The position numbers were made by a program, and so were the translations under genes. The notes beneath the pieces were generated by a model. It saw nothing but the letters and a program-made list of their open reading frames with translations, ran no database searches and was not told the DNA's origin. This document shows positions 1-40,000 of a stretch of DNA of 40,000 nt, in pieces. Source of the stretch: Enterobacter sp. TMH.L2 (lineage in GTDB: Bacteria; Pseudomonadota; Gammaproteobacteria; Enterobacterales; Enterobacteriaceae); assembly GCA_050847315.1 (NCBI GenBank), contig CP193791.1; one strand, 5' to 3'. Numbering within the stretch: position 1 is the stretch's first letter; each line of letters starts with the position of its first letter.

Positions 1-1429
1 GATCACCGATTGTGCCTTTCGCCGCGCGCCCCATTTTCATCGGTACATCAGTGAGCTGATTCAGATCGTCATTGATGATTGCCTGACGGGTGACCGAGAA
101 GATCTCGCCAAAGGTGGCCAGCGCAATAGTTTCGCCTTTATCGCCGGTAGTGATGTACTTGTACTCTGCCCCTTCGCGAACCTGACGCAATGAAGGGAAA
201 CCACCCATACCAACGCGATGCGCGGTTTTAAAGTCGGAGAGTTGGCCTTTTTTGGTCCACTGTTCAAAGGTTTCGTCGGCTTCTTCCCAACCCAGCAGCA
301 GAGATTTATTCGCCACATCCAGCAGGATGTTTCCAAAGTCCGACGTGCTGTGCGTCAGTGCCTGGCCGACCATCTGCATCGGGTTAAGACTGGAAACGCC
401 AATCCCGCGCTCAGTCAGCGCCATACGGGCATATTCGCGCAGGGTCATGCCGTTGTAGATGTTATCGCTCTCCGACTTTTCATAGCCTGCGCGAGCCATC
501 AGCGCCTGGCGAATACCGTCGCCGACAAAGTTTCCGTTCCCGGCGTGAATGTGCGCGGCGCTGTTTTTGTTGGATGGGGTGCTGGATTTGCCCAGGGCGG
601 CCAGCAGCTGGTCTTTCGCCTTTTCAACGGTGCAATCCAAATCGGCCACGCAGCTGGCCTGCAGTTCGCTATGCTTACCACCAAACATGGCAAACAGGTC
701 GTTAATGCCGGTAACGCGAGCTTTTTGCTCGGCCATCACTTGCGCACGGATTGCGGTTTCGTCGACAGGATCAGGTGCGTTTACTGGCGCCTGAGCATTT
801 GGCTTCTGTGGATCACGCTGGACGGTGTTACGTGGTGGGGTGACCATGTTACGAATGCTGTTTGGCATTTTTTCAAATTCCTCAATACGTTTTGAATGGA
901 TACAGGCCATAGCCTGCAGAGCGGGGGTGGTCTGGTCAGCGAACCCCAGGGCGAGGCATTCAGCGCCATCCATCCAGGTTTCATCGTCCAGCATCGCGGC
1001 AATCTCTTCGGTGGTTTTGCCGGTCTTTTCCGCGTAGGCAGGGATCAGGACACTTTCAACCTTGTCCAGTAGATCGGCATAGTCGCGCATGTCGTTAGCA
1101 TCCCCTCCGGCAAAGCCCCAGGGCTTGTGGATCATCATCATCGTGTTTTCCGGCATGATGACCGGGTTACCCACCATGGCAATGACCGACGCCATAGACG
1201 CAGCAAGTCCATCGATATGCACCGTGATCGCCGCACCGTGGTGCTTCAGTGCATTAAAAATGGCGATGCCATCAAAGACATCGCCACCAGGCGAGTTAAT
1301 GTGAAGATTGATGTGGCTGACTTCACCGAGTGCTTTCAGATCGCTGACAAACTGTTTCGCCGTTACCCCCCAATAACCAATCTCGTCATAGATAAAAATA
1401 TCGGCATCCCCTGTGGTGCCGGCTTGCAT
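1..1429 (-). CDS. ClpP-family (S14) prohead protease fused to a major-capsid-like C-terminal region; partial, runs off the window
   Basis: Absent from the ORF track because it has no stop in the window. Manual translation from the ATG at 1429 gives MQAGTTGDADIFIYDEIGYWG...INLHINSPGGDVFDGIAIFNAL...GLAASMASVIAM...MMIHKPWG (ClpP INSPGG, Ser and His motifs). This continues into ...GNILLDVANKSLLLGW...ATFGEIFSVTRQAIINDDL. Lies directly downstream of the portal gene. Confidence 0.75.
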   Translation of the reverse strand, partial: MQAGTTGDADIFIYDEIGYWGVTAKQFVSDLKALGEVSHINLHINSPGGDVFDGIAIFNALKHHGAAITVHIDGLAASMASVIAMVGNPVIMPENTMMMIHKPWGFAGGDANDMRDYADLLDKVESVLIPAYAEKTGKTTEEIAAMLDDETWMDGAECLALGFADQTTPALQAMACIHSKRIEEFEKMPNSIRNMVTPPRNTVQRDPQKPNAQAPVNAPDPVDETAIRAQVMAEQKARVTGINDLFAMFGGKHSELQASCVADLDCTVEKAKDQLLAALGKSSTPSNKNSAAHIHAGNGNFVGDGIRQALMARAGYEKSESDNIYNGMTLREYARMALTERGIGVSSLNPMQMVGQALTHSTSDFGNILLDVANKSLLLGWEEADETFEQWTKKGQLSDFKTAHRVGMGGFPSLRQVREGAEYKYITTGDKGETIALATFGEIFSVTRQAIINDDLNQLTDVPMKMGRAAKGTIGD

Positions 1430-1439
1430 GCGAAACCAG

Positions 1440-2942
1440 CTATTTTTTACGCTGGCTTTCGGACGGTGGGCCGTCCTGTGGTTTAGCTTCGGCACTGGTG
1501 CCTCCTTTGTCGTTGGCGGGGTCGGTGTCATACACCAGTCCCAGTTCTTTGTTTTCGTCAATTTCGGCTTTTCGCCGGCTCTTCACTTCATCCGGGTTAC
1601 GCCCGCCGGCGCGTACCCAGTCAGATTCGGTCGCGGCGCCGCCCCGGATTTGGATTTTCCAGGCATTGGCCTCTTTCACCGGGTCAATCCATGGCATAAC
1701 CGGCCCCGAGTAAACCGCGCTATAGAGGGAATCCATATCTACACCGCGCGGAACTTTAATCTCGCCGCTGGCAATAGCCATTTTCAGCCATGCCCGGTAC
1801 ATGGGCCGGGTAACGGCGCCAATAAACCAGTCCTGCAGGATCAGATAACCGTCCGTCGACTCCACCAGCTCCTGCCGCTGCGCACTGTAGGTGCCGTTAT
1901 AGTTTCGTGAAGCGCTGGAAAAACTGAGCCGACTGCCCGCGGCAACAGCGCGGAGCTGGCCGTTTCGGAAGGGTTCAAGGTTGGGATTTGGCCGGTCGGA
2001 TTTAATCATCCCGATTTCTTCACCGGCTTGTAGCTCGTCGTACAACATGCCGGGTTGTATCTCCAGCTCTCTGTCACTCTCGCTTTTATCTTCCGTGTCG
2101 AAGCTCTGACCATCCCCCTTTTTGATGTACATCCCGAGGGCTGCCGCAATACGCGCCGCCGTCAGTTCGGAATCTTCATACTCTTTGAGAGCACTCAGGC
2201 GCATTAACACCCCTGAGAGCAACGACGTGCCGCGGGTCTGGTGCAAGCGGCGGGTAAATTTGAGGTGCAGCATATTGGCCGCGTCGATTTCTTTCGTATC
2301 CAACTGCCGGCCACCCACCGGGAGGCTTTTATAAACCTGATACGCCTTAGGCCGCCCCCAGTCGTCGACCACAATGCCCTGATTCAGCTTTTTTGCGGCA
2401 TCACTGGTCATTGGGACAAAATCAGGCTCCAGAGCTTCAAGCCAGAAAGGCACCCCGGCCACGGGAACCAGCCCTGTGGCGCTCCCCTGTACCAGTTGAG
2501 CAAAAACTTCCCCGTCACGGAGCCAGGTCCTCAGCATCAGACGTTCCAGCATGGGTCGGGTAAACTGTCCGGTAACCTCCGGCCTGACAGACCATTCTCC
2601 CCATTTCTTACGAATATCTTTCGCCAGTTTCTTGGCAACCGTTCCGTTCGTCAGCTTTGGGTGAGGGTCAACAACAATTCCTTTTGATCCCACCACCCGC
2701 TCTTCGAGCTTATCGAAGATGCCAATCACCAAGTCATGGTTGTTATCGAGCCAACGAGCCTGCTCCCGGAGCGACACATTCCCCATCTGGCTTAACTGGT
2801 CAGCCGTCCTGTTTTCCCGACGCGCTTTATGTGTTCGGGTAGGTGTTACCGCTTCATAAGCCTTGATCATGGCCCTGGCGCGCAGTCGCGCAGCTTTCCA
2901 GCCCGGCGAAAATGCGCCGATTACGTTATCCAGAATTGTCAT
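1440..2942 (-). CDS. Phage portal protein, lambda gpB family
   Basis: 500-aa ORF between gpW and the protease, as in lambda (A-W-B-C). N-terminus MTILDNVIGAFSPGWKAARLRARA... and size are typical of lambda-family portals. Confidence 0.9.
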   Translation of the reverse strand: MTILDNVIGAFSPGWKAARLRARAMIKAYEAVTPTRTHKARRENRTADQLSQMGNVSLREQARWLDNNHDLVIGIFDKLEERVVGSKGIVVDPHPKLTNGTVAKKLAKDIRKKWGEWSVRPEVTGQFTRPMLERLMLRTWLRDGEVFAQLVQGSATGLVPVAGVPFWLEALEPDFVPMTSDAAKKLNQGIVVDDWGRPKAYQVYKSLPVGGRQLDTKEIDAANMLHLKFTRRLHQTRGTSLLSGVLMRLSALKEYEDSELTAARIAAALGMYIKKGDGQSFDTEDKSESDRELEIQPGMLYDELQAGEEIGMIKSDRPNPNLEPFRNGQLRAVAAGSRLSFSSASRNYNGTYSAQRQELVESTDGYLILQDWFIGAVTRPMYRAWLKMAIASGEIKVPRGVDMDSLYSAVYSGPVMPWIDPVKEANAWKIQIRGGAATESDWVRAGGRNPDEVKSRRKAEIDENKELGLVYDTDPANDKGGTSAEAKPQDGPPSESQRKK

Positions 2943-3154
2943 TTAAACCTCGCCAGTCGGTAACCGGGCCGCCCCTGCTTTTTCTGATTCAGTGAAGAGA
3001 GGCGCCGCTCCCATTCCTGCCGCCCTTTTCGAATCTCGGAGAGGTTTTCCATCGTCATTTCCTGACCGTTAAACCGGATTGATTTTCCGTCCAGGACGGC
3101 CATTTCCGCCTGACTGTAGCGCTGGATCATGGCTTCAATATCGCTTTGGTTCAT
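2939..3154 (-). CDS. Head-tail joining protein gpW-like (71 aa from the internal ATG)
   Basis: Small ORF between TerL and portal. The ATG at 3154 overlaps the TerL stop (ATGA) and is preceded by GGAGG (3161-3170 on the complement). The track ORF start at 3178 lies inside TerL. Confidence 0.7.
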   Translation of the reverse strand: MNQSDIEAMIQRYSQAEMAVLDGKSIRFNGQEMTMENLSEIRKGRQEWERRLSSLNQKKQGRPGYRLARFK

Positions 3155-5256
3155 ACCCAGCCTCCTGAGGATTTCCATGGGTTAGCTTGTTCAGTTTTGG
3201 CGCGCTTGCGCCGTTCTTTTTTACTGGCTGGCTTAGCGATCGTTGCCGGGAGTGGCAGAGCGGCATCTTCCCCAGGTAAAGACTCAATCCATGTGTCCCG
3301 CTGCGCCCATTCAGGGGCATCCGGCCATTTGATTTTTTCGTAGCCGTGCAGGATCACCAGAGCATCCGCGTAAACCAGCAGGTCGAACGCTTCGTTCGCG
3401 CCCCGACCGGGCTTGCTCCACTTCCCGTCAACCGCCCGCTCCTCATAGGTCAGTTCTTCATAGAACCAGCTCCCCAGCCATGAGGGGAAATGCACATAGC
3501 CAGGACCAGGCGAATCACGCCAGAGCGCATTGTTCACACGGTCTTTCAGGGCATTGGTCTGCAGGAGGTAGAGCGGAACGTCACCGGCAGCCAGCGCGCG
3601 GCGGCCGGTTCGGTTAGTGTTATCAGGCATCGTGCGTTTAATGAGTTGAGCGCGGGTGGTACTGTCGCCTTTGAAGAGATAAACCTTTTTACCCAGCCCA
3701 TCCCGGCGACATTTCCGCCAGAATTTATAGGCGTTATCGGTCACCCCATCTTCGCCGCCAGAATCGACGCCCATCGCCATTAACCGCATGCCCTTTGTCG
3801 GGTCGGAGGCCAGTGGCCACGTTTTATTAAAAACGTCGGTCAGAAGCAGATCCCAGTCTTCGGGATAGCTTGCCGGATCAATCTGCAAGCTTTCACCGTT
3901 ACCATCGCAGCGTAGCGACTGTTTTATGTTGTACCTGTCCACCAGCCAGCGCTCCCCCATGGCACCATAACCGGTAATCTGGACCACAAAACGACGGTTT
4001 CGCCCGGCCTGTACGTCCACTGTCGCGGTCATGAAACAGACACCATCGGGAACACTTCGCTTAGGCACATCTTCAGCGCGCTGTTCCAGCAGCTCGCTTT
4101 TCCGTTGCTCCATGCTGGATCGCGGGAGGTATGGCCGACCAAAGTCGGTGTTTACCACTGTTTTTAACGTTTCTTCGCTGCGCGTGGCCTCATACTCTTG
4201 CTCAGCGGTAAGAAATTTATAAATCAGCTGCGCCCAGGTCTGATAAGCGGCTGCCGGGCCCTCCATCCAGAAGGAAGCAATGCGTGATCGCCGGCCTTCT
4301 CCCGATACGCCCCCGTCAGCATCAATACGTTGCCCGTCGCGGAGCCACACGCATTTCATGTTCAGGGAACGCTTCATATCCGGAGTGATTTTGCCTTTAC
4401 AGGCCGGGCACTGGAGCACCGCCGCCTCGCTGGCAGCGACAGGATCAGTTATTTCACGGTAGCCGGTCATGTTGTCCATTTCTGGCTGGAAATATTCCCC
4501 GCAATGCGGGCATGGCCAGTAAAGTCGGCGGCGATCACCGCGGTTGTATAGCGAAAGAATTCCTGTTGTGGGTGGGGCTTCATGTGGCGAACTACGGCGC
4601 CATTTCGTATCGCGCACATCACGCCCTGGGGAGCTTTCCACCAGTGTCATACCTGACGACATAAAAGTGGTGGTTCGCTTTGAGGCCAGGGAGAATGCAT
4701 CCCCCTCGCCGTCAATATCCTCCGGGAAGCGGTCGTAATCAGTGAGCGCCACGCTTTTATAATCAGAGGACGACATGATATTGACCGACGGCCAGCCCAG
4801 CTTCAGGTAGTTCCCGGCGCGGAAGGTGCGGTCATATACGTTGTTATCGTTTCTGCGCGGGCTTAACCGTGTTTTCACTTCCGGGCTACTGCGGAACGTG
4901 CGGTCCAGGCGCTTCTTCGAATGCTCGCGGGCCTTTTCCTCTGAAACCTGAATCACCAGCATATCTGCCGGGTCGCACACAATGTTGTAAACGATCCAGC
5001 CATCAATCAGGCCAATCGTTTTGCCCGTTCGCGCCGGGCCTACGAAAACAACCGCATCGTATTCTCGTGATGCCAGGCAGTTCATCGGTTCGATAACATA
5101 GGGAGCCAGATCAGGATCCCATGGAACGGAGTTACCTGCCCCCATAGGGACACGCATATAATAACTGACCGCCTCGGCGACCTCCATTCTACGCGGCGCG
5201 CGAAGGATGCCGGAAACATCGCGGCGGATACCACTTGCTGATGCCCGCTTAGCCAT
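3151..5256 (-). CDS. Terminase large subunit, lambda gpA family
   Basis: 701 aa. Walker A-like VFVGPARTGKT. Position between the Nu1-like gene and gpW. CPHCGEY...CPAC zinc-like motif as in gpA-type terminases. Confidence 0.92.
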   Translation of the reverse strand: MAKRASASGIRRDVSGILRAPRRMEVAEAVSYYMRVPMGAGNSVPWDPDLAPYVIEPMNCLASREYDAVVFVGPARTGKTIGLIDGWIVYNIVCDPADMLVIQVSEEKAREHSKKRLDRTFRSSPEVKTRLSPRRNDNNVYDRTFRAGNYLKLGWPSVNIMSSSDYKSVALTDYDRFPEDIDGEGDAFSLASKRTTTFMSSGMTLVESSPGRDVRDTKWRRSSPHEAPPTTGILSLYNRGDRRRLYWPCPHCGEYFQPEMDNMTGYREITDPVAASEAAVLQCPACKGKITPDMKRSLNMKCVWLRDGQRIDADGGVSGEGRRSRIASFWMEGPAAAYQTWAQLIYKFLTAEQEYEATRSEETLKTVVNTDFGRPYLPRSSMEQRKSELLEQRAEDVPKRSVPDGVCFMTATVDVQAGRNRRFVVQITGYGAMGERWLVDRYNIKQSLRCDGNGESLQIDPASYPEDWDLLLTDVFNKTWPLASDPTKGMRLMAMGVDSGGEDGVTDNAYKFWRKCRRDGLGKKVYLFKGDSTTRAQLIKRTMPDNTNRTGRRALAAGDVPLYLLQTNALKDRVNNALWRDSPGPGYVHFPSWLGSWFYEELTYEERAVDGKWSKPGRGANEAFDLLVYADALVILHGYEKIKWPDAPEWAQRDTWIESLPGEDAALPLPATIAKPASKKERRKRAKTEQANPWKSSGGWV

Positions 5257-5756
5257 CAGTCCTCCTCTGTTTCGGCCTCCTCTTCTTTTGCATCCAGGAC
5301 TTTTTGAGCCAACTGGTCACGTAAATCATCAATCACGCTCTGGACGCGAGAAACCGCTACCGGCGGCAGCGCGCAGTCGCGTTCAAGAATATCGGGAAGG
5401 GTTTCGAGCACCATGACGACGGCTTTTGCCATCAGTGAAAACTCTCTGGCGACCTCATCCGCAGGAATAAGCTGGCCAGTGTCTTGCTCAAACTTGAGCC
5501 TTTCATTTTCTGCTTTCCAGTGAGCCAGGCGGTCGGCCGGTGGCATATCCTCCAGATTGGTTGATACCGTCGGGATCATCAGTTCGGTCAGAATATCCGT
5601 GATGAGGTAGAGCTTTAATTTGCTGTTACTGCCCGCCGCGGGCTCTACATTTTTAAGCCGGGCGGCGACCGTCTGCCGGTGAACATCGGTGATGGCCGCC
5701 AGTTGGTTGATATTGAGTTTGAGAGAGGCAATTTCCTGGCCCATGATGGTGAACAC
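5256..5756 (-). CDS. Terminase small subunit, Nu1-like (N-terminal wHTH)
   Basis: 166 aa immediately downstream of the cos-like site and overlapping the TerL start. N-terminal LNINQLAAITDVHRQTVAARL HTH and an acidic C-terminus. The start could instead be the ATG at 5744. Confidence 0.75.
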   Translation of the reverse strand: MFTIMGQEIASLKLNINQLAAITDVHRQTVAARLKNVEPAAGSNSKLKLYLITDILTELMIPTVSTNLEDMPPADRLAHWKAENERLKFEQDTGQLIPADEVAREFSLMAKAVVMVLETLPDILERDCALPPVAVSRVQSVIDDLRDQLAQKVLDAKEEEAETEED

Positions 5757-5861
5757 TTTTTAAACGATTCGACATCTTTGAAAAATGGCCCTCATAAAAA
5801 ACAAGAACCTACCCACATGATGATGATGCCCATGGATCCGAAAAACTAGCCGATTCCCGCG

Positions 5862-5873
5862 AGCGCGCCGCCC
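5862..5873 (-). other. cosN-like cohesive-end site (GGGCGGCGCGCT on the minus strand)
   Basis: The minus strand reads GGGTCCT...CCACG GGGCGGCGCGCT CGCGGG. From memory, lambda reads GGGTCCT...TTACG GGGCGGCGACCT CGCGGG. Over the 20 nt starting at GGGCGG, 18 match. Located ~110 bp upstream of the Nu1-like start, as in lambda. Confidence 0.7.
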
Positions 5874-5957
5874 CGTGGCAGGCCACCCCGCCGGGAGGAC
5901 CCATGAATAATATTGATTATCATTACCATCAATCAAAGGCCGCCTGTGGTACCGCGC

Positions 5958-5988
5958 ATAAAAAAGCCACCAGCGGATGCCAGTGGCT
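5958..5988 (-). terminator. Rho-independent terminator (minus strand)
   Basis: The minus strand reads AGCCAC-12 nt loop-GTGGCT followed by TTTTTTAT. Lies directly downstream of the tRNA-like fragment. Confidence 0.5.
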
Positions 5989-5995
5989 AAGGGTA

Positions 5996-6027
5996 TGGTA
6001 ATCAGGGTGGGATTCGAACCCACACTC
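5996..6027 (-). pseudogene. tRNA 3' fragment (T-arm, acceptor 3' strand and CCA); no matching 5' half
   Basis: The minus strand reads GAGTGTGGGTTCGAATCCCACCCTGATTACCA: a GTGGG-TTCGAAT-CCCAC T-arm, then CCTGATT-A-CCA. The upstream 45 nt cannot form the acceptor 5' strand (AATCAGG is absent) or a normal anticodon arm. Confidence 0.45.
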
Positions 6028-6075
6028 TTGCAGTATTGGCCACGCGCACCACTGCTCGATGTAGCTTATGTATAG

Positions 6076-6456
6076 CTAGATAGATAAGACTCTTAACTTT
6101 AATTTAAACTGTTGTTCAGGATTTAAAACATCTGTAAGACGGAGAGTTTGCCCTTTTTTTAATGGAAGATCTGGGTAAAAGATGTCTCCGTCCTCATCAA
6201 TTAAGGATTGAGTAGACCTCTCTCCATGTAAATAATATTTTAGAACCTCACCTACATATAGCTTGATTTCATTCCCGCCAGGCTCTCCTGATAAGCTATA
6301 AGTATCGTTGTATCCAGTTTCCCTTTGAATTAATGTTGCTGCGCCACCAGAAAAATCGCCAAGATATTTAACCGTGACTTTATACTCAACCCCTAAGCAA
6401 AGCGTCAAACATTCACCATCTTTTTCTTCTGACATTGCTGCATAATTTTTACTCAA
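6076..6456 (-). CDS. Hypothetical protein, AT-rich moron between Rz/Rz1 and cos (126 aa, TTG start)
   Basis: The ORF begins with TTG, 6 nt after a strong AAGGAG. Visibly lower GC than its neighbours. No family recognised. Confidence 0.6.
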   Translation of the reverse strand: MSKNYAAMSEEKDGECLTLCLGVEYKVTVKYLGDFSGGAATLIQRETGYNDTYSLSGEPGGNEIKLYVGEVLKYYLHGERSTQSLIDEDGDIFYPDLPLKKGQTLRLTDVLNPEQQFKLKLRVLSI

Positions 6457-6551
6457 CGATGACTCCTTTTGATCTATATACGATGGCAGGAAAAGAGTAT
6501 TGAGGATATTGTTTAATGTTTCAATGACAGGATCATAAATTCGAAACGTAT

Positions 6552-7019
6552 TTAGTTACCACACTGCTTCTTAACATAGTCTTGTAGCCCTGCTATTTGC
6601 TTGTTGCTGGTTTCGATTCGCTCCCTGAGACGGAAATAATCCCGCTCAGCGGCGTCAGTAAGTCCGGGGCCGGTAGCATCATCCACGCCGGGGGCGCTGG
6701 TGGCGGCGCGCACTGGCTGGCAGGTAGCGTTGAGGCGCAGCCGCTTATCACCAGCAGCAACATCACGCTGCAGCTGCTCAATAGTTTGTTTGGCATCGGC
6801 CAGTTCCTGAGTATATTTCGAGTCCAGAGCAGCAACATCATGCTGGCGGGTCTGCATGTCGTTGATCGTTTGCTGGCGCTGCTGTGCCAACAGTTCCGCA
6901 TCATCCGCGCGCTTTTGCTCTGTCATATACTTGCGGTGATAATGATTAGCGGACCAGATAAGGGCACCAGCCAGGCTAACGACAAGCACGAAAAGAAGTA
7001 ATCGGTATCCAACTGTCAT
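6552..7019 (-). CDS. i-spanin (Rz-like)
   Basis: 155 aa with an N-terminal TM (LLLFVLVVSLAGALIW) followed by charged coiled-coil sequence. ATGA overlap with the endolysin stop. Contains an embedded +1-frame lipoprotein ORF. Confidence 0.85.
   Translation of the reverse strand: MTVGYRLLLFVLVVSLAGALIWSANHYHRKYMTEQKRADDAELLAQQRQQTINDMQTRQHDVAALDSKYTQELADAKQTIEQLQRDVAAGDKRLRLNATCQPVRAATSAPGVDDATGPGLTDAAERDYFRLRERIETSNKQIAGLQDYVKKQCGN
6593..6796 (-). CDS. o-spanin (Rz1-like lipoprotein) embedded in the Rz frame
   Basis: MPNKLLSSCSVMLLLVISGC has a lipobox (ISGC) and is followed by a proline-rich mature part (CAPPPAPPAW...). Entirely inside the Rz gene in another frame. An alternative start is the ATG at 6763. 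Confidence 0.75.
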   Translation of the reverse strand: MPNKLLSSCSVMLLLVISGCASTLPASQCAPPPAPPAWMMLPAPDLLTPLSGIISVSGSESKPATSK

Positions 7020-7531
7020 AAGCCATCCAAACAGAGCTGCTTCTCTGCACCACGGCGAGTGACCAAGCCAGTAAGCTTAACGCCGCCTCCGTACACCCAT
7101 CTCGAGAACTGCTCGCATGCCTGGGCTTCTTGCCCGCTGCGCAGCTGCTTAAACAGTGTCGATTTCTGCATTGCTCCACAACCAACGTTAAACGTGATCG
7201 AAGTGACCGCAGAAAACGTGTTGTCTGAAAGCTTTTTCCCGTTACCGTAGCTGTTCACGCAGCGCTCAGCGCTCATGATGTTCTTTTCCCAGTCTGCGGC
7301 TATCTGCTGGTCAGTCTTTCGCGTTCCGGGCTTCACGTCGTGTGTGTTGCCAATGCCGTCAGTAATCACGCCAGCTGGACAGACATAAGGATCACGGCGG
7401 CAGGATTCGGCGTTGCCGATTAACTCCAGACCGCGCTCATTCGTTCGCACATGGCCAGCACTTAAAATAATGGCGATGATTGCCCCAACTGAGCAGACCG
7501 CGCCGGCAGCCCCAACCTTTTTATTTTGCAT
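7016..7531 (-). CDS. SAR endolysin (T4-lysozyme-like, GH24)
   Basis: N-terminal weakly hydrophobic Gly/Ala-rich signal-anchor (GAAGAVCSVGAIIAIILSAG). AESCRRDPYVCPAGVITDGIGNT fits the E-8aa-(D/C)-5aa-T catalytic triad. Confidence 0.9.
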   Translation of the reverse strand: MQNKKVGAAGAVCSVGAIIAIILSAGHVRTNERGLELIGNAESCRRDPYVCPAGVITDGIGNTHDVKPGTRKTDQQIAADWEKNIMSAERCVNSYGNGKKLSDNTFSAVTSITFNVGCGAMQKSTLFKQLRSGQEAQACEQFSRWVYGGGVKLTGLVTRRGAEKQLCLDGL

Positions 7532-7829
7532 TGGCGCTTATCCTGTTAATTGCCTCAGTCACAACTTGAACGCTAGATGGGCGCTGTTCCGGTGGCAACT
7601 GGTGCGCATCTTCAAAATATTTTTCCAGTAGCTTTGTGCGCTTCTGCTCTTCACGTCGCAATCGCCATGCATCAAGGCGGCCGAAAATAAATGAGACCAG
7701 AGAGACCAGGACGCCTATTAATCCAAAAAGCATATAAACCACATCCTGAGTCGTGAAGCCTATCGCCGACGCAAACGCCGCTATCCAGGCAAAAAGCTGT
7801 GTAACAACATTGGACGTCTGATCATTCAT
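7521..7829 (-). CDS. Holin with two TM domains; possibly a pinholin, given the SAR endolysin
   Basis: 102 aa. Two hydrophobic helices (VVTQLFAWIAAFASAIGF, VVYMLFGLIGVLVSLVSFIF) and a charged C-terminus. First gene of the lysis cassette, overlapping the endolysin start. Confidence 0.8.
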   Translation of the reverse strand: MNDQTSNVVTQLFAWIAAFASAIGFTTQDVVYMLFGLIGVLVSLVSFIFGRLDAWRLRREEQKRTKLLEKYFEDAHQLPPEQRPSSVQVVTEAINRISANAK

Positions 7830-7870
7830 TTCAATGGTCTCTCACCTCGCTTCCTACGAGTGTTATGTGT

Positions 7871-7900
7871 TAAATAAAAATGCCACCCTAAAGGATGGCA
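7871..7900 (-). terminator. Rho-independent terminator ~40 nt upstream of the holin (tR'-like position)
   Basis: The minus strand reads TGCCATCC-TTTA-GGGTGGCA (8-bp stem including one G-U pair) followed by TTTTTATTTA. Confidence 0.6.
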
Positions 7901-8132
7901 CTTTGAATATGCATTCTCATTATTCATTCTGCACTGCATCAAAGTTTTTTAATTAACTTTGCAAAGTTCCTATTCCAAGATAAAAACCACCAGATTTAGT
8001 AGTGTTTTTATCTTTAAGCTTTGTGACAAAGTAACTATTCTTAGCAGATTACGATAACTTTTGCGTACGCGTTAGCTTTTTGTAATCTTAAAATACACAG
8101 CATGAAAATCCTAAAATGAATAAGAAGAGAAA

Positions 8133-9416
8133 ATGACAGCAGAGATCGCAGTATTCAACAAGACAGCCGTAGCACTTGCCGCAGATTCAGCTGTAACAGT
8201 TTCTGGTGGCGGAAAGCATAAGATCTATAACGGTGCAGAAAAGCTTTTTGCCCTGACAAAGCATCATCCAGTAGGACTTATGGTCTACGGTGCTGGTGAT
8301 TTATGCACAGCACCATGGGAGTTAGTAATCAAAGCTTACCGAAGCCAACTCGGAGCCAAATCCTTTGATAACCTAGAACAATATGCACATGACTTTTTTC
8401 ACTATTTGCAGAACTCGGATGAAATCATAACTGCAGGTATGCGAGATGCTCATCTTTATCATTTTTTAAGCGAAAGTGTCTTTAACTCCCTATTTGATGC
8501 TTTCACAGAAGGGCTCGACAATACTTATTGGCTAGAATTCAATCAAGATAAGCTTTATCAAGACTTTACAGCTTATTGTTTACAATTAAAGAATAAATTA
8601 TCTGAAATTAGCTACTGTGATAACTTTGATGAAACTGATGAAAAAGCTGCTTTAGATTATACAAAACCTTTAGCTAAAAGGATCGTAGGGGAGAAGTTTA
8701 ATGATGTACAATCAACTGACTTACCAGAGAACCTGCTGAAGGTTGTGAGTGAAGTTCTCGCAGCAATGATATGTAAGCAAAGTGATATAGGTTCAATGTC
8801 AGGTATCGTAATTGCTGGATATGGCGAGAAGGACTATTACCCGAAAATTCTCTCATATGAAGTTTTTGGATTTTTTAACCAAAAAATCAGAAAAACTACC
8901 AATAAAGACAAATGTTGCATAAGCCCCGACTGTGGAGTGACCCCCTTTGCTCAGGAGGATGAGGTGGCTGCATTCATGCAAGGAGCAAGTTCTCATCTCA
9001 TTCAAAATCTTCATGGTGAGTATCAGAACTCCATAGTCAACCTGCTCGAGGGTGTTGACAAATTAGTCACAGAAATGGTAGACACTTCTAACATTGAAAA
9101 GGCTAGGGAAGGTATACTCACGATAGTTAGGGGCACTGTTGCGGAATGTAAAGCAAACATAGATAGCTTCGTCCGTGAAAATTACGTCGATAAGGTAGTA
9201 AACATGATTGAGTTTCTGCCGAAACAAGACTTGGCTTATATGGCTGAGTCTCTGGTCAATCTCACTGCCTTCAAACGGAAAGTATCAGATGATACTGAGA
9301 GTGTCGGCGGGCCAATCGATGTCGCAGTGATCTCAAAGGCAGATGGTTTCATTTGGGTAAAACGGAAACATTACTTTAACAAAGATTTAAACCATCATTT
9401 TTTTGAACGGTCATAA
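8133..9416 (+). CDS. Proteasome-beta-like / Ntn-hydrolase-fold protein with large helical insertions (427 aa)
   Basis: N-terminus MTAEIAVFNKTAVALAADSAVTV...GLMVYGAGD: Thr directly after the initiator Met and Asp at mature position 17. Central SGIVIAGYGEKDYYPKILSYEVFG resembles the proteasome IAGyDe..gP.LY.vdp.G segment. C-terminal GGPIDVAVISKADGFIWV. AT-rich and oriented opposite to the surrounding late genes. The CDS is secure; the fold assignment is by eye only. Confidence 0.6.
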   Translation: MTAEIAVFNKTAVALAADSAVTVSGGGKHKIYNGAEKLFALTKHHPVGLMVYGAGDLCTAPWELVIKAYRSQLGAKSFDNLEQYAHDFFHYLQNSDEIITAGMRDAHLYHFLSESVFNSLFDAFTEGLDNTYWLEFNQDKLYQDFTAYCLQLKNKLSEISYCDNFDETDEKAALDYTKPLAKRIVGEKFNDVQSTDLPENLLKVVSEVLAAMICKQSDIGSMSGIVIAGYGEKDYYPKILSYEVFGFFNQKIRKTTNKDKCCISPDCGVTPFAQEDEVAAFMQGASSHLIQNLHGEYQNSIVNLLEGVDKLVTEMVDTSNIEKAREGILTIVRGTVAECKANIDSFVRENYVDKVVNMIEFLPKQDLAYMAESLVNLTAFKRKVSDDTESVGGPIDVAVISKADGFIWVKRKHYFNKDLNHHFFERS

Positions 9417-9439
9417 AAAATAGCCATTAAGGAGAAAAC

Positions 9440-9583
9440 ATGTCACTTAAGCAAGCTTATGAAAACTCTCAGCAAAAAAGCATCCATGACTTCTTTCATG
9501 TAAGTAAGTCATCAAAAATAAGACGTAATGCATCTAACAATGAAAATTTTTTCATGAAACTAATCAAACCATCTAATACATAA
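9440..9583 (+). CDS. Small basic hydrophilic ORF (47 aa) downstream of the Ntn-like gene
   Basis: ATG 5 nt after AAGGAG, 23 nt after the upstream stop. MSLKQAYENSQQKSIHDFFHVSKSSKIRRNASNNENFFMKLIKPSNT. Followed by a terminator. Below the ORF-track size cutoff. Confidence 0.45.
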   Translation: MSLKQAYENSQQKSIHDFFHVSKSSKIRRNASNNENFFMKLIKPSNT

Positions 9584-9589
9584 CACCGT

Positions 9590-9617
9590 AAAAAGGGCCC
9601 GTAAAGTGGCCCTTTTT
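9590..9617. terminator. Bidirectional rho-independent terminator between the plus-strand cassette and Q
   Basis: AAAAAGGGCC-8 nt loop-GGCCCTTTTT, with A/T runs on both sides. Lies 6 nt after the Q stop on the minus strand and 6 nt after the small ORF stop on the plus strand. Confidence 0.7.
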
Positions 9618-9623
9618 GACGTT

Positions 9624-9974
9624 TTAAGAACAAGTTACAACTGCCATTACCCCTTCTAAAAACCCCAAAGCATTTAGCATTTCTTTCCTTATAGTACCAT
9701 CCGAACATTTACGTTTTTTCGCAATAGCCCTTAGAGAGACGCAAAACAAAAAATGGGCAATTATCAGTTCAAAGTACTCTTGGTGGTGTTTTTTTAACCT
9801 AACCACGCAGCTATCAATCATCATTCCTTCATCATCGCTACACATGATCCGGGCTTTTTTTCCATGAGACAGTAACCCCTTAAAACCAGCCGCAATAGGT
9901 TGCCAGTCAACGCCACTATTGTTGGAAGCAGCCCATGCTCCCCACATGTCCAAGGCCTCATACATATCACGCAT
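9624..9974 (-). CDS. Late-gene antiterminator Q-like protein
   Basis: 116 aa, the last gene of the nin-like region before the lysis genes. The C-terminal ...SLRAIAKKRKCSDGTIRKEMLNALGFLEG resembles the HTH-like end of the phage antitermination Q family. Confidence 0.7.
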   Translation of the reverse strand: MRDMYEALDMWGAWAASNNSGVDWQPIAAGFKGLLSHGKKARIMCSDDEGMMIDSCVVRLKKHHQEYFELIIAHFLFCVSLRAIAKKRKCSDGTIRKEMLNALGFLEGVMAVVTCS

Positions 9975-9987
9975 AGTGTTCTCCTAA

Positions 9988-11022
9988 TTAAGCCAGCACA
10001 CCAAGCGCAAAGGCTCGGTCCAAAGTGTTTTTGAGCATGACCAACTGAGAACCGTTCTTACGCTCGAATTCCCTTTGGTCTCGGTGAAGTTCGTCATGGC
10101 ATTTCCGACACAGGGGAATAGCAAAGCTGTCATGCGATTTTGTGCCCATCCCTCCCTGTCCATACCCGATCAGGTGGTGGGGATCATCCGCTGAAGAACC
10201 ACAGCCCTCGCACGGTTGTGATTTAACCCATTTCAGATAGTCAGGTTTTTCCCAACGAATTCGTTTTGGTCGCGAAAAAAACGTTTGAGGTGATTCGGGA
10301 TCTGCCACCAGCGCAACAACGGGCTTTTCTCTGACTTGTTCCTGCTGTTGTTGACTCCGGAAATATGCAGCTCTTTTCACCAGTTCGCTGGTGGCCGGAA
10401 CAGATGGCTCGATTTCACTTTCACGATAAACCGAGAGAATGGGTTCTGGTTTGAAGTTGAGTGCGCGCCGGGCCATTGCCTCTCCTATCGCTTCGGAAAC
10501 ACCCATATAAACGGCCCACCAGCAGAGCTCTGCCAGTGAAAGCTCTCTATCGCTATTGAATCCGAGTTTTGAAAGGACTGTTTCGATTACCCAGGCTTTT
10601 ACATTCTGCAGCGCGATGGCTTCCAGCTGCTCTGTGCTCTGTTCCCGTAATTTGTTATCGCATGACCAGCAAAGGTGCATAGCGCCAGGGCTATGCCGCA
10701 TCATTACCTTTTCTTTATGGTGATAATCCGTGTGTGGCCACTGACAATGAGGGATGCGGCGAAATAGCCAGGACTCGAGCGACGTGATACCGCCGGCAGC
10801 CTGAATGACTCGCTCATCTGCGAAAAACGTATCAAGAGATTTATCTTCGCCTAAGGGCTGCCGCGCATCCGGTATCTTTCCAGAGGGAAGATTTGCCATT
10901 GCTTTTGACGGTATTTCTACAAGGACCCTGCCATACCCAAAAAGCTGCATCAGGTCCCGGCCCGGCTTGAGCAAGACCACACCCAGATTATGTGCAATCT
11001 CTACGGTCAGAATAGCGCGCAT
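9988..11022 (-). CDS. DUF968 (YdfU-like) prophage protein
   Basis: C-terminal CEGCGSSADDPHHLIGYGQGGMGTKSHDSFAIPLCRKCHDELH is the Cys/His-rich signature seen in DUF968 proteins of lambdoid nin regions. Confidence 0.75.
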   Translation of the reverse strand: MRAILTVEIAHNLGVVLLKPGRDLMQLFGYGRVLVEIPSKAMANLPSGKIPDARQPLGEDKSLDTFFADERVIQAAGGITSLESWLFRRIPHCQWPHTDYHHKEKVMMRHSPGAMHLCWSCDNKLREQSTEQLEAIALQNVKAWVIETVLSKLGFNSDRELSLAELCWWAVYMGVSEAIGEAMARRALNFKPEPILSVYRESEIEPSVPATSELVKRAAYFRSQQQQEQVREKPVVALVADPESPQTFFSRPKRIRWEKPDYLKWVKSQPCEGCGSSADDPHHLIGYGQGGMGTKSHDSFAIPLCRKCHDELHRDQREFERKNGSQLVMLKNTLDRAFALGVLA

Positions 11023-11378
11023 GGTTCAGCCTCCCGGATAATGATTTTGCCGGTTGTTCCCCATATTTTTGACACGCGCCCATCCCAGATATGGCTATCC
11101 TCGCCAAATAAGGCATCAAGTAACGCTTTCTCAAGGTTGTCTTTATCGGGCCGTGACTGGTGAGGCTTGCCGTCATACTCCGCCTGTTTTTTTTTGCTCC
11201 AGCTCGGCGGCATTGGAAGAACAAAAATTACGTGATAACCGCACTCAGGCAGCTCAATTCGATTCAGGCGCACCGCATCACAGAACGCCCGATACCGTAA
11301 GACCTCGGGGCGCTTCTTCCACTTATCAGCGCGTGTCATTCGCGGTTTGCCCATAGGGGTTATGCTGTAGGCTTTCAT
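11007..11378 (-). CDS. rusA: Holliday junction resolvase RusA
   Basis: MKAYSITPMGKPRMTRADKW...RPDKDNLEKALLDALFG is the RusA signature. The start at 11378 overlaps the upstream stop (TGATG). Confidence 0.9.
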   Translation of the reverse strand: MKAYSITPMGKPRMTRADKWKKRPEVLRYRAFCDAVRLNRIELPECGYHVIFVLPMPPSWSKKKQAEYDGKPHQSRPDKDNLEKALLDALFGEDSHIWDGRVSKIWGTTGKIIIREAEPCALF

Positions 11379-11581
11379 CACTGCCTCCAGCACGGCTGTT
11401 GGTAGGTGCGGTCGATTCGCGGCGGCGTTTTACCTTCAGGAAGTAGCGCGCTGACAATCCAGTTGGTGTAATCCGGAGCAAGGCTCTTTTCCGTAACGAC
11501 GCCATTGGCCTTATATCGTGTCACCAACTCTTCAGCTTGTTCTGCTGTTAGGTTGTCATGTTGGAACCAGCCCTTTTTCAT
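11378..11581 (-). CDS. Hypothetical nin-region protein (67 aa)
   Basis: ORF tightly coupled to its neighbours by overlaps at both ends. No family recognised. Confidence 0.5.
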   Translation of the reverse strand: MKKGWFQHDNLTAEQAEELVTRYKANGVVTEKSLAPDYTNWIVSALLPEGKTPPRIDRTYQQPCWRQ

Positions 11582-11985
11582 AGCTGCGCTCCGTGAAGTT
11601 CCAGGAACGCGATAGCCCTCTCCCTTGCGCCGGGATAGCCATCAACCATTTCCTGCAGCAACTGCACCGCCAGGATCGGCTCCTTGGAACCGACAATCGA
11701 TATGCCGCGGGAAACGCCTCGGGTGATAGCTATAACGCCTTTGCGCTCGAGGGCTTTGAGATGCTCTGCCGCAGCATTTGGTGAATTTACGCCGAGTAAC
11801 TCAGCAAGCTCCGTTGTTGAAGGCGGATAGCCTTTTTGCTGCAAGAATGAAACCAGAAGGTCGAATACTTCTTGCTGGCGAGGCGTCAGAGAATGGTTTT
11901 TTACCGGACGTGTCAAAGTCCCGGCTGAGCCACTGCGGCTATCGGGTTTGTGTGTTTCAGATTTTTTTGAGGTGTTTTGCGCCAT
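11578..11985 (-). CDS. LexA N-terminal DNA-binding-domain protein lacking the S24 peptidase/cleavage domain (135 aa)
   Basis: [63 protein letters not shown] tracks E. coli LexA residues ~4-70 ([63 protein letters not shown], from memory). There is no AG cleavage site or Ser/Lys domain. GGAGA RBS 6 nt upstream. Confidence 0.8.
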   Translation of the reverse strand: [135 protein letters not shown]

Positions 11986-12024
11986 GGTAGTCTCCGTGGC
12001 GCAGCAGATGTAGGGTGTTCAGGC

Positions 12025-12318
12025 CTACGAGTGAAGTGTATCAAAGCAACTGGTAATCCGGTAGCCCGCTTTCTCAAGCATCTCTGTAAACAGTGTCGGT
12101 GTGCCAATTATCTCTTCTGGTCGCAGGGGAACGAATGACACCTCATCACCACGCCTGTATAAAAGCGCCCTTCCACCATCAGGGAATGAGCCGAATCTTG
12201 CAACCACTGCAAAATCCTCGCAACGAATAAGCGCGTAGCCTGTGTCCGGCAACTCTTCATTAATTTTTATCACTTCGTTCCCCTCTGGCTGCCCCGAACG
12301 ACCTGACCATGGCTTCAT
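12025..12318 (-). CDS. Hypothetical 97-aa protein, first gene downstream of the SOS-box promoter; candidate antirepressor (inference)
   Basis: ORF starting ~90 nt downstream of a canonical LexA box and promoter. No family recognised. Confidence 0.5.
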   Translation of the reverse strand: MKPWSGRSGQPEGNEVIKINEELPDTGYALIRCEDFAVVARFGSFPDGGRALLYRRGDEVSFVPLRPEEIIGTPTLFTEMLEKAGYRITSCFDTLHS

Positions 12319-12408
12319 CCCCCGCCATGCGAGTGGCTATGAAGCACGTCTTTCAGGGTATAACGGAGGATGATTTCTTTGCTCAAAATACCTCCCCACC
12401 TTAAAACA

Positions 12409-12455
12409 CTGTATGAATGTACAGTTATTATTAACCTGTTTATTTTGGATTGCAA
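12409..12455 (-). promoter_or_regulatory. LexA (SOS) box CTGTATGAATGTACAG (12409-12424) with a minus-strand promoter: -35 TTGCAA 12450-12455, -10 TAATAA 12428-12433
   Basis: Perfect CTGT-N8-ACAG with an AT-rich centre; the 20-mer is CACTGTATGAATGTACAGTT. On the minus strand TTGCAA-16 nt-TAATAA lies immediately upstream, so the box covers the predicted start site. Confidence 0.7.
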
Positions 12456-13127
12456 TGAAAAAGGCTCAACAGTACGTTTATGTGGTATTTATCGTTTTTT
12501 CAGTAGGTTAAGTTTTGTTCATGCTATTCAGGCGGTCTGCTGCCCATCAGTATAAAGCTCTGGTAAACTAGCTCTAACCAAAGCTTCGACGAACGGTGGC
12601 GGTGTCGAATTCCAACAGCGCTCATTGGCATACTCAAATCGATGATGAACGGTTACGGGAGCTATATCCAATGCTCACCGCAATACACAATGATGTTGTT
12701 CTTGCTCTTACTATTCGTATCTAGCCCTATCGAGTCAAACACAGATAGATATCGGCCTGCCTTACATAATGCCCACAAGGTTTGCTTTGAGCGAGAACCG
12801 GGCATCGACTTAGCGTGATTGAAGGGAATCTCAAAAGTTTCTGGCATTGTTTACTGGAATACTTACACAGAGTTGCAACTGCCTACATAAAGTGGAAATC
12901 TCCGACTGTATTCGATTCGCCCTGCCAGGGGCATACGCACAAGACGAGATTGTACCGAATTTACAGCTCGGTGATTCAATAAGAAGGTTGAAAGAGACCA
13001 TAGATAAAACATAGAATCAAACTTTAGAGTAGAACTATCCTCATACTTGTTATAGACGACATTAATTACCTGAAGATATAATTAGCATTGAGAATCTAAA
13101 AAAATCATTTCACTTGAGAGAAATACA

Positions 13128-13916
13128 ATGGACGAAAAAATACAGCTCCCCACAGCAGAAGTTTTTTATATGAACCATCCATTATACGAAGAAATATCGT
13201 ACTCAGAAGAAAACGTCGCTGAGCTAGAAAAAATGCTTTTAATTATCCAAATGAACGACGTGCATTGCCCTGATTGTCAAGCCTCCAGCCTTTTCAAAAT
13301 TAATAATAGTTTGTCCAAATCCTTTTACCAAGGATGGCATAAAGAAAACAATAGCTATTGCAAAATGGTTTATAATTGCCTAAGAAATTATGAACACTCA
13401 CTAACTTTCTTTTTCCGAATTGACAACTTTAAAGTCCAAAAAGTTGGTCAATATCCTTCAATGGCTGACCTAAATACATATGATGTAAAAAAATACGCTA
13501 CAGTCTTAGATAAACAACAATATAGTGATTTACGTAAAGCCATAGGATTAGCATCACATGGTATAGGAATTGGCTCATTTGTATATATAAGAAGAATTTT
13601 TGAGGATCTTGTAGAAAGAGCAAGGGTGCATGCTGAAAAGCAAGGAGTAATGAATAATGAAGAATATAAATCTTGTCGGATGGCTGATAAAATAAAAATG
13701 TTAGAGAAATTCCTTCCCCCATTTCTTGTTGAACATCGAAAAATTTACGGAATCCTTAGTAAAGGAGTGCATGAATTGACTGAGGAAGAATGTCTAAAAT
13801 CATTTGATATAGTTAAGGTAGGGATTGAAATAATTCTTGATGAACATCTTGAGGAAAAAGCAAGGAAAGCGAAGATAGATGCTGCATCTAAAGCCATAAA
13901 TAACCTTCAGCATTAG
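13128..13916 (+). CDS. Zn-ribbon plus DUF4145-like (HEPN-related) helical-domain protein (262 aa); candidate exclusion/Abi gene
   Basis: Very AT-rich single gene flanked by long non-coding AT-rich DNA. HCPDC...YCKMVYNC (CxxC...Cx5C), then QYPSMADL and helical ...GIGSFVYIRRIFEDLVE...IYGILSKGVHELTEEE, reminiscent of DUF4145 architecture. The canonical R..N..H motif is not intact. Confidence 0.4.
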   Translation: MDEKIQLPTAEVFYMNHPLYEEISYSEENVAELEKMLLIIQMNDVHCPDCQASSLFKINNSLSKSFYQGWHKENNSYCKMVYNCLRNYEHSLTFFFRIDNFKVQKVGQYPSMADLNTYDVKKYATVLDKQQYSDLRKAIGLASHGIGIGSFVYIRRIFEDLVERARVHAEKQGVMNNEEYKSCRMADKIKMLEKFLPPFLVEHRKIYGILSKGVHELTEEECLKSFDIVKVGIEIILDEHLEEKARKAKIDAASKAINNLQH

Positions 13917-13918
13917 TT

Positions 13919-13952
13919 AAAAGGGCTGTGTAATTACGCAGCCCTTTTATTT
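13919..13952 (+). terminator. Rho-independent terminator of the 262-aa gene
   Basis: AAAAGGGCTG-loop-CAGCCCTTTT followed by ATTT, starting 3 nt after the stop. Confidence 0.8.
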
Positions 13953-14311
13953 AAGGAAAAATGTAAAACAGTGGCCCTGGAGCAATAGTAAACATTAATG
14001 ATTGTGACTTGGGAACATATTCTCAGGATTTCGGCTATCTATAGCATAGATATCCGGAACATTAACAATATAATAAAGATAATGATATACTCACTTGCTC
14101 TCCATAGATTAGCATATATCAAGATCTGATCCTAGCACAGAGCAGACTGTTAGATTAGATTCCGCTCTGAGCCATAACGGCGTCAGTTCAAACCTGAACA
14201 TCAGCCCCGGTTACACTATTCAACAGGAGCTACTGAGTAGTGTTGTTTGTAATGAATGGCAGCAGCTAGGGTGTATTTTGACTGCTGCTCTCAGAGCTTC
14301 GGTGTTATTGC

Positions 14312-14635
14312 TCATTTGCCTGAACTCCCGAAAATCTTGTGAATTCCATAGCCCTGCCAGTTTTTCCGGCACACATCAGCCATAGCCTGTCTGGCCCGCT
14401 GGTGGCGACATGGCGCTTTCCGGCGGCATACTTTGCTTTCCCAGCCCTGGGCAAGTCTCATTTCGGGAAATGCGGCCGTGCCGCAGCGCTTGATGATTCC
14501 CTTTCGCAAAAGGTGCATCAGGATGTTCCATCCCCCGGTGCTGTCGCGCTCCAGAACCTTAGCCAGCTGTCGTGCAGTGGCCCTTTTGTTCTCCTTGAGA
14601 AAGTTGATCACTTTCTGATGGTTTTCGCTGTTCAT
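14312..14635 (-). CDS. Hypothetical winged-helix-like protein (107 aa from the ATG at 14635)
   Basis: MNSENHQKVINFLKENKRATARQLAKVLERDSTGGWNILMHLLRKGII looks like a wHTH, followed by a Cys/Arg-rich tail. AAGGA RBS 6 nt before 14635. The track start at 14653 lies inside the intergenic repeat. Confidence 0.5.
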   Translation of the reverse strand: MNSENHQKVINFLKENKRATARQLAKVLERDSTGGWNILMHLLRKGIIKRCGTAAFPEMRLAQGWESKVCRRKAPCRHQRARQAMADVCRKNWQGYGIHKIFGSSGK

Positions 14636-14646
14636 GTTTAATCCTT

Positions 14647-14669
14647 TGGTCATTGGTCAAAACTCGATT
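14647..14669 (-). repeat. Intergenic repeat copy 1 (AATCGAGTTTTGACCAATGACCA in the direction of transcription)
   Basis: The plus strand reads TGGTCATTGGTCAAAACTCGATT. Lies between the P-like stop (14673) and the next start (14635). Confidence 0.9.
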
Positions 14670-14672
14670 TAT

Positions 14673-15344
14673 TCAAAGCATTCCGGCTGCTTTACGCCGT
14701 AAAAATTCAGCATGCATTTCCTGAGCAGGTGTTGGTCCGGCTGGTGCGCGCGGCGCTGCAAGCTGTCGACGAACCGGCGGTACCGAATAACCTGCTGCGA
14801 CTTTCTTCTCCCACTTTTGCAGCAAACTACCTGCCAGCTTTTCTTGTTCCGGCCCCGTTAAACGCCGCTCAACACCAGCCCGGCGGATATCGATGCAGAT
14901 GTGATACATAACCGGGTGTCGCCACGGAAACTGTTCTGAACTCGGGTACTTGTATGACTCGTTGCGCCAGCGAGTAAGCTCTGCAAGTACATCAGCGGTC
15001 GTGAATCCGATCGCCCCGCCGCCGCCAGCTTCGGCGACCAGCGCCACGAACTCGCCAAAATCAGGTGGCCATGTACTGCCCGCGGCGCAACGCTCAACAC
15101 AGGCATTGCAAACCCTGGTCAGCTGCTCACTGCTCATTGCGCCAATCTGCTGCTCCCAGAGATCCGAGGGACGATTGCCATTCTTCGCAATCCAGCGGTT
15201 GCTGTAGATTTTTGTCATGAGGTCCCACAACCGCCATGCCGGTGTGTCCACCGTGGTGCTGTCGTTCCCGAATGTACTGCTCGCGTCCCTCACGTAACTG
15301 CCGTTCTGCGATGGACTCTGTGTTTCCAGCTGGGCTCTGCCCAT
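14673..15344 (-). CDS. Replication protein P-like (lambda P family, helicase loader)
   Basis: ...FPWRHPVMYHICIDIRRAGVERRLTGPEQEKLAGSLLQKWEKKVAAGYSVPPVRRQL parallels lambda P ...YPWKSNAHYWLVTNLYQNMRANALTDAELRRKAADELVHMTARINRGEAIPEPVKQL (from memory). The start is uncertain (15344 or 15218) because of overlap with the upstream gene. Confidence 0.8.
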   Translation of the reverse strand: MGRAQLETQSPSQNGSYVRDASSTFGNDSTTVDTPAWRLWDLMTKIYSNRWIAKNGNRPSDLWEQQIGAMSSEQLTRVCNACVERCAAGSTWPPDFGEFVALVAEAGGGGAIGFTTADVLAELTRWRNESYKYPSSEQFPWRHPVMYHICIDIRRAGVERRLTGPEQEKLAGSLLQKWEKKVAAGYSVPPVRRQLAAPRAPAGPTPAQEMHAEFLRRKAAGML

Positions 15345-16095
15345 GGGTCACCTGCCTGGTTTTGGGGTTGTCCTGACAACGCTGCAGCCAGGTCGTGATG
15401 AATTTCTTGATGCCGTTCGGCGTCTTGCGTTTCTTCGGGTTGCTTTCGAGCCAGCCGCACATGTTCCGCAGCTCCTGAGGGACATCCACCGCCGGGTAAA
15501 GCTCCCTTCGGCTTTCGAGGTAATCCAGCGTTACGTCATGCGACAGACCACCGATTAACGGCAGCGATATAAAAATTTCTTCAGGGGAAATTTCCAGGGG
15601 AGCACGGCGCTGATCACTTTCAGCGTCGGGCATATTGTTTTTAGGTTTTATATCTTTATCTGTATATGGATCTTTATTAGTTGGATTTCCGTTGCCATCC
15701 TGTTCCAACGGAGAATTAACACCCGTTGAACGGTCGTTACTTTGCCGTTCTGATTCCGTTCCTTTTTTGGCTTTTCTCGCCCTAGCAGAGGCACGACCTG
15801 CAGCCGACTTCTGCTCGAGCGAATTACGGACGCCCTCGAGATCGCGCTCAATACGATCATGTTTCCATTCGCTACCGTTATCGCTGAAAAACTCCTTCAA
15901 CGAGCTTTCAACGGAAATCCAACGGTCGTTGCTCAGCCGTGCAATTTTGGGCAGACGGCTCTTCGGTATCGCTCTCCCTGTTTGCCAGTAATTGAACATG
16001 AGCAGCAGGTATGCACCGTGCTCTTCTGTTGACAGATGCATGGTGTCCGCCAGGTAATCAGCAATGTAGAGTTGCATGTAAGGCAGCGCGGCCAT
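15127..16095 (-). CDS. DUF1376 (YdaU-like) replication initiator-type protein
   Basis: N-terminus MAALPYMQLYIADYLADTMHLSTEEHGAYLLLMFNYWQTG is the DUF1376 signature. Occupies the lambda O position upstream of P. AGGAG RBS. The last ~70 codons overlap the P-like frame. Confidence 0.8.
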   Translation of the reverse strand: MAALPYMQLYIADYLADTMHLSTEEHGAYLLLMFNYWQTGRAIPKSRLPKIARLSNDRWISVESSLKEFFSDNGSEWKHDRIERDLEGVRNSLEQKSAAGRASARARKAKKGTESERQSNDRSTGVNSPLEQDGNGNPTNKDPYTDKDIKPKNNMPDAESDQRRAPLEISPEEIFISLPLIGGLSHDVTLDYLESRRELYPAVDVPQELRNMCGWLESNPKKRKTPNGIKKFITTWLQRCQDNPKTRQVTHGQSPAGNTESIAERQLREGREQYIRERQHHGGHTGMAVVGPHDKNLQQPLDCEEWQSSLGSLGAADWRNEQ

Positions 16096-16129
16096 GGTTA
16101 CTCCTGATGCCCGAAAGAACTGGGCTTAA

Positions 16130-16152
16130 TGGTCATTGGTCAAAACTCGATT
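16130..16152 (-). repeat. Intergenic repeat copy 2 (identical 23-mer)
   Basis: TGGTCATTGGTCAAAACTCGATT. Overlaps the stop of the YdaT-like gene and lies 35 nt upstream of the DUF1376 start. Confidence 0.9.
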
Positions 16153-16705
16153 AGAAAAACTGCGGCGTCACTGCGCCTATGCTGGCAAGCAGCGGTCCTG
16201 CTACGTCCGATGGCAACATGTTGAAAAGCGCAATAGCTGCCTCTCTGATCTCTTTCTCAAGCTTCTGCAGCGGCGCGCCTAACAATTTGGCCTGGTGCGC
16301 CTCACCGCACTCTTTAATCGCTCTGGCCACCAGCTCAGCCTCAGTCATTCCAGAACGCAGCCCGTGCTTTCTGGCAATTTCCAGGGGCATGGATTCACTG
16401 ATCGCCGTGGCAAGCTGCATTACGTAAGCGGTGTATTTGTCGGAGTTAGCTTCATTTTTCAGATAACGAAAAAGATTCTGTTTGTTGATCGTTATCCCCC
16501 TGCCCCCCAGCTTTTCCCACTGTTCCGCCACCAGCCGAGCAATCTTTTCCTGAGCCTGGCCGGGCAAACTCAGTTCCCACTCATGCACGGCATCACGGAT
16601 AGCCCGATGTTTAATGCCGTCACGACGATGGCCAACATTCTGATTTTGAGTTTTCAACGAAAACCGGGGTTGTTGGTTAGGATGTTTGTAGGTTGTGAAT
16701 TGCAT
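16151..16705 (-). CDS. YdaT-like / CII-position regulatory protein (184 aa from the ATG at 16705)
   Basis: The start follows the Cro stop (TGACATG) with AGGAG upstream. QNLFRYLKNE...YVMQLATAISESMPLEIAR loosely parallels Rac YdaT (from memory). The gene order Cro-like / YdaT-like / DUF1376 mirrors Rac ydaS-ydaT-ydaU. Confidence 0.45.
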   Translation of the reverse strand: MQFTTYKHPNQQPRFSLKTQNQNVGHRRDGIKHRAIRDAVHEWELSLPGQAQEKIARLVAEQWEKLGGRGITINKQNLFRYLKNEANSDKYTAYVMQLATAISESMPLEIARKHGLRSGMTEAELVARAIKECGEAHQAKLLGAPLQKLEKEIREAAIALFNMLPSDVAGPLLASIGAVTPQFF

Positions 16706-16706
16706 G

Positions 16707-16931
16707 TCACTCCTCGCTTTGAGTTGATGCTTCAAGAGGGAAAACCGTATCAAGTGTGCAACTTGCTCCAAGGAAGTTGAGCGTATCGACAATTGCTCTA
16801 CATTCGGAGAGACCCGGCTCGCGCAGGTTGGCTTCATAATTTGATAGACGGGAGCGCCCCCAGCCGAGAGCCTCCGCAAGCTGTGTTTGCGATATCCCCA
16901 ACTTTTGGCGTTCCGAAGAAATGTTATTCAC
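16707..16931 (-). CDS. Cro-like XRE-family HTH repressor (74 aa from the GTG at 16931)
   Basis: HTH: RQKLGISQTQLAEALGWGRSRLSNYE. Divergent from the CI-like gene. GGGAGA RBS 6 nt before the GTG at 16931; the track start at 16970 lies inside the operator. Confidence 0.7.
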   Translation of the reverse strand: MNNISSERQKLGISQTQLAEALGWGRSRLSNYEANLREPGLSECRAIVDTLNFLGASCTLDTVFPLEASTQSEE

Positions 16932-16959
16932 AGGTGTTCTCCCTAGTAATTGATAGACC

Positions 16960-17032
16960 AATTTAGACACGAAACGTGTCCATAGTCAACCTCAAAACGT
17001 GATCAACCATATGCCACAAAGCGTGGTAAAAT
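16960..17032. promoter_or_regulatory. Immunity switch: PR (minus; -35 16984-16989, -10 16960-16965), PRM-like -10 TAAAAT (17027-17032) and three operator-like sites
   Basis: Perfect palindrome GACACGAAACGTGTC (16966-16980) in the PR spacer. Weaker copies ACCTCAAAACGTGAT (16989-17003) and GCCACAAAGCGTGGT (17013-17027), spaced 23-24 bp apart. The TAAAAT ends 6 nt before the cI-like ATG with no SD, implying a leaderless mRNA as at lambda PRM. Confidence 0.6.
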
Positions 17033-17038
17033 TTCATT

Positions 17039-17425
17039 ATGAAAACTATGTCCGAAATCATCGGCGAGAGACTCAAGACTCTTCGCGACAGCAAGAACTT
17101 AAGCCAAGCGCAACTTTCCAAGCTGTGCGGGTGGGCTACTGCTTCACGTGTCGGTAATTACGAACTGGGTGTGAGAAACATCGGGGTTGATGACGCGGTT
17201 ATTTTGGCAAGAGTGTTAGATACAACACCAAGCTACATCTTATTTGGCGATGAGGAGAATCGCGGGCAAGAGCTACCTGATAAGCAAAGGAAAATTCTAA
17301 AACTTTTCTCGCAACTGCCTGAGTCAGAACAAGATAAGATGATTGACCTCTTCGAGGTTCGTTTGAAAGAGATTGATGAGTACGTTGAAAAGTATCTAAA
17401 AGGCCGTTTTAAACCGGCTTCCTAA
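17039..17425 (+). CDS. CI-like prophage repressor (XRE HTH) without an S24 autocleavage domain (128 aa)
   Basis: LKTLRDSKNLSQAQLSKLCGWATASRVGNYELG HTH. Divergent from Cro. The short helical C-terminus has no Ala-Gly / Ser-Lys peptidase module. Confidence 0.8.
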   Translation: MKTMSEIIGERLKTLRDSKNLSQAQLSKLCGWATASRVGNYELGVRNIGVDDAVILARVLDTTPSYILFGDEENRGQELPDKQRKILKLFSQLPESEQDKMIDLFEVRLKEIDEYVEKYLKGRFKPAS

Positions 17426-17438
17426 CCCCTCTCCTAGC

Positions 17439-17465
17439 AAACCAGCTTCCTGCTGGTTTTCTTTT
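17439..17465 (+). terminator. Rho-independent terminator after the CI-like gene
   Basis: AAACCAGC-TTCCT-GCTGGTTT followed by TCTTTT. Confidence 0.8.
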
Positions 17466-17475
17466 ACCACAAACA

Positions 17476-17521
17476 AACACACTTCGTGTATTGACTACAA
17501 GACACAAGATGTGTCTATAAT
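17476..17521 (+). promoter_or_regulatory. pL-like promoter with operators (-35 TTGACT 17491-17496, -10 TATAAT 17516-17521)
   Basis: Palindrome GACACAAGATGTGTC (17501-17515) fills the spacer, the same architecture as PR. A second half-conserved site AACACACTTCGTGTA lies at 17476-17490. The spacer is 19 nt, which is long. Confidence 0.6.
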
Positions 17522-17670
17522 TATCCCATCAAATACACAGTCATCCAGGCAGGAAGCCCACGAAGTAGCTGCCGGCGGCATACGAAACACCGGATGAGAT
17601 GACACATTGAAATGCGCAGCAGGTAGTACCGTTCCGCCAGCCTGGCGATAAAGGCAAAGAGAGAATATTT

Positions 17671-17859
17671 ATGGCTAAGAAACAATTCACCGTCGTCATT
17701 AGCGGGGATAGCGGTTATCGCACTTACCGCGTTATGGCGGAGGACTGGAAGGACGCAGACAGGATCGCTGATGGGCAACATCGCAGATTAAATCCTGACG
17801 ATAAATCATCGGAGATTGGCGTGGCCGCCGTCATAAGAGGCTGGCCAGAGGTTTGGTAA
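17671..17859 (+). CDS. Hypothetical first gene of the early-left operon (62 aa)
   Basis: ORF ~150 nt downstream of the pL-like promoter. Not arginine-rich, so not an obvious N homologue. Confidence 0.45.
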   Translation: MAKKQFTVVISGDSGYRTYRVMAEDWKDADRIADGQHRRLNPDDKSSEIGVAAVIRGWPEVW

Positions 17860-17869
17860 GGGGAAAAGC

Positions 17870-18007
17870 ATGATTGATTTCGCACGTAAACCAGCAGCAC
17901 ACCAGGCTACTCGCCTGAATGTTTTTGAAGTGATGCTTCGTAAACTCTGTTACATCCTGGCCCAAAAGGGCAACCCGGCTGCCGACCAACAGCCTGCAGT
18001 TCGTTAA
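17870..18007 (+). CDS. Hypothetical small ORF (45 aa)
   Basis: ATG preceded by AAGGGG. MIDFARKPAAHQATRLNVFEVMLRKLCYILAQKGNPAADQQPAVR. Ends 2 nt before repeat copy 3. Below the ORF-track cutoff. Confidence 0.3.
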   Translation: MIDFARKPAAHQATRLNVFEVMLRKLCYILAQKGNPAADQQPAVR

Positions 18008-18009
18008 AC

Positions 18010-18030
18010 ATCGAGTTTTGACCAATGGCC
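18010..18030 (+). repeat. Intergenic repeat copy 3 (21 nt, one internal mismatch)
   Basis: ATCGAGTTTTGACCAATGGCC. Lies 2 nt after the 45-aa ORF stop and 24 nt upstream of the Rrf2 start. Confidence 0.85.
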
Positions 18031-18053
18031 TGCACTGGCCGAGGAATGTGATT

Positions 18054-18398
18054 ATGGAATTTGGCATGAAGCGCGTGATGGCATCCGTTCACGCAATGGC
18101 GGCACTACAGCGCATTTCAAACGGCTCGTTCGTAGCCCTGACCACGCTTAGCAAAGAGGCGAATCTTTCCACTTCTTACCTCGAGCAGATTTTCAATAAG
18201 CTGCGCGTCGGAAAGCTCGTTGTTTCTCAACGAGGCCCAGGCGGCGGTTATGCGCCCCGCGCTGGTGATATTTCAGTTTCAGAAGTCATCCGGGCAGTCA
18301 GCAAGATCCCCAATAACGATACCTTTAAACCCGTTCTGACCGCTCTGGATGGTGTGTTGCTGTCTGAGCTGGCAAAGAGTCAATCAGCAGCCCCATAA
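18054..18398 (+). CDS. Rrf2-family (IscR/NsrR-type) winged-helix regulator without cluster-ligand cysteines (114 aa)
   Basis: LSKEANLSTSYLEQIFNKLRVGKLVVSQRGPGGGYAPRAGDISVSEVIRAV matches the Rrf2 signature (S.SYLEQI..KLR.AGLV.S.RG..GGY.LAR...I...DVI.AV). GAGGAA RBS 7 nt before the ATG at 18054. Confidence 0.8.
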   Translation: MEFGMKRVMASVHAMAALQRISNGSFVALTTLSKEANLSTSYLEQIFNKLRVGKLVVSQRGPGGGYAPRAGDISVSEVIRAVSKIPNNDTFKPVLTALDGVLLSELAKSQSAAP

Positions 18399-18456
18399 AG
18401 CACAAAACCCGCGCAAGGCGGGTTAAGTACCCGGTCAGCCGACCAAAGCTTTCCGG

Positions 18457-18479
18457 AATCGAGTTTTGACCAATGACCA
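18457..18479 (+). repeat. Intergenic repeat copy 4 (perfect 23-mer)
   Basis: AATCGAGTTTTGACCAATGACCA. Lies between the Rrf2 gene and the exonuclease gene, 61 nt upstream of the ATG at 18540. Confidence 0.9.
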
Positions 18480-18539
18480 CTACCCAAAAGCGGCAATCAC
18501 TGGCTGCGGGTATCTTACATCCAAAAAAGAGGCCCCGAT

Positions 18540-20570
18540 ATGGAATTCTTTAATTTAATCAAAGCAACTCAAAAATCAGGCAAGCCTGATGCCATCCACT
18601 GGCAGACAGCAAAAACCGAAGCCCGCGCAAATCTGATGCTTGATGTAGCCCTGGAAGATGCCGGTATAGAAACCGGCCGCGGCCACGATTACAACAAGCC
18701 AGTAAGGACTGATTTCCCTGTTTTCGATGATCTTCCGGAGGAAGGCACTGTCGATTTTGAATGGTGTAAACGTTACGAGCTGGCGGAAGACGGCAGAACC
18801 TGGCAGTTGATTCAAACGGCTGCAGTTGACGACGAAGAACCAGAGGAGCTAGGTGACGCCATTGAAAGTTACAAAATGGGTCTCAGCGTCGAACTCGCTC
18901 ATTTCTGGATCGGAGGCATGTTTACAGCAACGCCAGAAGAGCGAGCGGCCGCAATCAAGGCCCAAATGGATATGGACAATAACTATCTCCAGAATGTCAT
19001 TCTGGCGATTAACTCCGTTGAGCCTCTAAAGCAGTGCCACAACCATATACGCCATAGCCTCCTTGAGGCTATCAAGATTATCTGGCCACTGGATGGAAAG
19101 ACTCCTGAGTTGTCTCACGTTCTGGCGTTCTCAAAAGAGTGGATCGACGCTCTGAATGACAATTCAGCCGGCCGCGGTAACCAGAGGGCTGACGTCATTG
19201 AAAAATGGAAGGCAAAGTCTGCGCCACAGCCTGCTGCCGTCCATTCCGTTAAAAGCGAACCGGAGAACATGATCAGGACTGATGCCGGAACCAATGCAGG
19301 TGGACAGATAAAAACTGACCGCAACCCGGATCTGGCTCCTTCCCTGGATGTTCTTGATATTGAAGTCGCAGCGGCCACCCTCCCCATGGATTTTAATATC
19401 TACGAATTTCCGGCTGGCGTTGTTCGCCGGGCGAAGGAAATTATCACCAACAAAGAAGAACCATGGAAAACATGGAGTGCCGTTCTTCGCAAATCGCCAG
19501 GCATTCTGGATTTTTCCCGCGGAGCAATTTTTGTACTTGTCCGTAACGCTCCAACTGAAGTGCTTCATTCCATCCCGGCGCTTACAAGTTATGTGGTCAA
19601 AAATCTGCTTGAGATTAAATTCATGCCGGATGACGGGAACCCAAATAGCGAAGAGCGCTGGAACGCTATTCAGCACTATTTTAAGGCCCCCGCAGCCGTT
19701 GAAGAAAGCGGCGAGAATGTTGATCAGCAGTATGCAGAAAGCAACCAGCCACCAGCCCAACTGGTAAAAGTCGGAGCCGGTGTTTTCGATGCTACAGCTC
19801 TGTTTAATGCCCCTTCTAAGGATACTGCTGCGGAGAATACAAACAATGTGCCGGTGGAAGAAGCTAACAACCATGAAACCAAAGCTGGCACTGAAGTGCT
19901 ACCAGGCGAAGCAGCAATTAACTCAACTGAAAGCCATGCTGTTGTTAATCAGGAGGCAGATACCCTGAATAACGATGCCGGCCACCATAAAGATGAAACT
20001 GAAGAGCAGCTGTTTACTCATCTCATGGTTGACCTGGAGGCATTCGGTTCAACCCCGGACGCTCCAATCGTGTCCATTGGCGCCGTGTTTTTCAATCCTA
20101 AAACCAGCGAGATGGGAAGTGAGTTTTACAAGGTCATCAGCCTGACCTCTTCCATGGGTTCTGGTGGCCTGCCAGACGCAGACACCATTCTATGGTGGAT
20201 GAAACAATCCGCTGAGGCCCGCTCTGCAATTCTGGTTGATGCCATTCCTCTTGATGATGCCCTACTCCAGTTGAACGAGTTTATCTGCGAAAACGCCGCA
20301 AATGGACCTGCCAGCGTTCAGGTATGGGGGAATGGCGCTACATACGACAATGTTTTGCTGCGCAGCTCTTACAAGCGTACCGGCATTCCTGTGCTCTGGG
20401 AGTTTTGGAACGATCGAGACGTGAGAACCATCGTCGAACTGGGCAAAGCCATTGGCATCAATCCTCGCTATGAAATCCCATTCGAAGGGGATCAACATAA
20501 TTCCCTGGCCGATGCGCGCCACCAGGCTAAATACGTTTCAGCCATCTGGCAGAAGCTGGTTAAAGACTGA
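18540..20570 (+). CDS. Large early protein with a C-terminal DEDDh (DnaQ-like) 3'-5' exonuclease domain (676 aa)
   Basis: C-terminal ~190 aa carry HLMVDLEAFG (DxE), VWGNGATYDNVLL (D) and HNSLADARH (H-x4-D). The N-terminal ~480 aa are acidic and of unknown function. Proteins of this kind are often annotated exodeoxyribonuclease VIII-like in prophages. Confidence 0.7.
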   Translation: MEFFNLIKATQKSGKPDAIHWQTAKTEARANLMLDVALEDAGIETGRGHDYNKPVRTDFPVFDDLPEEGTVDFEWCKRYELAEDGRTWQLIQTAAVDDEEPEELGDAIESYKMGLSVELAHFWIGGMFTATPEERAAAIKAQMDMDNNYLQNVILAINSVEPLKQCHNHIRHSLLEAIKIIWPLDGKTPELSHVLAFSKEWIDALNDNSAGRGNQRADVIEKWKAKSAPQPAAVHSVKSEPENMIRTDAGTNAGGQIKTDRNPDLAPSLDVLDIEVAAATLPMDFNIYEFPAGVVRRAKEIITNKEEPWKTWSAVLRKSPGILDFSRGAIFVLVRNAPTEVLHSIPALTSYVVKNLLEIKFMPDDGNPNSEERWNAIQHYFKAPAAVEESGENVDQQYAESNQPPAQLVKVGAGVFDATALFNAPSKDTAAENTNNVPVEEANNHETKAGTEVLPGEAAINSTESHAVVNQEADTLNNDAGHHKDETEEQLFTHLMVDLEAFGSTPDAPIVSIGAVFFNPKTSEMGSEFYKVISLTSSMGSGGLPDADTILWWMKQSAEARSAILVDAIPLDDALLQLNEFICENAANGPASVQVWGNGATYDNVLLRSSYKRTGIPVLWEFWNDRDVRTIVELGKAIGINPRYEIPFEGDQHNSLADARHQAKYVSAIWQKLVKD

Positions 20571-20624
20571 TTCTGCGTTTTCACAAAATGGCCCAAAGAT
20601 GGGCCATGATTCAGAGGTAAACAT

Positions 20625-20870
20625 ATGCTTCAAATGCTAACTCTCGAAGAATGGGCCGCAGAAAAATATCGGAGCAACCCTCCCGCGATGAATACACTGC
20701 GCCGCTACGCTAAACAAAATATGTTCTCTCCACCAGCGACAAAACAAGGGCGCCTGTGGCGCGTCAGGGAAGATGCAGAGATTGTTGGAGAATTGGCAAA
20801 ACCCGTAATTAGAAAGACGGACTCGCCCTTACTACAAAGGATTTTATCGGATGGCTGCCAGACCGCGTAA
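20625..20870 (+). CDS. xis: Excisionase, lambda Xis family
   Basis: MLTLEEWAAEKYRSNPPAMNTLRRYAKQNMFSPPATKQGRLWRVRED parallels lambda Xis MYLTLQEWNARQRRPRSLETVRRWVRECRIFPPPVKDGREYLFHE (from memory). Overlaps the int start by 20 nt. Confidence 0.85.
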   Translation: MLQMLTLEEWAAEKYRSNPPAMNTLRRYAKQNMFSPPATKQGRLWRVREDAEIVGELAKPVIRKTDSPLLQRILSDGCQTA

Positions 20871-21981
20871 AAATCAGGTAAAAGTGCCGAATCTTTATCC
20901 TCTCTACAGCCGTAAAGTGAATAAAGTCTACTGGCGGTATAAGCACCCTGTAACGGGTAAATTCCATGCGCTGGGCGATAACGAACAAGAGGCAATCGCA
21001 ATTGCCACCGAGGCAAACGCAAGAATTGCAGAACAAAGAACGCGGCAAATACTGGCGGTGAGTGACAGAATCGCCACCAGCAAAGGTAAAGCAATCACCG
21101 CCAATACCTGGCTCGATCGTTACTGTAGCATTCAGGATGAAAGGCTTAAGAGTGGAGATATAAGGCCGAATACCCATAAGCAAAAAGCCAAACCTATCGC
21201 GTTGCTTAGGGCACGTGTGGGTATGAAAACTATCTCAATGGTAGACGTAAGAGACATAGCTCAAATACTCGACGAGTATATTGCTGATGGCCAGGCACGT
21301 ATGGCTCAGGTCATACGCTCTGTTCTAATCGATGTATTCAAAGAAGCTCAGCACGCTGGGGAGGTTCCGCCAGGCTACAACCCCGCTCTCGCCACAAAGC
21401 AGCCGCGCCGGAGAATTACTCGTCAGCGATTAAACCTTGAAGAGTGGAAGAATATATTTGCAATCGCAGATGCAAATCACCGTTATTTGGGTAATGCAAT
21501 GTTATTGGCCATCGTCACTGGCCAGCGCCTTGGCGATATTTCCAAAATGAAATTTAGCGATATCTGGGATGATCACCTTCATGTGATCCAGGAAAAAACA
21601 GGCAGCAAGATTGCTATTCCTTTGTCTCTTCGATGTAACGCCATTGATTGGTGTCTGCGCGATGTGGTGGCCCGCTGCCGCGATTATGCGGTGAGCCCGT
21701 ACATGGTTCATTTTTTCCGGGCAACGTCCCAAGCTGAACGAGGTGCCCAGGTGAAATCCAATACGATCACAATGAACTTCAGCAAGGCTCGTGATAAAGC
21801 AGGAATAAATTGGGGAGATGGGACGCCAGCAACTTTTCATGAACAACGTTCTTTAGCAGAGCGTCTGTATGTAGCACAAGGGATCGACACTCAGAAACTA
21901 CTGGGACATAAGTCACCTAATCAGACAGCCCGATATCATGATGACCGTGGTAAGGAATGGAGTGTGATAAATAACGTATAA
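20851..21981 (+). CDS. int: Tyrosine integrase, lambda Int family
   Basis: 376 aa. N-terminal arm-binding-type region (PNLYPLYSRKVNKVYWRYKHPVTGKFHALG, compare lambda PPNLYIRNNGYYCYRDPRTGKEFGLG). C-terminal R...HxxR...Y context (TFHEQRSLAERLY...LLGHKSPNQTARYHDD). Confidence 0.92.
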   Translation: MAARPRKNQVKVPNLYPLYSRKVNKVYWRYKHPVTGKFHALGDNEQEAIAIATEANARIAEQRTRQILAVSDRIATSKGKAITANTWLDRYCSIQDERLKSGDIRPNTHKQKAKPIALLRARVGMKTISMVDVRDIAQILDEYIADGQARMAQVIRSVLIDVFKEAQHAGEVPPGYNPALATKQPRRRITRQRLNLEEWKNIFAIADANHRYLGNAMLLAIVTGQRLGDISKMKFSDIWDDHLHVIQEKTGSKIAIPLSLRCNAIDWCLRDVVARCRDYAVSPYMVHFFRATSQAERGAQVKSNTITMNFSKARDKAGINWGDGTPATFHEQRSLAERLYVAQGIDTQKLLGHKSPNQTARYHDDRGKEWSVINNV

Positions 21982-21983
21982 AA

Positions 21984-22412
21984 CTATCTTTTCAGTGATA
22001 ATAATATCACCTGAAGTACAACTGTCATGACCTGGAGAAACGTTGCTACACTGAAAGTCAATGCTAGTGAAGCTATGAAATAGGTTTTAATGTTGGAGAG
22101 GCATAGGATAGCAAGAAACAACGTTATGCCTAATTCTATAAAGCAGCAGAAATAAAAGAAATATGTTGACTTAAGATACCCAAACGCCTTGAATCTTCTG
22201 ATGTTTTCATTATCAAGTGATGTGAGTATCACGATTAGAGCAAATACTAAAGCCATCATAGCTGTTGCATATGATGCCAATGCAGAACCCAGACCATCTA
22301 AGTGGTCTACAAAATTCACTTGCGGAAATATTTTATACCGGAAAATGTACAAAGCAATCCCTATCCCGTTAGTGATAGATAGTAAAACAAGCACTGGGAT
22401 TGCTTTTTTCAT
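21984..22412 (-). CDS. rexB: RexB-like four-TM membrane protein (142 aa)
   Basis: Four hydrophobic helices. VDHLDGLGSALASYATAMMALVFALIVILTS...FGYLKSTYFFYFCCFIELGITLF aligns by eye with lambda RexB SAHRDGLGATLSSYAGTMIAILIAALTFLIGS...YGYMTSVVIVYALSFVELGALFF (from memory). Lambda RexB is 144 aa. AT-rich. Confidence 0.7.
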   Translation of the reverse strand: MKKAIPVLVLLSITNGIGIALYIFRYKIFPQVNFVDHLDGLGSALASYATAMMALVFALIVILTSLDNENIRRFKAFGYLKSTYFFYFCCFIELGITLFLAILCLSNIKTYFIASLALTFSVATFLQVMTVVLQVILLSLKR

Positions 22413-22413
22413 A

Positions 22414-23229
22414 TTAATATCCAGCAGCTCTTAAATCTGCATTTTGGTTAAAGTTAGTATCCATTTGAAGGTGCAATGGAATATTTGATTTTGTATTTAC
22501 GGTATCATACACGCATCCAGAAGCAGCAATGTGTAATTCCTCTGCTTGAGAGCCAATTGCATGTTTAGCCGCAATGGTCATATCAATAATACCTTGCGGC
22601 ATGTTAGCCAGTGTGGGGACAATGGTGTCTCTAATGTTTTTCGCACGTTTCGGCTTGATTATTATTTCAAAACTATCAACATCATCAAATGCTAATGCAG
22701 TCACTCCAAGAAAATTTGTCATTTCCCTGATTGCGAAAGGAGAATTTTTCTCTAACCGAACATTAATTTTCCCCATATGAGCGAAAGCCAATGCCTGAGC
22801 TGGTGTGATTGTTTTTGAAATAGGTTCAAAGCGGAGATTGTTACCACCATTAGCATTGAAAAAATAATGATCGTAATAAGTCGCAAATGCACCAATTTTA
22901 GGTCCAAAAATAGTACTACTGAAGCCAATACATGTAGGCTTAATTATGAAGTAAGATGCAAAAGCAACTTCCTCATTCGCTTGTAATAAAGCCGAGATAT
23001 CTTGATAGCTATTATTTACACGATCGATTGTTTTTATGATGTCTGTATTATTTGTTTTGAGAAACATAAAAACATCATTTGAAATATGATGGACTGAATA
23101 ATAAGTACCATTGAGGCTGGCAGTTTGATTGTTCTGCCCAATTAGTTGCATTAGAGATGCTTTCATAGTGGCGTGCAAAGCTTGGCCATTCCGGGGGTAT
23201 AGGTCAAATTTTAAGTAATTTGTTTTCAT
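22414..23229 (-). CDS. rexA: RexA-like protein (271 aa from the ATG at 23229)
   Basis: FMFLKTNNTDIIKTIDRVNNSYQDI...AFASYFIIKPTCIGFSSTIFGP...LRFEPI...FEIIIKPKRAKNIRD aligns by eye with lambda RexA FLFTKTNDKSLVQKINRSKASVEDI...GFPSFLFVEGDTIGFARTVFGP...VQIEPL...LDIVIKPKFKRDIKK (from memory). Abuts the rexB-like start (TAATATG). Confidence 0.7.
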   Translation of the reverse strand: MKTNYLKFDLYPRNGQALHATMKASLMQLIGQNNQTASLNGTYYSVHHISNDVFMFLKTNNTDIIKTIDRVNNSYQDISALLQANEEVAFASYFIIKPTCIGFSSTIFGPKIGAFATYYDHYFFNANGGNNLRFEPISKTITPAQALAFAHMGKINVRLEKNSPFAIREMTNFLGVTALAFDDVDSFEIIIKPKRAKNIRDTIVPTLANMPQGIIDMTIAAKHAIGSQAEELHIAASGCVYDTVNTKSNIPLHLQMDTNFNQNADLRAAGY

Positions 23230-23306
23230 TCCATGCCAACTTTTAAAATGCTGTGTTAGCAGAAATTGTCGCACTCGGGGGAAAAAAAGCAACACACAAT
23301 GTGATG

Positions 23307-23339
23307 TTTTGATAACTTGTTTTGATAAAATTTTGATAA
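23307..23339. repeat. Three direct copies of TTTTGATAA (23307, 23320, 23331) between the icd terminator and the rexA-like gene
   Basis: Read directly: gTTTTGATAActtgTTTTGATAAaaTTTTGATAAc, with 13- and 11-bp periodicity. Confidence 0.85.
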
Positions 23340-23351
23340 CCGTTCGAAAGC

Positions 23352-23386
23352 TAATAATAAAAAACGGGAACCATCAGGCTCCCGTT
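23352..23386 (-). terminator. Rho-independent terminator of icd
   Basis: The minus strand reads AACGGGAGCC-TGAT-GGTTCCCGTT followed by TTTTTATTATT, ~25 nt after the icd stop. Confidence 0.75.
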
Positions 23387-23408
23387 GTCACATTACCAGC
23401 GGCGCTGA

Positions 23409-24659
23409 TTACATGTGATTAATGATAGCGTCGCCAAACTCTGAACATTTCAGCAGCTTAGCGCCATCCATCAGACGCTCAAAGTCATAAGTTACGGTCT
23501 TAGCTTCGATAGCGCCTTCCATACCTTTAACGATCAGGTCTGCCGCTTCGAACCATTCCATATGACGCAGCATCATTTCTGCGGACAGGATGATGGAGCC
23601 CGGGTTCACTTTGTCCTGGCCTGCGTACTTAGGCGCAGTACCGTGGGTCGCTTCGAACAGCGCGCAGTCGTCACCGATGTTTGCGCCCGGGGCGATACCG
23701 ATGCCGCCAACCTGTGCCGCCAGGGCATCAGAAATGTAGTCCCCGTTCAGGTTCATACAGGCGATCACGTCGTATTCTGCAGGACGCAGCAGGATCTGCT
23801 GCAGGAACGCATCGGCGATCACGTCTTTTACAACGATCTCTTTGCCGGTGTTCGGGTTCTTGATTTTCACCCACGGGCCGCCGTCGATCAGCTCGCCGCC
23901 GAACTCTTCGCGAGCCAGCTGGTAGCCCCAGTCTTTGAACGCGCCTTCGGTGAACTTCATGATGTTGCCTTTGTGCACCAGGGTCACGGAATCACGGTCG
24001 TTGGTGATCGCGTATTCGATGGCCGCACGTACCAGGCGTTTGGTGCCTTCTTCGGAGCAAGGCTTGATGCCGATCCCGCAGTGCTCAGGGAAGCGAATTT
24101 TCTTCACGCCCATTTCGTCACGCAGGAACTTGATAACTTTGTCCGCTTCAGCGCTGTCCGCTTTCCACTCGATACCCGCATAGATATCTTCGGAGTTCTC
24201 ACGGAAGATAACCATGTCGGTCAGCTCAGGCTGTTTAACCGGGCTTGGGGTACCCTGGTAGTAACGTACCGGGCGCAGGCAAACGTACAGGTCCAGCTGC
24301 TGACGCAGGGCAACGTTCAGGGAGCGAATACCGCCGCCCACTGGGGTAGTCAGTGGGCCTTTGATGGCCACGCGGTAGTCACGAATCAGGTCCAGAGTTT
24401 CTTCTGGCAGCCAGACGTCCTGGCCATAAACTTGGGTAGATTTTTCGCCGGTGTAGATTTCCATCCAGGAAATTTTCCGCTCGCCGTTGTAGGCTTTTGC
24501 CACGGCAGCATCCACCACTTTAATCATGGCAGGAGTTACGTCCACACCAATACCGTCCCCTTCAATGAACGGGATCACTGGGTTGTTAGGAACGTTGATT
24601 TTGCCATTTTGCAGGGTGATCTTTTTACCTTCCGCCGGAACGACTACTTTGCTTTCCAT
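23409..24659 (-). CDS. icd: Isocitrate dehydrogenase (NADP)
   Basis: The 416-aa product is near-identical to E. coli Icd throughout ([24 protein letters not shown]...). The C-terminus ends ...GDAIINHM versus E. coli ...GDAIIENM. Confidence 0.97.
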
Positions 24660-24766
24660 TCACCTCTCCTTCGAGCGCTTCTGGTTTTTTGTTAATGATT
24701 TGTAATTTGCGGGCTCATACTACTGCAATATCGGGCTCGCGCCAATCACTCATGTTTTCCGTTATA

Positions 24767-25432
24767 ATGCGTCAATCCACCCGCGCTGAAAACACTATGA
24801 ACAAAACTTCTTTTAGGAATCACCAAGTTAAACGATTCAGCAGCCCACAACCCGCCAGGCGCAAGAAGCCTGACGGTCCAAAGAAGCTGGTTATCTTCAA
24901 TAAGCCCTACGATGTGCTGCCGCAGTTCACCGACGAAGCCGGGCGCAGCACGCTAAAGGATTACATTCCTTTACAAGGCATCTATGCCGCGGGGCGTCTC
25001 GACCGCGACAGCGAAGGGCTGCTGGTGCTCACCAATGACGGGGCGCTGCAGGCCAAACTGACCCAGCCAGGTAAACGCACCGGCAAAATCTATTACGTGC
25101 AGGTGGAAGGCGAGCCAACGGAGGAAGCGCTTAACGCCCTGCGCAACGGCGTCGAGTTGAACGACGGCCCCACATTACCTGCAGGCGCCGAACTGGTTGC
25201 CGAGCCAGAATGGCTGTGGCCGCGTAACCCGCCGATTCGCGAACGTAAGGCGATCCCCACCCGTTGGCTAAAGATCACGCTTTATGAAGGCCGTAACCGC
25301 CAGGTTCGCCGCATGACGGCGCACGTGGGCTACCCTACCCTGCGCCTGATTCGCTACGCCATGGGCGACTACACGCTGGAAGGCCTGGCCAACGGCGAGT
25401 GGCGCGAAGTCCCTCCGGAGCAACCAAAATGA
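24767..25432 (+). CDS. rluE: 23S rRNA pseudouridine(2457) synthase RluE
   Basis: [25 protein letters not shown]...[17 protein letters not shown]... is collinear with E. coli RluE. The start is chosen by homology; the track ORF starts earlier. Confidence 0.93.
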
Positions 25433-25758
25433 AAAAGATATTGCTGCTGAGCTTACTTATCGGCTCCGCCACCGCAGGCGCGGCAAGTTTTGACTGCGCC
25501 AAAGCCAATGCGCCAGATGAAAAAGCGATTTGTGCCCATCGGGCGCTGAATGATAAAGACGTCGAAATGGCCACCAAATATCAGTTCTTAAAAGGGCTGT
25601 TTGCCATGGGTGGCCAGGGCGCTATGCAGGATCAGCAGCAAGCGTGGCTCAAAGAGCGCCAGAGCTGCGGGTCTGACACCACATGTCTGACCGCACAGTA
25701 CAATAAACGCCTCAGCGCGCTGGATGCCATTTACGCCAAAATCGACAAACCGCTTTAA
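25429..25758 (+). CDS. DUF1311 / LprI-like periplasmic protein with signal peptide
   Basis: [26 protein letters not shown]...[11 protein letters not shown]...[15 protein letters not shown]: signal peptide plus the DUF1311 Cys pattern. ATGA overlap with the rluE stop. Confidence 0.65.
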
Positions 25759-25771
25759 CCCAGGAGAAGCG

Positions 25772-27396
<1,625 letters not shown>

Positions 27397-27418
27397 TTAC
27401 ACACAAGGACGCAGCCTG

Positions 27419-29435
<2,017 letters not shown>

Positions 29436-29436
29436 T

Positions 29437-29467
29437 GAAAAAGGCCCTCTTCGGAGGGCTTTTTTGT
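29437..29467 (+). terminator. purB rho-independent terminator
   Basis: AAGGCCCTC-TTCG-GAGGGCTTT followed by TTTG. Confidence 0.9.
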
Positions 29468-29479
29468 TGCCTGCAGTTT

Positions 29480-29580
29480 GCCCCTCACCCCGGCCCTCTC
29501 CCCAGAGGGGCGAAGGGGAGAACAAATGACAAAGTTTATTTTGATCCCCTCTCCCTCTGGGAGAGGCTTAGGGTGAGGGC
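29480..29580. repeat. Two inverted copies of an enterobacterial REP-like GC-rich palindromic element
   Basis: GCCCCTCACCCCGGCCCTCTCCCCAGAGGGGCGAAGGGGAG (29480-29520) and, inverted, CCCCTCTCCCTCTGGGAGAGGCTTAGGGTGAGGGC (29546-29580). Confidence 0.6.
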
Positions 29581-29629
29581 CTCCAGCCGAATGGGATTGT
29601 TGACTCAGCGTTAATCTCCATAAGGGCAT

Positions 29630-29646
29630 TGTTTATACGAGGTTTA
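29630..29646 (+). promoter_or_regulatory. PhoP box upstream of phoPQ (TGTTTA-N5-GGTTTA)
   Basis: TGTTTATACGAGGTTTA matches the (T/G)GTTTA-N5-(T/G)GTTTA direct repeat known for the autoregulated phoP promoter. Lies ~60 nt upstream of the phoP ATG. Confidence 0.7.
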
Positions 29647-29707
29647 TTTCCTGTCATTAATAATTAGCGCTAAACTATCAATACTATGAATGGATTGAGG
29701 AAATACA

Positions 29708-30379
29708 ATGCGCGTACTGGTCGTGGAAGATAATGCCCTGCTGCGTCATCACCTTAAGGTGCAGCTGCGTGAAGCAGGCCACCAGGTGGATGCGGCCGAG
29801 GATGCCAAAGAGGCAGACTATTTCCTGAATGAACATACCCCGGATATCGCAATTGTTGACCTAGGCCTGCCGGATGAAGACGGCATGAGTCTGATCCGCC
29901 GCTGGCGCAGCCATGACGTAACCATTCCCATCATGGTATTAACCGCCCGTGAAGGCTGGCAGGACAAAGTTGAAGTTCTGGGCGCCGGGGCCGATGACTA
30001 CGTCACTAAACCTTTCCATCTGGAAGAAGTGGTCGCCCGCATGCAGGCGCTGATGCGCCGTAACAGCGGTCTGGCTTCGCAGGTGATTTCCCTGCCGCCG
30101 TTCCAGGTCGATTTGTCCCGCCGCGAGCTGTCGATTAACGACAACCTGATCAAGCTCACCGCGTTTGAATACACCATCATGGAAACCATCATCCGCAACG
30201 CCGGGAAGGTGGTCAGCAAAGACTCGCTGATGCTGCAGCTCTACCCGGACGCCGAGCTGCGCGAAAGCCACACTATTGACGTGCTGATGGGCCGTTTACG
30301 TAAAAAAATTCAGGCTGAATACCCGCAGGAAGTGATCACCACCGTGCGCGGGCAGGGCTACAGGTTCGATCTCCACTAA
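29708..30379 (+). CDS. phoP: Response regulator PhoP
   Basis: [20 protein letters not shown]...; 223 aa OmpR-family regulator collinear with E. coli PhoP. Confidence 0.97.
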
Positions 30380-31849
30380 ATGCTGAAAATTTTTCGCCAT
30401 ATCCTGCCGCTGTCGCTGCGGGTTCGTTTCTTACTGGCTACCGCCGCGGTTGTGATGGTGCTGTCCCTGGCTTACGGCCTGGTGGCGCTGGTGGGCTACA
30501 GCGTTAGCTTTGATAAAACCACCTTCCGCCTGTTGCGCGGGGAAAGTAACCTGTTCTATACGCTGTCCAGCTGGAAGGACGGCAAGCTGCAGGTGGACTT
30601 GCCCGACAACATCAGTATCCAAAGCCCGACCATGGCGCTGATTTACGACGAGCACGGCAAACTGCTGTGGATGCAGCGCAACGTCCCGGACGTGGTGCAA
30701 CAGATCCAGAAAGAGTGGCTGACCGGCAACGGCTTCCACGAGCTGGAGGCCGACTACGCCACCAGTACCGCCCTGCTGGACAACGATAAAGACCGCCTGG
30801 CCCAGCTGAAAGACATGCACGATGACGAAAGCGACGACGGCTACGAGATGACCCACTCAGTGGCGGTCAACCTTTACCCGGCGACGGCGCGCATGCCGGC
30901 GCTGACCGTGGTCGTGGTGGACACCATTCCTATCGAGCTGAAGCGCTCGTACATGGTGTGGAGCTGGTTTATTTACGTCCTGCTGGCCAACCTGCTGCTG
31001 GTAGTGCCGCTGCTGTGGCTGGCCGCCTGGTGGAGCCTGCGCCCGATTCAGGAACTCGCTCAGGAAGTGCGCGAGCTGGAAAAACACGACCGCGACAGCC
31101 TCAACCCGGAAACAACTCGCGAGCTGACAAGCCTGGTGCGTAACCTTAACCAGTTGCTGCGCACCGAGCGCGATCGCCACGACAAGTACCGCACCACGCT
31201 GACGGACTTAACGCACAGCCTGAAAACGCCGCTCGCCGTGCTGCAGTCGACCCTGCGGTCGCTGCGCACAGACAAGATGAACGTCGAGCAGGCCGAACCG
31301 GTGATGCTGGAGCAGATCAGCCGCATCTCGCAGCAGATCGGCTACTACCTGCATCGCGCTAGCATGCGCGGCAACAGCGCCCTGCTTAGTCGGGAACTGC
31401 ATTCCGTTGCCCCGCTGCTGGACAACCTGTGCTCGGCGCTGAACAAGGTTTACCAGCGCAAAGGGGTGAACATCACGCTGGACGTTTCGCCGGAAATCAC
31501 CTTTATCGGCGAGCAAAATGACTTTATGGAAGTGATGGGCAACCTGCTGGATAACGCCTGCAAATACTGCCTGGAGTTTGTGGAAGTGACCGCCCGCCAG
31601 ACCGAAGATGCGCTGCACCTGATTGTGGAAGACGACGGTCCCGGTATTCCGGAAAGCAAACGTGCAATGGTCTTCGATCGCGGCCAGCGGGCCGATACGC
31701 TGAGGCCTGGCCAGGGCGTCGGGCTGTCGGTTGCCCGAGAAATTGTCGAGCAGTACAACGGCGAGATCCAGACCAGTGCCAGCATTCTGGGCGGCGCGCG
31801 CATGGAAGTGATTTTTGCCCGCCAGCAGCCGGAACAGAATGAAGGGTGA
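30380..31849 (+). CDS. phoQ: Sensor histidine kinase PhoQ
   Basis: [16 protein letters not shown]..., H-box [12 protein letters not shown] and an acidic periplasmic patch. Collinear with E. coli PhoQ. Confidence 0.97.
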
Positions 31850-31922
31850 AATAGTCCCATAACCCGGCTCGCCATCCGTTATAATCCGTGTCAGGCTCCT
31901 CCATCTGCAGGAAGACAATAAT

Positions 31923-33044
31923 ATGGATTATCACCTGGATTTAAACTGGCCCGACTTTATTGCACGCTACTGGCAAAAACGCCCTGTGGTGCTGAAGCGC
32001 GGCTTTAAAAACTTCATCGACCCTATTTCACCGGATGAGCTGGCCGGTCTGGCCATGGAAAGCGAGGTGGACAGCCGCCTCGTGAGCCACCAGGGCGGCA
32101 AGTGGCAGGTCAGCCACGGCCCGTTCCAGAGCTATGATCACCTCGGCGAGAACAACTGGTCGCTGCTGGTGCAGGCCGTGAACAACTGGCATGAACCTTC
32201 CAGCGCCCTGATGCGCCCCTTCCGCGCCCTGCCCGACTGGCGCATTGATGACCTGATGATCTCCTTCTCTGTGCCAGGCGGCGGCGTAGGCCCGCACCTG
32301 GATCAGTACGACGTGTTTATTATTCAGGGCGTGGGCCGCCGCCGCTGGCGCGTGGGCGAAAAAGTCGCCATGAAACAGCACTGCCCGCACCCGGACCTGC
32401 TCCAGGTTGAGCCGTTCGACGCCATCATCGACGAAGAGATGGAGCCGGGCGACATTCTGTATATTCCGCCGGGCTTCCCGCACGAAGGCTACTCGCTGGA
32501 AAACGCGCTGAACTACTCCGTCGGCTTCCGCGCCCCAAGCGGCCGCGAGCTGATCAGCGGCTTTGCCGACTACGTGCTGCAGCGCGAGCTGGGCGGGTTA
32601 CGCTATACCGACCCGGACGTGCCCGAGCGCCAGCACCCGGCAGATATTCTGCCGCAGGAAATCGACAAGCTGCGCGAGATGATGCTGGACATCGTTAACC
32701 AGCCGGAGACCTTCCACAGCTGGTTTGGCGAGTTTATTACCCAGTCCCGCCATGAGCTGGACGTTGCGCCACCGGAGCCGCCTTATCAGCCGGATGAGAT
32801 CTACGACGCGCTGCAGCAGGGCGACAAGCTGGTGCGCCTGGGTGGCCTGCGAGTGCTCCGCGTGGCCGGAGAGGTGTACGTGAACGGCGAGAAGCTCGAC
32901 AGCCCGCACCGCCCGGCGGTGGAAGCGCTGGCCAGCCACATTAAGCTGGACGCGGAGAAGTTTGGCGATGCGCTGGAAGATCCTTCCTTCCTCGCCACGT
33001 TAGCCGCCCTGGTGAACAGCGGCTACTGGTTCTTCGAAGACTAA
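31923..33044 (+). CDS. roxA: Ribosomal protein uL16 arginine hydroxylase RoxA (YcfD), JmjC/cupin
   Basis: LNWPDFIARYWQKRPVVLKRGFKNFIDPISPDELAGLAMESEVDSRLV... 373 aa, collinear with E. coli YcfD. Confidence 0.93.
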   Translation: MDYHLDLNWPDFIARYWQKRPVVLKRGFKNFIDPISPDELAGLAMESEVDSRLVSHQGGKWQVSHGPFQSYDHLGENNWSLLVQAVNNWHEPSSALMRPFRALPDWRIDDLMISFSVPGGGVGPHLDQYDVFIIQGVGRRRWRVGEKVAMKQHCPHPDLLQVEPFDAIIDEEMEPGDILYIPPGFPHEGYSLENALNYSVGFRAPSGRELISGFADYVLQRELGGLRYTDPDVPERQHPADILPQEIDKLREMMLDIVNQPETFHSWFGEFITQSRHELDVAPPEPPYQPDEIYDALQQGDKLVRLGGLRVLRVAGEVYVNGEKLDSPHRPAVEALASHIKLDAEKFGDALEDPSFLATLAALVNSGYWFFED

Positions 33045-33052
33045 AGCCCTGC

Positions 33053-33085
33053 CCCGCCTTTGCCGTTTATCGCGGTGAAGGCGGG
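33053..33085. terminator. Hairpin between convergent roxA and the ABC ATPase gene
   Basis: CCCGCCTT-17 nt-AAGGCGGG. Weak T tracts. Confidence 0.45.
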
Positions 33086-33109
33086 ATATTCCTGCCAACG
33101 GCGTAATTG

Positions 33110-34138
33110 TCACGCCGCATCCAGCCGCCAGCCCTGCAACAGCTGCACATTCACGCTCTGCCGCACCGCCAGCGGCGCAGAATGAAACGCGCTCAGCGCC
33201 TGCCCGTCCTGCAAACGCAGCTCCAGCAGATAGCGTTCCCCCTGATAAATACAGCTTTCGACGCTGGCCACCGGCCCGCTGCCTGAGATCTGCACATGCT
33301 CCGGGCGCACCAGGACCGGCACGGTTTTATCGCGCCCCGGCTGATCCAGGCCGCCATGCAATGCCGCGAGATCCAGACTTTGTAAGCCCGGCGAAACGGC
33401 GAGGGACAGCACGCTGCCCTGGCCGATAAACCCGGCCACCCAGCTATTCTGCGGCTGCTGATAAAGCTGCTGCGGGGTGCCCCACTGCATCAGTTCGCCC
33501 TGGTACATCACCGCGATATGGCTGGCGAGTGCCATCGCCTCCGCCTGGTCGTGCGTGACGTAGACAAACGTCGCCCCCGTGCGGCGGTGAAACTCGCGAA
33601 AAGTCTGCTCCATGGTGGCGCGAAGATGGCGGTCGAGGTTCGCCAGCGGTTCATCGAGCAGAACCACTCGCGGCTCTGAGACCAGGCAACGTGCCAGCGC
33701 CACCCGCTGCCGCTGCCCGCCGCTGAGTTCCTGAGGCGAGCGCCCGAAATAGGCCCCAAGCTCCACGACTTCCAGCGCCTCCATCACACGTTTCTGCCTT
33801 GCCGCGCCGTTTACCTGGCGCAGCTTCAGCGGATAGCCAACGTTCTCGCCCACGGTCATGTGCGGCCACAGAGCGTAGGACTGAAACACCATGCCCATGT
33901 CGCGCTGTTCCGGCGGAACGTGGGTGCCGCTGTCGGCCAGCAGCTTATCACCCAGCCACAGGCGACCACCGCTCAGCGATTCCAGCCCGGCCACAATCCG
34001 CAGCGTGGTGGTTTTGCCGCAGCCACTCGGCCCCAGCAGGGCGGTAAACGCCCCGGACGGGATCGTCAGGCTGAGATCCTTCACCACGGCCTGCTCGCCA
34101 AAGAATTTGCTGAGCTTGTCCAGCCTTAGCTCTGCCAT
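33110..34138 (-). CDS. ABC transporter ATP-binding protein (Fe3+/polyamine-type importer ATPase)
   Basis: Walker A GPSGCGKTT, signature LSGGQRQRVALAR, Walker B VLLDEPL, and a C-terminal TOBE-like domain. Confidence 0.9.
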   Translation of the reverse strand: MAELRLDKLSKFFGEQAVVKDLSLTIPSGAFTALLGPSGCGKTTTLRIVAGLESLSGGRLWLGDKLLADSGTHVPPEQRDMGMVFQSYALWPHMTVGENVGYPLKLRQVNGAARQKRVMEALEVVELGAYFGRSPQELSGGQRQRVALARCLVSEPRVVLLDEPLANLDRHLRATMEQTFREFHRRTGATFVYVTHDQAEAMALASHIAVMYQGELMQWGTPQQLYQQPQNSWVAGFIGQGSVLSLAVSPGLQSLDLAALHGGLDQPGRDKTVPVLVRPEHVQISGSGPVASVESCIYQGERYLLELRLQDGQALSAFHSAPLAVRQSVNVQLLQGWRLDAA

Positions 34139-35841
34139 GGAATAACTCCTTTCGGTAAATAACGGCCCAGCGCGCCGAGTAACAGCATCACCACGGCAAC
34201 CAGCCCCACCACCAGCACGGAAATCGCCGAGGCCATCACTTTGTCGCCGCTTTCGTCGAGGTTAAACACCACCACGCCGAGAGTTTCTTTTCCCGCACTC
34301 CAGAGCAGCGCAGAGACGGTCAGTTCGTTTACCGCAGTGAGAAACACCAGCAGCGCCCCGGCAAAGGCCGCCGGGGCCAGCAGAGGCAGCACGATGTGGC
34401 GTAACCGTTGGGAGGCGTCTGCTCCTGCCAGGCTCGCGGCCTCTTCCATCGCCGGATCCAGCTGCAGCATGCTGGTGTGAACTGGCTTCAGGCAGACGGT
34501 AAGAAACCGGGCCAGGTAGGCGAAGAAGATAATCGTCAAGGTGCCGCTGAGACTGACGTTCAGCAGCGGCAGCGGGCGCGCAAACAGCAGAATGCAGGCG
34601 ATGGCCAGCACCACGCCGGGCAGCGTATAGGGAATGTCGATCAGGCTGTGCAGCCAGCGCAAAGGCCGACTGGGGCGACGCACCAGCAGCCAGGCCAGCG
34701 GCAGGCTCAGCGCCATCAGTAGCGCGGCGGCACTGACGGAGAGTAGCAGGCTGTTGCTCAGCGCCCGCCAGGTGGCGCTTTGCTCATCAAAAATGCCAGT
34801 CCATGCGGCAAACGTCAGCGTGTCGCCGTTGAGCGGCACGCCCAGGGTTGGCACCAGCGAGGTGGCGATCAGCGCCAGCAGCGGGGCCACCAGCATCCCG
34901 CCCAGCACGAGCGCGAGCAGGATCTCCACCGCCAGCCGCCCTTTCCCTGTCGCAATACTTGCCGCCCGCCCGGCCATGCCGATCAGCGGCAAAGCGTAAC
35001 GCCGCTGCATGATGCCCTGCAGCGTCACAATGGCGACGGCCAGGACGCCCATCAGCACCGAGAGCGAGGCCACCTCGTTCAGCATCGACGGGCCAAAGCT
35101 GGAGAGCGTCTGGTAGATGTACACGGGCAGCACGAAATAAGAGATGGGGATGCCGAGCATCGCCGGGATGCCGAAGTTGCCGAGGGCGGAAACAAAGGCC
35201 AGCGCCGCCCCGGCCCACAGCGCGGGTCGGCACAGCGGCAGAATAATGTCGATGAAAACTCGCCCAAGAGAAGCGCCGTTCAGCCTCGCCGCCTCAATCT
35301 GTTCCTGCGGCAAACTTTGCAGCTGGGTGCGCAGGGTCAGGAACACCAGCGGCGCGTGCTGGATGCCGAGCAGGAAGGCGATCCCCTCCGCCGAATAAAG
35401 CGGATTGGGGCTGCCAAACCCCGGCGCCAGGCCGAGGCTGTTGAGCAGCACGCTGCCGGGGCCGAAAAGCTGCAGCCAGCTCAGGGCCGTGACCTGCGGC
35501 GGGATCATCATCGGCAGCATAAAGAGAAACGCCCAGGCCTGACGGCCCCGGATGTTCATCAGGCCGAGGCAAAAGGCAAACAGGCTGCCCAGCAGGAGGG
35601 AAAGCAGCGCCCCCAGGCCGCTGGTATAGACACTATTCCATAGTGCGACCCAGGTATTCGGGTTGCTGAGCACGCGGCCCAGACTACTTTGGCCGCCCAG
35701 CCGCCAGTCCACCAACGCGGAGACCAGCAGCTGCAGGCTGGGGAGCAGGCTTAAGAGCGCAATGACGACGACAAGCAGGCGCAGCAGCCCTTTCATCAGG
35801 CTGCCGTCGTTAGGGCGGGACAATGCCGGGCTGAGCATCAA
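34126..35841 (-). CDS. ABC transporter permease, duplicated-domain FbpB/AfuB-like (571 aa)
   Basis: About 12 predicted TM helices in two repeated halves. Positioned between the SBP and ATPase genes. Confidence 0.88.
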   Translation of the reverse strand: MMLSPALSRPNDGSLMKGLLRLLVVVIALLSLLPSLQLLVSALVDWRLGGQSSLGRVLSNPNTWVALWNSVYTSGLGALLSLLLGSLFAFCLGLMNIRGRQAWAFLFMLPMMIPPQVTALSWLQLFGPGSVLLNSLGLAPGFGSPNPLYSAEGIAFLLGIQHAPLVFLTLRTQLQSLPQEQIEAARLNGASLGRVFIDIILPLCRPALWAGAALAFVSALGNFGIPAMLGIPISYFVLPVYIYQTLSSFGPSMLNEVASLSVLMGVLAVAIVTLQGIMQRRYALPLIGMAGRAASIATGKGRLAVEILLALVLGGMLVAPLLALIATSLVPTLGVPLNGDTLTFAAWTGIFDEQSATWRALSNSLLLSVSAAALLMALSLPLAWLLVRRPSRPLRWLHSLIDIPYTLPGVVLAIACILLFARPLPLLNVSLSGTLTIIFFAYLARFLTVCLKPVHTSMLQLDPAMEEAASLAGADASQRLRHIVLPLLAPAAFAGALLVFLTAVNELTVSALLWSAGKETLGVVVFNLDESGDKVMASAISVLVVGLVAVVMLLLGALGRYLPKGVIPWQS

Positions 35842-36819
35842 TCAGCGGCTACCAAACAGGTCAGCAAAGCGCTTTTTGTTGGCGTCGGTGTCCGCCAGCG
35901 CTTTGGCGGCATCAAACGGCATGATTTTGATGCTGTCGCGCGGCGGGAAACCCTGCGGCACCGGCAGGCTGGCATCGGCAGGCAGATAGCCCTGTTTCAG
36001 CACCAGCTCCTGCCCCGCTTTGGAGAGCACGAAGTCAATAAACGCTTTTGCCGCTTCGGGATTTTTAGCGCCCTTCATCATCGCCACAGGCTCGGTGACA
36101 ATGCTCACGCCCTCGGTCGGGAAGGCAAACTCAATCGGCGCGCCTTTGGCTTTCTCACGGATCGCCATGTAATCGACCAGCACGCCGTAAGCTTTGCTGC
36201 CGGAGGCAATGGCGTTCATTACCGCGCCGTTGCCGCTCTGCGGCATCGCCCCGTTAGCCTTCAGTTTTTCGTAGTAATCCCAGCCCAGCGTCGGCGCGCC
36301 CATGATCGCGGCCTGGTGGATCTGCGCCGCACCGGAGTAAAGCGGGCTTGGCAGCGTGGTCATGTTCTTCAGCTCGGGCTTGAGCAAATCGAGCCATGAA
36401 GTGGGCTTGACCGGGGCTTTGCTGTGGTAAGCAATGCCGGTGGTAATCAGTTTGGTACCGTAGTAATAACCATCTTTGTCATAGAGCTGAGCATCGAAGC
36501 GCGCCGCTTCCGGCGATTTGTAGGCCGCCAGCAGGTTTTGCTGCTTGAGGGATTCCATGGTCACGCTGTCGGCAATCAGCAGCACGTCCGGCGCTGCGCC
36601 CCCGGCCGCCATTTCCGCCTGTAAACGGGCGGTCAGCTTGCTGGTGCCGTCGCGGATCCATTTCACTTCGATGTCCGGGTTCGCTTTTTCGAAGGCGCTG
36701 ACGGTGGTCTGCGCATCTTCATTGGGCTGGCTGGTGTAAAGCGTTAAGGTGGATTTTGCCAGAGCAGAAGCACTCATTGCCGCCAGCATCACCGTCAACA
36801 ACACATGTTTTTTCATCAT
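35842..36819 (-). CDS. Periplasmic substrate-binding protein, Fe3+ (FbpA/AfuA)-type family 1 SBP
   Basis: The homology-consistent start MMKKHVLLTVMLAAMSASALA gives a signal peptide. LTLYTSQPNEDA... is typical of iron(III)-type SBPs. The track ORF start at 36918 is upstream of the signal peptide. Confidence 0.85.
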   Translation of the reverse strand: MMKKHVLLTVMLAAMSASALAKSTLTLYTSQPNEDAQTTVSAFEKANPDIEVKWIRDGTSKLTARLQAEMAAGGAAPDVLLIADSVTMESLKQQNLLAAYKSPEAARFDAQLYDKDGYYYGTKLITTGIAYHSKAPVKPTSWLDLLKPELKNMTTLPSPLYSGAAQIHQAAIMGAPTLGWDYYEKLKANGAMPQSGNGAVMNAIASGSKAYGVLVDYMAIREKAKGAPIEFAFPTEGVSIVTEPVAMMKGAKNPEAAKAFIDFVLSKAGQELVLKQGYLPADASLPVPQGFPPRDSIKIMPFDAAKALADTDANKKRFADLFGSR

Positions 36820-37319
36820 TTTATGTCCCTTTTTTCCGTTGCGACGATTAAACCAGCCGAATCTGACAAGAGTATGACCGAAGCCGGACTGGCACCGCAG
36901 CTGGCTGGCCTGAGGCACGTTAAGCGTAGCGCTTAATAGCCCTAACAGGAGGAAAACATTATTAATCCCGGTAAATAACGGACTGTTTTTGATTGGTCAC
37001 ATATTGCCTTAAATTAAATTAACAGCATCAACCTTGTTATTTTAAAAAATAAAAAATCAACACATTATATATTACGCGAGCATGATGTTTTATATCAACC
37101 AAATAACAAATAAGCCAAAACCTGCATCAGACACATATAAAAATCATGTGCATTTATCTGGTTGCTATAATCATCGGGTGTTTGGCAAAGCGTTAAACAC
37201 AGCAAGTAACATATTGCATATATTTATTTTATTTACCCCCGGTCAAATAAATATATTATATGGAATATTCCGTTTTTATTTGACACACAGCATAAACATC
37301 CATTGTGGAGAACGTTGTT

Positions 37320-38171
37320 ATGTTCAATGAAAAAGCGATCGACGCGGCAGAAGCGTACTTTAGTCAAATCCACGGCTTGAAAGGGGCTGAACTCCTGAGT
37401 GACAAACCCCCGCTCGTTCCCGGCCTGTCTCAGGATGGCGCCGTACAATATCAAACGTATCAATTCAATGATGCCCCCGCTAATTTAAAAAAACAGGTGG
37501 AGGCTGGCCGCGTATTAATGGAACGCTTCGTCGGCGTTGCCAGCGCAGCGGTAAATAAAAAAGCCCCTAACAGTGCCGATAAATATAATTATAAAGAGTG
37601 GAAAGAAGTCACCCAGCAGCTGCTAAACGCCTTCTTTACCGATCCGGTTTCAGGCGATAAAAGCCTGGACACGTCGGTCAAAGGAATTGAAATAGCCAAA
37701 ACGGTGATTGAATTTGCCTGCAGCGTTATCGCGGGGAATGTTTCTGCTTTTGCTGCCTTCCTGAAAGGCTTTGGCGACGGGCTTAGCGCAGAAATGAATA
37801 AGACCACCGCCGACTACAATTACCTGTATGCTTACTCCACTCACGATTTATTCAAAGACAACAGTGGCAATATTTTCTATAAGCCCAGTTTCCTGGTCTA
37901 CGGCACCTATTTCAGCCAGGCGCAAAAGAAAATAGCCACTTCATGCGGCTCTTACAATGAGGTGAACCTCAAGTTCGGGGTCAATACCGTAGGCGGTACC
38001 TTCAAAATTGAAGAGTACTTTAGCAACCCCACCTTCAAGAAACGGGTCGATGATTTCCTCGATAAATATGAAGGGAAAGCCATCGATGAGACCGACTCCT
38101 ACTTCGACGGTATCTTTAATGATTCCTCCCCGGCAAAAGATTACCAGTTCAAAAAGGAGCATGCCTATTAG
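37320..38171 (+). CDS. Orphan hypothetical protein (283 aa) behind a ~400-bp extremely AT-rich upstream region
   Basis: GGAGAA RBS 7 nt before the ATG at 37320. No signal peptide and no recognised motif. The flanking DNA (36920-37300) is far more AT-rich than the surrounding chromosome. Confidence 0.65.
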   Translation: MFNEKAIDAAEAYFSQIHGLKGAELLSDKPPLVPGLSQDGAVQYQTYQFNDAPANLKKQVEAGRVLMERFVGVASAAVNKKAPNSADKYNYKEWKEVTQQLLNAFFTDPVSGDKSLDTSVKGIEIAKTVIEFACSVIAGNVSAFAAFLKGFGDGLSAEMNKTTADYNYLYAYSTHDLFKDNSGNIFYKPSFLVYGTYFSQAQKKIATSCGSYNEVNLKFGVNTVGGTFKIEEYFSNPTFKKRVDDFLDKYEGKAIDETDSYFDGIFNDSSPAKDYQFKKEHAY

Positions 38172-38538
38172 CCTGATTGCTTCCGGCCGTAGGATGGCCG
38201 GGCATAATACTGTGAGCAAGCCTGGCTGACTCTTGAAGGGGGTGGGCACCTGCTTAACGTCTCCGCCCTGGAAGGGTTACATTGTGGTTAGCCCCCGTCT
38301 GGTGTAAGCCACCCCATTCGGGGGCTAATACTTTTCTAATGCAGTTTATTGAAAAAATTGAGGGGCACGGCAGTTGAAAAGATAAGTGCCATATGAGTAT
38401 GCCCAGCCCCGGACAAGAAGAAGCTTCAGGCTGGCGGGAGAAGCCCCCTATCTGGCCACCCGAGGATAAAAGATGGCAATCTGATTAGCGCCTGCCCATA
38501 CTTGGGTGAACGTTAATAGGGACATTGAGCGCCATCCC

Positions 38539-40000
38539 ATGAGCAAATCGCTGCATACCTTCCTCCTCTCCTGCCTGTTATTTGTCGGCCTGTTTCTGAC
38601 GGCCCAAAGCAGCCTGGCGGCCCCGACCGAAGACCAGGAGCCCAGCCTGAAAGAGATTGCCGGGCAGCTAAAGCAATACAAGACGCAGATAGACAACATT
38701 AAGCAGCAGGTGTCGCAGACCAACACCGACAGCCGGCTGATTAAGCTGTTCGACACCACGCAAAAGCTCGGCGTGGAGGTGGATAGCCTGACCGCGCTGC
38801 TGCAGCCGATGCACGACAAAGTGCAGGCTCAGCTGCAGGTGCTGGGGCCTGCCCCGGAGACCGCTGCGGGGAATGAAACCGCCAGCGTGTCCCGGCAGCG
38901 CAACGCGCTGAACAGCGACAAAAAGCAGATTGATGAGGCCATCAGCACCTCGCAAAACCTGCAAACCAACATCCGGGCGCTGGGTATCCAGATAAACGAT
39001 CTCCGACGCACCTATTTTAAATCCCAGCTGGCGTCGAACAGCGGGAGCATGTTGAGCGCCACCTTCTGGCTGCAGGAAGCTGACACCCAGGCCGTGGATA
39101 TCCAGCGCTTCAATGCCTTTGGCGAGCAGCTGCTGGAAACCTGGCAGGCGGCGTGGGAACCCGAGTTGTTCTGGGGCACCTTCTGGCTGTTCGTGGCTGC
39201 CGCCGCGATAGTGTTGGCTGGCTGCTACCTGATTGAGCGGCTGCTGGTCTGGATCGCCATCACCTGGTTGCCGGATGGTCGCCTGCGCCGCAGCTTCAAT
39301 ACGCTGGCCAGCACGTTAGTGACCATGTTTACTATCGCGCTGGCACTTTCCATTGTGAAAAGCGCCTTTTCCCGGGGGACGGAGTTCTCTCCCCAGGTGA
39401 ACGATTTTGTCGACGGCTTTGTGCAGCTGGCCGTGTTCTGCTCATTGATTTATGGCGCTGGCCGCGCGTTTCTTTCCCTGAACCGCCCTTCATGGCGGCT
39501 CGTACAACTCGACGACAGCGTGGCCGAAAGCGTGCGTTACTTTCCACCGCTGCTGGCCATTCTCGGCCTGCTCATTGGCTGCCTCGACCTGATTAATAAT
39601 ACGATTGGCGCCAGTCTCGGCACCACGATCCGCGCCAACGGGCTGATTGCTGCCGTTATGGCCAGCGTGCTGCTGACCATGATGCTGCGCGTGCAGCACG
39701 CCCACCGGCGGCTGGAAAAAAATGGCGAGCCTGCCGAGAAGAGCTCCCGGATCGACGCCTTAGTCTGCCTGCTGGTCATGCTCGCTTCGCTGGCGATTCT
39801 GGCTTCGCTGCTTGTCGGCTACATCGCCTTCGCACGCTACCTGACTTACCAGGTCATCTGGTTCGGCATGGTGCTGGTGGCGTTTTATTATCTGGTGACC
39901 TTCGCCACCGACTTTTTCGCCGCCGTGTTTTCACCGCACACCGCCCCCGGCCAGGCAATGAAAAAGTCGCTGCGGTTTAAAGACCGGCACCTTGAACAGC
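38539..40000 (+). CDS. Mechanosensitive channel family protein (MscK/YbiO-like: signal peptide, periplasmic coiled-coil domain, multi-TM region); partial
   Basis: Not in the ORF track because it has no stop in the window. Manual translation gives MSKSLHTFLLSCLLFVGLFLTAQSSLAAPTEDQ..., a Gln-rich coiled-coil region, then several TM helices (FWLFVAAAAIVLAGCYLI, LVTMFTIALALSIV, ...). The frame is open to the window end. Confidence 0.7.
   Translation, partial: MSKSLHTFLLSCLLFVGLFLTAQSSLAAPTEDQEPSLKEIAGQLKQYKTQIDNIKQQVSQTNTDSRLIKLFDTTQKLGVEVDSLTALLQPMHDKVQAQLQVLGPAPETAAGNETASVSRQRNALNSDKKQIDEAISTSQNLQTNIRALGIQINDLRRTYFKSQLASNSGSMLSATFWLQEADTQAVDIQRFNAFGEQLLETWQAAWEPELFWGTFWLFVAAAAIVLAGCYLIERLLVWIAITWLPDGRLRRSFNTLASTLVTMFTIALALSIVKSAFSRGTEFSPQVNDFVDGFVQLAVFCSLIYGAGRAFLSLNRPSWRLVQLDDSVAESVRYFPPLLAILGLLIGCLDLINNTIGASLGTTIRANGLIAAVMASVLLTMMLRVQHAHRRLEKNGEPAEKSSRIDALVCLLVMLASLAILASLLVGYIAFARYLTYQVIWFGMVLVAFYYLVTFATDFFAAVFSPHTAPGQAMKKSLRFKDRHLEQ

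Follow-up and report, generated by a model that had tools for sequence, protein, structure and literature searches.

A mobile prophage cassette that pairs a proteasome-like threonine hydrolase with a micro-protein is probably an undescribed kind of phage defence

Introduction

What is the role of a two-gene cassette that occupies the slot between the Q antiterminator gene and the lysis genes of a prophage in Enterobacter sp. TMH.L2, and how much of it is new? The window analyzed here, 40,000 nucleotides of contig CP193791.1 (assembly GCA_050847315.1), had been given a first-pass annotation from the sequence alone, which described a 427-aa ORF at 8133–9416 and a 47-aa ORF at 9440–9583, both on the plus strand. 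The two ORFs are present as described, and the peptides quoted with them (MTAEIAV, ALAADSAVTV, GLMVYGAGD, IAGYGEKDYYPKILSYEVFG, and GGPIDVAVISKADGFIWV) are all found.

Results

Architecture of the locus

The right edge of the slot is the Q antiterminator gene (9624–9974, minus strand; PF06530, E = 1.8e-40), beyond which lies a DUF968 gene (9988–11022, minus strand). To the left is a block of minus-strand lysis genes (6552–7829) comprising an Rz gene (6552–7019; Pfam match, E = 4.2e-40), a lysozyme gene (7016–7531; Pfam match, E = 1.9e-33), and a holin-like ORF (7521–7829) that was called from its position, size, and membrane-like sequence only. A composition scan reveals a GC dip to 0.32–0.44 across 7850–9800, compared with about 0.50–0.55 on either side, and foldable hairpins are present at both ends, in agreement with the earlier description of an AT-rich cassette bounded by two hairpin terminators. 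A DNA-level search with the cassette against phage and E. coli collections gave no match.

The hairpin at 9587–9621 is a two-way terminator common to the cassette on the plus strand and to Q on the minus strand; it folds with −18.2 and −18.6 kcal/mol on the two strands (z = −3.8 and −3.6) and has T runs on both sides. In the other loci with this slot, every cargo has its own hairpin immediately past the Q stop codon. At the opposite end, just upstream of the holin-like gene, the minus strand folds into a hairpin (7871–7900; −16.4 kcal/mol, z = −5.3) followed by a U tract; the plus-strand fold is weak (z = −1.5). Related loci have a different minus-strand hairpin with a T run at the equivalent position. 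As a terminator, the hairpin at 7871–7900 insulates the lysis genes; it may in addition end the late-promoter leader. A simple terminator pattern scanner made zero calls at either hairpin.

Fold and active site of the large protein

In the AF2 model of the 427-aa protein (pLDDT 83.5, pTM 0.77), a core composed of residues 1–94, 223–283, and 364–413 is interrupted by two helical insertions, approximately residues 101–214 and 287–360, near the positions estimated in the first-pass annotation. The helices of the core are H1 (62–73), H2 (81–94), H3 (275–283), and H4 (364–385); the first group of inserted helices comes after H1/H2 and the second falls between H3 and H4. Between S2 and S3 (residues 22–34), the model shows nothing more than a short loop of low confidence. 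When the model was compared with the PDB by Foldseek, all 50 of the 50 best matches were 20S proteasome or Anbu subunits (best E = 2.1e-4, probability 0.92–1.0, target-normalised TM about 0.5), and the matches place the core in the four-layer αββα arrangement of MEROPS T1. The top match in BFVD, the best viral one, carries the annotation proteasome beta subunit.

The predicted active site is highly conserved. Among 279 unique relatives, Thr2 is present in 99%, Asp18, Ser19, and Lys37 in 100%, Gly48 in 91% (Ala in 8%), and Thr or Ser at position 390 in 100%. The Asp and Lys align to Glu17 and Lys33 of the Thermoplasma β subunit in an HMMER alignment that is not significant by itself, and the equivalences of Gly48 and Thr/Ser390 come from comparison by eye with the sequence of the same subunit; at the sequence level, the Asp/Glu17, Lys33, Gly47 (oxyanion-hole), and Ser169-type residues of T1 are all represented. 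A strand motif, GG-x-[IV]-D-V-A-[VI]-I, is common to the large protein and the archaeal β subunit. In an unbiased set, 141 of 144 representatives begin with [M/L/V]-T, so that Thr immediately follows the initiator residue. The present protein can have no N-terminal extension, because its ORF begins at the first start codon past an upstream stop. Removal of the initiator Met follows the rule for small second residues and would leave Thr first in the mature chain. The structural matches, the near-invariance of Thr2, Asp18, and Lys37, and the alignment to the Thermoplasma subunit sustain the earlier proposal of a proteasome-like N-terminal-threonine hydrolase, for which a structural search on a predicted model had been suggested as a check.

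Sequence families give little access to this protein. Pfam (its proteasome model included), NCBIfam, and PADLOC returned no match, the comparison of its profile with PDB sequences was not significant (E = 1.2), and PHROGs returned a full-length match to phrog_5990, an unnamed family, and nothing more. Kinship with the proteasome is visible only at the level of fold and motif, as is likewise the case for other distant proteasome homologues (PMC8665760). Classical ring assembly appears doubtful from the model because of the two helical insertions.

Relation to known proteasome homologues

The fold assignment is not new, because the insertions lie at sites described for the PMI homologues. Fuchs, Alva and Lupas (2021) reported 22 new proteasome homologues, including the PMI families, which have these same two insertion sites, and PMI-4 was recorded in phages (PMC8665760); the first-pass annotation had known of no phage-encoded or anti-phage system built on such a protease, and a phage-borne proteasome homologue can no longer count as novel. 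The large protein is most likely a member of PMI-4, as judged from architecture and distribution by comparison with the published description of that family (representative HDY66466.1). As described for PMI-4, the AF2 model has insertions after H1/H2 and between H3/H4 and there is no propeptide, and the relatives are numerous and occur in most bacterial phyla, in Euryarchaeota, and in phages. PMI-3, a rare group of 28 sequences, carries its insertions at the sites seen in PMI-4 (PMC8665760). In terms of general likeness to PMI, the proteasome-β-like fold, the catalytic residues, the missing propeptide, the long insertions, and the wide range of phyla all agree. For the PMI homologues, no functional clue and no informative gene context was reported (PMC8665760), whereas the present analysis adds a conserved small partner and a hotspot location. 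These two features appear to be what is novel here, and only the function and the partner appear to be undescribed.

With the β subunit of the 20S proteasome, HslV, and Anbu (MEROPS T1), the large protein shares the core sandwich fold, the N-terminal Thr, and the equivalent Asp and Lys. It differs from them in having no Pfam proteasome match, in having a micro-protein partner, and in its size, which is about twice that of a proteasome subunit because of the two helical insertions. Unlike an HslVU-type protease, it has no adjoining AAA+ unfoldase. A further comparison is with connectase, which recognises a short Pro-containing motif in its substrate. This homologue of the proteasome, found in archaea, is a specific protein ligase with a single substrate (PMC8665760). 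The proteasome fold, a probable non-ring state, extra helices, and a dedicated short-motif substrate are the points of likeness, and connectase thereby offers a possible analogy for the use of the small partner. However, connectase lacks H1/H2 and has a two-helix insertion between S3 and S4 (PMC8665760), whereas H1 and H2 are present in the large protein and its insertions are elsewhere; connectase is also confined to methanogens, unlike the family of the large protein.

The small partner gene

The 47-aa ORF begins 23 nt after the large ORF, has an AAGGAG ribosome-binding site (9429–9434, plus strand) 5 nt before its ATG, and encodes a basic product (8 Lys/Arg versus 3 Asp/Glu), all of which can be read in the sequence as the first-pass annotation had it. 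It belongs to a variant here called type A (MSLKQAYE...DFF...NFFMKL). The small ORF is a real gene under purifying selection: 36 related loci hold 16 DNA variants of it, close pairs have synonymous differences only (pN 0.00, pS 0.03–0.10), and dN/dS is 0.13–0.36 where calculable. Its position is conserved as well. Immediately downstream of the large gene, a small same-strand ORF is present in 131 of 136 unique loci (96%), compared with 38% for control genes (P = 3e-41); the loci span bacteria, archaea, phages, and satellites, and the start of the small ORF often overlaps the stop codon of the large gene. Conserved position and purifying selection together make the small ORF a genuine partner, as had been supposed. 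A partner profile finds a match directly downstream in 55 of 171 loci and in 0 of 12,059 control ORFs, and a typed partner is present in 128 of the 171. An isolated Providencia phage has the partner as well, and so do Streptococcus satellites. Gene callers frequently miss this micro-protein.

The broad partner family has the motif aromatic-x-K/R-x-Y/F-F/L-P, in which the Pro is nearly invariant after an aromatic–hydrophobic pair; the 47-aa partner of this cassette lacks the motif Pro (DFFHV). Comparisons by hhalign with the broad family gave P = 0.04 for type A and P = 0.007 for type B, and type A versus type C gave P = 0.004; homology between the 47-aa ORF and the broad family is thus no more than suggested. 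The partner profile has no relative in Pfam or the PDB, and no DNA-binding or antitoxin domain can be recognised in the small protein. All matches to the profile are stand-alone proteins of 45–69 aa, so fused domains yield no clue to the partner.

The cargo slot

The left edge of the slot is a conserved 75-nt block (8012–8087, plus strand) that contains an invariant TTTTGCGTACGCGTTA (8059–8074, plus strand), itself enclosing the palindrome GCGTACGC (8063–8070, plus strand). In 101 unique loci, conservation extends from −47 to +28 around the motif and not beyond. The block is found upstream of the module in 41 loci and in 91 viral loci that have no module but have Q 0.6–3 kb away, and it is absent from the module loci that are repressor-adjacent, in satellites, in Vibrio, or in Alteromonas. 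A role as the regulatory region of the module itself was therefore rejected: the block is not module-specific, because it is carried by the 91 module-free loci and is missing where the module resides elsewhere.

The block and Q, the latter 0.6–3.6 kb from the block on the opposite strand in 94 loci, bracket 32 alternative cargo architectures in these 94 related prophage loci, and 183 of the 188 cargo ORFs in the slot lie on the strand of the cassette, opposite to Q and the lysis genes. The cargos include Kiwa (full-length KwaB, 2e-126), PDC-S42, NsnA/PD-T4-2-like proteins, OLD-type ATPases, AbiL-like proteins, GmrSD, HEPN and RelA/SpoT domains, an AbiEii-like AAA_21 domain (like HEPN and RelA/SpoT, of toxin type), and several two-gene cargos with no known relatives. 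The first-pass annotation had placed the cassette in a slot for accessory genes and suggested a function in the lysogen, such as defence. That view stands on firmer ground than could then be known: in other prophages this hotspot houses Kiwa and further defence genes. Among the prophages available, none combined nearly identical flanks with a different cargo, the sign of a recent swap. A search of the literature found no description of a hotspot between this block and Q in a lambdoid prophage group.

A candidate cargo promoter lies in the block on the plus strand, as suggested by hexamer matches (−35 TTGCGT, 8061–8066; −10 TAATCT, 8083–8088). In the search for a Q-dependent late promoter, no convincing minus-strand promoter was found inside the 75-nt block and no conserved element after Q in the slot loci. 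The earlier statement that the cassette is antisense to late transcription is thus not established: the late promoter is not located, and the module of a Providencia phage is co-oriented with the late genes. Moreover, the one non-coding element that is conserved is found to the side of the cassette that faces the lysis genes.

Distribution and genomic contexts

The family comprises 5,976 representatives at 50% identity, with loci in many phyla of bacteria and, among the archaea, in methanogens and ANME, and it occurs in 107 viral contigs, in isolated phages, and in satellites. The module is horizontally mobile. It is common in satellites and in chromosomal islands without phage, and plasmids rarely carry it (10 of 72,556 records). 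In Klebsiella it comes after the CI repressor gene and shares its strand, with no terminator-like hairpin called between the CI gene and the module and one after the small ORF; integrase-primase elements carry it in Serratia and Alteromonas; in Vibrio it adjoins a type I restriction-modification system; and in PSTRCR_117lys, a Providencia phage, the pair sits between Q and holin in the orientation of the late genes. There is no conserved third gene, with 171 different Pfam families among 148 neighbouring genes, and no recurrent AAA+ gene among the same 148; the recurrent neighbour is the micro-protein.

Whether homologues cluster in prophages or defence islands and co-occur with the small ORF had been put forward as a check. 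Co-occurrence holds, and in the gammaproteobacterial clade so do the prophage, satellite, and defence contexts. In diverse phyla, however, many of the neighbours have ordinary housekeeping functions and only a minority are defence genes, such that the association with defence hotspots or islands is weak for the family at large. These housekeeping neighbours mean that defence need not be the function of the entire family.

Discussion

The slot of this cassette is one that related phages fill with known defence systems, from which we conclude that the cassette is probably an undescribed kind of phage defence, even though its protease family is already catalogued. Neither protein matches PADLOC-DB v2.0.0, and no relevant literature was found for either as a known anti-phage defence. 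Our preferred reading, to which we assign a probability of about 0.55, is that the cassette is a mobile two-gene prophage cargo and most likely an anti-phage system, of the abortive-infection or toxin-antitoxin type, that is expressed in the lysogen. The anti-phage function is read from genomic context, and expression in the lysogen is presumed.

In the proposed mechanism, a self-contained, horizontally mobile two-gene module would ride as prophage accessory cargo. The hydrolase encoded by the first gene is made without a propeptide, and removal of the initiator Met would for that reason expose the Thr nucleophile with its Asp and Lys partners in place. The second gene, presumably on the same transcript and co-diverging with the first, would supply a tiny basic protein that in the uninfected cell keeps the protease inactive or directed, either as an inhibitor that occupies the active site or as a dedicated substrate; this role for the small protein is a guess. 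On infection, proteolysis of phage or host proteins would then be released or triggered.

Two known arrangements of prophage accessory genes invite comparison. The rexAB genes of lambda are co-transcribed with the repressor; the present module is likewise a two-gene accessory unit, and its Klebsiella relatives lie directly downstream of CI on the same strand, but there is no kinship in sequence or fold, and this cassette sits in the Q-lysis slot, away from the repressor. The defence hotspots of P2 and P4-like elements, reportedly described by Rousset et al. in 2022, are similar in their fixed site, conserved borders, and interchangeable small defence operons; they differ in that the slot here belongs to a lambdoid prophage group, with Q on one side and the lysis genes on the other.

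A plain addiction pair, in which a toxic protease and an unstable small neutraliser stabilise the prophage or island with no phage-specific role, would account for the tight linkage of the genes with their often overlapping stop and start codons, for the presence of the pair on many kinds of mobile element, and for slot-mates with toxin-type domains (HEPN, RelA/SpoT, AbiEii-like AAA_21). The small protein, however, has no recognisable DNA-binding or antitoxin domain, the large-gene-first order is less usual in type II systems, and the module is rare on plasmids; we regard addiction as unlikely, and it overlaps with the preferred explanation because many toxin-antitoxin pairs in such slots also defend. 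Catalytic inertness of the large protein, or a chance origin of the small ORF, could be argued from the missing Pfam proteasome match and the sequence-only similarity of E = 1.2, but catalytic residues conserved at 99–100% across bacteria and archaea speak against a dead scaffold, as the conserved position and purifying selection speak against a chance ORF. Both ideas appear already contradicted by the conservation data and are highly improbable.

The orientation of the pair in the Providencia phage counts against defence and would suit a phage-lytic function. Together with the small phage-borne proteasome homologues PPH and AAH (PMC8665760), it is consistent with a benefit to the phage at infection or induction, whether by processing or destruction of host proteins (counter-defence or takeover) or by processing of phage proteins. 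This is quite unlikely for the present cassette, which like 183 of 188 slot cargo ORFs is opposite to Q and the lysis genes, whose slot-mates are defence genes, and whose module is common in satellites, phage-free chromosomal islands, and many non-phage contexts. Nor do we give much weight to a peptide-processing or ligation pair like connectase and its sole substrate, in which the small protein would be cut or joined at F/L-P for a purpose unrelated to phage while hitch-hiking on mobile DNA. The nearly invariant Pro of the partner family, the precedent of a proteasome homologue with a single short-motif substrate, and the housekeeping neighbours in many phyla point in its direction; the absence of that Pro in the partner of this cassette (DFFHV), the presence of H1/H2, and insertion sites unlike those of connectase point away from it, and it does not explain why the module in Gammaproteobacteria is so strongly associated with prophage and satellite hotspots.

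If defence is the function of the cassette, a broader and more tentative reading may be considered, namely that the protease and micro-protein represent a new and very widespread abortive-infection class in bacteria, archaea, temperate phages, and satellites, with the micro-protein as an active-site-directed inhibitor or pro-peptide substrate acting through the aromatic-x-K/R-x-Y/F-F/L-P motif. Were this true, proteolysis by a threonine N-terminal nucleophile would be a new effector chemistry in prokaryotic immunity. The two-gene slot cargos that have no relatives are further candidates for new defence systems. For a family that has offered no functional clue, the obligatory partner micro-protein and the hotspot of defence cassettes provide two testable handles, and if the module protects against phage, bacterial immunity would gain a new protease chemistry and a role would be assigned to a family of roughly 6,000 sequence clusters in bacteria and archaea.

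The cassette and its surroundings in the prophage

The cassette comprises a 427-aa ORF (8133-9416, +) and a 47-aa ORF (9440-9583, +), both of which ORF calling placed exactly where the first-pass annotation had them; 23 nt separate the two, and an AAGGAG lies 5 nt ahead of the ATG of the small ORF. Every gene around the cassette is on the minus strand: one flank carries the antiterminator gene Q (9624-9974; PF06530, E 1.8e-40) and the genes for a DUF968 protein and RusA, the opposite flank a holin-like ORF and the genes for lysozyme and Rz. GC falls from ~0.52 in the flanks to 0.32-0.44 over the cassette. A simple pattern scanner called no terminators; the two hairpins that had been annotated as a bidirectional and a minus-strand terminator, 9587-9621 and 7871-7900, both give much stronger folds than shuffled sequence does; the former folds on either strand, and the latter, which precedes a U tract, only on the minus strand. 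The cassette may, as described earlier, be antisense to late transcription; a Q-dependent late promoter was sought and not located. A promoter-like site in the gap between the cassette genes (9446-9417, −; GTGACA, 18 nt, TATTTT) is directed antisense into the large gene and may well be a chance match.

Beyond the cassette, the window consists of a lambdoid prophage with an integrase (20851-21981), a repressor-like HTH gene (17039-17425) and replication genes. A 262-aa ORF (13128-13916, +) that has no Pfam match, is opposed to the surrounding early genes and adjoins a low-GC stretch (~0.40 at 12350-12650) may be a second accessory gene. The AT-rich stretch between Rz and the terminase genes (5900-6650, GC ~0.38) contains a 126-aa ORF (6076-6456, −), also lacking a Pfam match, that may be another inserted gene. 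Upstream of RusA, a 135-aa protein (11578-11985, −) carries a LexA-type DNA-binding domain (PF01726, E 2.2e-24) without a peptidase domain.

Fold and predicted active site of the large protein

The 427-aa protein has no match in Pfam, NCBIfam or PADLOC, and a search of PDB sequences returned nothing significant; among PHROGs it matches the unnamed family phrog_5990 over its full length. Its family is large, with more than 7,000 clusters matched at 90% identity and 5,976 representatives at 50% identity, and uniform, nearly all relatives being 420–450 aa long and matching from residue 1. An identical protein is on record for Enterobacter sp. TMH.L2. With 34 homologues as input, structure prediction gave a confident model (pLDDT 83.5, pTM 0.77). 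The best 50 PDB structure matches of this model are all 20S proteasome subunits or Anbu, and the viral model that it matches best carries the annotation proteasome beta subunit. In the model, one long helical insertion (~101-214) follows the first helix pair and a second (~287-360) lies between the second helix pair. The sole internal low-confidence segment (pLDDT <50) is the loop from the second to the third strand, residues 22-34, the equivalent of which lines the substrate pocket in proteasome subunits; the loop may become ordered only once partner or substrate is bound.

Conservation of the catalytic residues is unusually high: across 279 unique relatives, Asp18, Ser19, Lys37 and Thr/Ser390 are each conserved at 100%, Thr2 at 99% and Gly48 at 91%. 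In a representative set not chosen by catalytic motifs, Thr directly follows the start codon in 141 of 144 proteins. A weak HMMER alignment to the Thermoplasma beta subunit sets the Asp and Lys against its Glu17 and Lys33, and also pairs GGPIDVAIIS with GGMIDVAVIT. This conservation points to an intact active site of the proteasome type on a decorated core. No start codon lies upstream of the Met of the large ORF; with Thr next to the initiator Met, Met removal would therefore expose the nucleophile without a propeptide. The specificity of methionine aminopeptidase is known, and it supports the predicted removal of Met before Thr, which would free Thr as the nucleophile.

The proteasome-fold assignment is not new. 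Fuchs, Alva and Lupas described 22 new proteasome homologues, among which PMI-3 and PMI-4 have insertions at exactly the two sites seen in the window protein (PMC8665760). PMI-4 is abundant and spans Euryarchaeota and the majority of bacterial phyla, with records in phages as well (PMC8665760); its distribution matches that of the family found here. Judged by the published architecture and distribution, the large protein is probably PMI-4. Those authors report no gene context or co-occurrence pointing to function (PMC8665760), and we found no later literature tying the family to phage defence.

A micro-protein partner accompanies the large gene

In the window clade, the 47-aa ORF recurs in 36 loci as 16 DNA variants; close pairs differ at synonymous sites only, and more distant pairs have dN/dS of 0.13–0.36, a substitution pattern that indicates a real gene. 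Across loci, the small ORF starts at, or a few bases from, the stop of the large gene, often overlapping it. A partner profile seeded with ten diverse examples is positive in 55 of 171 loci and in 0 of 12,059 control ORFs of the same loci, with bacterial matches in Chloroflexota, Nitrospirota, Acidobacteriota, Planctomycetota, Bacillota, Actinomycetota and Proteobacteria and archaeal matches in methanogens or ANME. In every matched partner the N-terminus is basic, the core reads [YF]-[RKH]-S-x-x-E-[FYW]-x-[KR]-x-[YF]-[FL]-P, and an amphipathic helix, G-x-x-LA-x-E-x-L, lies at the C-terminus.

The gammaproteobacterial variants are shorter and fall into types A (that of the window), B and C; counting these, a typed partner is present in 128 of 171 loci. 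By position only, a same-strand ORF of 30–100 aa follows 131 of 136 unique large genes, versus 38% of control genes (P 3e-41). The sequence links between partner variants are only suggestive, and it is by position that the 47-aa ORF is probably a homologue of the broad partner family. The partner, seen only as a stand-alone protein, has no relative in Pfam or the PDB; in an isolated Providencia phage and in Streptococcus satellites it is annotated as a hypothetical CDS. The micro-protein is a real, general and obligatory partner of the large gene. There is no conserved third gene: the 148 neighbouring genes represent 171 Pfam families, each found at most three times.

A conserved block and Q bracket a cargo hotspot

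Just upstream of the large gene lies a 75-nt block (8012-8087), containing the invariant TTTTGCGTACGCGTTA, that is conserved in related prophages with differing lysis genes. We considered the block as part of the module and ruled this out, as it is missing where the module sits elsewhere and present without the module. At least 119 additional viral loci carry the block; in 91 of them the module is missing and a Q homologue lies 0.6–3 kb away on the opposite strand. In 94 loci the stretch between block and Q carries cargo, in 32 different architectures that are mostly two- or three-gene operons, and 183 of 188 cargo ORFs (≥100 aa) use the strand of the cassette. Conservation stops sharply at both block edges; at the Q end of the slot, the sequence varies as far as the stop codon of Q, and every cargo has a hairpin of its own. 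The block and Q bracket a cargo hotspot, of which we found no description in the searchable literature.

A putative sigma-70 promoter is plausible in the block from a hexamer match on the cargo strand: TTGCGT, 16–17 nt, TAnnnT. A perfect palindrome, GCGTACGC (8063-8070), lies inside a 16-mer that does not vary among more than 100 loci; such strict conservation is suggestive of a protein-binding site, for a regulator or as a Q-related element, and not of a promoter alone.

Alternative cargos include Kiwa (full-length KwaB with a small gene upstream; 8 loci), PDC-S42 (7 loci), an NsnA/PD-T4-2-like gene (5 loci) and OLD-type ATPases (3 loci), together with AbiL-like, GmrSD, HEPN, RelA/SpoT and cytosine methylase genes. 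Several abundant cargos have, like the cassette itself, no known match. The two-gene cargos c0+c1 (L272 3135-4130 with L277 6465-7025; 13–14 loci), c2+c3 (L231 762-2188; 11 loci), c8+c9 (L261 1329-3739; 6 loci), c14+c15 (L198 167-2549) and c17+c18 (L278 3977-6084) are likewise candidate defence systems not yet described; no PADLOC model is matched by their first genes, and their second genes were scanned in bulk only.

Genomic contexts and possible function

The module is highly mobile. On viral contigs, its commonest non-redundant immediate neighbours are Q (19) and HTH repressors (15), then S24 peptidase-type repressors and holins (8 each). In Klebsiella pneumoniae it lies after, and is co-directional with, the CI repressor gene, with no terminator-like hairpin called between them and one directly 3′ of the small ORF; in lambda, rexAB occupy this position. 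In Serratia the module comes after the primase gene of an integrase-AlpA-primase element; it is the cargo of a small integrative element in Alteromonas, adjoins a type I restriction-modification system in Vibrio and ends phage satellites in Streptococcus; it is rare on plasmids. In Providencia phage PSTRCR_117lys (L300 3501-4975) it lies between Q and holin, after a Dam methylase, in the orientation of the late genes, unlike in the window and most hotspot cargos.

Against a role in defence stand the lack of a match to PADLOC defence models, the housekeeping neighbours of many relatives in other phyla and the late-gene orientation in the Providencia phage. Less likely readings than defence are that the pair is a plain addiction module or a connectase-like processing pair, or that the large protein is a protease of benefit to the phage. 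The slot of the cassette is a defence hotspot, and the other contexts point the same way. The pair is most likely a lysogen-expressed anti-phage module, in which the micro-protein would act as an inhibitor or dedicated substrate.

Follow-up and report, generated by a model that had tools for sequence, protein, structure and literature searches.

Does a LexA DNA-binding domain that is encoded by a prophage behind an SOS box still act on SOS boxes, or has it been turned to another target or another function? The question is raised by a 135-aa gene of Enterobacter sp. TMH.L2, located within a 40,000-nucleotide stretch of DNA (the whole stretch analysed, referred to below as the window).

Domain content of the 135-aa protein

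The gene and the parts of its product are the following.

11578..11985, minus strand: LexA-domain gene, 135 aa, PHROG 362, with an ATG start and the stop codon at 11578-11580
11890..11985, minus strand: N-terminal extension, residues 1-32, specific to the long clade of the family and predicted to be disordered (pLDDT ~40)
11686..11889, minus strand: LexA-type winged helix-turn-helix, residues 33-100 (Pfam, PDB, AF2/Foldseek)
11749-11784, minus strand: recognition helix (alignment with LexA)
11581..11685, minus strand: two-helix C-terminal module, residues 101-135, family-conserved, a candidate dimerisation element

According to Pfam, residues 32-94 match LexA_DNA_bind (PF01726) with an E-value of 2.2e-24 and 85.5 bits (cutoff 23.7), and phmmer aligns residues 32-105 to E. 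coli LexA in the PDB with E ~1e-20. The AF2 model is placed by Foldseek on LexA DNA-binding domains with an rmsd of 0.7-1.9 A over 66-69 columns and 58-61% identity, the wing SRGI corresponding to residues 92-95. As for the remainder of LexA, Pfam reports no Peptidase_S24 match anywhere in the protein, and the NCBIfam lexA model (TIGR00498) scores 76.7 bits, which is below its cutoff of 110.95, with only positions 3-89 of 203 aligned. The alignment to LexA ends near LexA residue 76, with 35 residues remaining past the wing, and the Ala84-Gly85 linker is missing from it. The sole Ala-Gly of the protein (residues 21-22) belongs to the N-terminal extension and has a context unlike that of the LexA cleavage site. 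Because both the S24 domain and the Ala84-Gly85 linker are lacking, the protein is, as predicted from its sequence, incapable of self-cleavage and RecA-insensitive. The first-pass annotation had described a close copy of LexA's DNA-binding domain, present alone and deprived of the cleavage site and the peptidase, and these profile and structure comparisons agree with it on all three points.

Its description of the two ends of the protein, however, has to be revised. The C-terminal ~35 residues, regarded as unrelated sequence, are in fact part of the family: the PHROG 362 profile (E = 1.6e-39) covers residues 32-134 with its positions 3-105 of 106, AF2 predicts helices at residues 101-115 and 120-131 with pLDDT values of 73-88, and the PHROG 362 alignment has conserved, low-entropy columns at A106, L109, L110, L113, A120, A124, F127, and L128. 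Fold searches against the PDB and BFVD matched the LexA domain alone and gave no specific partner for the tail. The N-terminal extension, which had been called basic, is real and conserved in frame throughout the long clade; its charge, however, is not conserved and ranges from −3 to +4 (net) across 45 distinct in-frame variants. These variants keep the frame through in-frame indels, have a conserved MAQ.T start and, in most cases, carry [AV]G at position 20/21.

In comparison with the E. coli LexA N-terminal domain (PDB 1LEA, 3JSO), the protein has the same winged helix-turn-helix, with the above identity extending over ~70 residues. It differs in its own two-helix tail, the 32-residue disordered extension, and the replacement of Glu44 by Ala, and it has neither the S24 Ser119-Lys156 peptidase/dimerisation domain nor the linker cleavage site of LexA. 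Short members of PHROG 362, whose N-terminus mirrors that of LexA, share the tail and the nin-region position with the 135-aa protein but do not have the extension. The best explanation of the gene, judging by these comparisons, appears to be a gammaproteobacterial LexA winged-helix domain that was captured by a phage and fused to a family-specific two-helix module and, in the long clade, to the disordered extension as well.

SOS box, promoter, and operon

The elements surrounding the gene are listed below in the direction of minus-strand transcription, followed by two more distant features.

12427..12455, minus strand: sigma-70 promoter-like site, TTGCAA-17-AATAAT (consensus scan)
12409..12424, unstranded: canonical LexA (SOS) box CTGT-N8-ACAG, CTGTATGAATGTACAG, beginning 2 nt past the −10 hexamer
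12025..12318, minus strand: p97, ORF of 97 aa, PHROG 1813, the first gene past the SOS box
11378..11581, minus strand: p67, 67-aa gene, PHROG 1212 (profile match)
11007..11393, minus strand: RusA Holliday-junction resolvase gene, following p67 in the operon (Pfam)
9988..11022, minus strand: DUF968 (YdfU-like, HNH-type) gene (Pfam)
9624..9974, minus strand: antiterminator Q gene, at which the nin region ends (Pfam)
13913..13954, unstranded: 24-nt palindrome, a possible bidirectional terminator (inverted-repeat scan)
17039..17425, plus strand: candidate prophage repressor, 128 aa, DicA-like, with HTH_3 only and no S24 domain

The SOS box is located ~420 nt upstream of the LexA-domain gene with one gene in between. 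Two exact SOS-box matches are found in the 40 kb, compared with 0.42 expected, and no site in the window other than that at 12409-12424 resembles the 20-bp SOS consensus if one core mismatch at most is allowed. The promoter-like site has kept its sequence in the three IMG/VR relatives that are closest. In a scan of 9400-13200, no minus-strand terminator was predicted from the SOS promoter down to 11578. The box, the promoter-like site, and the uninterrupted stretch that follows them support the assignment of the LexA-domain gene to a predicted SOS-box-controlled transcription unit, which is where it had been placed at first reading.

The gene has a GGAG 6 nt 5' of its ATG. Its stop codon overlaps the ATG of p67 (ATGA), and therefore translational coupling of the two genes is suggested by the sequence. 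The real p97 product is probably 82 aa long and starts from the GTG at 12273. Neither PADLOC nor NCBIfam reported any match for the genes neighbouring the LexA-domain gene. In such a lambdoid prophage, the late genes should rely on antitermination by Q for their expression. As for the candidate repressor, a short DicA-like protein having no S24 domain implies, on the evidence of its domain composition, that the prophage is induced via an antirepressor.

Between the SOS box and p97, a small TTG ORF was considered as coding and rejected, its frame being broken in the relative L087. The fold of the leader RNA past the box is not significant (z = −1.26), and no Rfam family matches it. The palindrome at 13913..13954 lies upstream of the SOS promoter, behind a divergent 262-aa gene, and beyond the range of the terminator scan.

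Distribution and gene order of the family

A survey of homologues, which had been proposed together with the original annotation, indicates that the LexA-domain gene is recurrent. Relatives were counted in no fewer than 531 contigs of IMG/VR and 71 phage records, and the members of PHROG 362 include mEp390 gp43, SfV orf42, SfIV, cdtI, Stx2c phages, and Klebsiella prophages. The family is catalogued as 'transcriptional repressor', although no functional study of any PHROG 362 member was found in the literature. According to the BFVD fold search, LexA DNA-binding domains that stand alone are frequent among viral proteins. Considering the size of PHROG 362, the frequency of such domains, and a characterised case in GIL01 gp6, the view that the arrangement is unusual for a phage finds no support, and by its profile match the 135-aa protein is a further member of a common, catalogued phage family. 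When the locus was compared by megablast with phage records and with complete E. coli genomes, no matches were obtained, its PHROG 362 homologues being detectable at the protein level only.

The family can be divided into a long clade (130-135 aa, with the N-terminal extension), which includes the 135-aa protein, and a short clade (~106 aa; members from E. coli, Shigella, and Salmonella), which is found in a plain early operon. An exact SOS box is present within 1.5 kb upstream in 43 of the 52 long-clade loci, and in 0 of the 28 short-clade loci; thus, PHROG 362 cannot have self-regulation via an SOS box as its general role. The typical long-clade order is SOS box, (dinI), p97, LexA-domain gene, and p67, and is maintained across several genera and helix types. 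Both p97 and p67 adjoin the long-form LexA-domain gene in all 52 loci, and dinI is found in 41 of them, being absent from the window and from L086-L088. The slot itself, upstream of p67/RusA/DUF968/Q in the nin region, is seen in the window, mEp390, a Klebsiella phage, Salmonella prophages, and 80 IMG/VR loci. Across 43 representatives with less than 85% identity the reading frame is conserved and the structural residues are invariant. In a Citrobacter phage the LexA-domain gene has apparently been lost, and so the gene may be dispensable. Domain content, the missing peptidase, operon position, the SOS box, and family conservation are all features that can be read from the sequence itself.

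Proposed mechanism

The reading that is tentatively preferred, at somewhat less than an even chance, is that the 135-aa protein is a RecA-insensitive dimeric repressor of LexA-box-like sites that provides delayed negative feedback. In a Gifsy/Rac-like prophage with a short DicA-type repressor, host LexA would keep the nin-region promoter shut. Upon DNA damage the SOS promoter would fire, and the ~80-aa protein that holds the antirepressor position would be made first, the 135-aa protein next; later, the genes of the SOS unit would also be transcribed from the early rightward operon. The C-terminal helices may dimerise the protein, and the dimer would then occupy LexA-box-like operators, presumably including the one SOS box at the promoter of its own gene, and perhaps also SOS boxes of the host. 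An uncleavable repressor of this kind would feed back negatively, with a delay, on the antirepressor operon, with p97 as the putative antirepressor, and the SOS regulon would be damped during lytic growth.

The repressor model is favoured by the clear LexA fold, four of the five LexA contact residues, the conserved two-helix tail, the position of the window's only SOS-like box at the operon's own promoter, the recurrence of this arrangement across genera, the experimental LexA control of equivalent Gifsy operons, which carry the antirepressor, and the lack of an S24 domain in the candidate repressor. A related design is provided by engineered LexA two-hybrid fusions, which, according to the account of Dmitrova 1998 given in PMC7595419, repress sulA if the partner fused to the LexA DNA-binding domain dimerises. 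Both they and the 135-aa protein combine this domain with a non-native, potentially dimerising element; the fusions, however, have the wild-type recognition helix, whereas the phage protein has Ala in place of Glu44 and its dimerisation through the tail is putative.

A more far-reaching version of the model is rather unlikely. It would have an uncleavable LexA surrogate, produced from a LexA-repressed promoter together with an antirepressor, re-close the SOS promoter and thereby generate a pulse, as well as switch off once more, during lytic growth, the host SOS regulon and those antirepressor operons of rival prophages that LexA controls, with variation at helix positions 44/45 tuning the subset of boxes that is bound.

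Recognition helix and DNA target

LexA contacts its operator through Ser39, Asn41, Ala42, Glu44, and Glu45 (PMC3091678). The equivalents of Ser39, Asn41, Ala42, and Glu45 are kept in the 135-aa protein, as are those of Arg7, Gln8, Glu30, and Lys53 and the SRGI wing, and the Glu44 equivalent is Ala. The resulting AAE helix is among the PHROG 362 helix types closest to LexA, and binding of the protein to SOS boxes appears plausible from these residues. In the family as a whole, the Ser39, Asn41, and Ala42 positions have entropies of 0-0.3, and the greatest variability of the recognition helix is that of positions 44 and 45 (2.09 and 2.04, respectively). Glu-Glu at 44/45 is found in 73 of 74 full-length host LexA proteins vs 0 of 200 PHROG 362 family sequences. 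The host control set was obtained from a scan of genome contigs with the family alignment, which was dominated by host lexA genes because the family pattern matched LexA itself. Klebsiella relatives with VLL or VAL helices are preceded by the same canonical SOS boxes, so the helix and the box in cis do not co-vary.

Together with the replaced Glu44, the hypervariable pair, and the short clade that does without an SOS box, this speaks against the repressor model. An alternative is a regulator of diverged specificity, in which the LexA-derived domain would act, as a repressor or an activator, on some other phage- or clade-specific operator and not on SOS boxes, the position behind an SOS promoter being a by-product of the mosaic nin-region slot. 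Such a regulator is possible, if doubtful. It would suit a helix that is hypervariable at 44/45 on a conserved scaffold and near-invariant at these residues in host LexA, the plain early operon of the short clade, and the occupation of the same slot by NinB/IrsA in SPN3UB and Gifsy-2. However, the helix of the 135-aa protein differs from LexA at one contact residue only, the association with SOS boxes runs through the long clade, and no alternative operator was found: a scan of the loci for palindromic 4-mer half-sites (spacings 2-12) whose occurrence follows helix type was not informative, being dominated by the shared ancestry of these closely related loci, and none of the inverted repeats located at 9-18 kb in the window qualified as a candidate operator.

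The precedent for diverged specificity, and a further point against the repressor model, is gp6 of GIL01, a tectivirus of Bacillus thuringiensis. This truncated LexA homologue, which has been characterised, shares 44% identity with the LexA domain of its host; its binding site, at −43.5 of P3, is a non-LexA one, and it acts as an activator of late transcription (PMC6182141). Both gp6 and the 135-aa protein present the LexA DNA-binding domain in a truncated homologue; gp6 as described, however, consists mainly of this domain and has no separate dimerisation module, in contrast to the two-helix tail of the 135-aa protein. Tectivirus LexA-domain proteins are only distant structural matches in the fold search, and the two LexA domains were probably captured independently.

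p97 and Gifsy-type operons

In Gifsy-2, a 73-aa ORF (L005 3465-3686) is taken here to be the antirepressor gene gftA, and the NinB-like STM1020 is equated with irsA. The position of p97 corresponds to that of the presumed gftA ORF and of gp59 in SPN3UB; p97 is homologous to the latter, which directly follows dinI. By this analogy p97 is likely a prophage-induction gene, that is, a candidate antirepressor. Two other identifications were considered: p97 does not align to the presumed Gifsy-2 GftA ORF, and the reading of Gifsy irsA as a LexA-domain gene was rejected, since the Gifsy-2 slot holds the NinB-like STM1020 and has no LexA-domain match.

In comparison with Gifsy-type operons, the window has the same LexA box at the nin-region promoter, a short non-cleavable repressor (128 aa, DicA-like), and a small gene, p97, directly downstream of the box in the antirepressor position. 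Unlike them, it has no dinI as first gene, and its LexA-domain gene occupies the next slot, where the Gifsy prophages have irsA. The LexA-controlled antirepressor systems compared were Gifsy-1/2/3 and Fels-1 (PMC3121763), Tum of coliphage 186, and AntC of N15. In the Gifsy prophages the dinI-antirepressor operons are LexA-controlled experimentally, and terminator-like palindromes, to which the palindrome at 13913..13954 is comparable, precede the LexA box (PMC3121763).

The constant pairing with p97 also admits a reading in which the long form is not primarily a transcription factor and instead tethers, times, or titrates antirepressor action. This is improbable. Although every long-clade locus has p97 next to the long form and the N-terminal extension is found only where p97 is found, the co-occurrence may be mere common descent, p97 homologues exist without a LexA-domain gene in SPN3UB and Chris1, the short clade functions without p97, and the AF2 model of p97 is unusable (pLDDT 49.7).

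Interference with host LexA, and decay

Interference at the protein level, either by poisoned LexA heterodimers or by RecA/LexA binding in the manner of GIL01 gp7 or DinI, has little chance of being the function. SOS modulators such as dinI do neighbour the LexA-domain gene in related operons, and the conserved ARERA..FL tail might serve as an interaction surface. However, the dimerisation domain of LexA is its C-terminal domain (PMC3091678), and because this domain is absent from the 135-aa protein, the poisoned heterodimers with host LexA envisaged in the first-pass annotation are unlikely; the strongly conserved DNA-binding scaffold points to DNA binding as the activity under selection. That the gene is a functionless, decaying fragment of a captured lexA is very unlikely: a 29-aa remnant is apparently all that one phage has left in the slot, but the family is large and widely represented, its frame and structural residues are conserved among divergent representatives, the N-terminal frame is kept through indels, and coupling to neighbouring genes is suggested.

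Implications

If the 135-aa protein re-occupies SOS boxes, as in the preferred repressor model, it would be a repressor that the host cannot remove and a simple, widespread phage override of the damage response. It would then be relevant to prophage induction dynamics, to the competition of co-resident prophages whose antirepressors are under LexA control, and to mutagenesis and toxin expression that depend on SOS in Enterobacter, Klebsiella, Salmonella, and Stx-phage-carrying E. coli. If other sites are bound, the family would represent a natural re-targeting of a host repressor domain, parallel to GIL01 gp6. The invariant host helix and the hypervariable phage helix, set against each other, constitute a ready-made mutational design.

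LexA DNA-binding domain and C-terminal tail

11578..11985 (−): LexA-domain gene, ATG start, 135 aa

The ATG of this gene is preceded by GGAG 6 nt 5'. According to the Pfam search, residues 32–94 of the product match LexA_DNA_bind (E=2.2e-24), and the 135-aa protein has no match to a peptidase domain. E. coli LexA is the PDB match for residues 32–105 (phmmer, E about 1e-20), and the NCBIfam lexA equivalog aligns over model positions 3–89 of 203, with a score of 76.7 that stays below the cutoff of 110.95. The AF2 model, based on an alignment of 54 homologues, shows disordered residues 1–30 (pLDDT about 40), a winged helix-turn-helix at 35–97, and two C-terminal helices (101–115 and 120–131, pLDDT 73–88); it superposes on LexA DNA-binding domains at 0.7–1.9 Å, with 58–61% identity. 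The ORF lies exactly where the first-pass annotation placed it, and the matches confirm it as a real gene for a LexA DNA-binding domain without cleavage site and without S24 domain.

The C-terminal ~35 residues, previously described as unrelated, are matched by PHROG 362 ("transcriptional repressor", 106 positions), whose profile spans residues 32–134 (E=1.6e-39), so they belong to the family and are no filler. Conserved tail residues are A106, L109, L110, L113, A120, R121, A124, F127, and L128, and the two-helix tail is an obvious candidate for a dimerisation element.

SOS box and transcription unit

12409–12424: SOS box CTGTATGAATGTACAG, found by sequence scan of the window

This is the sole site resembling the 20-bp SOS consensus in the 40-kb window, starting 2 nt past a promoter-like TTGCAA-17-AATAAT on the minus strand. 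No minus-strand terminator is predicted between the box and 11578. A single gene, p97 (ORF 12025..12318, −), separates the box from the LexA-domain gene, which starts 39 nt past the p97 stop and whose stop codon shares the sequence ATGA with the start codon of p67, a gene of 67 aa. RusA, a DUF968 protein, and antiterminator Q are encoded downstream of p67.

As for p97, its 18 database homologues are mostly 78–86 aa long and align from GTG 12273, which is therefore probably the true start (82 aa); at the upstream ATG of the 97-codon ORF a G-rich stretch abuts the start codon directly. The family, PHROG 1813, has no assigned function.

Conservation is strong in one stretch, ATCATCCTCCGTTATACCC, of the leader between box and first gene (12319–12408, −); the leader also holds GGGGAGG, which resembles a Shine-Dalgarno sequence, and after it a TTG that opens an ORF of 23 codons. 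This ORF is probably non-coding because it is frame-shifted in the relative L087. The predicted leader RNA fold has no significance (z=−1.26). Past the integrase gene, at 25925–25940, there is another exact CTGT-N8-ACAG match, CTGTGGGAAGAAACAG; its spacer is rich in G+C, and it probably arose by chance and is no LexA site.

Comparison with Gifsy-type prophages

17039–17425 (+): candidate prophage repressor, 128 aa, HTH only, DicA-like, without S24 domain

The window carries lambda-type P and O-like replication genes, a CII/YdaT-like gene, RecE-like exonuclease VIII, integrase, lysis genes, and terminase. Its organisation is like that of the Salmonella Gifsy prophages, whose repressors are uncleaved and whose induction requires a small antirepressor; this is made from a LexA-controlled dinI–antirepressor–irsA operon past the replication genes (PMC3121763). 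The Gifsy-2 annotation lists DinI, a 73-aa ORF, and NinB-like STM1020 in order; from the gene order in PMC3121763 the latter two are presumed to be gftA and irsA, names absent from the record. In phage SPN3UB the dinI promoter is overlapped by an SOS box and gp59 directly follows dinI; since p97 is homologous to gp59 (76% identity), it occupies the antirepressor position, from which we infer a possible antirepressor role. Similarity between p97 and the presumed GftA ORF is not detectable. The slot of the LexA-domain gene is taken by NinB instead in SPN3UB and Gifsy-2.

Two clades of PHROG 362

Relatives of the protein occur in 71 phage records (three host lexA matches excluded), including mEp390 gp43, SfIV, cdtI, many Stx2c phages, and Klebsiella phages, as well as in at least 531 contigs of IMG/VR. 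mEp390, whose repressor is of S24 type, has its copy flanked by a replication-region gene and rusA.

Among the best 80 IMG/VR loci, 52 belong to a long clade (130–135 aa; Enterobacter, Klebsiella, Raoultella, and relatives), which includes the window protein, and 28 to a short clade (about 106 aa). The order p97 homologue, LexA-domain gene, p67 homologue, (RusA), DUF968 is kept in all 52 long-clade loci, with dinI in front in 41. An exact CTGT-N8-ACAG is found within 1.5 kb upstream in 43 of the 52, mostly as TACTGTTTATTTATACAGTA some 37 nt ahead of dinI; the remaining loci mostly have a box farther upstream past an insertion, or are truncated contigs. In contrast, dinI, p97, and a box within 1.5 kb upstream are found in 0/28 short-clade loci; in a Salmonella example the LexA-domain gene is translationally coupled and lies between methylase genes and rusA. 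A site behind an SOS promoter is thus stably kept in the clade of the window protein but not in the family as a whole.

The N-terminal extension is restricted to the long clade, where its MAQ/MTQ.T start is kept. Its frame is maintained across 45 distinct variants and a 4–5-codon indel, so it is translated, and the window offers no alternative start yielding a complete domain. The basic character ascribed to it earlier does not hold across the clade, with net charge ranging from −3 to +4. An [AV]-Gly pair (residues 21–22 here, window 11920–11925) is kept in the otherwise poorly conserved, disordered extension, at position 20/21 in 38/45 distinct variants, two of the 45 being probably spurious upstream starts; it is reminiscent of the Ala-Gly bonds at which S24 substrates are cut.

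Some lineages (L109, L128, L133, and L136) have tandem SOS boxes 1 nt apart in place of a single one, about 1.2–2.2 kb upstream of the LexA-domain gene, and in several Klebsiella loci the dinI box is preceded by another box about 480 bp away. In Citrobacter phage Chris1 (L004, 2330–2419) the p97 and p67 homologues flank a 29-aa ORF, MAQDQFKQSLILTLTNASDFLFAASRGAL. With the same MAQ start and FL..GAL end, it resembles what a deletion would leave of the LexA-domain gene, which suggests that a phage can lose this gene and stay viable.

Recognition helix

Helix 3 supplies the DNA-contacting residues of LexA: Ser39, Asn41, Ala42, Glu44, and Glu45 (PMC3091678). The window protein keeps four of these five, Glu44 being replaced by Ala. 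Host LexA has Ala-Glu-Glu at 43–45 in 73 of the 74 full-length proteins from a genome scan, whereas Glu-Glu at 44/45 occurs in 0/200 DNA-binding-domain-only sequences, whose variants include AAE (window), VLL, VAL, AAD, AND, ATD, and AAT. Across 43 representatives (<85% identity), entropy reaches 2.09 and 2.04 at positions 44 and 45, compared with 0.00, 0.16, and 0.32 for Ser39, Asn41, and Ala42, respectively; the scaffold of Arg7, Gln8, Glu30, Lys53, Arg64, Gly65, and Ile66 is invariant or nearly so. A conserved scaffold with variable 44/45 is what one expects of a protein that binds DNA with relaxed or diversifying base specificity, not of a strict LexA mimic. Since the same canonical boxes precede VLL/VAL relatives and the AAE group, helix type does not follow the cis box. 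The window helix is among the most LexA-like of the family, which makes binding to CTGT-type half-sites plausible.

Possible roles

Truncated LexA homologues of phages are a known kind, stand-alone LexA domains are common among predicted viral structures, and both protein and family are already in databases under generic names (the identical record reads "DNA-binding protein [Enterobacter sp. TMH.L2]"). Our literature search found no functional work on the enterobacterial PHROG 362 family. New here are its two-clade structure, the constant association of the long clade with operons of the SOS-box/antirepressor type, the conservation of the C-terminal tail, and the hypervariable 44/45 of the phage helix versus the invariant host helix.

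The model we favour, tentatively and with somewhat less than even confidence, is a tail-dimerised repressor on which activated RecA would have no effect. The dimer would bind LexA-box-like sites, the box at its own promoter among them, placing the antirepressor operon under delayed negative feedback and damping SOS in lytic growth. A stabilised N-terminal LexA fragment reportedly still represses SOS genes (Neher et al. 2003, Genes Dev), and the fragment is also reported to dimerise on DNA (Kim and Little 1992, Science), which would make the model chemically reasonable. The uncleavable SOS-repressing mimic envisaged by the first-pass annotation stays plausible for the window protein and is weakened as a family-wide idea.

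Re-targeted specificity is a possible, if rather unlikely, alternative: GIL01 gp6, 44% identical to the LexA domain of its host, binds a distinct site and activates a late promoter (PMC6182141). A functional partnership with p97 seems improbable. Interference with LexA or RecA at the protein level is more doubtful still, because the C-terminal dimerisation domain of LexA is missing here, and a non-functional remnant is very improbable.

Other observations

A second DNA-binding-domain-only LexA family (P0083–P0120, Klebsiella/Raoultella; about 157 aa, helix SPNAAATHLKAL) has a different ~85-residue C-terminal domain with a CYCGG motif; it is annotated 'SOS-response repressor and protease LexA', with no peptidase match in the precomputed Pfam column. 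Within the window, two genes run counter to the phage operons, lack any match in Pfam, NCBIfam, or PADLOC, and look like morons: 13128–13916 (+; 262 aa, PHROG 25239), flanked by a 24-nt palindrome at 13913–13954, and 8133–9416 (+; 427 aa, PHROG 5990). An Rrf2/IscR-like winged-helix gene (18018–18398, +, 126 aa) in the early leftward operon, beside the RecE-like exonuclease gene, is an unusual passenger of a lambdoid prophage.

Follow-up and report, generated by a model that had tools for sequence, protein, structure and literature searches.

Gifsy prophages are induced by small antirepressor proteins, which are made from a LexA-controlled operon of the order dinI-antirepressor-irsA lying downstream of the replication genes and which bind short repressors that are not cleaved (PMC3121763). 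The mechanism has been proven for the GfoA/GfoR and GftA/GftR pairs, and dinI is dispensable for induction (PMC3121763). That work (Lemire, Figueroa-Bossi & Bossi 2011) deals with GfoA/GfhA and GfoR/GfhR of Gifsy-1/Gifsy-3 in Salmonella Typhimurium ATCC 14028, and its discussion already predicted that the design is widespread. The GfoR-GfoA complex is an A2B2 assembly. In the Qin prophage of E. coli the Rem protein, a family member which was found by GfoA-seeded searches, derepresses the short repressor DicA (Ragunathan & Vanderpool, PMC10448788). The Tum protein of coliphage 186 and AntC of N15 follow the same logic, LexA repressing the antirepressor of a non-cleavable repressor, but these are other, larger proteins (Tum has 146 aa and a DinI-like half; both systems are cited in PMC3121763).

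The DNA analyzed here is a stretch of 40,000 nucleotides (the window) that holds a lambdoid prophage integrated beside the host icd gene of an Enterobacter strain. A sequence-only reading had noticed a LexA box on a promoter inside this prophage, together with a repressor lacking a cleavage domain, and proposed a Gifsy-type antirepressor circuit. That proposal held up: the region contains a homologue of GfoA, a repressor of the GfoR/GtgR/DicA class and a conserved box and promoter, and on these homologies we consider the locus likely to be a Gifsy-type SOS induction module. For LexA binding, SOS dependence, contact between antirepressor and repressor, and induction itself, the inference draws on experiments with the Gifsy and Qin prophages. 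The features on which the argument rests are as follows, with surveyed related loci cited by number.

9624-9974, antiterminator Q, after the DUF968/HNH gene
9988-11022, DUF968/HNH gene, after RusA
11007-11393, minus strand, RusA Holliday-junction resolvase, the next gene of the rightward unit
11378-11581, minus strand, 67-aa conserved protein of the nin region (phrog_1212); its start and the stop of the upstream gene overlap
11578-11985, minus strand, 135-aa protein, its LexA homology confined to the N-terminal DNA-binding domain (LexA-DBD; PF01726, 2e-24), 39 nt downstream of the predicted antirepressor gene
12025-12273, minus strand, predicted GfoA-family antirepressor gene, 82 aa, GTG start (assigned by phrog_1813, phrog_340, BLASTP and hhalign)
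12274-12406, minus strand, 5' leader of about 130-145 nt standing in place of dinI and common to the closest relatives
12407-12426, no strand assigned, LexA (SOS) box, reading AACTGTACATTCATACAGTG along the direction of transcription and abutting the -10
12427-12433, minus strand, -10 region TAATAAT, read either as TAATAA with a 16-nt spacer or as AATAAT with a 17-nt spacer
12450-12455, minus strand, -35 hexamer TTGCAA, read from the sequence (TTGCAA or TTGCAT at the equivalent position in L003, L004, L066 and L067)
12528-12671, truncated end of a DNA methylase gene, a remnant
16707-16970, minus strand, Cro-like HTH protein, its gene divergent from that of the repressor
16966-16980, no strand assigned, palindrome GACACGAAACGTGTC, candidate operator in the cI-cro intergenic region, read directly from the sequence
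17039-17425, plus strand, prophage repressor of 128 aa, assigned to the short GfoR/GtgR/DicA class, with only HTH_3/HTH_31 matches in Pfam
20851-21981, integrase
23409-24659, icd, adjoining the prophage

The layout is that of a lambdoid prophage. Int and icd flank a RexA/RexB pair, and the minus strand carries the rightward early unit, with cro followed by YdaT-like, DUF1376, lambda-P-like and Ren-like genes. An oppositely oriented moron separates the Ren-like gene from the LexA-box promoter, past which come the antirepressor gene, the LexA-DBD gene, the 67-aa gene, RusA, DUF968/HNH and Q. The antirepressor gene follows the replication genes, precedes RusA and Q, and is separated from the repressor gene by about 4.8 kb. 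This position, outside the immunity region and downstream of the replication genes, is the nin-region placement seen in the Gifsy phages (PMC3121763). The host and integration site differ: the window prophage sits next to icd in Enterobacter, whereas Gifsy-1 and Gifsy-3 are prophages of Salmonella. As no convincing minus-strand terminator was found between the LexA-box promoter and Q, an SOS-driven transcript may extend to Q.

The 20-mer at 12407-12426, read from the window sequence, is CACTGTATGAATGTACAGTT, exactly the CTGT-N8-ACAG box that the earlier reading had reported. The loose motif alone is weak evidence, because 0.42 copies are expected in the 40 kb window and two are present, a number that 7 of 100 shuffled sequences also attain. 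These figures are what speaks for a chance palindrome lying on a promoter that is not SOS-regulated. We nevertheless regard that explanation as most improbable, as the extended palindrome ACTGTA-N6-TACAGT occurs once in the window and in none of the 100 shuffles, and every scorable relative has the box in this position although its spacer varies. The two loose copies are also of unequal quality. By a heterology-type measure built on 20 E. coli LexA operators, the score of the box was 4.63, within the range of the E. coli operators themselves (0.27-9.6). The copy at 25925, whose spacer is GC-rich, scored 13.6-17.8, as a non-site. No other 20-mer on either strand of the whole window scored below 13; the box at 12407-12426 is the sole site of LexA-box quality in the 40 kb.

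The promoter read upstream of the box on the minus strand, TTGCAA-16 nt-TAATAA, was likewise borne out. With the 16-nt spacer the -10 hexamer occupies 12433-12428, and the -10 sequence GTTAATAAT is kept in the relatives. The LexA-type palindrome begins one base past TAATAA on the minus strand, and hence the box covers the expected +1. At the sequence level this is the promoter overlapped by a LexA box that characterizes a Gifsy module.

For comparison with the Gifsy proteins, the GfoA and GfoR reference sequences were fixed by the published cloning primers (PMC3121763; pp866/pp867 for gfoA, le144/le145 for gfoR). The gfoA forward primer matched exactly in 59 IMG/VR contigs. The gfoA reverse primer finds 20 of its 22 template bases in the Gifsy-1-type locus L012, where both gfoR primers are also present and bracket a 131-aa ORF. 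The L012 operon has the order dinI, an 82-aa gene with a UUG start, a 200-aa NinB-like gene, a 69-aa gene and NinG, and gfoR lies about 4.4 kb from it.

The first gene past the promoter had been read as a 97-aa ORF (12025-12318) encoding an unannotatable protein, and both parts of that description needed correction. GTG 12273 is in frame with the listed ORF and is preceded by a Shine-Dalgarno sequence (GAGGGG-N6), and most homologues of the product have 78-86 aa. Among the close relatives, L066 and L072 (near-identical copies) have a stop in the frame from the upstream ATG, L073 has a frameshift and L074 has CTG instead of ATG; L071 lacks the ATG, and a stop follows. With the extension disrupted in four out of five distinct close relatives, this 5' sequence is unconserved and translation most likely starts at GTG 12273, giving a product of 82 aa. 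A non-AUG start is shared with the Gifsy genes, gftA having GUG and gfoA UUG.

The 82-aa protein falls in no Pfam or NCBIfam family, but it belongs to a PHROG. It matched phrog_1813 (E 2e-34) and phrog_340 (E 9e-10), both annotated as 'unknown function', and GfoA gave the mirror image, phrog_340 at E 8e-21 and phrog_1813 at E 4e-11, making phrog_1813 the sister of the GfoA family. BLASTP aligned the 82-aa protein directly with GfoA at 38% identity over 73 residues (E 1e-14), and hhalign of the two subfamilies gave a probability of 99.8% (E 9e-30) over 79 columns. The same relationship was recovered at the database level, where tblastn matched the 82-aa protein to phage SEN34 (E 2e-6). An exhaustive profile search returned only 43 cluster representatives, nearly all of them small proteins and the GfoA-like ones included. 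Judged by these alignments, the 82-aa protein is a full-length homologue of GfoA, and thus the small protein of about 70-85 aa homologous to GfoA/GfhA that a Gifsy module should contain. The kinship is with one branch only. GftA of LT2 gave no BLASTP match to the 82-aa protein and an hhalign probability of 1%, and its family is a different PHROG (phrog_4847); because GftA is not detectably similar, membership is claimed for the GfoA branch alone.

A PDB sequence search with the 82-aa protein gave no match. An AlphaFold2 model (pLDDT 84) matched no solved structure and therefore lends no structural support to a binding mode. Megablast of 11300-12800 likewise gave no match in the phage collection or the E. 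coli collection, and so the element is not close at the DNA level to any deposited phage or E. coli prophage.

The homology to GfoA bears on a different reading of the operon, namely that the promoter serves mainly to express the LexA-DBD protein and the nin genes and Q under SOS conditions, with the 82-aa protein serving a different function, for instance as a modulator of RecA or of cell division. The operon does continue into the LexA-DBD gene, RusA, DUF968 and Q without a detectable terminator, and SOS-controlled prophage cargo such as dinI holds the same position in relatives. We consider this reading distinctly unlikely, given that the homology is full length and to a protein with both genetic and biochemical proof of antirepressor function (PMC3121763), and that it is the LexA-DBD gene that is optional in its slot, other relatives carrying NinB or no gene there, whereas the small gene is constant.

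The other partner in a Gifsy-type module is a short repressor that cannot be cleaved. The CI-like protein of 128 aa had been described as lacking an S24 module, and the follow-up agreed: Pfam reported only HTH matches, and the LexA, lambda CI and UmuD C-terminal domains, used as tblastn queries, retrieved no S24-like sequence from the window. The Ser/Lys dyad and Ala-Gly cleavage site of a lambda CI/LexA-type S24 domain are missing from the protein. It aligned with GfoR at 33% identity (E 3e-17) and with GtgR at 27% identity (E 2e-8), and the GfoR alignment reaches the C-terminus (LPESEQ...LKEIDEYVEKYLKGR in the window protein vs LPDDEE...LKELDAMYEKYMKGR in GfoR). Its best NCBIfam model was DicA, matched over the full length at 5e-16, which is below the trusted cutoff. 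By homology to the Gifsy repressors GfoR and GtgR and to DicA, we assign it to the non-cleavable class, the short S24-less type that accompanies Gifsy antirepressors. It is the predicted target of the 82-aa protein, a pairing assumed from their co-residence in the prophage.

The DicA match is the point of contact with the Qin system, from which the window differs in that Rem is not induced through LexA; the link to Rem itself comes from the GfoA-seeded searches of PMC10448788. The GftA-GtgR (GftR) pair of Gifsy-2 and LT2 Gifsy-1 has the same operon slot and logic and a related repressor, but as given above its antirepressor has no significant similarity to the 82-aa protein. In the divergent region between the repressor and Cro-like genes, the palindrome at 16966-16980 may serve as an operator; the repeat finder, at the settings used, did not report it. 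L066 has a 74-aa call at the Cro-like position.

Conservation of the arrangement was surveyed in 80 viral contigs encoding relatives of the 82-aa protein together with other loci, each scored for a box within 900 nt upstream, dinI, the next gene, the repressor type and S24. Each of the 85 loci whose upstream DNA was long enough has a CTGT-N8-ACAG box ahead of the homologue, usually with dinI between them, a count that much overstates the independent observations because it includes numerous near-identical Salmonella prophages. The two loci in which no box was seen have just 153 and 319 nt of upstream DNA. The spacer sequence of the box varies among the loci and CTGT and ACAG are constant. The box lies about 300-330 nt from the homologue where dinI is present, about 150 nt away in the window, L066 and L070-L074, which all lack dinI, and 36 nt away in L125. 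The set spans phages of Buttiauxella, Dryocola, Salmonella, Citrobacter, Klebsiella and Aeromonas. In Salmonella phage SPN3UB the homologue is 76% identical and stands exactly between dinI and a NinB/irsA-type gene, which is the slot of gfoA and gftA in the Gifsy phages (gftA in LT2 Gifsy-1). The elements, their conservation and their homologies make these homologous parts in a homologous arrangement.

No S24 match was found within 7 kb in any surveyed locus. The repressors detected with short-repressor queries were all of the short class, none being detected in many loci, and three types occur beside the homologues: one like the window repressor (CI128), one like GfoR and one like a 142-aa protein (R142). 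The 142-aa repressor relative carries the same C-terminal motif. Since one antirepressor subfamily adjoins three short-repressor types, the pairing of antirepressor and repressor is loose, and at 38% identity to GfoA the specificity for a partner is not readable from sequence.

This looseness feeds the main rival to a self-inducing module, which is that the antirepressor acts mainly in trans on the repressors of co-resident prophages, or that the prophage is defective, its own induction in either case not being controlled by the 82-aa protein. Gifsy antirepressors are indeed active across heteroimmune phages, and FsoA has no role in the phage that encodes it (PMC3121763); antirepressor homologues adjoin three different repressor types, and the flanking DNA here shows decay, with a truncated methylase gene at 12528-12671 and one half of the terminator gone. 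Yet the repressor has a conserved C-terminal region in common with GfoR, the integrase, replication, Q, lysis and head genes are still on the expected strands, and a relative with a 100% identical repressor retains the same module. We therefore judge this reading unlikely, and it differs from a self-inducing Gifsy-type module in emphasis rather than in kind.

One departure from the Gifsy operon is the lack of dinI between promoter and antirepressor. No dinI was found anywhere in the 40 kb window, so the usual first operon gene of a Gifsy module is missing. It is missing also from the close relatives L066 and L070-L074 and is present in more distant ones. When the leader that takes its place was aligned globally with dinI of L067, as a possible internally deleted remnant, the alignment was scattered and unconvincing. 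Within the leader, a short ORF of 23 codons with a TTG start (12315-12386) was tried as a conserved leader peptide and rejected, since it has 13, 23 or about 26 codons among relatives and is frameshifted in L071. A structured RNA was not found either: the fold z-score was -1.29, which is not significant, and Rfam gave no match. On the far side of the promoter, relatives have a terminator hairpin (AAGGCTC-N4-GAGCCTTTTT in L066) preceding the -35; in the window its upstream arm is lost and the flanking DNA there has been replaced. The missing dinI and the half-lost hairpin both count against the module.

Other features are shared with the GfoA/GfoR system. Both antirepressors have 82 aa and a non-AUG start, both repressors are short and without a cleavage domain, both promoters belong to the nin region, away from the immunity region, and have a LexA box directly against the -10, and a 67-aa gene and Q lie downstream. 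Homologues of the 67-aa protein come after the antirepressor module in L012 and in other relatives. In contrast to the Gifsy operons, whose third gene is NinB/irsA, the corresponding gene of the window encodes the LexA-DBD-only protein, and NinG is replaced by RusA and DUF968.

The earlier reading had the transcript run through the small ORF into the genes beyond it. To this can be added that the next gene, 39 nt downstream, encodes the LexA-DBD-only protein of 135 aa. The winged-helix N-terminal domain is that of LexA, matching the LexA N-terminal domain in PDB at E 1e-20. Five residues of E. coli LexA that contact DNA are listed in PMC3091678; the 135-aa protein retains Ser39, Asn41, Ala42 and Glu45 and has Ala in place of Glu44. 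It is not LexA proper, as it has neither the Ala84-Gly85 site nor the Ser119/Lys156 domain needed for cleavage, it scores 76.7 against TIGR00498, short of the 110.95 cutoff, and it ends in a conserved 35-aa tail unrelated to LexA. Members of its family have about 100-200 aa with PF01726 always the sole LexA-related domain, and are common in Klebsiella, Raoultella, Enterobacter, Salmonella and Buttiauxella; the sequence encoded in the window has a 100% identical match in Enterobacter sp. TMH.L2.

The literature searched for enterobacterial phage LexA-DBD paralogues yielded only one characterized analogue, gp6 of the Bacillus tectivirus GIL01, a truncated LexA homologue that activates a late promoter (PMC6182141). 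The two proteins are alike in being phage-encoded LexA DNA-binding domains without an autocleavage domain, but gp6 is a late-promoter activator from a Bacillus phage and the 135-aa protein is enterobacterial. As the recognition helix is mostly kept and the protein is not cleavable, it could re-repress LexA boxes during SOS, and we put forward as a tentative and rather doubtful possibility that it is a LexA mimic which re-occupies CTGT-N8-ACAG boxes after host LexA is lost. If so, it could shut off its own operon and make the antirepressor pulse self-limiting, silence host SOS genes, or silence the LexA-controlled antirepressor promoters of rival co-resident Gifsy-type prophages. Alternatively, it could be an activator of a phage promoter, like gp6.

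Taken as a Gifsy-type module, the locus would work as follows. In the lysogen, host LexA bound at 12407-12426 would block the TTGCAA-N16-TAATAA promoter. DNA damage would lead to RecA-stimulated self-cleavage of LexA and the promoter would fire, the first translated product being the 82-aa antirepressor of the GfoA family (12273-12025). This protein would bind the dimer of the 128-aa repressor (17039-17425) and strip it from its operators, and with the repressor gone the early operons would open and the prophage would be induced. The same transcript would encode the 135-aa LexA-DBD-only protein and would probably continue into the nin genes and Q.

The locus is a known design in a new example with one uncharacterized extra gene. 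As a likely member of the Gifsy/Rem type, it would extend that circuit to prophages of Enterobacter, Buttiauxella, Dryocola, Klebsiella and Citrobacter. It would also give a functional label to phrog_1813, until now annotated as 'unknown function', and it documents a variant of the operon without dinI. Finally, it predicts that SOS-inducing antibiotics would induce this prophage although its repressor is not cleavable.

The LexA-DBD gene listed first below and the antirepressor gene are predicted to form one transcript under the control of the LexA-regulated promoter.
11578-11985, minus strand: protein of 135 aa with a LexA N-terminal DNA-binding domain (LexA-DBD) and a conserved tail of 35 aa
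12528-12671, minus strand: DNA methyltransferase remnant, C-terminal end (...PPPFVEALVRASLPEL...)
13128-13916, plus strand: gene of 262 aa immediately upstream of the LexA promoter, opposed to the early operon

The 135-aa protein lacks both the cleavage site and the S24 domain. Such LexA-DBD-only proteins are common across enterobacterial prophages, and a literature search for the family returned no characterisation except that of a distant analogue, gp6, the truncated LexA homologue of the Bacillus tectivirus GIL01 (PMC6182141). The intergenic junction 3' of the antirepressor gene (11986-12024) is conserved in the window and in the related loci L001, L003, L004 and L011 as GGCCTGAACA.C...CTGCGCCACGGAGA.TACCATGGCGCA, irrespective of whether the gene that follows is NinB, the LexA-DBD gene or none; in L003 and L004 a ATGGCGCAA stub is all that remains there. 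The junction looks like a mosaic recombination boundary.

The flank upstream of the promoter carries the mark of a replacement event, the methyltransferase remnant, the gene being intact in the related loci L067 and L068. In the same event, the terminator hairpin ahead of the LexA promoter also lost its upstream arm. The position of the 262-aa gene is occupied by a 404-aa gene in L066 and by a DNA methylase in L067 and L068. Searches of Pfam and PADLOC with the 262-aa gene gave no match, its single match being phrog_25239 (unknown function). Its 3' end (13891-13956, plus strand) weakly matches the Salmonella sRNA STnc390 in Rfam (27.9 bits, E 0.0035, gathering score 50), which is probably a terminator-like chance match.

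Further genes lie elsewhere in the prophage and at its end.
8133-9416, plus strand: gene of 427 aa that separates Q from the lysis genes and is encoded on the opposite strand
18018-18398, plus strand: Rrf2-family regulator of 126 aa, in the leftward early operon
18540-20570: Exo VIII/Rv2179c-like exonuclease fusion
20851-21981, plus strand: integrase
21984-23295, minus strand: abortive-infection genes RexB (142 aa) and RexA (293 aa)
23409-24659, minus strand: icd, a host gene

The Rrf2-family gene, also kept in L066 and L067, is located between the repressor and exonuclease-fusion genes. The prophage integration site adjoins icd, and the rex genes, flanked by the integrase gene and icd, are at the prophage end, whereas in lambda they lie beside the repressor gene. 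The 427-aa gene matched nothing in Pfam or PADLOC; the N-terminus of its product (MTAEIAVFNKTAVALAADSAVT...) is reminiscent of N-terminal-nucleophile hydrolases, and the gene could be a moron or serve in defence.
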